The notes beneath the pieces were generated by a model. It ran no database searches and was not told the origin of the DNA. It saw only the letters and a program-made list of their open reading frames with translations. A stretch of DNA of 39,111 bases, from positions 1 through 39,111 of IMG/VR virus record IMGVR_UViG_3300009108_000026, one strand, 5' to 3'. The stretch is from a virus (taxonomy: Duplodnaviria; Caudoviricetes). The translations under genes and the position numbers were made by a program. Shown piece by piece: positions 1 through 39,111 of the stretch (positions within the stretch are counted from its first letter, which is position 1; each line of letters starts with the position of its first letter).

Positions 1-119
1 TGCGTATTTAACTGAGCTGCAAGTTGTGGATACAAATAAAGCTATGACAAGTAATACGCTTGCATTTTCAGCACTGTCTAAAACACCTTACAGAAATGGA
101 GTTACTGCAATCAAAGCTA
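1..119. repeat. Terminal direct repeat, copy 1 (circular assembly overlap)
   Basis: 1-119 is identical to 38993-39111 and falls inside a CDS that reads through the junction. Confidence 0.97.
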
Positions 120-472
120 ATGGTGGAAAGTGGGCAAATATAATTGATGCAGCTGATCAGAAAGAATTAGAAAATAGTTACAATACTGCGAGTACAGATA
201 ACCCTATTGCTTATGTATTTGATGAAAAAATATATGTAGATGGTTTAACTGCTACTGCAGGGATAGATGTATGGTTTATAGCTGCTCCCACTGCTTTGGC
301 AGCTGATGGAACTGAATGTGAGTTAAACATTGCACTCCATGAGATTGTTATAGATATGGCAGAAAATCAGTTATGGAAAATGGATAATAAATCTGACAGG
401 GCAGCAAGAGCATTAAGCAATGCTACCATGTTAATTGACTCGTTAAACTCAAAGTATAAAGGTATAGCATGA
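1..472 (+). CDS. 3' part of a ~200-aa putative head-tail adaptor protein (starts at 38862 across the junction)
   Basis: The frame of ORF 26..472 continues from ATG 38862. It follows the capsid genes and has an adaptor-like C-terminus (LHEIVIDMAE..LW). Confidence 0.65.
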   Translation, partial: AYLTELQVVDTNKAMTSNTLAFSALSKTPYRNGVTAIKANGGKWANIIDAADQKELENSYNTASTDNPIAYVFDEKIYVDGLTATAGIDVWFIAAPTALAADGTECELNIALHEIVIDMAENQLWKMDNKSDRAARALSNATMLIDSLNSKYKGIA

Positions 473-1407
473 CCTGGGAAGCATTAATAGATAGGGTATT
501 GTCTGGTTTTGGATCAGGGATCCCAAGGATCAAGGTTAAAAAATATCTCCAGGAAGCTGAGATAGATTTCGCAATAGGGGCAAAATGTAATATAAAGAAT
601 TTTTCTTACATGCCTTATGACAATGATGATTATATAGAGCTGCCAAAAGATTTTATAGAGATCGTGGGTAATGTTGAATTCAAGACTAAGACCCTGGATC
701 TAGTCACACACTTTGAGAACTTCTCAAGATTTAAAAATGATGGGACCATCAAATCTGGAAACCCAGACATATATTTTATTCGTGGTGATAAGATGTACTT
801 TTATCCAGCTGTAGCTACAGTAGGATTACTTACATTTTCTTATGTTGCCAGACCAACACAATTAGATTCCTCAGTAACATATAAGAAGTTATTATATGAT
901 GACCTGGAGTCAGATCAGTTTTACCATGGTGATCCAATTCAAGGAAGAACATCAAATGCAACAGCGACTGTTGAGGATGTAATTGATATTGAGCAAAAGA
1001 CAGGAACATTAGTATTAGGCCCTATAAGTGGTACATTACAAAACGATGAATCTATTGTAGAAACGAGTAGTGAGCAGGCTATGTGGCTAGCCCAATACTC
1101 TAACAGTTGGTCTACTTTACTTACAAACTGGCAGAGTTTAGGATTAGGTGGAATAGCAGATGTGAATGGTGTAGTGTTTGATTATACTGATGCTGGTGCA
1201 TCACCCACAATACCAGAGAATTATCACAGTTATTTATTATGTTATGCAAAAGCAGCATTATCAGAGGATGCTGGTGTTATAGATGTTGCGAATTCATATC
1301 GTGCAAGGTATGAGGCAGATAAAGAATTAGTTCGTGTACAGTCAAGAAATAAAGGGATAAGTGGAGTACAGACAGTAATAGATGTAAATAATCAGGCATA
1401 TATATGA
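469..1407 (+). CDS. Putative head-tail adaptor / tail tubular protein A-like, with an inserted beta domain
   Basis: 312 aa; ELPKDF, GNPDIY, YFYP and C-terminal PTIPENYHSYLLCYA pattern typical of podovirus adaptors; overlaps the upstream stop. Confidence 0.6.
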   Translation: MTWEALIDRVLSGFGSGIPRIKVKKYLQEAEIDFAIGAKCNIKNFSYMPYDNDDYIELPKDFIEIVGNVEFKTKTLDLVTHFENFSRFKNDGTIKSGNPDIYFIRGDKMYFYPAVATVGLLTFSYVARPTQLDSSVTYKKLLYDDLESDQFYHGDPIQGRTSNATATVEDVIDIEQKTGTLVLGPISGTLQNDESIVETSSEQAMWLAQYSNSWSTLLTNWQSLGLGGIADVNGVVFDYTDAGASPTIPENYHSYLLCYAKAALSEDAGVIDVANSYRARYEADKELVRVQSRNKGISGVQTVIDVNNQAYI

Positions 1408-3488
1408 GCCTGATAGAGATTCCTTTGTTTGATGGAGGTTTAGTAACCTTTGCAGATCCAGAGGATATCGATAAAACTGCTGCAGTAGTAAGCACTAATT
1501 TTGATATAGATGAACCTGGTAAGTTAGTTAAAAGGCAGGGTCGTGGATCAGCAGTAACAATAGCTGGGGATCATATAGGTCAAATAGTAAAATGGATCAC
1601 CCAGGATCTAAGTGCATCAGTATGGGTGTATTATGAAACCCAGTCTGATAAATTGAGAACTTGTGCAGCTGCATTTACAGGTGCATCAGATATTAAAGCA
1701 TTGCATGCATCCACAACAAATGTACAGATCCATAATTTTGGCAGGGTGTTAAGATTCTCAAATGACATTTATCAAAAGCCTGGTATATATCATACTATAG
1801 ACAGACAATTCTTTTTTGGTAATTATGATCTGAGTGGTGGAAATAAGATTCTGGATTACGATGATGCACCACCAAGTTTACCAACAACATGGGATGTCCA
1901 AAATATAACAGAAATTGGGACTGGATCTAGACAATCAGGGTTTTATTATTATCAATTTGTACCTGTATTTGATGGAGTACAGGAGCATCCATTAACAGGT
2001 GATAATTTTACTTCTAAAGAAATTACAAATGATAATAAAACATTAAGAGTTGGACTAAAGATAGATAAAGGATCATCTGACTACAATCCCAGGATAACAT
2101 CTGTGAAAGTGTATAGATCTTTTTCAGATACTGTAACTGGTGATATAGATCCAGTTTATTATCATATAACAACTATTCCCCTGAATACTAGATCAACCCA
2201 TGAAGATAATGTTTCATCAGGTATTACTGTTACTCCATTAGATAATCAGGTATGGATATCTGGGGATTTAAGTACAGAACCAACTGATTGGAGTACATCA
2301 GGAAATGATAATACAAGAGGGATTATTCTAGGTTCAAGTCAAACAGGTACGATAAGTCCAGGTTCAATAGAATATAATTGTTCTGACCAAACATGGCCTG
2401 GTACTTCCACTGGAGGGCTGTTTAATCTTACAACCTCAATTGGTACAAATGATAGAATTTTTGATGGTGCTTACACAATAGCTGTTTTAGAACAGGGTGA
2501 AAGTAATTATCTATCAGGTCATAATTCTGATAGTGGTGGTTACGCAGGGAAAAATGTATTATATCAAAGTGCATGGAACTGGTACTCAGGTGAAGCTAAA
2601 GGTATGGTTGTTTATAATACTGGGGGTAACGCTATTGATGATGTTGTATTAGATAGTAAAGAACAGTGGATAAAAATCAGTGTTGATACCACTCACACAT
2701 CAGATTTTGATATCAATTTAACAGATGGTTACAGGTATGATGTAAATGGAGATGATATCACTTTATGGCTGTATGACCAAGAACTAACAGATAAATCATT
2801 ACACCCATTAGGTGAGGCAACGAAGGTTACTGTTAACCATAAATATGCGACCTATTTAGGTGGCAGGCTATTTGCTGGTAATGTAAGGCTGGACCCAGAT
2901 GCAGATGCTGAAGATCATCAGGATTGGATCATATACTCTGAGTTACTGCAGCCAGATGTATTGCCAATTACAAATTATATACAAATAAAGGATACCCAAG
3001 GTGGCCAGATAACTGGGCTTACAACACATCTAGGATCCCTGGTAGTGTTTATGGAAAGGGGTATATATAGATTAGATGTACCATCAGTAGATCCATCCAC
3101 TTTTTCACTTATGGAATCAGAAGAGAATTTTGGATGTATAGCCCCTAATTCTATAGTGACTATTGGAGGTCAAACATTTTTCGCTGGCCAGGATAACGCA
3201 TATGTATTAGACAGTGGATTTAATATATATCCAATCACATTACCAATAAAAGATATCTACCAGGGTAAGTCTAACTTAGAACAATCGAGGTTTATTTATG
3301 ATCCTAAGAAGGGAAGGATGCTTTGTCGTTTTGGATCTGATAAACAGAATATATATGTATATGATACCAATCGTTCAAGAGCTGGCCAAGCTATATGGGG
3401 ACATATGGATCTAGGGGCCACAGATGTGGCAGATCTATTTGCCATAGATGAAGATCTAAAAGTCTTTTCAGTAACAAATGCAGCATAG
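1404..3488 (+). CDS. Tail nozzle / stabilisation protein (tubular protein B-like beta-propeller)
   Basis: 694 aa; N-terminal FDGGL..N..G.LVKRQG, then GRLF, IIYSE..PD, G.ITGL..LVVF.E, GCIAPNSIV motifs. Confidence 0.7.
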   Translation: MSLIEIPLFDGGLVTFADPEDIDKTAAVVSTNFDIDEPGKLVKRQGRGSAVTIAGDHIGQIVKWITQDLSASVWVYYETQSDKLRTCAAAFTGASDIKALHASTTNVQIHNFGRVLRFSNDIYQKPGIYHTIDRQFFFGNYDLSGGNKILDYDDAPPSLPTTWDVQNITEIGTGSRQSGFYYYQFVPVFDGVQEHPLTGDNFTSKEITNDNKTLRVGLKIDKGSSDYNPRITSVKVYRSFSDTVTGDIDPVYYHITTIPLNTRSTHEDNVSSGITVTPLDNQVWISGDLSTEPTDWSTSGNDNTRGIILGSSQTGTISPGSIEYNCSDQTWPGTSTGGLFNLTTSIGTNDRIFDGAYTIAVLEQGESNYLSGHNSDSGGYAGKNVLYQSAWNWYSGEAKGMVVYNTGGNAIDDVVLDSKEQWIKISVDTTHTSDFDINLTDGYRYDVNGDDITLWLYDQELTDKSLHPLGEATKVTVNHKYATYLGGRLFAGNVRLDPDADAEDHQDWIIYSELLQPDVLPITNYIQIKDTQGGQITGLTTHLGSLVVFMERGIYRLDVPSVDPSTFSLMESEENFGCIAPNSIVTIGGQTFFAGQDNAYVLDSGFNIYPITLPIKDIYQGKSNLEQSRFIYDPKKGRMLCRFGSDKQNIYVYDTNRSRAGQAIWGHMDLGATDVADLFAIDEDLKVFSVTNAA

Positions 3489-3496
3489 GGATAATT

Positions 3497-3979
3497 ATGA
3501 TAAATGATAGAATAGAGCCAAGAGGAGAAGTTGAGATAGAGATATTTCGTTCCAATGGGCATATTGAAAAAACAAAAGGTTCAAACACTATTTCAGCAGA
3601 AGTAAAAAATGTAATAGCTAAATCATTACAAGCAGCTATAACTGGTGGATTTGGATGTTTAACATCTCCATTTGATAATGATGATCTATCAACACCACCC
3701 AATGGAGAATCTGGAATATATCTAATAGATAACAGTAATGCTGCTACACATTATCAAATGGTTAGTACATTGAATTCTAGTACGCAGTTATCTTTTATTA
3801 TCAAAGGTGTGGTGAGGGCAGCACAGGCATACACTTTTAGCAGTGCAGTTCTTGGACATGATTATCAGACAAATAATTTCACATATGAGTTTAGCACATT
3901 TGCTTTTTCGTCAGCACCAGTATTGGCAAATGGTGATCAGTTAACAGTGACCTGGACCATCACAATGGCAGATTCTTAA
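3497..3979 (+). CDS. Virion tail-associated protein
   Basis: 160 aa; N-terminal GEVEIEI and C-terminal LANGDQLTVTWTI; located in the tail cluster. Confidence 0.55.
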   Translation: MINDRIEPRGEVEIEIFRSNGHIEKTKGSNTISAEVKNVIAKSLQAAITGGFGCLTSPFDNDDLSTPPNGESGIYLIDNSNAATHYQMVSTLNSSTQLSFIIKGVVRAAQAYTFSSAVLGHDYQTNNFTYEFSTFAFSSAPVLANGDQLTVTWTITMADS

Positions 3980-3990
3980 AGGAGATAATA

Positions 3991-4650
3991 ATGCACTACA
4001 TCCAAACAAGATCATTACTAAAGATTGAAGGATTCGTAGATATAAAAGTTTATGATAAATATGATATCAAACAGATGGAACCAAAGGTTGATATTTTTGA
4101 TAAGAACGCTACACAATCTGAGTTAATGGAGAAGATCGTTGATGAGATGTTCAGTTCATCAGGAGACACTGATTATCATCTAACAACATCTACTAATTGG
4201 TTTACATCTAATATTCCTGGCAGTACATCACATCCAACAACAACCCCATCACAAAATGCAAAAGATGGAATATTTGTAAGAGGTAATAGAGCAACATCAA
4301 CGATCTGGTGTGGTGATCCATATGAAACAAATGTAACTAATGATTTAAAGGATCTGTTATTATCTGATAGTACATCAACAACCTATTCATCAAATACAAA
4401 TCATTGTACATGGGCTGCACAAGCCACATGGAATGCTGCATCTTCAGATGATTATGGAACAGGTAATGTTCTAGATAATACTATATCACATTTAGAAATT
4501 GGTAAGAATTACTTTGTTCAGGGTGATGATGGTCAAGGTGTAGGAACAACCAATGGATTTGTTACCCCATTTGCTATAGATACTCCATCTAGTTTCATTT
4601 TGCAAGAGGATGATATAATAAAAATTACCTGGAAGATAACCATAGGATAG
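3991..4650 (+). CDS. Virion tail-associated protein, paralogue of the previous gene
   Basis: 219 aa; RBS AAGGAG; GFVDIKV and C-terminal LQEDDIIKITWKI mirror the 160-aa ORF. Confidence 0.55.
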   Translation: MHYIQTRSLLKIEGFVDIKVYDKYDIKQMEPKVDIFDKNATQSELMEKIVDEMFSSSGDTDYHLTTSTNWFTSNIPGSTSHPTTTPSQNAKDGIFVRGNRATSTIWCGDPYETNVTNDLKDLLLSDSTSTTYSSNTNHCTWAAQATWNAASSDDYGTGNVLDNTISHLEIGKNYFVQGDDGQGVGTTNGFVTPFAIDTPSSFILQEDDIIKITWKITIG

Positions 4651-4655
4651 AGTAA

Positions 4656-4934
4656 TTGCCCTGTACAATAACATCAATAACTAACCCAAGCACTAACTCT
4701 TCATATGTAGAGGGTTCAGTGGTAGGTGTCACATGGAATGATAATGATCAATGTGGAAATTGGGAAGTATATCGAATAGATCTGTTAAAAAATGCAGCAC
4801 CATATATAAATAATGTATGGACTGGTACAGATTCTGTTCCTTCTGGGTCCTTAAATCTTCAACTACCTGAGACTGTTAATGAGTATGGTGACATATACCA
4901 ACTAAAACTTTATTATCGTGAAACTGATGTATAA
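4656..4934 (+). CDS. Small Ig-like (Ser/Thr-rich) structural protein
   Basis: 92 aa, TTG start; ITNP..Y..G..V.VTW ... YQLKL matches the N-terminal domain of the next ORF. Confidence 0.5.
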   Translation: MPCTITSITNPSTNSSYVEGSVVGVTWNDNDQCGNWEVYRIDLLKNAAPYINNVWTGTDSVPSGSLNLQLPETVNEYGDIYQLKLYYRETDV

Positions 4935-6421
4935 TGCCAAACTTAATTAAATACTCCAGTCTATTTGAGATTACTCCTGAACCAACTATTCTATTAACGA
5001 ATCCAGTTGGCAACTCAGTATACTATGTCCATGATACAGTTAACATTACCTGGACTACAACAGGAACTGTTGGAAATATAACGATACAGTTATTTCATTA
5101 CACTACAGGGATCCATACAATAGTTACTAATACACCAAACGATGGATCATACAGTTGGACTATTCAGCCTGGACATTTAGATGGAAATTCAGGATATGAT
5201 TTTCAGTTAAAGATATTTGAAACTGGAATATTTGGTGGTGTCCAAGATTATTGTCCAGATTTTTATATATACGACTATATCAGTAAAAATGATTCTATAG
5301 GATTTACAGCAGACTCAGTAACAACACAAATTGTTCAATGGCAGGCAGTAGAGGAACCAGAAGATAATATAACCTTTACTGCAGATGATATATCATTAGT
5401 CTATTTAAGATCTAAAGATAAAGAAGATAGTGCAAATATTACTGAGGGGGTATCTTATCAGGCAGACCCATGGTTAATTAATAGAATCCCAGAGGATGAT
5501 ATCTCTTTAACAGAAGAGTTGGAATTATCTTATTTAAGGGGGATGGTTTCAGAAGACAGTGTATCTTTTACTGAAGGGGTAAGTACATCAATAGAAAGCA
5601 CAATTAATATTGAAGATAATGTATTGATCAATGAAAGTGATGTAACCACTTCAGTGTATGAGTGGATCAAAGATACATCTAAAGATGATAGTATAAGTTT
5701 CACTGATAATGTTGATTCTATTATTACAGAATGGGAGAGTCGTGAGGAGAATGATTCCATTGGAATAGATGAAGGGGTACTAAGTAATATTACTAATTGG
5801 ATCCATGAAAAGACTGATTATGTTTTATTAGATCAACAAATCGAATGGGTAAAAAGTACCTGGTTAAAAGATGAAAGTGATAATATACAATTTGTAGGAC
5901 CACCTAATTCTCCAGGTGAGGAGGATGTTTATTGGGAAGTTAGACAATGGGCTTATGTTATAAATGATTCAGTTGGAATAAGTGAAGACTGCACAAATGT
6001 TTTAGGTGTGTCTAATGTCAGTCAGGCATCTATAAATGAGACATGTGTTCCTTTGATAACCAAACCTTGTTATGTAAGAGAGTTTTTAGATATTAAGGGT
6101 AATGAAAATATAACATGTACCAGAAAAACAGGCTGGATCAATAGCTCTACCAGGGATGGAAGATCTAGAATGATCAGAAGATTTAATATTGAATATCATT
6201 CAAAAGATCTTATAGCTATCAGGATGTTTATAGATGGTAATGAATCTGAACATGTGTTACAATATAAGTTGCCACAAACCAAGGGTTCAGAGATAACGAA
6301 TAAAAGTATAAGAATAGGTCAAAGGGCTAAGAGTTGTATGTTTGAAATACAGACATATGAAAATGATCTGATCTATAATTCATCTAAAATAGAGGCAATT
6401 GAAATAGAGGTAGATGATTAA
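4934..6421 (+). CDS. Tail protein with Ig-like domain, acidic repeats and nozzle-like C-terminal domain
   Basis: 495 aa; TNPVG..Y..VNITW..NDGSYSW; about 11 D-x-(I/V)-x-(F/I/L)-(T/D/N/S) repeats; C-terminal KTGW..IRR..RIGQRAK..IEIE. Confidence 0.55.
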   Translation: MPNLIKYSSLFEITPEPTILLTNPVGNSVYYVHDTVNITWTTTGTVGNITIQLFHYTTGIHTIVTNTPNDGSYSWTIQPGHLDGNSGYDFQLKIFETGIFGGVQDYCPDFYIYDYISKNDSIGFTADSVTTQIVQWQAVEEPEDNITFTADDISLVYLRSKDKEDSANITEGVSYQADPWLINRIPEDDISLTEELELSYLRGMVSEDSVSFTEGVSTSIESTINIEDNVLINESDVTTSVYEWIKDTSKDDSISFTDNVDSIITEWESREENDSIGIDEGVLSNITNWIHEKTDYVLLDQQIEWVKSTWLKDESDNIQFVGPPNSPGEEDVYWEVRQWAYVINDSVGISEDCTNVLGVSNVSQASINETCVPLITKPCYVREFLDIKGNENITCTRKTGWINSSTRDGRSRMIRRFNIEYHSKDLIAIRMFIDGNESEHVLQYKLPQTKGSEITNKSIRIGQRAKSCMFEIQTYENDLIYNSSKIEAIEIEVDD

Positions 6422-6984
6422 TGCCTGATGTTAAGTTTAGAGAAATGAATCCAACAGTCGGAACATCAACTGAAGCTAAGTCAGCTATAAGAAGAACAGG
6501 CTGGTTCCCAGTTTCAGATCTTTCAAGAAAGGTTTTTATTAGAAGGATCAATGCCAGGCATAAGAGTTCGCAGGATTTAACTATTACATTATACACTGAT
6601 GGTGATGATTCTGTTGTTACTGAACAGGTGACATTCAGGGCGAATGATGGTGATACTGGTTTAACTATTTCAGGAAGTATAACTGATACTGGAACATCAA
6701 TATTGACAGCCTCAACAACATTATTAAAAAATGGAGATTGGATAAAGATAGATAATGAGATTATGAAAATCATAACAGCTGGAACGACAACCCATACAGT
6801 GCAGCGTGGTATGCGTGGAACCACTGCAGTTAGTCATAATCAGTATGCAAAAATTTATTATTCAAACTACCCAAATGATTCAATTAAGATTGGTAAAAGA
6901 GCTAAGTATGCTCAAGTTGAATTATCAACAGGTAGTAATACTGGCACTACAGAAATTAATAAAATGGAGATCGAGTACGAATGA
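6421..6984 (+). CDS. Tail protein with nozzle-like C-terminal domain and an inserted WIKIDNEIM..TVQRG domain
   Basis: 187 aa; RTGW..IRR..KIGKRAK..MEIEY resembles the C-terminus of the previous ORF. Confidence 0.5.
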   Translation: MPDVKFREMNPTVGTSTEAKSAIRRTGWFPVSDLSRKVFIRRINARHKSSQDLTITLYTDGDDSVVTEQVTFRANDGDTGLTISGSITDTGTSILTASTTLLKNGDWIKIDNEIMKIITAGTTTHTVQRGMRGTTAVSHNQYAKIYYSNYPNDSIKIGKRAKYAQVELSTGSNTGTTEINKMEIEYE

Positions 6985-7250
6985 GTGATGTCAAAGAAAT
7001 TAAAACAGCAAAAAAGGATAAAGATTTAGACAAGGCCCTTGGGAAAGTAACCAGGGAATTAAGAAAAATGCAGCCAGCTGTACGCATGACTACAGGCCCT
7101 AAAAGTGATTTAGATGTAACTGAGGGAGAGTTTATGTTTTCAGCTGTAAAAAAGAACAGCCAGGCACCAGGATCCCCAGCAAATGATGAGGGTAGAATGT
7201 ATTTTAAAATGGGTGGGGTACTGTATCAAGTAACAGGAACAAAAGTATAG
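6981..7250 (+). CDS. Hypothetical virion protein (tail needle/plug position)
   Basis: 89 aa; RBS GGAG; overlaps the upstream stop. Confidence 0.5.
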   Translation: MSDVKEIKTAKKDKDLDKALGKVTRELRKMQPAVRMTTGPKSDLDVTEGEFMFSAVKKNSQAPGSPANDEGRMYFKMGGVLYQVTGTKV

Positions 7251-7261
7251 GAGAGTAAAAT

Positions 7262-7900
7262 ATGCCAATAGGAACATTAGTATCATTGGGAGCTAAATAT
7301 GGTCCGACCTTAATGAAATACGCACCAGCTATTAAAAAAGGTTATGACTGGCTAAAAGGTGGTGGTTTACCAACCAGATCAGGAAGTAAGTCAGAACATG
7401 AAAAGAAATATGTAAACTGGCTCCAATCCAGAGCTAGAACAGGATTAGGTCAGGCTGAAATAAATAGACAGATTGGTGATACTAGTAGACTAGCCTCACA
7501 ATCTACAGATATTGCAAAGGCAAATGTAACTGGTAGTGCCATTTCCCAGGGGATCGAAGGATCTGGGGTAGTGGCAGAACAGGGTGTTGCTGCAGATAGT
7601 GCAAGAACTGTAGCTATAGCAAATGCTGCCAGAAAGATTGCACAAGCAAATCAGCAGGCAAAGGATACAGCCCAGACAAAGTTAGGTGAGTATGGAATGC
7701 AGACTACTGATGCAGCTTATAAGGATGCATTAGCAAATAGAGCTTATAAAGATGATCAGCAGTCTGAATTTTTAGGTGGAGTTAGTAAACTTGGATCAAA
7801 CATGGTTCAGGGTCAATGGAGTGAATATCTTGCAAGTCAAGATTGGTTTAAAAAGCTCCCTGCAGAAACACAACAAAAAATACTTGAAGGCTACAGGTAG
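7262..7900 (+). CDS. Putative internal virion (ejection) protein
   Basis: 212 aa; Ala/Gly/Gln-rich and helical with a hydrophobic N-terminus; lies between the tail genes and the giant protein; RBS AGGAG. Confidence 0.55.
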   Translation: MPIGTLVSLGAKYGPTLMKYAPAIKKGYDWLKGGGLPTRSGSKSEHEKKYVNWLQSRARTGLGQAEINRQIGDTSRLASQSTDIAKANVTGSAISQGIEGSGVVAEQGVAADSARTVAIANAARKIAQANQQAKDTAQTKLGEYGMQTTDAAYKDALANRAYKDDQQSEFLGGVSKLGSNMVQGQWSEYLASQDWFKKLPAETQQKILEGYR

Positions 7901-7905
7901 TTAAA

Positions 7906-8496
7906 ATGGCTAACAAAACTAAGAAGAAAGAACCTAATGTACCTTTCTGGATGCGAAAGCAAGCAGAGGTATTAAAAAAAATACATACACCTAAAGAGCC
8001 TGAACTATTAGCTCCTACAGATTCACTAAAGATCTACCAGGCTCAGATGGATTCAATAGGGAATAGAATAAGAAGTTTACCTGGTCCAAAAATTATTAAT
8101 GAGAATGACCCAAAAGAAATGCAAGATTTTCATATAACTAAAAATAGGGAGATCATAAAAGCTCAAGAAGAATCACTTGCACATAAAAAAGAGATAAAGA
8201 AGAAAATGTCAAAGCTGCAAACAGTTGATCAATTAGAAGCAGACAATAATTATTCTGAATTAGCTGTAAGGGCTGCAGATGGTGACAAAGATGCAATAAA
8301 GGCAATGGAAAACTTAAAGGTTAAAGCTAAAGCTCAGAAATCCAAAGATTTTGATAAGAAATCTAAAGAACATGAAAAAAGATTCAGATTTTACCAGAAA
8401 TATAAGGATCAACTTAGTGAAGCAGAGAAAATAGCCTTCGATAATAATAAGGGTATCCCACAAAGGTTTAAGGATATCTATGAGGCTATGAATTAA
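7906..8496 (+). CDS. Putative internal virion protein, Lys/Glu-rich coiled coil
   Basis: 196-aa ORF in the ejection-protein position. Confidence 0.5.
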   Translation: MANKTKKKEPNVPFWMRKQAEVLKKIHTPKEPELLAPTDSLKIYQAQMDSIGNRIRSLPGPKIINENDPKEMQDFHITKNREIIKAQEESLAHKKEIKKKMSKLQTVDQLEADNNYSELAVRAADGDKDAIKAMENLKVKAKAQKSKDFDKKSKEHEKRFRFYQKYKDQLSEAEKIAFDNNKGIPQRFKDIYEAMN

Positions 8497-8581
8497 ATAG
8501 ATGATGGTTGATATGCCTATGATAGAGAAACGCTCTTTAAGGGGCAATATAGAGACAAAAATTTCAGGGGATTTATAGAAA

Positions 8582-11500
8582 ATGGCAAATACTGCTGTTT
8601 CTGGCCAGGTTCCATTAAAATGGTACCAAATTGCGTTAACTGATCCAAATATTGCAGCCTGGTATGCCCAATTAAGGGCTGATCATCCAGGCGAACCTGA
8701 AAGTGTAATAGATCATATGGTAAGATCCATCCAGGACTATGGTGATGGATCTGGAAGTGGGTATGATTATATAACTGCAATTGAAAAAGGTGACAGGCCA
8801 TCAATGCAGCCAGATGGAAAATATCATTGGGGTGGTGATGTTGGTGGTGTGATCCTAAAAGGTAAGCAGCATCCAACCAGGCACCTGACAGATCAGGGAT
8901 TTACATCCCAGGGAATGGATCCTCAAGAATTACAGCCACCTGAAATGAGGCCACTTAATCAGCAGGGTGTGGATTGGAATAGAATGGTTCCTGGGGTTCA
9001 GCAGATCTTGGATGATCAGGCTGGCAGAGTTGAAAGAATTAGGGAGCAGGCCAGGAATCGTCAAATGGTAATAGACAGTTATCAGGATCTTGTTAAGGCC
9101 TACCCTGAATCATACAAACAAATTAAATCATTAGTTGAAGAAGGTGTCCATGATTTAGATACTGTTATTAAAATAGTTCGTAACCCAATAAAGAAAGATA
9201 TCCCTTCAGAGTTAGGATTCTTTGATAAGGTCGCTGAATTTAAGCATATTAAAAGTTGGGTTAAATTATTACCATTTGTAGGCAGTGCTGCAGAAATTAC
9301 AGAAATGGAAATGTTAGCAATGGCTGTTGAAAGTTTTGAAAATGGTACAGCAACTCCCAGGCAAATAAATATGCTTAAAGAGTTTGTTGAATATTCAGAG
9401 GCTGACAGGGATTGGTTTTATAAAGTTTTTGATCTAGTGACAAATCTACCAGCATTTGCTGGAGAGATATATTTAACTGGTGGAATATATACAGCTGCTA
9501 AAAAAGCAACATTAGAAGTTGCAAAGAGAGGATTAAAAAAGGTACTTACTGATTCAGGTAAAAAGGCTTTATATCAGTATGGTACTAAAAAGGCCACTGG
9601 TAAAATAGCTCAGAAATCATTAGGTGCTATAGGTGGGGCTACAGCACAAGCTATACCAGCAGGAACTACCAGGATCCCTGCAGAAACAATGCAGCGAATG
9701 ATGCCTACACTTGGATTAGATGAAGATGAGAAACTGGTTATCCAGGGAGAAGGTGAGTCAGCTTTGGATGCATTAGTAAATGCGACTAAAGGCCAGTGGA
9801 TCGAGATGGTATCAGAAAGATCTGGTGGTTTGTTTGGGTCCCTTGGAAGACCAGTAAAAGAGGCAATAGCCAGAACCACATTAATGAAACGATGGATGAA
9901 GAGTAATCCTGGTGGTACTGTATCACAATTTAGCGAAATATTAAATCGTTCAGGTTACCATGGTGTGATCAATGAGATCCTTGAAGAGCGAGTTGGAGCA
10001 ATAGCCAGGGCTACACCTGGTATTGGTACTGGTGAAGAGTTTGAGGATTATACAAGTAAAGAATTCTGGGAGCAGCTAAGTGTTGAGGGAGCAGCGTTTG
10101 CTGTTCCAGGTATTGGTCGTGCTACTGCAGATTTTCAAGTTAGAAGAAAAGCAAAGAAGGCAGAGGAGAAAGCAGAATTAGCAAGCCAGCAGATGGAGGC
10201 AGCTGCTAGCCTAAGCCCTACTGGAACCATTGGTGTAGATGATCAAGGCAGAAGAGTTACTTCATTTGAAGAAAGAAGAAGGACTGAGGAAGAGGCATTA
10301 AGTGAGATAGATGCTGCAGTGGAAGCTGGTGATACTACTGAAGGGGTAGGAATGCTGGCCAGACATTTAATATCCCAGGATCCAGACTTTGATGGGAAGA
10401 CGAGTTTAGAGATCAGTAGAGAGGTTTTAAAACTAACTGATGATTATATTAGAAATGTTCTTAAAAAAGAACCAGAGAAGTTTTTTGAAGAGGAGGGAAT
10501 TACCAGGGATGAAGCAGAAGAATACTACGCAACAGGTTCGACACAAGTTGACATTCAAAAGGGATATACCAGGACAGCCATCAAGTTATATAAGGGTCAC
10601 GATGCAGACACCCTCGTTGAAGAATGGTACCATTCATTCTGGGAACATACAACAGACCAGGATAGAGCAGCCTTCCAGAAATATCACGATCAATCAGGGG
10701 ACACCAGATCAGTAGAGGAACATTTTGGCCAGGAAGGTAGGGACTATTTCTTCAGTGAGAAGATGCATGAAGAGGCTGGTGCTATTAGGACCATCTTTGA
10801 GAATGCCAGGAAATCTTTAAGAGAGCTTATTGCCAGGATCAGAACTATCAGGGGAGCCAAGATCCCTAAGAAGATCCAGGACATGTATAGAGCAGCTGGT
10901 AAAAGGGAACTCACTCCACAACAACAGAAGAAGGTTAAAACTGATAAGAAGGATACCCAGTTCCAGGCTAAAAAGTTAGAGCCGATGGAAGCTAATCTAA
11001 GAAAAAAGAGTCGAGGAAAATTAACTGAAAGTAAAAAATTATTTAAGAGATTAGTAAAGGTTGTTCCTGATATGTGGCGTGGTTTAAGTAGTTCAGATGC
11101 TCAGAAATTGACAAAATTAGGGATGAAAGTATATTACCCTGATGCTGTAAAAAATATGCTAATGCAGGCTGGGATGTCCAATAAGGATGCAACTAAATTA
11201 ATTGCACAGGCTAAAGCCATACCAGACTTTAACCCCTCAGAGGTGCTTGATAAAATAGATTGGAGTACAGTAGATTGGTATAATCAAGACAAAGGTCCTA
11301 AGATTATGCATCAGGTTAAGAAGTTAGATAAAGCAGTAAAGCCTAGATCTAAAGAATTCAAGAAGTGGTTTAAAGGTAGTAAGGTTGTTGATGATAAGGG
11401 TGAGCCTATGGTTATGTATCATGGGACAAAAGCATCTAAGGTTATACCTCCTAAGACTGATGATGATATAGTTAAATCAGAACCAGTTGATTTTGATATA

Positions 11501-14500
11501 TTTGAAGAAGGTGATATAGGTTTTCATTTTGGGACTAAAGAACAGGCTAATAGTAGAGTTCGGAGGGGTGGAGGACAGTTTACGAATGCACGAGTTATGC
11601 CAGTGTATCTGAATATCAAAAATCCTTTAAGAATGGAAGAACCTCATATTGGTGGTGATTGGGGGCATGCACAACAAATTATAACTCAGTTGGAAGAATT
11701 AGGGTTTAAGGATATTCCTAAAGAGCCAAAAGTGAGAAGAGGTTATAATTATTATCCCAGCACAAAAGGAACCAGAAAACAACATCTTGAAGACATTAAA
11801 AATTATCTTATTGACAAGGGTTATGATGGTATAGTATATGCAAATAAATTTGAATCTCCCCTAAGAGATAAAGAAGGCAAGATTACAACATCTTACGAGA
11901 AGGGTGAAATAGATGTACAGGATTCATATATTGCCTTCAAACCTAACCAGATCAAAGGCCAGTTCAATGTCAAGCCTACTTCTGGTCCTAAGATCATGCA
12001 TCAGGCTAAGAAGTTCACAGATCGTGAAAATTTTGAAATGCAAGATACAGCAAAGAAGATTTTTGGTGTTACAGAAGACCCAAGGGAAGCAGGATATATA
12101 TTGAATGATGGATCCATGCTTGACTTCTCTGGCAAGAATGAAGGTGGAACTCCAGGAACTAGGGCATATGACCATAGACAAATAAATCAAATTGGTGATG
12201 ATTCAGAAGGTCAGGGTGGAGATTCAAAATGGGATGATGTAGGAATGATGGAATTTATAAAAGCAGGAGCCATCAGATATATGCCTGAATCTATGACATT
12301 TCATCTTGGTCCTCTACATCCAGATCAGGGACAGTTAGCCACGATGCGTAAATTAATTGAAAATCCTCCTGGTATGGAAGTATTACATTTTAAAACACCA
12401 ATTACAATTAGAATATCTGCTGCCAAACCATTTGAAAAAAACTATGATAGGGATACTTCCTGGGAAGAAATTAAAAGGGATATCTTACAATTTATTAGAA
12501 CTGGTAGAAAACCTTCAATAGTACAGCAGTTCCATCAGGCCAGAAAGAAGGAAGACATATTCTTCAGCCCATCTGAAAGAGCAGTAGAAGAGAAGTTCCC
12601 CCCAACGATGAAGTCCATGTCAGTTATTAACTGGATCAAGAAACAAACCAATAATTCAAAAGAGATAGAGTGGCTTGATATCTCATCATTCTTGAAGGGC
12701 AAAAAGAAGATCACCAAGGAAGATTTATTAGAATGGATCAATGCTAATAAGATCATTGTCCAGGATGTGTTCAAGGTAGATGAATGGATGAAAACTCCTG
12801 AGTGGAAAGCATTTGATGCTAAATTAAAAAAGAAGTATGGTGATTCATGGGATCATCCAGATTTTGAATTTGATGGGCCACAAGAGGGTAGTATTGCAAG
12901 GGATCTTGATATAATGAATGAAAAAGAAATGGATGAATATTCAGGCATTAAATTAAAATACCAAGAACCAGAACATTCTGGATACCAACTCCCAGGAGAA
13001 AAGGAAGACTATCGTGAATTGTTGTTGATATACCCACAAAAAGGTTTTAAAGAATATCTTAATTTTGAAGAACTACCTGAAGATGCACAAGCATTAGTAG
13101 GATTTGGTGATCAGGAGTCAATAGAGGGTTTACAGGGATTAGGTTATGAAGTTGAAACTGATATGTCTGGAGAGATCACTAATATATATAAAAAAGATAG
13201 AGAGGAACCATTTACACAAGGCCACTACGAGGAGGCTAATGTCCTGGCCCATGTCAGATTCAACACCAGGACTTCACGCACTGGAGAGAAGATCTTATTT
13301 ATTGAGGAACTACAATCTGATTGGCATACCAAAGGCAGAGAGAGGGGATATAAAAAGGAAATATTAGATAAAGAACTTAAATGGGCTAAGCTGGCAGATA
13401 TAGGAGATGGCACAGAATGGGTTGCAACTATTCCTGGAACCAGATACAATTACACAATTACATATGATAAAGAAAACAATACTTTTCTTACCAGGAGAGT
13501 AGATGAACATGGAAGGTTAAGAGGTGTTATAGATTTTGAATACTTAGAAGAGGCTAAAACATATGTTCAAAATGCAGTAAATAGTGCAGATATTAAAACA
13601 GGTAGTGTACCTGATGCTCCATTTAAGGGTACAGATTGGATTGAGTTAGTGGCCAAAAGGATGCTCAGATATGCAGCAGAAAACAACTTTGACAGGATAG
13701 CCTGGACCACTGGGAAACAGCAAGTAGAAAGATGGAAATCTGCACTCAGGCAAAAGGTGGATGCAATCCAGTGGCAGAAGGTAAAGGATACTCAGCAAAC
13801 ATTTGAAGAAAATAAAGAAGGATACTATCAAGATTTAGTAAAAATCAATGGTATAAAAGGCAATAAGAGTGTATTTGATGAGTCAATCCCCCTCTCAGGT
13901 GCAACTAAGATCCAGGGTCAAGATGTTAACTTGGAAGGGTTAATTGGTAAACAAATTGCTACTCAGATCAGAGAGTCAGATAAAAGATCTGGAACAGTTG
14001 AAGGTGGTGATCTAACCATTGGTGGGCAGGGAATGAAACTGGTGTACGACAGTGCCTTTAAAAAGGCTTTAAATAAGTTAGGTAAAAAGTTTGGTACTAA
14101 GGTGGATAGGGTGGAGATATTTGCAGATCAAAAAATAGATACTGTACTTGATCCAGGAACAGGTGAGAAAAAACAAGATATTAGGGTTTTTAAGCGTTTT
14201 CAACCTTCCTTATATATCCCACCTAAAATGAGTGAGTCTGCACAAAAGGCTGCTCCTCAGTTCCAGGTAAAGAAGAAGAAAGATGTTGACTTCCCAAGGG
14301 TTAAAAAATCAGGAAAGTATATTGCTCTTCCTGATAATATTAACACACCACAAAAATTAGGTGGACTCGTTACACGACTGGCTAATATGGCAAAAGAAGG
14401 TGAAGAGGGGAGATACTGGTATGAAAGGAGTAGTGATGTTATTTTACATGCTGTTAATGGTGATCAAGAAGAAGCCCAGAAAATAGCAGCACTTACTGGT

Positions 14501-17500
14501 CTATTTAGCCAGGGAACAGGCCTTTTGCCAAACTGGAGAGCAGCACTACGATATTATATAAACAGTAAAGCAGGGGAACCAAAAACTGAAGGAAGGTTCC
14601 CTAATACTATGGTGCCAAAAGCAGAAAAGATTATGAATGGTGAGATTCCATTAGGGATCAAAACTAATAACTTTTATACAAACCTAATGAGACATATAGA
14701 TCCTGGTATGGAGCAGGGGGTTACAGTAGATCTATGGATTATGAGAGCATTAGGCTATAAGACAGATGCCCCAGGCCCAGTCCAGTACGATAGAGCATCT
14801 AAACTTATTACAAGAGCAGCTGAGAGATTAGGCTGGGAGCCACACCAGGTTCAGGCTGCTGTATGGACCACAATTAAATCCAAGTGGGAGGCTGTACAGC
14901 AGAAAATAAAAGCTGAAGCAGTTAAAAAGGGACATTTTATTCCTGCTAAAAAGGTGGATGGTAAAAAGGTTCCTGGCCACTGGAAAAGTGAAATAATGAG
15001 AATTCGTTACAGGAATAAGTTTTTAAAGGCAGCATACAAGGTTCCATCCAGTGAAGTAAAAGCATTGGACTTCGCAGATCTAATGGCTAATGAGCTAGCA
15101 ACTATTACAATGGAAACTGTACCTGGTGTAGAAGGATACTTGGATAAAGTAGATCTAGATAAAGATTATGTAGAACTGAACAGAATGCATGTCGCTCTTC
15201 AGAGAGTTATTACTGATGAGGCTGGTAATGATAGACTGGCTCAAGCTGTTGGAATGATGGTAATGGGAGATATGTCTGCTCCTGGGGCCTGGTTAGAAAA
15301 AGTATCACCAGGTAGACAATTAACTGTAGTTGCACCAAAGGGAAAGACTGGAGATATTACAAAACAGTCTGAGGATCAAATAAAAGAGTATGCCTCACTG
15401 TTTGGATTATTGTTTCATCAGTATGGAGTTGGTTATCATAAACCAATGTTCGAGAATACGATGATAAGATCTAATTTAGCAGAGGTAGTGTTTGAAAATG
15501 ATGTGAGACTTACTGCAGAAGAATCAAGAAAATTCACAGCAGCTATGGCTGAAGAAATTGAGAGTAAGTATGGAGTGGAATATATCCATGATGTTTACTT
15601 AGCACCAGCCTCTACAGGATACAGGTGGATAAATTTAACGAAAGAAAAAGCAGAATTTATTAAATCAAAAATGCCTGAAGGAAAGAAATCAAAATACAAA
15701 GAGATTACTAATAAAGATTTTAGAGAATTAGTTGCTAATGTTACTCATAAAACATTCCCAAAAATAAAATATGAAATAGTTGCATTTAAAGCAAATTCAA
15801 ACTTAATTTTAAAAAGCCAGGAGAAAGAAACAGATGAAACCTACAAGAATACGCTTAGCAGATCGAAACGATCCCAGATTTACAGAGGGCTTCTCAGTGA
15901 CCTCCATCCACAGGTTAACCAAGTCTACCAAGACTTCGCAGGAAAAAACGACTGGGGCAAAGCTCCCCAAAAAGACCAAAAAGTAACCTTCCAGGTTCGT
16001 CACAAGCGAACCCTCCCCTCAGAAAATAAACCTAAACCACTCGCCTCTAAAGGCACTGAACTATCTCTAGATCCAGAAAGATTTAGGGATAGGGTTCAAC
16101 GCAAGATCCAGGACAAGATGAATCGTCTTGGTCATGTGATGAAAAAGGTCAGAGAGGTTCGTGATATTTCAGATGAAGAAGATGCATACCTGGCCAGTGA
16201 TAATTATATTGGTAGGACCAGGGAAAGGATGGACAAGTTTGAGCGAGAGGTTTTTGATAAGAAAGGATCTCTTTTAGATCGTATTCTTTCAGCAGGATAT
16301 TCCATTGATGACTTTGGTGAGTACTTACATGCCAGGCATGCCAAGGAGCGTAATGATCATGTAGCCAAGATTAATGAAGATATGCCTGATGGTGGATCTG
16401 GAATGACCAATGAAGAGGCAAGTGAGATCCTGGCAAAACATAAGGGTGATAAACAGATCCAGAAGTTCGCCCAGGAATTCTATAGAAGGGTAACCAAAAG
16501 AGCATTACGAGAGAGATTAAATGCTGGCCTCATAGATCGTGAAACCTACGATAAATTAACCACCTATTATAAAAATTATGTACCACTCTTTGTGGTTAAG
16601 GATATAGAGAATAGGATCAATACATCTGGGAAGGGATTAAGTATTCCCCAGGGAGCAGAACTAAAGAGGGTAAAAGGATCCACAAAGGAAAGGGCTAATC
16701 CAGTATACTCAGCAATATATGAAATGATGGGAGTCATTAAAAGGACTGAGAAAAATAAGGTTGGATTAAAATTTTTAGATCTTGCTGAAGAGTTTGATAG
16801 TGAATCCTGGGAAGTTAATCGTATGAGGTACAAGCCAGTTTATAATAAGAATGGTGAGCTGGAGTTTATGGAGCCACAATTCAAGCTGGATGATAATGTA
16901 TTTGCAGTCAGGAGAGAGGGTAAAATATATTTAATTACTATCCATGATGAAGCATTAGCCAGGGGGTTAAAGAATTTAGGTACAGAAAAAACCTTTAAAT
17001 ACTTAATGACTGCTAATAATTATTTAAGGTCAATTGTTACAACATTTAATCCAGAGTTTATTATAACAAACTTTGAGAGGGATATACAAACAGCATTGGT
17101 ACATGTGGCTGGAGAGTTCAAAGGTTTAGCTGGTACAGTATTAAAGAATACACCAAAGGCTATTCGTGGTGTATGGAGAAATGTGCGTGACAAGGATGCT
17201 GTCTATTGGTCTGAAATGTATGACGAATTAAAAGCAGCTGGTGGTAAAGTTGGTTGGTTTGACATGGATACACTGGAGGATCATCAATCTAAGGTAGAAA
17301 AGAGATTAAAAGAGATCCAGGGTGGTACAGGAAATCTTAAAAAAGCAGCAAGGGCAGTGGGAGATTTTGTAGAGAATGCTAATGAGGCAATAGAATCAGG
17401 AGTAAGGTTAGCCACATATGAGGCCTTGAGAAAGAAGGGTATGTCTAAAGAGAAAGCAGCCCAGGTAGCAAAGGGGATTACAGTAAACTTTAATAAGAAG

Positions 17501-18637
17501 GGTGAGTGGGGAACAACAATGAACACATTCTACTTATTTTTCAACGCAACAATCCAAGGTAATGCCAGAATTGCTGCATCCTTTGCTAAATCTAAAAAGA
17601 CCAGGGCTATAATGGCTGGTATGGTTGGAATGGCTGTAACCCAGGGTTTAGTAAATTATATGATAGCTCCTGATGAGTGGGAGAAAATGAACAAGTGGGA
17701 GAAGGATAATTACATGATATTAATGAGGCCAGATGGAACTCTGTTCAAATTAAAGGTTCCTTATGGTTATAACATTCTACATGTAATGGGTCAAACTGCA
17801 GCAGATCTGATCTACCAGGGATCTATGCAGGGGGCTGGATTTAAAAACCTAGATTATATGGAAGCAGCAGGAAGAGTATTTGGAGCAGCATCAGATGCAT
17901 TTTCTCCTTTTGGTGATGGATCCTTATTCCAGGCCATGTCACCTACTGTATTAGATCCAATAGTACAGATAGCAGAAAATAAGAAATTCCATGGTGGTCC
18001 CATATCACCTAAAAAATGGGGAGATACAGAGAGTGCTGATTTTATGAACTACTGGTCTAAGAATCCACCAAGTTGGGTATCCAGGGCAATTACTTATGGG
18101 TTAGCTATGGCTACTGGTGGGAAGCATTATAAAGGAGTAAGAACAGATTCTAAGGGAAATCTCGTTGATCATTATATACCTGGATGGATTGATATAAATC
18201 CAAATACTTTAGATCATGTGTTTGAATTTATGACTGGAGGTGTTGGTAAGTTTATTTCCAGGAGTGTGGATCTGGGTATCAATGTAGCAGTTGGTGAGAA
18301 AACACCAGCAAAAGAGATCCCATTCATTAGACAATTTTATGGAGAACCTGATAAAAGGGCTATTACTGAAAGGGTACTGATTAAAACCTATTTAAGTAAA
18401 TCTAAAACAAAAATATATAATCATGTAGAGGTTGCTAAGTTCAAGCGTTATGTATATGATGCTATGAAGTTAGGAAAGCTCACAGAGACACAATCAAAAT
18501 TAGTATTGGATGAGAATGGTAACGAGGTGCCAAGGGTGATCAGAGACTTTATGAACAACCAAAGGTTAGCCCAGGGCCTAACACCACATAAGTACAAAAG
18601 ATCTACTAAAAAGAAAAGAAAAAGAAGGATTTATTAA
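8582..18637 (+). CDS. Large polyvalent internal virion protein (degenerate zincin, ART-PolyVal-like, EELQSDW domain, HhH-GPD glycosylase-like, LPD38-like C-terminus)
   Basis: 3351 aa; motifs TLVEEWYH..EE.F; FKKWF..VVD..GEP...YHGT..GFHFG..VYL.IKNP..GYDGI..NQIK; HVRF..LFIEELQSDW..PDAPF; WYE..KT.NF..VTVDLW..R..QVQAAVW; VNFNKKG..LFFNA.IQG..KVPYG..NP..LDH. Confidence 0.85.
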   Translation: MANTAVSGQVPLKWYQIALTDPNIAAWYAQLRADHPGEPESVIDHMVRSIQDYGDGSGSGYDYITAIEKGDRPSMQPDGKYHWGGDVGGVILKGKQHPTRHLTDQGFTSQGMDPQELQPPEMRPLNQQGVDWNRMVPGVQQILDDQAGRVERIREQARNRQMVIDSYQDLVKAYPESYKQIKSLVEEGVHDLDTVIKIVRNPIKKDIPSELGFFDKVAEFKHIKSWVKLLPFVGSAAEITEMEMLAMAVESFENGTATPRQINMLKEFVEYSEADRDWFYKVFDLVTNLPAFAGEIYLTGGIYTAAKKATLEVAKRGLKKVLTDSGKKALYQYGTKKATGKIAQKSLGAIGGATAQAIPAGTTRIPAETMQRMMPTLGLDEDEKLVIQGEGESALDALVNATKGQWIEMVSERSGGLFGSLGRPVKEAIARTTLMKRWMKSNPGGTVSQFSEILNRSGYHGVINEILEERVGAIARATPGIGTGEEFEDYTSKEFWEQLSVEGAAFAVPGIGRATADFQVRRKAKKAEEKAELASQQMEAAASLSPTGTIGVDDQGRRVTSFEERRRTEEEALSEIDAAVEAGDTTEGVGMLARHLISQDPDFDGKTSLEISREVLKLTDDYIRNVLKKEPEKFFEEEGITRDEAEEYYATGSTQVDIQKGYTRTAIKLYKGHDADTLVEEWYHSFWEHTTDQDRAAFQKYHDQSGDTRSVEEHFGQEGRDYFFSEKMHEEAGAIRTIFENARKSLRELIARIRTIRGAKIPKKIQDMYRAAGKRELTPQQQKKVKTDKKDTQFQAKKLEPMEANLRKKSRGKLTESKKLFKRLVKVVPDMWRGLSSSDAQKLTKLGMKVYYPDAVKNMLMQAGMSNKDATKLIAQAKAIPDFNPSEVLDKIDWSTVDWYNQDKGPKIMHQVKKLDKAVKPRSKEFKKWFKGSKVVDDKGEPMVMYHGTKASKVIPPKTDDDIVKSEPVDFDIFEEGDIGFHFGTKEQANSRVRRGGGQFTNARVMPVYLNIKNPLRMEEPHIGGDWGHAQQIITQLEELGFKDIPKEPKVRRGYNYYPSTKGTRKQHLEDIKNYLIDKGYDGIVYANKFESPLRDKEGKITTSYEKGEIDVQDSYIAFKPNQIKGQFNVKPTSGPKIMHQAKKFTDRENFEMQDTAKKIFGVTEDPREAGYILNDGSMLDFSGKNEGGTPGTRAYDHRQINQIGDDSEGQGGDSKWDDVGMMEFIKAGAIRYMPESMTFHLGPLHPDQGQLATMRKLIENPPGMEVLHFKTPITIRISAAKPFEKNYDRDTSWEEIKRDILQFIRTGRKPSIVQQFHQARKKEDIFFSPSERAVEEKFPPTMKSMSVINWIKKQTNNSKEIEWLDISSFLKGKKKITKEDLLEWINANKIIVQDVFKVDEWMKTPEWKAFDAKLKKKYGDSWDHPDFEFDGPQEGSIARDLDIMNEKEMDEYSGIKLKYQEPEHSGYQLPGEKEDYRELLLIYPQKGFKEYLNFEELPEDAQALVGFGDQESIEGLQGLGYEVETDMSGEITNIYKKDREEPFTQGHYEEANVLAHVRFNTRTSRTGEKILFIEELQSDWHTKGRERGYKKEILDKELKWAKLADIGDGTEWVATIPGTRYNYTITYDKENNTFLTRRVDEHGRLRGVIDFEYLEEAKTYVQNAVNSADIKTGSVPDAPFKGTDWIELVAKRMLRYAAENNFDRIAWTTGKQQVERWKSALRQKVDAIQWQKVKDTQQTFEENKEGYYQDLVKINGIKGNKSVFDESIPLSGATKIQGQDVNLEGLIGKQIATQIRESDKRSGTVEGGDLTIGGQGMKLVYDSAFKKALNKLGKKFGTKVDRVEIFADQKIDTVLDPGTGEKKQDIRVFKRFQPSLYIPPKMSESAQKAAPQFQVKKKKDVDFPRVKKSGKYIALPDNINTPQKLGGLVTRLANMAKEGEEGRYWYERSSDVILHAVNGDQEEAQKIAALTGLFSQGTGLLPNWRAALRYYINSKAGEPKTEGRFPNTMVPKAEKIMNGEIPLGIKTNNFYTNLMRHIDPGMEQGVTVDLWIMRALGYKTDAPGPVQYDRASKLITRAAERLGWEPHQVQAAVWTTIKSKWEAVQQKIKAEAVKKGHFIPAKKVDGKKVPGHWKSEIMRIRYRNKFLKAAYKVPSSEVKALDFADLMANELATITMETVPGVEGYLDKVDLDKDYVELNRMHVALQRVITDEAGNDRLAQAVGMMVMGDMSAPGAWLEKVSPGRQLTVVAPKGKTGDITKQSEDQIKEYASLFGLLFHQYGVGYHKPMFENTMIRSNLAEVVFENDVRLTAEESRKFTAAMAEEIESKYGVEYIHDVYLAPASTGYRWINLTKEKAEFIKSKMPEGKKSKYKEITNKDFRELVANVTHKTFPKIKYEIVAFKANSNLILKSQEKETDETYKNTLSRSKRSQIYRGLLSDLHPQVNQVYQDFAGKNDWGKAPQKDQKVTFQVRHKRTLPSENKPKPLASKGTELSLDPERFRDRVQRKIQDKMNRLGHVMKKVREVRDISDEEDAYLASDNYIGRTRERMDKFEREVFDKKGSLLDRILSAGYSIDDFGEYLHARHAKERNDHVAKINEDMPDGGSGMTNEEASEILAKHKGDKQIQKFAQEFYRRVTKRALRERLNAGLIDRETYDKLTTYYKNYVPLFVVKDIENRINTSGKGLSIPQGAELKRVKGSTKERANPVYSAIYEMMGVIKRTEKNKVGLKFLDLAEEFDSESWEVNRMRYKPVYNKNGELEFMEPQFKLDDNVFAVRREGKIYLITIHDEALARGLKNLGTEKTFKYLMTANNYLRSIVTTFNPEFIITNFERDIQTALVHVAGEFKGLAGTVLKNTPKAIRGVWRNVRDKDAVYWSEMYDELKAAGGKVGWFDMDTLEDHQSKVEKRLKEIQGGTGNLKKAARAVGDFVENANEAIESGVRLATYEALRKKGMSKEKAAQVAKGITVNFNKKGEWGTTMNTFYLFFNATIQGNARIAASFAKSKKTRAIMAGMVGMAVTQGLVNYMIAPDEWEKMNKWEKDNYMILMRPDGTLFKLKVPYGYNILHVMGQTAADLIYQGSMQGAGFKNLDYMEAAGRVFGAASDAFSPFGDGSLFQAMSPTVLDPIVQIAENKKFHGGPISPKKWGDTESADFMNYWSKNPPSWVSRAITYGLAMATGGKHYKGVRTDSKGNLVDHYIPGWIDINPNTLDHVFEFMTGGVGKFISRSVDLGINVAVGEKTPAKEIPFIRQFYGEPDKRAITERVLIKTYLSKSKTKIYNHVEVAKFKRYVYDAMKLGKLTETQSKLVLDENGNEVPRVIRDFMNNQRLAQGLTPHKYKRSTKKKRKRRIY
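11294..12015 (+). repeat. 32-bp direct repeat pair (11294-11325, 11984-12015) flanking the ART domain
   Basis: ggtcctaagattatgcatcaggttaagaagtt vs ggtcctaagatcatgcatcaggctaagaagtt; 30/32 identical, 690 bp apart, in frame. Confidence 0.92.
15834..15986 (+). CDS. Candidate nested 50-aa gene in the +1 frame of the giant gene
   Basis: TTGCAT-18nt-TAATTT (15780-15809), AGGAG (15819-15823), ATG 15834; MKPTRIRLADRNDPRFTEGFSVTSIHRLTKSTKTSQEKTTGAKLPKKTKK; local shift to C-ending codons in the host frame. Confidence 0.5.
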   Translation: MKPTRIRLADRNDPRFTEGFSVTSIHRLTKSTKTSQEKTTGAKLPKKTKK

Positions 18638-18688
18638 TAGGAAATATTAGATAACAATGAAAATTTACAACCCTATATGGAATAAAAT

Positions 18689-21310
18689 ATGGCAAGTATA
18701 GCCCAAAAAACACCTGGATCAACCTTCAAAGATCTGCTCACAGTGTACGATGGAGATGCAAATGAAGGCCTTGAAACATCCCTGAAGAAAGTATTTGATG
18801 GTGAGGGGATCCAATCATCAATTCAGTTAAGCACTGATGATTTTAATATATCTACACATGACTCTACTAAGGGTCTATACCTTGGTGGAACTCTAGTTAC
18901 TGCGACTGCTGCAGAATTAAATACACTTAGTGGAGTTACATCAGGGACAGTATTAGGATCTAAGGCAATAATTGTAGATAGTTCTAAAGATGCTACAGGT
19001 ATGCGTAATCTTACGATCACTGGTGAGATCACTGGAGAGGCTCCCAGCCAATCAGCAAATGATAACTCAAAAAAGATAGCAAATACTGCATATGTAAAGC
19101 AGGAAATAGATGCTATGATTGCTTCTGCTCCTGCTGCTCTAGACACATTAAATGAACTTGCTGCTGCATTAAACGATGATGCATCTTTTTCGTCAACTGT
19201 TACAAACAGCCTGGCTTTAAAGGCCCCACTGGCCAGCCCTTCTTTTACAGGTAATATAGGATTAGGTACATCAAGTCCTGCCTCATCAGCAGGATTGAGT
19301 CAGTTTTTAGAAATCTCAGGGGATGGGGCATCAGGGATTATCTTAACAGATACTACAAGTTCAACTCCTGCGAGTTATGAAATTTGGACAGATGCAAATA
19401 GATTAAGATTTTGGGATGATACCTATGGTGATGTCCTTACTTTAAATGCAGGTAAAGTCGGAATCGGAACAACAAGCCCAAGCGATTATTTTTCAACAGG
19501 AGATGATTTGGTTGTATATAATAGTTCACATTGTGGTATAACTATAGCAACAGGCGATGCATCAAGCGGTCATTGTGAAATTTATTTTGCTGATGGGACG
19601 AGCAATACAAATCAACAAACTGAGGGAAGAATTAGTTATGGTCATGATAATAACGATATGACTTTTAGAACCAATCACTCAGATCAAGTTATTATTGACT
19701 CATCAGGCAATGTAGGAATAGGAGTTACAAGTCCTGCATCCAAATTAAATTTACCTTTAGAAAATGATGCCTCAACACCCACATTGTCTTTTGGGGATGG
19801 TGATTCGGGAATATATGAGGGGGCAGACGATAATTTATATATTTCTACAGCAGGTAGTGATGCAATGAAAATCAGTTCAACTAATGTTGTATATTGTGCA
19901 GGTAGTGTAGGAATCGGAACTGCGAGTCCAGGATACCCCTTAGATGTAAATGGTAAGGGTAGGTTTGTAGACGAAATATTTGTAACAGGCACAAATCCAA
20001 AAATCACTATAACAGATACCAGTGCTGGGCATGATGATTTTACTATAGATGTTAATGCTGATACTTGGATGCTTAATCAGATATTAAATGTTACATCAGG
20101 TGGAAATGTAGGAATAGGTACAACGAGTCCTAATGCACAATTACATATACAGACTACAAGTGGTGCTGATTCTGGTCAAGGAGTTGTAGTTGAAAACTCT
20201 TCTAATGAAGAGTGGGCATTCATGGCAGGAATTATTGGACAGACAAGTAATGGTGCATCAATTTATGATAAAAATAATGCTGCTGTTAGGATGTCTTTTT
20301 TAAATAATGGCAATGTTGGAATCGGAGAAACGAGTCCAGACAAGCCACTACATATAACAAATACAGGGGATACACCACTTAAAATAGAACATTCAGATGG
20401 TACTGGTGTATATATAGAATTAAGGAATAATGCTGGGGCAGGATATATAGGTTCAAGTACAGATGGGTTGGTTTTTTTAACTACTGCAAGTGGGACTGAG
20501 AGAATGAGGATTCTCTCAGGTGGTAATGTCGGAATCGGAACAACGAGTCCATCAACAATCCTTAATATACATCCTGAAGATGCAGGGGATGGTATACAGA
20601 TAGATGAAACAGATAGCACAAATAGGGCATTGAGATTATTAGGGTATGATACTTATGGATTAGTTGAGGTTCGTGGGTTTGATGATATAACCCATACCAT
20701 TGATGGGGCAAATGGGGTTGTATTTAATGAAAACTCAAGGGATATGGATTTCAGGGTTGAGTCCGATGGTAATTCTAATATGCTTTTTGTTGATGGTGGG
20801 AATAATAGAGTAGGAATCGGAACTGCGAGTCCCTCAGTAGAATTAGAGGTGGATGGTGATATAAAATGTGATGATATAAATGTACAGTATGATTATATCA
20901 GAGTTGGGATTGATTATGATCAATCAGCAGGAACTCTTTTAGCTCTGCCATTGGATGGGACAAGAGGTTACACTACTTTTGCAGGAAATCTAGAGAAATG
21001 CTGTATGATTGCCCCCCATGATGGGACACTTGATTTTATTCAATTTAGATCAGAAGAGGTTCCAGGGAATCCAGTTGTGATTGGGTTCCATAAACAGGTT
21101 GATGGGACAGAGGTTCCAAGCGACACTGCTGATGTTACTGTAAGCCTGGATATGAGTGCATTAAATTCTGAAAATAGATCAACTAAATTTAATTTTACAA
21201 CATCTAATACATTCTCAGCAGGGGATGTGCTGGGATTTAGTATAGATCCAGCAAATGATATTAATGAATGCTTATTCGTAATATGTTTAAAATATGACAC
21301 AACCACTTAA
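18689..21310 (+). CDS. Tail fibre protein
   Basis: 873 aa; TATAAELN, IANTAYV, APAALDTLNELAAAL..D..F and KAPLASPSFTG fibre motifs; eight (G/N)xVGIGTxSP-type repeats. Confidence 0.88.
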   Translation: MASIAQKTPGSTFKDLLTVYDGDANEGLETSLKKVFDGEGIQSSIQLSTDDFNISTHDSTKGLYLGGTLVTATAAELNTLSGVTSGTVLGSKAIIVDSSKDATGMRNLTITGEITGEAPSQSANDNSKKIANTAYVKQEIDAMIASAPAALDTLNELAAALNDDASFSSTVTNSLALKAPLASPSFTGNIGLGTSSPASSAGLSQFLEISGDGASGIILTDTTSSTPASYEIWTDANRLRFWDDTYGDVLTLNAGKVGIGTTSPSDYFSTGDDLVVYNSSHCGITIATGDASSGHCEIYFADGTSNTNQQTEGRISYGHDNNDMTFRTNHSDQVIIDSSGNVGIGVTSPASKLNLPLENDASTPTLSFGDGDSGIYEGADDNLYISTAGSDAMKISSTNVVYCAGSVGIGTASPGYPLDVNGKGRFVDEIFVTGTNPKITITDTSAGHDDFTIDVNADTWMLNQILNVTSGGNVGIGTTSPNAQLHIQTTSGADSGQGVVVENSSNEEWAFMAGIIGQTSNGASIYDKNNAAVRMSFLNNGNVGIGETSPDKPLHITNTGDTPLKIEHSDGTGVYIELRNNAGAGYIGSSTDGLVFLTTASGTERMRILSGGNVGIGTTSPSTILNIHPEDAGDGIQIDETDSTNRALRLLGYDTYGLVEVRGFDDITHTIDGANGVVFNENSRDMDFRVESDGNSNMLFVDGGNNRVGIGTASPSVELEVDGDIKCDDINVQYDYIRVGIDYDQSAGTLLALPLDGTRGYTTFAGNLEKCCMIAPHDGTLDFIQFRSEEVPGNPVVIGFHKQVDGTEVPSDTADVTVSLDMSALNSENRSTKFNFTTSNTFSAGDVLGFSIDPANDINECLFVICLKYDTTT

Positions 21311-21327
21311 TTAAGGAGAAAAACAAA

Positions 21328-21570
21328 ATGGCCGACACATTTAAAAAAATAGTCAAAGAGTCCCCACCTGTAAACGATCCACCAGCAGATGCCTGGAAGG
21401 ACCAACAAGTGGAGAAGGAACATCAACCAGCTAAAGTGAAATCGACTTTAACATATCGTCAAATGGAATCCCAGGTTGCAAACATGGATAAGCAGATTAC
21501 TGCTATCCAGGATCGTAAAGCAGCAATGGAAGCTGATATGGCAAAAGTTAAAACTGCAGCAGAATCATAA
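21328..21570 (+). CDS. Small coiled-coil protein (possible fibre assembly chaperone)
   Basis: 80 aa; RBS AAGGAG; heptad-rich C-terminal half. Confidence 0.55.
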   Translation: MADTFKKIVKESPPVNDPPADAWKDQQVEKEHQPAKVKSTLTYRQMESQVANMDKQITAIQDRKAAMEADMAKVKTAAES

Positions 21571-21587
21571 ACTAATAGGAGAACAGC

Positions 21588-21746
21588 ATGAGTGATGTAA
21601 AGAAAGTTCTTGAGTCTAAAGTTCAAGAAATGGAAGAACAGGTCAAGCAAATCGAAGTTATTTATCATCAAAAAACAGGAGCGTTGACTGAATTGAAAAA
21701 TACTATTAGTGAGCTTGACGAAAATAAGGAAAAAAAGGAGAAGTAA
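21588..21746 (+). CDS. Small coiled-coil protein (not in ORF track)
   Basis: RBS AGGAG; 52 aa MSDVKKVLESKVQEMEEQVKQIEVIYHQKTGALTELKNTISELDENKEKKEK. Confidence 0.7.
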   Translation: MSDVKKVLESKVQEMEEQVKQIEVIYHQKTGALTELKNTISELDENKEKKEK

Positions 21747-21747
21747 A

Positions 21748-22206
21748 ATGCCACAAGGAAATGAATCAGCCTATTTACAGGCTGTAAAGGATAAGACATA
21801 CCAGGGTATGTTAAAGTCACCTGAAGAAAGGAAGAAAAAAGCTGCCAAGATGAAGGCTCTATTGAAGAAGAGAAGGGCTGCCAGGCGAGGTAAGGTAAAG
21901 ACAACCAGGGCTAAGTTAAAAGGATCAGGCACGATTAGAACTAAGGAAGTAAGAACCCATTCTAAAAAGGAAGTCTCTGATTACAATAAAAAACTTGGCA
22001 GAAAAAGTGTCAAAGCTGGCAGTATGAAAACGACTGTAGATCCTAGAACTGGTCATGTTGAGAAAACTAAGGGTGGAAGTTATCCTGAATATAAAAAAGG
22101 TACTCAGGCATCCAAGAGTTTTAAACAATCATTCAGGGCTGCTAGGAAATCAGGCAAAAAAACATTTGATTGGGATGGAAGGAAGTATACCACTAAGTTG
22201 AAATAA
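21748..22206 (+). CDS. Highly basic protein with C-terminal F...F..AR..G...F.W.G..Y.T motif
   Basis: Start moved to ATG 21748 (RBS AAGGAG, directly after the upstream stop); 152 aa, very K/R-rich. Confidence 0.65.
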   Translation: MPQGNESAYLQAVKDKTYQGMLKSPEERKKKAAKMKALLKKRRAARRGKVKTTRAKLKGSGTIRTKEVRTHSKKEVSDYNKKLGRKSVKAGSMKTTVDPRTGHVEKTKGGSYPEYKKGTQASKSFKQSFRAARKSGKKTFDWDGRKYTTKLK

Positions 22207-22454
22207 TGAATCCAAATGTGGAAAAAGAGAGGGCTGCTAATAGGGCTAAAAACACTAAGGCTTATAAAGAGTATAAAAAGACTAAGCCTGAAATAAAATA
22301 TGCTACTAAAGGTGAGCTTAACAAGATGCAAAAAGACTATGATAAAAGAGTCTCAGTTGTAAAATCTAAATATCCTAAGAAAAGCAGTAAAAAGAAGAAA
22401 TGGTATTTGTCAGCATTGGATAAAATATTAAAGAAAAAAAAGATCATTAATTAG
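22206..22454 (+). CDS. Highly basic hypothetical protein
   Basis: 82 aa, Lys-rich; TAATG stop-start overlap. Confidence 0.6.
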   Translation: MNPNVEKERAANRAKNTKAYKEYKKTKPEIKYATKGELNKMQKDYDKRVSVVKSKYPKKSSKKKKWYLSALDKILKKKKIIN

Positions 22455-22463
22455 GGAGTAAAA

Positions 22464-22778
22464 ATGGAAGATATCTTTGCAGTATACTCAGAGTATGGTG
22501 CAGTTGCTATTATTTGTGGATTGTTCGCATATATGATAACGAATTTAATTAAATCACAGAGAGAGCAAACAGAAGATCTGGAACATATCAAGCAGTCTAT
22601 TCACAAAATGGAATCAGTGAACGATAATATACAGAGTGTTGTAATAAAATTAATTGATCGTTGGAACTCTGTTGAAGAAAAGCAGGAGCGAAGACATGAA
22701 AAGAGTGTGGAGATCCAGAATAATGTAACAGACACACTTAATTTCATTAAAGGAAGGTTAAATAATAAAGGTGGATAG
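22464..22778 (+). CDS. Putative holin (one N-terminal TM plus coiled coil)
   Basis: 104 aa; YGAVAIICGLFAYMI; RBS GGGAG; upstream of the endolysin. Confidence 0.6.
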   Translation: MEDIFAVYSEYGAVAIICGLFAYMITNLIKSQREQTEDLEHIKQSIHKMESVNDNIQSVVIKLIDRWNSVEEKQERRHEKSVEIQNNVTDTLNFIKGRLNNKGG

Positions 22779-22935
22779 TCTAATGATACAACCTCTGACT
22801 ATTAAAACTCCAATTTTAGAAGTGGAGGCTGATTATGGTCATCCAGTTATAGATGGATTTATGATAGTTTTTGTCCTGGCAGTTGTATTTATTTTCAAAA
22901 AAGCAGTTGATAAACATAAAGGTAATTTAAAATGA
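22771..22935 (+). CDS. Small single-TM protein (not in ORF track)
   Basis: GTG start (alternative ATG 22783); 54 aa containing GFMIVFVLAVVFIFKK; overlaps both neighbours. Confidence 0.55.
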   Translation: MDSLMIQPLTIKTPILEVEADYGHPVIDGFMIVFVLAVVFIFKKAVDKHKGNLK

Positions 22936-23081
22936 TAGATTCGTTAAAGACAGTTAGTGCAGGAATGGGAGGAGTAGGTGTATGGTGGATTGATGGAGTA
23001 TCACCCATAATTCAATTACTTATTTCTCTATTTACATTGGCATATATTTATATAAAAGTAATGAAGGAGATTAATAGATGA
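22932..23081 (+). CDS. Small holin-like membrane protein (not in ORF track)
   Basis: 49 aa MIDSLKTVSAGMGGVGVWWIDGVSPIIQLLISLFTLAYIYIKVMKEINR; ATGA overlaps at both ends. Confidence 0.6.
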   Translation: MIDSLKTVSAGMGGVGVWWIDGVSPIIQLLISLFTLAYIYIKVMKEINR

Positions 23082-23317
23082 TGGATTTTTTTAACTGGAC
23101 CAACTTGTTTTATTTGTTGGGCCTTATCCTGGCAGGCATTGCAACACTTATGGCTGCGAAATACAAAACCATGATGAAAGAGATTGGTGATGTTGCTAAA
23201 ACATTGGAGGTTGCATATGCTGATGGCAAACTTGACTCTAAAGAGAAAAAGAAAATTATGAAAGAAGTCCTGGATGTCTTAAAGAGTGTTATAAATTTAA
23301 AGTGGAAGATCTTTTGA
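23078..23317 (+). CDS. Membrane protein, holin-like
   Basis: 79 aa; TM LFYLLGLILAGIATLMAA; RBS AAGGAG. Confidence 0.6.
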   Translation: MMDFFNWTNLFYLLGLILAGIATLMAAKYKTMMKEIGDVAKTLEVAYADGKLDSKEKKKIMKEVLDVLKSVINLKWKIF

Positions 23318-23796
23318 TCGATATTCCACAAGCCAAGGATCTGATTGGAAGGGTCTTGGAAACATTTGGATCTAAGTATGCATCAGAAAGTGCTATAGAA
23401 CTGATCCTGGGAACAGGTATAATTGAATCCAGGTGGAGATACTTATCACAGGTAAATGGCCCAGCCAGGGGATTCTTTCAGATAGAACCTGACACTGCTA
23501 TGGATAATTGTCAAAATTGGCTCAAATTCAGGCCTGCAGAGATAGATCGTTGTGTTTATGCTACATTGATACCAAGAAGGTATTGGATCAAGCCTAACAA
23601 GCAAAATTGGGATTATCTTTTAGAAACTAATATAGCAGCAGGGATCATACATGCCAGGATAAAATACTGGAGATCTCCTGAACCACTTCCTGATACTATA
23701 TCAGGTTATGCAGCTTACTGGAAAAAGTTTTACAATACTGAGCTTGGAGCTGGAACTGTTCAGAAATTTATAGATCAAGTCTCCAAGTATGTTTAG
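23302..23796 (+). CDS. Putative endolysin, lysozyme/transglycosylase-like fold
   Basis: 164 aa; catalytic-type ES motif (GIIES), GPARGFFQ, YWKKFYNT; follows the TM genes. The start may be TTG 23314. Confidence 0.65.
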   Translation: MEDLLIDIPQAKDLIGRVLETFGSKYASESAIELILGTGIIESRWRYLSQVNGPARGFFQIEPDTAMDNCQNWLKFRPAEIDRCVYATLIPRRYWIKPNKQNWDYLLETNIAAGIIHARIKYWRSPEPLPDTISGYAAYWKKFYNTELGAGTVQKFIDQVSKYV

Positions 23797-23807
23797 GGAT
23801 CCCAGGA

Positions 23808-23846
23808 GGGCCAGGGGGTTTGCTGTTCTCCACTGGCCCATTCTCT
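23808..23846 (+). terminator. Hairpin ending the late/lysis operon
   Basis: gggccag (23808-14) pairs with ctggccc (23833-39); pyrimidine-rich tail but a weak U-tract. Confidence 0.5.
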
Positions 23847-23855
23847 TGCAAAAAA

Positions 23856-24062
23856 GGTCACAATCTAGTCACAGTGCATTTTTGGTATTAGAAGTTTATT
23901 GACGAGAAAAGTAAAAAAGGATACACGCTTGGAAAGCGTGTAATCGTTTTATGACGATTCGAGGGTTCGAATCCCTCCCTCTCCTCGTGAGGAGAAAGCT
24001 AGCTATTTATGGCTATTGCTATATATTGTTTTGCAATGTTTGGCACAATCTGGTCACAATTT
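23856..24062 (+). other. attP: tRNA-derived core flanked by arm-type repeats
   Basis: Tandem 11-bp-spaced GTCACAAT-type repeats at 23856-23875 and 24041-24062 flank a tRNA 3' half; the genome encodes a tyrosine integrase. Confidence 0.8.
23924..23984 (+). pseudogene. 3' half of tRNA-Ser(GGA) forming the attP identity block
   Basis: Anticodon arm cacgc-ttGGAaa-gcgtg, long variable arm aatcgt/acgatt, T-arm gaggg-ttcgaat-ccctc, acceptor 3' strand cctctcc; no D-arm or 5' acceptor strand upstream. Confidence 0.9.
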
Positions 24063-24431
24063 CTATTGTAGGGTATTGGCTATTATATTTTTTAGTTCCA
24101 ATATTTCCTTTCTAGCAGCTAATAGTTTTTCCTGGCATGCTATAAGTTTGCCTGCATACAGATTGGGATCTTGCTTTATAATTGGATCTGCAATTTTTTT
24201 AAAAGAATGAAATATCCCTATTTCAGAAATTGCATCTGGGGCATAGCTATGTAACCTTGCAAGGAATCCTAATCCTGGGGTTCGTTTATTTTTCTCATAC
24301 GAATGTATGGATATGGTTGATACATCAAGTATCTTGGCTAATTGCTTTTGTGTTAATTTTCTATCATTCCTTAATTTTCGCAGCACATCACCCACATTTA
24401 ACTTCATTCTAATATAATCCTCATTGCTCAA
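24063..24431 (-). CDS. XRE-family HTH repressor (CI-like, no peptidase domain)
   Basis: LRKLRNDRKLTQKQLAKILDVSTISIHSYEKNKRTP; divergent from the early operon. Confidence 0.88.
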   Translation of the reverse strand: MSNEDYIRMKLNVGDVLRKLRNDRKLTQKQLAKILDVSTISIHSYEKNKRTPGLGFLARLHSYAPDAISEIGIFHSFKKIADPIIKQDPNLYAGKLIACQEKLLAARKEILELKNIIANTLQ

Positions 24432-24602
24432 ATCAATGTAGGGATTATTTCTTATACAATCATATGTAATATATGATAATGTACTTTATTAGCAATGTTA
24501 TATATAAGTGTATATAAGTATATGTATTAAACATTAATATTGTATATATAATTATACATTAGTAATTTTTTATAGTTAATTATTAACATTACAAGAGGTT
24601 TA
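24432..24602. promoter_or_regulatory. Divergent lysis/lysogeny control region with operator TGTATA-N6-TATACA (24541-24558)
   Basis: Very AT-rich intergenic region; 18-bp inverted repeat whose spacer is TATAAT; degenerate copy at 24509-24526. Confidence 0.65.
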
Positions 24603-24788
24603 GTGATGAAAATCCACATGCTATCAACAAATCAGGTTGCTGAAGCTCTTAATATCAGTTCATATATGGTTCGTGAACTGATAAAAGATGGAAAGCTGCC
24701 TGCTACTAAAATAAATTATAGGACACTTCGTGTTCGCAAGGATGACCTTGAAAAATTTATAAACGATAGATCCACTTTTAAAAGCTAG
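24603..24788 (+). CDS. Excisionase / Cro-like winged HTH (HTH_17 type)
   Basis: MLSTNQVAEALNISSYMVRELIKDGKLPA.K...LRV...DLEKFI. Confidence 0.85.
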   Translation: MMKIHMLSTNQVAEALNISSYMVRELIKDGKLPATKINYRTLRVRKDDLEKFINDRSTFKS

Positions 24789-25102
24789 TGCATTACGCAT
24801 TAAAGCTACCCCAGCACTCTGGTACTTTTGTCAGGGAAAAAGGAAGCTGGGGTCTATACCATAAATATTGCATAGCTAACAATTTAGCTAAGAAAGGAAT
24901 AGGTGGCACAGTAATACCTATCCTTACACCCATAAAGACCAGGAATAAAGCGAGTCGCAATTCTCCATGTGAATGTGGCTCTGGTCTGAAATACAAAAAG
25001 TGCTGCCTAAATAAAAGCACCCCCCAACCACTCGTTGCCTCCAAACAACAGGCCCACTACCCACAATTACACCCAGAAGGGCCTGACCTGGGGGGTGCTT
25101 AA
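24788..25102 (+). CDS. SEC-C zinc-binding motif protein
   Basis: RNSPCECGSGLKYKKCC matches the SecA C-terminal SEC-C motif; start uncertain. Confidence 0.7.
   Translation: MHYALKLPQHSGTFVREKGSWGLYHKYCIANNLAKKGIGGTVIPILTPIKTRNKASRNSPCECGSGLKYKKCCLNKSTPQPLVASKQQAHYPQLHPEGPDLGGA
25015..25100 (+). promoter_or_regulatory. Structured RNA element occluding the RBS of the exonuclease gene
   Basis: 12-bp perfect outer stem aagcacccccca/tggggggtgctt and 7-bp inner stem caggccc/gggcctg. Confidence 0.6.
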
Positions 25103-25107
25103 CCATC

Positions 25108-26106
25108 ATGGAAAGAATTGGAGATATATTAGAAAAGCAACTTACTAAAATGGAGGATAAACCAGTGGAAAAAATAGAAGAAACTACAATCCAGGCTGCA
25201 TTAGAACTATTGCAGTCACAGGGATATGAATTAAAACAAAATGGTCAAACAGAAAAGAAGGTGAGGCTAATAGAGCCTACCATAGAAATAGAATCTGAGG
25301 ATCTACCAAATGGCAGATTTTACCATGTCCAGGGGGATAAAAATATTAATAGATGGGTACCATCAGTTACAACGATGTTATCTGTGATCAGGATGGGGCC
25401 AGGCTTTGATGCCTGGAATCAGAACCTGGGACATACTGCTCCAAAGGTGAGGAATGCAAAAGCACAACAGGGATCTGATGTCCATTACTTTATGGTCCCA
25501 TTAATGTATGGTCAAACAGTTACATCCCAGGATATATTAATGCATATAGACAATGAGTCCAATGAATCCTGGAAGTGGCTATATAGATCCCCTGAAGAGT
25601 ATACTTACCATATTCGTAAATATCTTGCATCCTTTTGTGAGTTCTGGATGGATCACAGGCCAGTACCAGTAACATGCGAGTATCCCATATACCATGAGAA
25701 ACTTAAATATGGGGGAAGGCTGGATATGATCGTGGAGATGAAAAAGACTAAGGCATCTAAGAAAAACAGTAGAGTTTTGATTGATCTAAAAACAGGATCC
25801 AGATCTAAATCTCATGCATTACAGAACTCTGCCTATAAGTATGGATGGGAAAAAATACATCCAGATAAGCCTATAGACTACATAGCATCCCTGTATGTAT
25901 CAGATGCATACAGGAATGAACCTAAGTATGACCTACACTATCAAAAATTTGACTGGGATGGATTCATGCATGCTGCATTCTTATGGCAGCGTGAGGCCAG
26001 TAACACAAAAGGTGTGCTAATACCATCTATCAAAAAGCCACCACCAACTAAGTTCAACCTGTATGAAGATACAGAACAAGAAGGAGAACAGAAGAATGGC
26101 ATTTAA
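25108..26106 (+). CDS. PD-(D/E)xK exonuclease (RecB/Cas4-like)
   Basis: 332 aa; PSVTT, GSDVH, E, YGGRLD, IDLKTG, Q..AY motifs. Confidence 0.85.
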   Translation: MERIGDILEKQLTKMEDKPVEKIEETTIQAALELLQSQGYELKQNGQTEKKVRLIEPTIEIESEDLPNGRFYHVQGDKNINRWVPSVTTMLSVIRMGPGFDAWNQNLGHTAPKVRNAKAQQGSDVHYFMVPLMYGQTVTSQDILMHIDNESNESWKWLYRSPEEYTYHIRKYLASFCEFWMDHRPVPVTCEYPIYHEKLKYGGRLDMIVEMKKTKASKKNSRVLIDLKTGSRSKSHALQNSAYKYGWEKIHPDKPIDYIASLYVSDAYRNEPKYDLHYQKFDWDGFMHAAFLWQREASNTKGVLIPSIKKPPPTKFNLYEDTEQEGEQKNGI

Positions 26107-26347
26107 GAGTGGTTTTACCAAACCAGAAAAGAAACCCTATAAGAATAAAGAGGGTAGGGGGGCCTTATTCCCAAACAAAGAGAAACCAAAGGAAACATCA
26201 CCAGATTATTCTGGAACTATCAATATAGGTGATGGAGAAGGTGATCGATGGCTAAATGGCTGGAATGCTGATGGGAGAATAAACATTTCCATTGGTGACA
26301 AAAAACCTGATGCAGCACCAGCAAAGGATGACGATTTCCCCTTTTAG
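26096..26347 (+). CDS. Small ssDNA-binding protein (DUF736-like)
   Basis: Start moved to ATG 26096 (RBS AAGGAG); GALFPN..K..PDYSG.I..W; SSB-type acidic tail DDDFPF. Confidence 0.7.
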   Translation: MAFKSGFTKPEKKPYKNKEGRGALFPNKEKPKETSPDYSGTINIGDGEGDRWLNGWNADGRINISIGDKKPDAAPAKDDDFPF

Positions 26348-26349
26348 AA

Positions 26350-26823
26350 GTGATCAGTAAAACGATAGAAGTAGGGTGGAAGGCTGAAGAGTCTTTTAAG
26401 GCTACAGCCTCCACCCTTGGGTTTAAAGTGTACAGATCTCCAGGGATATTAGATACAAAAGAACATTGGGATCTTTATATGAAGATGAAGATCGATGTCA
26501 AGGCCATGAAAAAGATCAATCGTTATGATAAAGAAGTCCAGGACGAATGGCATTGGCTGGAGCTGCACAGTGTAAGGGAAGGTAATGAGGGTTGGATATA
26601 TGGGTCTAAGGCAGATGCAATAGCCTTCGAGACAAAGGGGCCATGGGTTATTGTAACAGTAAATAATTTAATAAGATTTATAGAACGATATGTTAAGGAT
26701 GAGGAAGTTGATAAAGCCTCAGAGGCTAAGTATAAAATTTATTCAAGGAATGGAATAGATATGGTCACTCTTGTTGAGACTTCAGAATTAAAAAAAATAG
26801 GATGGTTATGTGGCAGTAGTTGA
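26350..26823 (+). CDS. PD-(D/E)xK-family endonuclease
   Basis: 157 aa; G..AE..F, HWD, IDVKA, GW..GS.AD. Confidence 0.7.
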   Translation: MISKTIEVGWKAEESFKATASTLGFKVYRSPGILDTKEHWDLYMKMKIDVKAMKKINRYDKEVQDEWHWLELHSVREGNEGWIYGSKADAIAFETKGPWVIVTVNNLIRFIERYVKDEEVDKASEAKYKIYSRNGIDMVTLVETSELKKIGWLCGSS

Positions 26824-27007
26824 CTGGAAAGATACGATAGGATGGAAGTACCCTTACACTGGGGTGAATGATCCTAAGTATATAAAAGCTAGGGACAAAC
26901 TATTCAGCGAAAATGGTCATGGCTGGTGGGTAAATGATGGTAGGGGATGGAATCCAAAAGCAAAGCTACCATCAGAGGTGACAGCAACATACAGAAATAA
27001 AAGTTAG
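26810..27007 (+). CDS. Hypothetical Trp-rich protein
   Basis: 65-aa ORF overlapping the upstream gene; tiles the operon. Confidence 0.55.
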   Translation: MAVVDWKDTIGWKYPYTGVNDPKYIKARDKLFSENGHGWWVNDGRGWNPKAKLPSEVTATYRNKS

Positions 27008-27030
27008 AAATGAATAACCTGGGAATTTAA

Positions 27031-27222
27031 ATGATAAAACTACCATTTATAAAAAGATCAAAGTATGATCTATTAAAAAAAGAGCATGATGCTCTGATAG
27101 GAAAAGAGAAACAGCTAGATAGAACTATAAATATCATCTACAATATTGTTCTGGGATGGCGTAAAAAGAAGATGGGAAACCTGAAGGCTATAAGTGAGAT
27201 TTCAAAAAGATTTATAAAATGA
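27031..27222 (+). CDS. Hypothetical protein
   Basis: 63-aa ORF tiling the early operon. Confidence 0.55.
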   Translation: MIKLPFIKRSKYDLLKKEHDALIGKEKQLDRTINIIYNIVLGWRKKKMGNLKAISEISKRFIK

Positions 27223-27280
27223 ATAAAAATGATAAGTATCATAAAATCACTAATCAATTAATAAATGGAGATTAATAAAA

Positions 27281-27472
27281 ATGGTAGAAAACTTTGTAAG
27301 AGTAACAAAATGGATTGGTCCAAATGAGAAAATAACATCAGGTAAGTGGGGAGTTGTAACTGGACAAACATGGTGCCATAATGAGGCAAAGGATATGGAA
27401 GAAAGGACTAATAATAGATGTCAAGTTCATGTAAATAAAGATGGGAAAATAGCAATTCATAGAGATATATAA
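27281..27472 (+). CDS. Hypothetical protein
   Basis: 63 aa; RBS GGAG. Confidence 0.6.
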   Translation: MVENFVRVTKWIGPNEKITSGKWGVVTGQTWCHNEAKDMEERTNNRCQVHVNKDGKIAIHRDI

Positions 27473-27483
27473 ATTGTAAAATA

Positions 27484-27885
27484 ATGAAACTGGATACAAA
27501 TGTTCCAATGGTTATAGGTATGCTGGGAGAACTATCTGTCAGAAAGGAGTTACATAAACAGGGCTACAATGTATATGTACCAATCTGTGATACATCCCAG
27601 GTAGATCTAATAGTGGAACAGGATAATGGAACATTTTCAAAAGTAAATGTAAAGACAGTTTCTAAATTTACAACCAGGACATCTATCCAGATCAACTGTA
27701 GGAAACATGTTAACACTGATAGGGTGGACTGTATTGCTGTTTATTGGCCCCCTGACGATATTGTTGCCTTTGTACCCTATACTAACCAGGAACGAATCAC
27801 TTTGGCCCTTAAAACAGCTAAAAATAATCAAAAGCAGGGTCGTAACTGGTTCTGGTCCTACACTGATTTTCCAGAGTTTGAATAA
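27484..27885 (+). CDS. PD-(D/E)xK endonuclease (PDDEXK_5 / group-I-intron-associated type)
   Basis: G..GE..V...L...GYNV..P....DLIV.......VNVKT. Confidence 0.75.
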   Translation: MKLDTNVPMVIGMLGELSVRKELHKQGYNVYVPICDTSQVDLIVEQDNGTFSKVNVKTVSKFTTRTSIQINCRKHVNTDRVDCIAVYWPPDDIVAFVPYTNQERITLALKTAKNNQKQGRNWFWSYTDFPEFE

Positions 27886-28108
27886 TGGGGTGGATAATAA
27901 CTATTAATACAACTAAGCCTGGGGGTGAACATATAAGCCACCAGGATGTGAATGAGTGTTTTATTGGTTCACAAAAAGAGTTGGTGAGTTTAAATGTTAT
28001 CAGGTTGGCGAACTGATCCACCCCATGAATTCAAAGTATAAATTTTTACAGCAGCAAATTAATCTTCACAGAAGAAGAGAATTATCAAATCAAACCATGG
28101 AGGCAAAT

Positions 28109-28291
28109 ATGATAAGTAAATGTTGTGGGTCCCCCCCCTTGTTAAATACAGATGTCCATGATGGAATTGCAATCTGTGATTCATGCAGAGAGTGGTCTGG
28201 ATTCTATGATGAGGATGAAGAATTGGGCATAGATAAGGACTATATCGAAGCCAGGGATCCAGGTGATGAACATCAGGAGAAGAAATTATGA
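28109..28291 (+). CDS. Small zinc-finger protein
   Basis: RBS GGAGG favours ATG 28109 over 27956; SKCCG...ICDSCREW. Confidence 0.6.
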   Translation: MISKCCGSPPLLNTDVHDGIAICDSCREWSGFYDEDEELGIDKDYIEARDPGDEHQEKKL

Positions 28292-28665
28292 CAACTACAG
28301 CAGCAGATCATATCATGGATGGAATGTGTGAGAAGATATGGCCTGAAATCAGTGCTTTTAAATCAGACCATCCAGAGCTAACTGATAGAGATCTAACTGA
28401 TATAATAGCAGAGGACTTTGGTATACTACCTGGTACAGCAGCAACTGTATTAATTGCATACTACGATAATGAAAAGAAAAGAATAAATGAGGATGTGGTG
28501 ATATTGATAAAAAACAGACTGGCTGCTGGTGCTAAAAAGTATGGCGAAGAGATCCTGGTTGATGATAGTAGAGATATGCTGCAGGAATCCCTGGAAGAGA
28601 TCCTGGATGCATGTGTTTACCTGGCATGTAAATTAATTCAACTAAAAAGAGTTGATGATCAATAA
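28288..28665 (+). CDS. Putative all-alpha NTP pyrophosphohydrolase (MazG-like) domain protein
   Basis: R...GAKKYG.....LQESLEEILDACVYL (EExxD acidic helix). Confidence 0.5.
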   Translation: MTTTAADHIMDGMCEKIWPEISAFKSDHPELTDRDLTDIIAEDFGILPGTAATVLIAYYDNEKKRINEDVVILIKNRLAAGAKKYGEEILVDDSRDMLQESLEEILDACVYLACKLIQLKRVDDQ

Positions 28666-29488
28666 AGGTTACATCAGTCTATTTAGAAAGATCCAGGATC
28701 ATTGGATATGGGATGATAAGCCTGTATCCAAAGGCCAGGCATGGGTTGATATGCTGCTATGGGCCAGTCACAGGGATCGTGAAGTACCTATTACTGATGG
28801 GTTCGTACAGATCAAAACAGGTGAGTTTATACGCACTTTAAGGCAGATGGGAGAGGCCTGGGGATGGTCCAAAAACAAGGTAAGTCACTTTCTAAAACAG
28901 GGACAAGATAGTGGTATGATCACAATCAAAACAGGGACAAAAGCTACTCATGTAAGTATCATTAACTACGAGAGTTACAGGAACACTACCTTAAGCGAAG
29001 GGACAAGAAAGGGACAAGAAAGGGACAAGCAAGGGACAACGAAGGGACATAACAAAGAATTAAAAAGAATTAAAAAGAATTATATTAATGGGTCTGCAAT
29101 GGTAAAACCATATGCAGAAAGAGTAGATGAGTATTTTAAAAGTATTAAACCAGATCTAATAGAAATCTGGAATCAAGCCTATCCTAATATTGACATTCCC
29201 CTACAGCTAGGTATAGCTAAGTCCTGGTTAATCTCTAACCCTAACAAAGCGAAAAAGGACTTTAATAGATTTGTGAACAACTGGCTGGCGAAGGCTATGG
29301 AAATGCCACGATCACAGGTTGCTCCTAAACCACACCCTAATGTGGAATACGATTACCACTGTACGAACTGCGAAACTAAACAGAAGTGCAAACTGGAGCC
29401 TAAGGATGTGTATAAGGTTGGGTGTAAAAAGTGTGGGATTAAGGGCATGCTGGTCAGGCCATGGGAGTGGGAGTACACAAAGAAATGA
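28652..29488 (+). CDS. Replication initiator / replisome organiser with C-terminal zinc ribbon
   Basis: GYISLFRKI..HWIW..AWVDMLL..GEF..WGW..V..FL wHTH; internal iterons; FVNNWL; CTNC..CKKC. Confidence 0.82.
   Translation: MMINKGYISLFRKIQDHWIWDDKPVSKGQAWVDMLLWASHRDREVPITDGFVQIKTGEFIRTLRQMGEAWGWSKNKVSHFLKQGQDSGMITIKTGTKATHVSIINYESYRNTTLSEGTRKGQERDKQGTTKGHNKELKRIKKNYINGSAMVKPYAERVDEYFKSIKPDLIEIWNQAYPNIDIPLQLGIAKSWLISNPNKAKKDFNRFVNNWLAKAMEMPRSQVAPKPHPNVEYDYHCTNCETKQKCKLEPKDVYKVGCKKCGIKGMLVRPWEWEYTKK
28894..29089 (+). repeat. Iteron-type replication origin
   Basis: Five tandem 11-bp AAGGGACA(A/T)NN repeats at 28998-29052, two AAAACAGGGACAA copies at 28894 and 28928, followed by AT-rich AAAGAATTA x3. 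Confidence 0.8.
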
Positions 29489-29895
29489 GGTCGTATACAT
29501 TGGAGGTGGATGGTGTACCTAAGGCCCAGGTTAGACATAGGCATAAAAGGTTTGGTGGTGTGTATGATCCATCTGCCAAAGATAAAATGTTGTTCAAAGC
29601 TAGGCTTGTTGATCAATGGGATAATGAGCCATTGACAGGGAGTATATCAATCAAGTTGAGATTTAAAATGCCCTATCGTAAATCAGATTTTAGAACAGGG
29701 AAGTTTGCTGGTGAATTAAAACCAAACGCTCCCACTGTACATACTGTTAAACCAGATATTGATAACCTGGAAAAGTTTGTGCTTGATGCACTGAATGGAT
29801 TTGTGTGGAAAGATGACTCACAGATCTGGTATGTAGAAAAACGAAAAACCTATAACCTTAAACCTGGAATAATAATAGAGGTTAATGAAACATAA
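29485..29895 (+). CDS. rusA: RusA-family Holliday junction resolvase
   Basis: P..Q.RHR, KPDIDNLEKFVLDALNG..WKDDSQI; start ATG 29485 overlaps the upstream stop. Confidence 0.92.
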   Translation: MRSYTLEVDGVPKAQVRHRHKRFGGVYDPSAKDKMLFKARLVDQWDNEPLTGSISIKLRFKMPYRKSDFRTGKFAGELKPNAPTVHTVKPDIDNLEKFVLDALNGFVWKDDSQIWYVEKRKTYNLKPGIIIEVNET

Positions 29896-29907
29896 AAGGA
29901 GTAACAG

Positions 29908-30084
29908 ATGGAAACATTCTGGCTTTACACACTAACTGTAATTGTATTTGGTATGATCGTGTTGTCGTACCATAAAAAACTAAGAGAACATAAAAGGTCA
30001 TTGCGTGACTGGAGGCAGAGATCTATGGATCTAAATGCCAGTCTATTAAAGAGTCAAAGGTTCATGGATGTAATTAATGAGTAG
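29908..30084 (+). CDS. Small N-terminal TM protein (not in ORF track)
   Basis: RBS AAGGAG; 58 aa METFWLYTLTVIVFGMIVLSYHKK... Confidence 0.65.
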   Translation: METFWLYTLTVIVFGMIVLSYHKKLREHKRSLRDWRQRSMDLNASLLKSQRFMDVINE

Positions 30085-30247
30085 CAATACATCCACTGGT
30101 GATAATATAGGAGAAGTCAAGTTCAAAGAAGAAGATATGTCCCTGGAAGATGTTATAGATGATATTCATTTTAAACTTTTGAAGATTGAACATGTTTTAA
30201 ATGCCCTAGTAGATGGTATCAGGAAGGTTGCTGGTGAAGATCAGTAA
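30077..30247 (+). CDS. Hypothetical protein (not in ORF track)
   Basis: 56 aa MSSNTSTGDN...VAGEDQ; fills the gap with overlapping ends. Confidence 0.5.
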   Translation: MSSNTSTGDNIGEVKFKEEDMSLEDVIDDIHFKLLKIEHVLNALVDGIRKVAGEDQ

Positions 30248-30410
30248 TAGTAGACAGAATATACTTATTGAGGCCCTAAAAACATACAGGGATAAGCTGA
30301 AATCAATGATGATAGATTACAATGAAGTTCAGGGATTTCTTGATGATTTTAGAAAAGAGAAAAACAGGATTGAACAACAGGAAGTACGAACTGATACAGA
30401 CAATAGCTAA
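30213..30410 (+). CDS. Hypothetical protein
   Basis: 65-aa ORF; the true start may be GTG 30234. Confidence 0.45.
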   Translation: MVSGRLLVKISNSRQNILIEALKTYRDKLKSMMIDYNEVQGFLDDFRKEKNRIEQQEVRTDTDNS

Positions 30411-30597
30411 ATCCCAAAGCCCATACCCTGATGGGATTGGTGTGGATCGTAGCCTGTTTGCAATGAGGCAAGTTGTGGCTATGGGTAAGCCACTGGATGA
30501 GTGTTCAATTGATGAACTAAAAGAGATCATTAGACTGTCACGATATGAGTATCGTTTACTTAAATATAAAACAACAAAAAAGCCCCTGAAGAAATAG
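30322..30597 (+). CDS. Hypothetical protein
   Basis: 91-aa ORF ending at the terminator; the true start is probably further downstream. Confidence 0.5.
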   Translation: MKFRDFLMILEKRKTGLNNRKYELIQTIAKSQSPYPDGIGVDRSLFAMRQVVAMGKPLDECSIDELKEIIRLSRYEYRLLKYKTTKKPLKK

Positions 30598-30607
30598 GGG
30601 CTTAATT
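30576..30607. terminator. Terminator between the convergent early and int operons
   Basis: aagcccct/aggggctt stem with an A-run on the left (U-tract for the minus strand). Confidence 0.75.
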
Positions 30608-30621
30608 GGTTCAGATGTGAT

Positions 30622-30759
30622 CTACAATCTACTCAGGTACTGCCTGACTATGGATCCTAAGAACTTCTGAAAGCTCATCCCAGATTTTAATGCAAGGATC
30701 CTTAATCTATTCTTCTCAGGCTTACTGATCTCGATCTTTAAGTACACATAGTTTTTCAT
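30622..30759 (-). CDS. Ribbon-helix-helix (Arc/CopG-like) DNA-binding protein (not in ORF track)
   Basis: RBS AGGAG directly after the int stop; 45 aa MKNYVYLKIEISKPEKNRLRILALKSGMSFQKFLGSIVRQYLSRL. Confidence 0.75.
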   Translation of the reverse strand: MKNYVYLKIEISKPEKNRLRILALKSGMSFQKFLGSIVRQYLSRL

Positions 30760-30768
30760 TGTTCTCTC

Positions 30769-31914
30769 CTATTTCAATTGGTCAATTGCTTTATGTGCTA
30801 ACTCCTGGTCTACCTTCTTCACATAAGTTTTAGTGAGTAACTTAGTGGTTGTGTGACCAGTGATCAGCTTGATCTCATCCAGGCTGTAACCTGTATTGAA
30901 AAGATTCGTTGCAAATGTATGTCTCAATGATCCCAGGCTCGTTTTAACCTTACCACCTGAAACCTTTAACACTGCCTCTTTGAATCTCTTACTGGATAGA
31001 TCTCTTTCCTTCTTAGTCTGGTAGACACCAAAAAAACCATTACTGTTATCCAGGATCTGTTGGATCTTTGGATGAACTGGGATCCTTACATTTACCTTCG
31101 ACTTGGTTCTGCTGCCATCAATGTATCTTCCACCATTGTCACCACGAATACTGCCTCTGGTCAATGAAGAAACATCAATTGGATTCAAACCAGTGTATCG
31201 TAAGAATGTCCAGAAGATCTTATCAGTCTCCCTGGCATCAACAATAACAGCATCTAAAATAGCATCACTAATGTGGATGTATTCCTTTTGTGCCTTCGTT
31301 CCAGGCTTATAGGCAGACTTAACAGGGTTGCTGTCAATGTAATCATTATCATTAGCATACTGTAATGCCTGGTTGATTGGTTTAAGATAGTTAGTGATCG
31401 TGTTAGGTGCCTTGCCTTCATCCTTTTTAGTCTTGATGAAATCATTGATAGTTCCAACCTTGATCTCAGATATTAAAGAGATATTGACAGAGTCAAGATA
31501 TTTCTGGAAGATCCCTGAATTCTGTCTCTCTTTATCAATCCAGTTTTGTGATTTATCATCTGATACCAGGCCCAACCATTCAACTCTAAGGTCACTGAAT
31601 GTGTAATCAGTATGGTTAATAACCTTATTAACTGCTGATCCAGGTAAGTGATCTGATAGTAGGATTGCTAACTTAACTTTATCTGAATCCTCTAATGTAT
31701 CAATCATCTTAATGATTGTGCTAAGATCAGCTGAGTTAACCTTTTTTGTTATCTCATTCAATTCAGTATCTGCTGCTATTTGCATTGCTAGTCGTTCAGC
31801 CTTACGCTTACCATACTGGCTAACCCTTATCTTTGTTGAAGCTCTATGATATCTGCCTAGAGCATCTTGATATTTCATGTGAAAAATGTCTCCACGAAGT
31901 GTTATGCTGGCCAT
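30769..31914 (-). CDS. int: Tyrosine integrase with non-canonical active site
   Basis: 381 aa; RBS GAGGAGG; N-terminal arm-binding-like domain, SAM-like core (TITNYL..NPV), YTGLNPID, RTKS, SLRHTFAT, GH, Y. Confidence 0.92.
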   Translation of the reverse strand: MASITLRGDIFHMKYQDALGRYHRASTKIRVSQYGKRKAERLAMQIAADTELNEITKKVNSADLSTIIKMIDTLEDSDKVKLAILLSDHLPGSAVNKVINHTDYTFSDLRVEWLGLVSDDKSQNWIDKERQNSGIFQKYLDSVNISLISEIKVGTINDFIKTKKDEGKAPNTITNYLKPINQALQYANDNDYIDSNPVKSAYKPGTKAQKEYIHISDAILDAVIVDARETDKIFWTFLRYTGLNPIDVSSLTRGSIRGDNGGRYIDGSRTKSKVNVRIPVHPKIQQILDNSNGFFGVYQTKKERDLSSKRFKEAVLKVSGGKVKTSLGSLRHTFATNLFNTGYSLDEIKLITGHTTTKLLTKTYVKKVDQELAHKAIDQLK

Positions 31915-31960
31915 CGAGTGCCTCCTCTTAATTAATTAATAAAACTCATTGCACCTGGAA

Positions 31961-32030
31961 TATACAGCTGTATAACAAGTTATACAAGTAATGATTATAT
32001 ATAGTTATATAATAGTATAATAAATTAATA
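31961..32030. promoter_or_regulatory. Divergent int / late control region with operator TGTATA-N6-TATACA (31969-31986)
   Basis: tgtataac-aa-gttataca inverted repeat, overlapping palindrome tatacagctgtata, and TATAAT boxes. Confidence 0.6.
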
Positions 32031-32143
32031 GTTTGTAGAGATAAATTACATTCTTATACTGATGTATGAATTTTGAAAGGAAATTGGTTTAATGGCAGTC
32101 AGTGAACAATTCTGGGAATTTGGTGGTATCGTGGCCAGATCAT

Positions 32144-32220
32144 TGTTGCAGGCTTGTTAAGCGTGTACCCATCGAGGAGAAAATGTAAAATGAATGAATA
32201 TTGTGACCAGATTGTGACTA
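32144..32220 (-). other. Second att-like site (core plus arm repeats), inverted relative to attP
   Basis: The minus strand reads tagtcacaatctggtcacaat-29nt-gggtacacgctt-aac-aagcctgca, matching the attP arm repeats and core ggatacacgctt-gga-aagcgtgta. Confidence 0.7.
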
Positions 32221-32625
32221 ATGAAGGGTAAACCAGGTAATCCAGCATGGCAGAAGGGTGTGAGTGGTAATCCTAAAGGTAGGCCACCATCACACTATGG
32301 TAAGTATCTAAGGGATCATCCAAGCTCACCATTAGTATTGGAGAAGATCCTGACAGCTGCACTAGACGATGATGACCCCAGGCAGAAGGAAGCCTGGAGG
32401 ATAGTCGCTAACAAGATAGCTCCTGACCTGAAGGCCCAAGAGATAACAGCAGATGTTGTTACCCATATAGGTGTGATTGCTCTCCCTGCCAAGAAGCCTG
32501 TCTCCTCCCTACCTGGTACCCCCACCCCACTTCCCTCTATAAACGCCCCCTCTAAATCAAGTCCCCAAAAAAAATTAGTTCCCCCAGTAGAAATCTCCCA
32601 GGATGAACCTCCACTTCCAGAATAG
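32221..32625 (+). CDS. terS: Terminase small subunit (DUF5681-type N-terminus)
   Basis: WQKGVSGNPKGRP; upstream of terL; Pro-rich tail. Confidence 0.7.
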   Translation: MKGKPGNPAWQKGVSGNPKGRPPSHYGKYLRDHPSSPLVLEKILTAALDDDDPRQKEAWRIVANKIAPDLKAQEITADVVTHIGVIALPAKKPVSSLPGTPTPLPSINAPSKSSPQKKLVPPVEISQDEPPLPE

Positions 32626-32669
32626 GGGTCCCAAAACGACTTTATGGTACCACACCAGGAAATATAAAA

Positions 32670-32918
32670 ATGGATCCTAATACAAAAGAAATGTTAGAAT
32701 TATATGGCAACCCAGATGAGACATTAAAAGCCAATGGTTTTGATGACTGTATTATTGGAGTAGATTATTCTGAAAGGCTTGTTTATAGCATTAATAAAAT
32801 CATTGACCAGCTAGTATCTGAGGATATGACAAGAGAGGATGCCCTGGATCATTTTGGATATAATATAGCAGGAGCATATGTAGGAGAATTCACTCCTATT
32901 TTCGTATGGACTGAATGA
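32670..32918 (+). CDS. Conserved phage hypothetical protein
   Basis: 82 aa; GFDDCIIG..VYS..EDA..F.YNI.GAYVGE.TP; RBS AGGA. Confidence 0.7.
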   Translation: MDPNTKEMLELYGNPDETLKANGFDDCIIGVDYSERLVYSINKIIDQLVSEDMTREDALDHFGYNIAGAYVGEFTPIFVWTE

Positions 32919-34288
32919 AAGAAAAGGTTATATGGCAGCCCCATCCAGGTCCTCAGACTGAGGTATTAACCAGGATGGAATCTGAGATCTTATTTGGTGG
33001 ATCCAGGGGGGGAGGAAAAACTGAGGCCATGACAGTCTGGATGGTAGAGCCTAATTATATAGCAAACCCTAGATATAGGGGATTAGTTATCAGGCGTAAT
33101 TATGATGATCTAAAAGATTGGATAGACAGGGCCAAGTTTATGTACAGATATATGGGAGTCAAGGTTACAGGCAACCCAGCCCAGTTTGAATTCCCATCAG
33201 GAGCTAAGATCTGGACTGGACATTTAAGTAATGAAGATGCCTGGACAAAATATTTAGGTCAGGAGTACCAGAAGATAGCAATAGAAGAGTTAACCCTGAT
33301 CCCTAACGAGTTAGATTATTTAAGATTAATATCATCTGCCAGGAGTACGATCCCTGGATTACCAGCCCAGGTATTTGGAACCACTAACCCTGGTGGTCCA
33401 GGACATGCCTGGGTTAAAGCCAGGTTTGTAGATGTAGCCAGGAATGAAACTCATTACGATAAGAACAGTGGTAAATCACGAATATTCATTCCCAGTAAGG
33501 TAACAGATAATCCAACAATTATGCGTGAGGATCCAGAGTATATAGAAAGTTTAAAGGCTTTACCAACAGAATTGCGTAGGGCATGGTTGGATGGTGACTG
33601 GGATATTTTCTCAGGCCAGTTTTTCCAGAAATGGAGACATGATGAGCATGTTATTGATCCTTTTGACATACCAAACGAGTGGTATAAATACAGATCCATA
33701 GATTATGGATTTGCTGCTCCATTTGCATGTGGCTGGTACGCTGTTGATTTTAAGGGTAACATATATCTTTACAGAGAGCATTATGAAGCTGGCATGGAGT
33801 TAAGCCATCACATTGACAGGATAATAGAGTTATCAGGAGATGAAAGGTACATGATGACAGTTGGAGATCCAAGTATGTGGATTCGTAACCCACAAAACAC
33901 AAACAGGTCTGATGTAGTTGCCCCAACCAACATGAGTATTGCCGACATCATGGGTAGGCATGGAATAAATGTAATTAAAGCAAACAATGAAAGAGTAAAT
34001 GGCTGGAACCTTTGTCGGCAATATTTAGATCATTCTGAAGGGACACCCCCTAGATTTAAGGTTTTTAGTACATGTAAGGAATTTGTCAGGACAATTCCCA
34101 CGCTGATCCATGATGATAAGAGGCCAGAGGATATGGATACAACTGGTGAGGATCACCATGCAGATCAGATGAGATACATGCTGCACTACATTGGTAAACC
34201 AGAAAGGGTTATACAGAGGCCTTGGCTGCAGAAGGAGTTGGATAAGTTACTGCTGGAGGAAACCAGCTATCAAGGGATAAGGGCATGA
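32915..34288 (+). CDS. terL: Terminase large subunit
   Basis: PHPGPQ, Walker A GGSRGGGKT, Walker B IAIEE, TTNPGG.GH.W, RNase-H IDYG, DH..D..RY. Confidence 0.97.
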   Translation: MKEKVIWQPHPGPQTEVLTRMESEILFGGSRGGGKTEAMTVWMVEPNYIANPRYRGLVIRRNYDDLKDWIDRAKFMYRYMGVKVTGNPAQFEFPSGAKIWTGHLSNEDAWTKYLGQEYQKIAIEELTLIPNELDYLRLISSARSTIPGLPAQVFGTTNPGGPGHAWVKARFVDVARNETHYDKNSGKSRIFIPSKVTDNPTIMREDPEYIESLKALPTELRRAWLDGDWDIFSGQFFQKWRHDEHVIDPFDIPNEWYKYRSIDYGFAAPFACGWYAVDFKGNIYLYREHYEAGMELSHHIDRIIELSGDERYMMTVGDPSMWIRNPQNTNRSDVVAPTNMSIADIMGRHGINVIKANNERVNGWNLCRQYLDHSEGTPPRFKVFSTCKEFVRTIPTLIHDDKRPEDMDTTGEDHHADQMRYMLHYIGKPERVIQRPWLQKELDKLLLEETSYQGIRA

Positions 34289-34482
34289 AACTTGAGGTGT
34301 ATAATTTTAAAAAGCATGTATGGGAGAAGGCAGACATCCCAGAAATAACAAATGTTGAAGAGGAGGAGAGGTTTATCCAGGATTTAGGTAGGTTTTCCAT
34401 GGATTACCAGGAATCGTTAATTGAGATCATAGATACTATGACATATTTAAGAAATAATGAAATTGAAATGGAGAAGGACTAA
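34285..34482 (+). CDS. Hypothetical acidic protein
   Basis: 65 aa, with overlapping stop/start at both ends. Confidence 0.6.
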   Translation: MKLEVYNFKKHVWEKADIPEITNVEEEERFIQDLGRFSMDYQESLIEIIDTMTYLRNNEIEMEKD

Positions 34483-36278
34483 TGGACAAAGATATATTAG
34501 AAAATTACAAGCCCAGTAAAGAGGAAGAGAGGGTAATCAGGCGAAGCGAGGCTATGTTTGATCTAGCCCATAAGGCCAAGGCTAACACTGTCAAGGTATG
34601 GCGAGAGGCTGAGAAGTTATACATGGGTGACCACTGGGGTGGGATGAACATGCCTAACTTTAAAAACCAGGTAACATTAGATCTAATAGCCAGTGCTATA
34701 GATACGATGGTTCCAATACTTTCCAGTAGGCCACCCAGGATAGACATTATCAATATTGGTGAGGATGATGTAAGTTACAATGCATCCCAGATATTACAGA
34801 AACAGATAGATGAACTTTGGGTTATCAGGGATATGCAGAATATGATGCCAGACTGGTTACTGGATTATTTGGTATATGGTAATGGTATTGTTAAGGTTCG
34901 ATTTGGTGAAGATGATCTCCCAGATGCAGACATAGTGGATCCATATGCTTTTTATGTTAACCCATCTGCTACTAAGATGGAGAATGCAGAGTATGTTATT
35001 TATGCTGCACCTACACCTTTATGGCAGATCAAGGAAATGTATCCTAATGGTAAATATGTAAAGTCTCAATCCCAGCTGGATAAATATGAGGCTTTAAAGA
35101 TCAATGATGTTTCAATAGGTGGTAATGAGGTTACCCAGGTAACTGACACCACTGGTGCAGAGACTAACTACTATGAATCCACATCCAGGGCCATGAAGGA
35201 TCTGGAAGAGAGGGCTTTATTGATTGAATGTTATGCCAGGGATTACACCAAGGAATATGTAGAAGATGATGAAGGGAAGAAGGAAAAACCAAAATATCCA
35301 GGTATGATGAGACAGACAACGATTTGTAATGGAGTCTTATTGTATGATGGTCCTACAAAATACCCATTCTTAACTAAGGAAAACCATGTAGCTCATCCTT
35401 TTCCCTTCATTGTTCTAAAGAATGGTGGATCAGCCCATGGATTCTGGGGTAAGCCAGAGCCAAAGAGATTGAAGCCTTTGAATTTAGGACTAGATCGTTT
35501 AACAAGTCAGATCATGGACAACACTCACTTAATGGCAAATCCAATGTGGGTCGTTGATGAAACAACTGATGTTGTAGATCAGATCTCAAACAAACCAGGA
35601 AGTGTTATTAGAAAGCGTGGCCCTGGTGCTGTAGGAATGCAGCAGCCAGCCACTATGCCAGGATATGTGTTTAACTTTTACGAAATATTGATGGATATGT
35701 TTGAAACTATCAGTGGTGTAAACAGGGCAACCCAGGGTAAGGCAGATTCTAATGTAACATCTGGTGTCCAGGCTCAGATCTACAGACAGGCATCAACAAC
35801 CAAGATTGATTTTAAGGCCAGGGCTGTTGACCAGGCTATTCAGACATTAGGAACTATGTGGATAGCAATGATCCAGAACTTAGGTACATCTGAACATGCA
35901 GTTTCTCTGGAGACTGATACAGGAATGCTTGAACAAAAATATATTGGAACCATGATGCAGGGTATGAATTTTAATGTAAGAGCAAGAGCTGGATCCATGT
36001 TACCAGAGAATAAGGAATGGATCGAGAATAAGATCATGCAGCTTATGCAGATGGGATTAGTGACAGATCCAATTTACATCCTGGAGAACATTGAACTCCC
36101 TGGGAAAGAAAAGTTAATCAGGACTGTTATGGAGCAACAATCTCAACAGATGGCTATGGATGAACCAATGTCTGACCAGGAAATGGCTGACATGGGAACC
36201 AATGAAGATGAGATTATGTCAAAACTGGAGCAGGCCCCAGATATGATGAACAGAATCCCAGAACAGTACAGATCCTAA
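34482..36278 (+). CDS. Portal protein (P22-like)
   Basis: 598 aa after terL; Y.G.HW, VYGNGIVKV, FYVNPSA, FWG, ISGVN..QG, TSG. Confidence 0.9.
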   Translation: MDKDILENYKPSKEEERVIRRSEAMFDLAHKAKANTVKVWREAEKLYMGDHWGGMNMPNFKNQVTLDLIASAIDTMVPILSSRPPRIDIINIGEDDVSYNASQILQKQIDELWVIRDMQNMMPDWLLDYLVYGNGIVKVRFGEDDLPDADIVDPYAFYVNPSATKMENAEYVIYAAPTPLWQIKEMYPNGKYVKSQSQLDKYEALKINDVSIGGNEVTQVTDTTGAETNYYESTSRAMKDLEERALLIECYARDYTKEYVEDDEGKKEKPKYPGMMRQTTICNGVLLYDGPTKYPFLTKENHVAHPFPFIVLKNGGSAHGFWGKPEPKRLKPLNLGLDRLTSQIMDNTHLMANPMWVVDETTDVVDQISNKPGSVIRKRGPGAVGMQQPATMPGYVFNFYEILMDMFETISGVNRATQGKADSNVTSGVQAQIYRQASTTKIDFKARAVDQAIQTLGTMWIAMIQNLGTSEHAVSLETDTGMLEQKYIGTMMQGMNFNVRARAGSMLPENKEWIENKIMQLMQMGLVTDPIYILENIELPGKEKLIRTVMEQQSQQMAMDEPMSDQEMADMGTNEDEIMSKLEQAPDMMNRIPEQYRS

Positions 36279-36402
36279 TAAAATTAACATATAATATTCC
36301 ATAACATAATATAATAAGGTAGAAATCATATATTTATTAATTTTTATTTGATATATTAAATTACTTCCTCATGTTCTATGCCAATATTCGGAGAATATTT
36401 AT
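36279..36402 (+). promoter_or_regulatory. AT-rich intergenic region, possible capsid-module promoter
   Basis: 124-bp very AT-rich gap with repeated taacata/tataat; RBS GGAG. Confidence 0.4.
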
Positions 36403-37272
36403 ATGTCAGAGAACATACAAGGTGGAACCTATGGCGTAGAAGTGGAAGGTTCTGTTGCAGATTCCCTAATAGTCGCAGAGGGATCTGGATCAGACTCTAC
36501 TGATACCAGTAGTAACCCCAATGGTGAAGTCGCCACCATTGCAGAAGACCAGCCTCAGGAAACTGAGCAACAGGCAGAAGCAGAAGATGCACCTTCTATT
36601 GATGAATTAGAGATTGATGGAGAAGTCTATTCATACGATGATCTTAAAACAGCACTTGAAGATTCAGGAAATCGTAATGAATGGCAGAAATCCAATACAG
36701 AAAAATCCCAGGAACTCGCTGCACTACGAAAAGAACTAGAGTCTGAGCGTAGCCAGTGGGATGCACTTAGGAAAGATGAAGACATGATGGAAACGATGAA
36801 AGACTATCTGGGTTCTGATCATGCTCTATTCAATGAAACCAAGGAAGAGCCAAGCAATGAAAATATGCAGGACACGATGGATGCTGTTGACAGGGTCCAG
36901 GAGCTTGAAGATAAGATAGATAACATAGTAGTTGCCCAACAGGCAGCTGAAGCAGTAGAGAACGACATTAACTCATTAGTGAAGAACCATCCTGAACTGG
37001 ATGGAAAAGATGAAGCAGTTCGTGAAGTTCTTATTACTGCACATGAAAAAGGTATGACCAATTTGGAAGATGCCTTTGTTCTTACTTATCACCAGGCAGC
37101 TGTAGATAGTTCATTCGCCAAGGCTGTTAAGACACTGGAAGAGGCCCAATCTCGCAAGTCAATTCCAGAGGCTGATGTCAAACACAGTGGTGAACGCTCT
37201 GTTTCAAACACGAAACCTCAGAATTTTGACGAAGCAAGGGAGATGGGTCTACAATACGATCTGTATCAATAA
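36403..37272 (+). CDS. Capsid scaffolding protein
   Basis: 289 aa, acidic coiled coil; IDGE...K.QELA..RK; lies between portal and capsid. Confidence 0.82.
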   Translation: MSENIQGGTYGVEVEGSVADSLIVAEGSGSDSTDTSSNPNGEVATIAEDQPQETEQQAEAEDAPSIDELEIDGEVYSYDDLKTALEDSGNRNEWQKSNTEKSQELAALRKELESERSQWDALRKDEDMMETMKDYLGSDHALFNETKEEPSNENMQDTMDAVDRVQELEDKIDNIVVAQQAAEAVENDINSLVKNHPELDGKDEAVREVLITAHEKGMTNLEDAFVLTYHQAAVDSSFAKAVKTLEEAQSRKSIPEADVKHSGERSVSNTKPQNFDEAREMGLQYDLYQ

Positions 37273-37292
37273 AAAACACATAAGGAGTTATT

Positions 37293-38264
37293 ATGGCTTT
37301 GTCATATGACAACCTAAGTGCTTTGACCAGGGATAAATATATCCCTCTTTTGGTCGACAATATTTTTGATTCCAATATCTTAACGCATCGAATGCTTAGA
37401 AAATCTAAAGCTGGTGCTACTGGAAACAAGGTGCTACAGCCCCTTGAATATGGTAAAGCTGATGCTAAAGGTTTTTACAGTGGATATGATGTCTTAGACA
37501 CCAGTCCCACTGAAGTATTTACAGATGCTGCTTATGATTGGGTTCAGGGCTATGCTAGCATTTCAATTTCTGGTAAAGAAGAAATGCTTAATGATGGCAA
37601 GGAACGAGTAATCGATCTATTGGAAGCCAAGGTCAAGAATGCAGAAAAATCTCTCAAGGACTTATTTGGAACAACATTATTCGGAACAAACACTGCTACA
37701 GCATCAGGCTTTCTTGGCCTGGGTGCAATAGTTGAAAGTAGTGGAAACACTATTGGTGGAATCAACAGTAGCACTTACACCTGGTGGAAAGCCCAGGAGA
37801 AGGCATCAAGCACTGCTACATACGCTAATCATGTTGATAGCACACACGCTGATTTCGTACAGAAATTAATGCGTGAAATGTATGGTAGCTGTACTGTTGA
37901 TAATGATACTCCAACGATTATTGTAACTACTCAGATAATCTTCGATGCATACGAAGAATCCCTATCAGCCCAGAAACGCTTTGGTGCCTCATCAAAGTCT
38001 CTCGCTGATGCTGGATTTCAGAATTTAATGTATCGTGGAACACCTGTTGTGGTTGATGATCATTGTCCTGCTGGAGAAATGTATTTCTTGAATGAGAAAT
38101 ATCTGCAATTCAGGCACCATCGTAAAAGGAACTTTTCTTTCCAAAACTTTCAAAAACCTGTTAACCAAGATGCTGCAGTCGCTAAGATCTTATGGCTGGG
38201 TGCTTTGACTTGTTCAAATCGCTCTCGCCAGGGAAAGATCACTGGCATGGCTACAGCTTACTAA
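37293..38264 (+). CDS. Major capsid protein
   Basis: 323 aa; LVDNIF, GFLGL..IV, IGGI...WW, GF..L.YRG.PVV.D..CP..MYFLN; RBS TAAGGAG. Confidence 0.9.
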   Translation: MALSYDNLSALTRDKYIPLLVDNIFDSNILTHRMLRKSKAGATGNKVLQPLEYGKADAKGFYSGYDVLDTSPTEVFTDAAYDWVQGYASISISGKEEMLNDGKERVIDLLEAKVKNAEKSLKDLFGTTLFGTNTATASGFLGLGAIVESSGNTIGGINSSTYTWWKAQEKASSTATYANHVDSTHADFVQKLMREMYGSCTVDNDTPTIIVTTQIIFDAYEESLSAQKRFGASSKSLADAGFQNLMYRGTPVVVDDHCPAGEMYFLNEKYLQFRHHRKRNFSFQNFQKPVNQDAAVAKILWLGALTCSNRSRQGKITGMATAY

Positions 38265-38274
38265 GGAGGCTTAA

Positions 38275-38778
38275 ATGTCTAGATTCGCTTCAATGGAATC
38301 CTGGGTTAATCCCCAGGCAATAGATTCTAATAGCACGACACAACAAGTTGCCTTAGGAACAATCATTAGGGCAGAAGATAAAGCAACCACTGCTTATGGA
38401 GTGGGAGAATTTATCTATCTAAAGGGTGTTGCTAGCACTGCTGTTGGTAGTGTAGTCACTTACTCAGCTGATGATCATACAACTGCTTTGGCAGTTGCAA
38501 ATGCTGTAGGACCTATAGCAACTGCTATGTCTGCTTGCGTTGCCTCTCAATTTGGCTGGTATCAAATCAGTGGAAAAGGCGTTGCAACAGTAGCAGATGA
38601 ATTTGCTGATAATGGTGATGTCTACTTAACTAGCACTGCTGGTGATGTAGACGATGCTGATGTAGCAGGGGACTATGTGCAGGGTATGTTAGGTGCAAGT
38701 GCAATTGGCACACCTTCTGCTGGTTTAGCTGAAATGGAAATGTCAAGACCATCAGTTGCTGATGGAAAAGATAACTGA
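38275..38778 (+). CDS. Capsid decoration / minor capsid protein
   Basis: 167 aa, Ala/Gly/Thr-rich; EFIYLKG, FGWYQISG; RBS AAGGAGG. Confidence 0.65.
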   Translation: MSRFASMESWVNPQAIDSNSTTQQVALGTIIRAEDKATTAYGVGEFIYLKGVASTAVGSVVTYSADDHTTALAVANAVGPIATAMSACVASQFGWYQISGKGVATVADEFADNGDVYLTSTAGDVDDADVAGDYVQGMLGASAIGTPSAGLAEMEMSRPSVADGKDN

Positions 38779-38808
38779 TTAACTCAGTAACCTTTTACTA
38801 GAATCAAA

Positions 38809-38844
38809 CAATTGGGTGGCTTTGATTTCAGGGCCACCCAGTTG
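38809..38844 (+). terminator. Strong hairpin after the capsid genes (terminator or mRNA stabiliser)
   Basis: caattgggtggctttga-tt-tcagggccacccagttg; 17-bp stem with G-U pairs; no U-tract on the + strand. Confidence 0.6.
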
Positions 38845-38861
38845 TAAAAAATGGAGTTTTA

Positions 38862-39111
38862 ATGACTGGTAATGAAATGCTTACCACTCTGGGATTACGA
38901 ATGGAAGATCCCCAGGAATCATCATTCACTCAGGCTACAAAGTTGGATGCTTTAAATATTGCCCAGAAGACAGTATCAACTGTTATGCATAATGCGTATT
39001 TAACTGAGCTGCAAGTTGTGGATACAAATAAAGCTATGACAAGTAATACGCTTGCATTTTCAGCACTGTCTAAAACACCTTACAGAAATGGAGTTACTGC
39101 AATCAAAGCTA
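38862..39111 (+). CDS. 5' part of the putative head-tail adaptor (continues at 120..472)
   Basis: RBS GGAG; MTGNEMLTTLGLRMEDP..F....LDALNIAQ; in frame with ORF 26..472. Confidence 0.75.
   Translation, partial: MTGNEMLTTLGLRMEDPQESSFTQATKLDALNIAQKTVSTVMHNAYLTELQVVDTNKAMTSNTLAFSALSKTPYRNGVTAIKA
38993..39111. repeat. Terminal direct repeat, copy 2
   Basis: Identical to 1-119. Confidence 0.97.

What the first reader, a model, noticed from the sequence alone, without database searches (positions are those of the whole stretch)
15780..15986. Hidden gene with its own promoter and RBS nested at the end of the glycosylase-like cassette
Seen: inside the giant ORF, TTGCAT-18nt-TAATTT, AGGAG and ATG 15834 open a 50-aa +1-frame ORF (MKPTRIRLADRNDPRFTEGFSV...). 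It stops 2 nt before the FQV linker codons. The host frame switches abruptly to C-ending, CpG-containing codons over this stretch, as dual coding would require. Inference: a cognate inhibitor or antitoxin that travels with its effector cassette and is expressed independently, protecting the producer or lysogen from the injected DNA-modifying domain.
Basis: partly seen in the sequence, partly recalled or inferred. Interest (0 to 1): 0.8.

Follow-up and report, generated by a model that had tools for sequence, protein, structure and literature searches.

The report
Hidden partner gene inside phage mega-protein
A small second gene, conserved across distant phages, hides in a shifted reading frame at the tail of one module of a giant phage protein, and it likely makes a peptide that binds and restrains that module.

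Summary
The 50-codon +1 ORF (15834-15986) is a real, conserved nested gene. The claimed promoter is not supported (6 of 12 consensus matches, not conserved).

In this window alone the ORF could be chance (P about 0.28). But all 84 homologous cassettes with DNA keep the frame open (80 ATG, 2 GTG, 2 ACG). Among 31 clusters, the frame is open in 31 (4.9 expected), has ATG/GTG in 29 (14.5 expected) and an SD-like site in 30 (13.2 expected). The peptides share a motif, M[AGV]K..[DE][DH]P[IM][FY]..G...S.

The host is a phage polyvalent protein. Its cassette is an HhH-GPD glycosylase fold followed by a tandem ferredoxin-like module. The peptide follows the ferredoxin-like module and is kept where the glycosylase is missing. 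It also occurs as free-standing genes and in decayed cassettes in bacterial genomes. Two other nested +1 families occur in related giant genes.

Best reading (about 0.5): a cognate inhibitor, like MuF toxin-immunity pairs but hidden out of frame. The co-fold gives only weak support. Translation, binding and toxicity are untested.

The parts
8582..18637 (+). Host gene: 3351-aa phage polyvalent protein (ART-PolyVal aa 937-1126, DUF7178 aa 1938-2100, LPD38 aa 3031-3249)
14351..15073 (+). HhH-GPD glycosylase-like domain (DUF7178); K2027 (nt 14660) and D2050 (nt 14729) kept in 31 of 31 clusters
   Evidence: model pLDDT 93; T. maritima 8-oxoG glycosylase Z 10.6, rmsd 3.8, 173 aligned
15056..15970 (+). 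Unnamed C-half: two ferredoxin-like units plus two closing helices; near-invariant E2178, G2235, aromatic 2237, Q2280; its last helices are the dual-coded stretch
   Evidence: model pLDDT 92
15819..15823 (+). Shine-Dalgarno-like AGGAG, 10 nt before the ATG
   Evidence: SD-like site in 30 of 31 clusters, 13.2 expected
15834..15986 (+). Nested +1-frame gene, 50 aa
   Evidence: open for 50 codons or more in 84 of 84 cassettes; free-standing homologues
15834..15908 (+). Conserved core of the peptide (first 25 codons); the rest is a variable S/T/K-rich tail
15989..15997 (+). F-Q-V inter-module linker of the host protein; similar [FH]Q[AV] motifs recur between modules
15780..15809 (+).

Best explanation
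A conserved small gene lies in the +1 frame over the last helices of a two-domain cassette in a phage polyvalent protein, and its peptide likely binds and inhibits the ferredoxin-like half of that cassette. SHOWN: the reading frame, start codon, ribosome-binding site and peptide motif are under selection; the gene stays with the ferredoxin-like half with or without the glycosylase; it survives alone after the host frame decays. INFERRED: it is translated from an internal start on the same late mRNA as the giant protein (no conserved promoter). INFERRED: the giant protein is packaged and injected (role of polyvalent proteins, PMC5512222), so the peptide would keep the module quiet in the producing cell while the injected copy arrives without it. 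INFERRED: it began as the small gene behind an effector, as in MuF toxin-immunity pairs, and was swallowed when the host frame read through into the next module; bacteria that keep orphan copies would gain protection. SPECULATIVE (about 0.3): the ferredoxin-like half is a SAM-lyase/PII-like module that binds or cleaves a nucleotide cofactor.
For: Gene reality: 31 of 31 clusters (<70% host identity) open for 50 codons, 4.9 expected; ATG/GTG 29 of 31, 14.5 expected; SD-like 30 of 31, 13.2 expected; 0 +1 stops in 834 codons of the core block against 3-8% in blocks upstream. 142 of 147 distant proteins have [NDHY]G at the ATG place. Reverse test: 60 of 61 IMG/VR matches to the peptide's DNA pattern lie at the same place in this cassette. 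Linkage: L137 and L123 carry the C-half and peptide with no HhH match; L103/L120/L136 lack the usual HhH; L156 and L160 are stand-alone 264-272-aa C-half genes with the nested peptide. Orphans: of 53 genome matches scoring 22 bits or more, 30 are free-standing (28 with SD), 15 sit in broken host frames, 8 in intact or edge-cut ones; two tandem copies in L196, three in G004, and peptide without any C-half match in G001 and G002. Co-fold of cassette and peptide: score 0.60 (0.60, 0.49, 0.70), best of 3 controls 0.00; the mark was reached by 116 of 157 solved complexes and 2 of 215 mismatched pairs, but at 0.60 or under by only 18 of the 157 and by both mismatches, so this is weak; runs agree in at least 28% of contacts, partner pLDDT at least 45; counts hold only roughly with my alignments. 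Other nested +1 genes: 24 of 24 loci with one metallopeptidase tail carry a second family.
Against: No translation, binding or toxicity data. The co-fold gives no interface, so the bound half is not known. The conserved core is only about 25 residues with a low-complexity tail, unlike most folded immunity proteins (recalled) and unlike an acidic DNA mimic. The defence-island link of orphans is not significant per locus: PADLOC hits (E<=1e-10) in 10 of 22 free-standing loci against 6 of 23 control loci, p=0.22; per protein 14 of 86 against 6 of 108, p=0.018, but several loci are close kin. L007 has ACG and no SD while its conserved residues are intact, and L066 has ACG. Most cassettes hold both halves (147 of 159 proteins), so the glycosylase is not excluded as target. 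Window against L001 alone shows no excess synonymous identity (11 of 22, 9.6 expected). Clusters share ancestry, so the tallies are not independent trials.
Confidence: 0.5

Rival explanations
1. The gene is real but its peptide acts on a host or phage target of its own (a small counter-defence or regulatory protein), and its place in the cassette is an accident of descent.
For: 30 free-standing copies, two of them in genomes with no C-half match; the motif heads unrelated ORFs and takes varied C-terminal extensions.
Against: 60 of 61 viral matches are tied to this one module; it stays with the C-half through domain shuffling; weak co-fold pass, 0.60 against best control 0.00.
Confidence: 0.2
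2. The peptide binds the cassette as a positive partner (folding aid, activating subunit, or localisation or packaging adaptor), not as an inhibitor.
For: Linkage and co-fold do not tell the sign of the effect. E. coli GndA, an out-of-frame microprotein, recruits its host-ORF product (10.64898/2026.10.22.760973, title and start of abstract only). The C-half lacks the glutamate at the SAM-lyase position.
Against: A helper has no use without its client, yet orphan and duplicated copies persist after the host frame is broken.
Confidence: 0.18
3. Translation of the nested ORF matters in cis (leader-peptide or translational-coupling control of downstream expression), and the peptide has no role in trans.
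For: Short core and disposable tail; in L100 the motif begins a 224-aa ORF.
Against: Free-standing copies have no constant co-oriented downstream gene; in phages the ORF ends inside a continuing host frame.
Confidence: 0.09
4. The ORF is a chance shadow of the host frame.
For: P(open)=0.28 in this window and 4 alternative-frame ATG ORFs of 50 aa or more in this gene; no pairwise synonymous excess against L001.
Against: Family tallies; third codon positions of the host frame conserved inside the ORF; the same motif in genes whose -1 frame is closed.
Confidence: 0.03

Closest known systems
MuF polymorphic toxin-immunity pairs of temperate phages (PMC5576092, passages read)
   Same: Virion-associated effector in a probably temperate phage with a small unannotated ORF at its 3' end; 89.4% of 191 muf toxin genes are followed by such an ORF.
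   Different: Here the small gene lies inside the effector's frame (+1) and the effector is an internal module of a 3351-aa polyprotein; no MuF domain was found in this protein; toxicity is unshown.
Rpn gene-within-gene toxin-antitoxin systems (PMC10400984, passages; 10.1101/2023.05.02.539157, listing and start of abstract)
   Same: Small protein started from an internal initiation site near the 3' end of the larger gene; second decoupled copies exist.
   Different: RpnS is the C-terminal portion of the toxin itself; here the peptide is out of frame and unrelated in sequence; Rpn is bacterial defence, this is a phage late gene.
Phage polyvalent proteins (PMC5512222, passages)
   Same: ART-PolyVal and LPD38 domains, among virion genes.
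   Different: 'glycosylase', 'ferredoxin' and 'overlap' do not occur in that paper's main text; I did not see its supplements.
Lambda Rz/Rz1 nested spanin genes (PMC5295617 listing only; nesting recalled)
   Same: Out-of-frame nested gene whose product works with the host gene's product.
   Different: Rz1 is a lipoprotein subunit for lysis; nothing here resembles it.
Phage SAM lyases and SAM-AMP lyases (PMC7877911, PMC12255297, passages)
   Same: Ferredoxin-like fold; G-x-aromatic and Q-[DE] motifs in like order; 6zm9 Z 7.9, rmsd 4.0, 122 aligned.
   Different: No glutamate at the expected catalytic place by eye; tandem units in a polyprotein; no sequence-profile match to T3 SAM lyase.
HhH-GPD glycosylases, Ogg2/AGOG/EndoIII type
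   Same: Fold and invariant Lys/Asp pair.
   Different: 12% identity or less to the top four matches; substrate unknown.

Membership tests
Protein-coding nested (overlapping) gene | Open frame, start and RBS kept beyond what host codons explain | tested here: met
   31/31, 29/31, 30/31 against 4.9, 14.5, 13.2
Protein-coding nested (overlapping) gene | Peptide sequence selected independently of the host frame | tested here: met
   same motif in 30 free-standing genes
Protein-coding nested (overlapping) gene | Translation shown | not testable with these tools
   needs ribosome profiling or proteomics
Independently transcribed gene | Conserved promoter upstream | tested here: not met
Toxin-immunity pair (MuF/polymorphic type) | Small gene at the effector's 3' end that moves with it | tested here: met
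Toxin-immunity pair (MuF/polymorphic type) | Direct binding | tested here: inconclusive
   0.60 against best control 0.00, weak
Toxin-immunity pair (MuF/polymorphic type) | Toxicity and rescue | not testable with these tools
   bench test
Toxin-immunity pair (MuF/polymorphic type) | MuF domain in the carrier | tested here: not met
   no MuF match in the window's protein; one relative has a sub-threshold MuF_C match
Rpn-type intragenic antitoxin | Antitoxin is the toxin's own C-terminal portion | tested here: not met
   +1 frame, unrelated sequence
Phage polyvalent protein | Several conflict domains in one large protein among virion genes | tested here: met
HhH-GPD glycosylase/AP lyase | Fold | tested here: met
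   Z 10.6, rmsd 3.8, 173 aligned; 8 of the top 10 rows are glycosylases or glycosylase-fold queuine salvage enzymes; Foldseek E 0.016 at best; a helical domain, so the Z is moderate
HhH-GPD glycosylase/AP lyase | Catalytic Lys and Asp | tested here: met
   K2027, D2050 in 31/31 clusters, 137 and 139 of 150 proteins, the rest nearly all gaps; equivalence judged from the motif (recalled), not by superposition
SAM lyase / PII-like lyase | Fold | tested here: inconclusive
   Z 7.9, tied with unrelated ferredoxin-like folds
SAM lyase / PII-like lyase | Catalytic Glu (E69/E71) and Gln (Q104/Q108) | tested here: inconclusive
   Gln 149/150 and Gly 139/150 kept; S/N/A/G where the Glu is expected by eye; another Glu (E2178) kept in 147/150; no residue-level superposition available

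The most novel reading that the evidence does not exclude
Phage polyvalent proteins are strings of swallowed effector-immunity cassettes: effector modules carry their cognate inhibitor as a hidden +1 gene over the module's tail, which annotation misses, and bacteria harvest these inhibitor genes as orphans to disarm injected phage effectors; here the effector may be a cofactor-destroying, SAM-lyase-like counter-defence module.
Probability: 0.3. Interest if true: 0.9.

Novelty: new variant of a known kind. Interest (0 to 1): 0.78.

Why it matters
It uncovers an unannotated small-protein family hidden in giant phage genes from marine, freshwater and other metagenomes, and gives a rule for finding more: look in the +1 frame at module tails. 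If the peptides are inhibitors, they explain how a phage can build a multi-effector protein inside a cell it still needs. They would mark which unknown modules are toxic, and they point to a bacterial counter-counter-defence by captured inhibitors. A cultured lysogen candidate exists (G005, Halomonas sp. NO4, L215/L270), so this is directly testable.

Tried and rejected
Antisense ORF 15809-16003: rejected, since L001 has TCA host codons that stop that frame (read by eye). Pairwise synonymous test against L001: no excess. Single-protein locus scans with the window's sequence found nothing. The peptide alignment was too variable for the search for related loci. Peptide: no family in Pfam or PHROGs shared by more than 1 of 39 members, none for the window's peptide in NCBIfam or PADLOC, no usable Atlas hit; the exact peptide is not in the protein collection. 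Cassette: no PDB sequence match, no match in 50,697 GenBank phage records, no shared Pfam family for the C-half, Atlas hits only 0.85. T3 SAM lyase and RSB1 ORF6 do not align to the C-half profile; the P-HM2 record was fetched but not followed up. No RNA holder listed. Defence-island enrichment not significant per locus; L149 was left out of that count because it holds N, though it has an SspE-type neighbour; only the first 23 usable of 44 control loci were used. Earlier scan notes: none found. Literature: DUF7178/PF23802 gave 0 papers; searches listed nothing that, by title or start of abstract, describes nested genes in polyvalent proteins; subscription journals and supplements were not searched or read. 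Not tested: whether DUF7178-only loci lack the peptide; the metagenome collection was not scanned.

Full report
SETTING. The window is a whole phage genome with direct terminal repeats, 100% complete by the record. It has terminase, SU10-type portal, capsid and adaptor matches and an integrase, so it is probably temperate (inference). ORF 8582-18637 encodes a 3351-aa polyvalent protein with ART-PolyVal, DUF7178 and LPD38 domains. Such proteins lie among virion genes and are thought to be delivered at infection (PMC5512222, passages).

THE OBSERVATION. All coordinates are correct. C-ending codons are 18 of 50 against 347 of 3301, but 8 of the next 21 codons are also C-ending. The promoter matches 6 of 12 consensus positions and is not found by the scan. 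On the window alone the ORF is unremarkable: P(open)=0.28, and P(some SD-ATG ORF of 50 aa or more in the gene)=0.16.

HOMOLOGUES DECIDE IT. P0002 (43% identical over this region) has DNA in L001, L004 and L005. It has a 51-aa +1 ORF at the same place, 38-40% identical to the window's peptide. This pair alone shows no synonymous excess (11 of 22, 9.6 expected). A scan with a host-frame motif far from the ORF gave 151 relatives, of which the tool kept 80. Of 84 sequences covering the cassette (window, 3 of L001-L006, the 80 loci), all have the frame open for 50-109 codons: 80 ATG, 2 GTG, 2 ACG (three were anchored by alignment). In 31 clusters below 70% identity, against each gene's own codon use with the host protein fixed, the frame is open in 31 (4.9 expected), starts with ATG/GTG in 29 (14.5) and has an SD-like site in 30 (13.2). 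The core block has 0 +1 stops in 834 codons. Clusters share ancestry, so these are tallies, not independent trials. Among 150 distant proteins without DNA, 142 of the 147 that align there have [NDHY]G, which can spell ATG in +1. A short contig of a close relative has its own AAGGAG and ATG at the same place. Of its 20 differences the tool listed 6, and none falls on host position 3, against 12 of 20 listed differences downstream (small numbers).

THE PEPTIDE IS A GENE IN ITS OWN RIGHT. The core is M[AGV]K..[DE][DH]P[IM][FY]..G...S, followed by a variable S/T/K-rich tail. A DNA pattern for it hits 61 IMG/VR stretches (47 distinct peptides; 21 hits repeat peptides already held). 60 lie at this place in the cassette and 1 (L100) is free. 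In cellular genomes the scan stopped at 120 loci. 53 matches score 22 bits or more against the peptide profile; the rest are response regulators and other chance matches. Of the 53, 30 are free-standing, 15 lie in broken host frames and 8 in intact or edge-cut frames. G001 and G002 hold the peptide and no C-half match; G004 holds three copies in remnants; G005 holds an intact 3606-codon host frame with the nested gene. Gene callers have picked up some members as hypothetical proteins.

PROMOTER. Upstream conservation sits on host codon positions 1-2, apart from the SD region. Sigma-70-like sites of 9/12 or more occur in 14 of 31 clusters against 8.2-8.7 expected, at scattered places, with one cluster at -87/-81 in a subgroup.

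THE HOST CASSETTE. The model (pLDDT 93) has two halves. The N-half is an HhH-GPD fold (Z 10.6, rmsd 3.8, 173 aligned) with invariant K2027 and D2050, so it is likely an active glycosylase/AP lyase of unknown substrate. The C-half (pLDDT 92) has two ferredoxin-like units. Its best matches are Z 8.0 (SAMHD1, 83 aligned) and Z 7.9 (phage SAM lyase, rmsd 4.0, 122 aligned), tied with efflux-pump domains; its viral matches are mostly large uncharacterised phage proteins, some named as polyvalent proteins. It keeps G-x-[WFY] and Q-[DE] motifs like those of SAM lyases (PMC7877911 and PMC12255297, passages). It has no glutamate at the expected place by eye and no profile match to T3 SAM lyase, and the window's own copy has Q-Y. 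This link is a lead only.

WHICH HALF? Both halves occur together in 147 of 159 proteins. But L137 and L123 have the C-half and peptide without an HhH match, L103/L120/L136 lack the usual HhH, and L156 and L160 are stand-alone C-half genes with the nested peptide. I did not test HhH-only loci. Co-folding the whole cassette with the peptide scored 0.60 (0.60, 0.49, 0.70), best control 0.00. The mark was reached by 116 of 157 solved and 2 of 215 mismatched pairs, but at 0.60 or under by only 18 of the 157 and by both mismatches. Runs share at least 28% of contacts, partner pLDDT is at least 45, and no interface is given. This is weak support.

ORPHANS. Many free-standing copies lie by McrB, SspE/GmrSD, MvaI/BcnI and methylase, Fic, ADP-ribosylglycohydrolase or Nmad3 genes. 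Against control loci the excess is 10 of 22 to 6 of 23 (p=0.22), or 14 of 86 to 6 of 108 proteins (p=0.018, with kin among the loci): a trend, not a result.

NOT A ONE-OFF. A screen of long ORFs in the window and L001-L147 found two more conserved +1 families. One of 71-79 aa lies at the tail of an HExxH metallopeptidase domain; 24 of 24 loci with that tail carry it, and 10 distinct sequences are all open with ATG against 0.55 and 5.9 expected. These loci are mostly one related group. A third family has only 3 members (1.1 expected open).

VERDICT. The nested gene is real (about 0.97). A cognate inhibitor of the ferredoxin-like half is the best reading (0.5), ahead of an independent small effector (0.2), a positive partner (0.18), cis control (0.09) and chance (0.03). 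It would work like MuF toxin-immunity pairs (PMC5576092, passages) and like the Rpn gene-within-gene antitoxins (PMC10400984, passages), but it belongs to neither family. My searches found no description of it; unread supplements of PMC5512222 could hold the domain under another name.

Noticed in passing
window 10440-10715 (+1 frame; AGGAGG, ATG 10509); L001 12558-12758: A second +1 frame over a metallopeptidase-like segment is open in both lineages with the same stop place; P(open)=0.10 from 10509 and 0.02 in L001; start not conserved; only two lineages seen.
   Followed up: partly
L007-L034 group near 2783-3004; L132: Second nested +1 family (71-79 aa) at the tail of an HExxH metallopeptidase domain, in 24 of 24 loci with that tail.
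   Followed up: partly
L064 1463-1666, L072 1238-1438, L077 497-700: Third nested +1 family (67-68 aa) with GGAG and ATG in three related giant genes.
   Followed up: partly
L156 2414-3205, L160 1843-2658: Stand-alone C-half genes with the nested peptide in Phycisphaerales genomes; in L160 directly behind the RNase Y gene.
   Followed up: partly
L196 1635 and 2094; G004 (L157, L272, L274): Tandem or repeated peptide copies in decayed cassette remnants; some carry a short helical C-terminal extension.
   Followed up: partly
L007 4307; L066 4526: ACG in place of ATG; L007 also lacks an SD-like site although the frame stays open and the cassette's conserved residues are intact.
   Followed up: partly
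L100 2382-3056: The peptide motif begins a 224-aa ORF in a cluster of oxygenase-like genes (judged by eye).
   Followed up: no
window 15970-15952, minus strand: Terminator-like hairpin inside the nested ORF; 9 such sites found against 9.1 expected in the region.
   Followed up: no
window 30769-31914, minus strand: Phage integrase, the only long gene on the minus strand.
   Followed up: no
L180, L208, L224 near 2168-2996: The free-standing peptide gene sits in a row of three small co-oriented genes between Nmad3 and ADP-ribosylglycohydrolase genes in L208, with like rows in L180 and L224.
   Followed up: no
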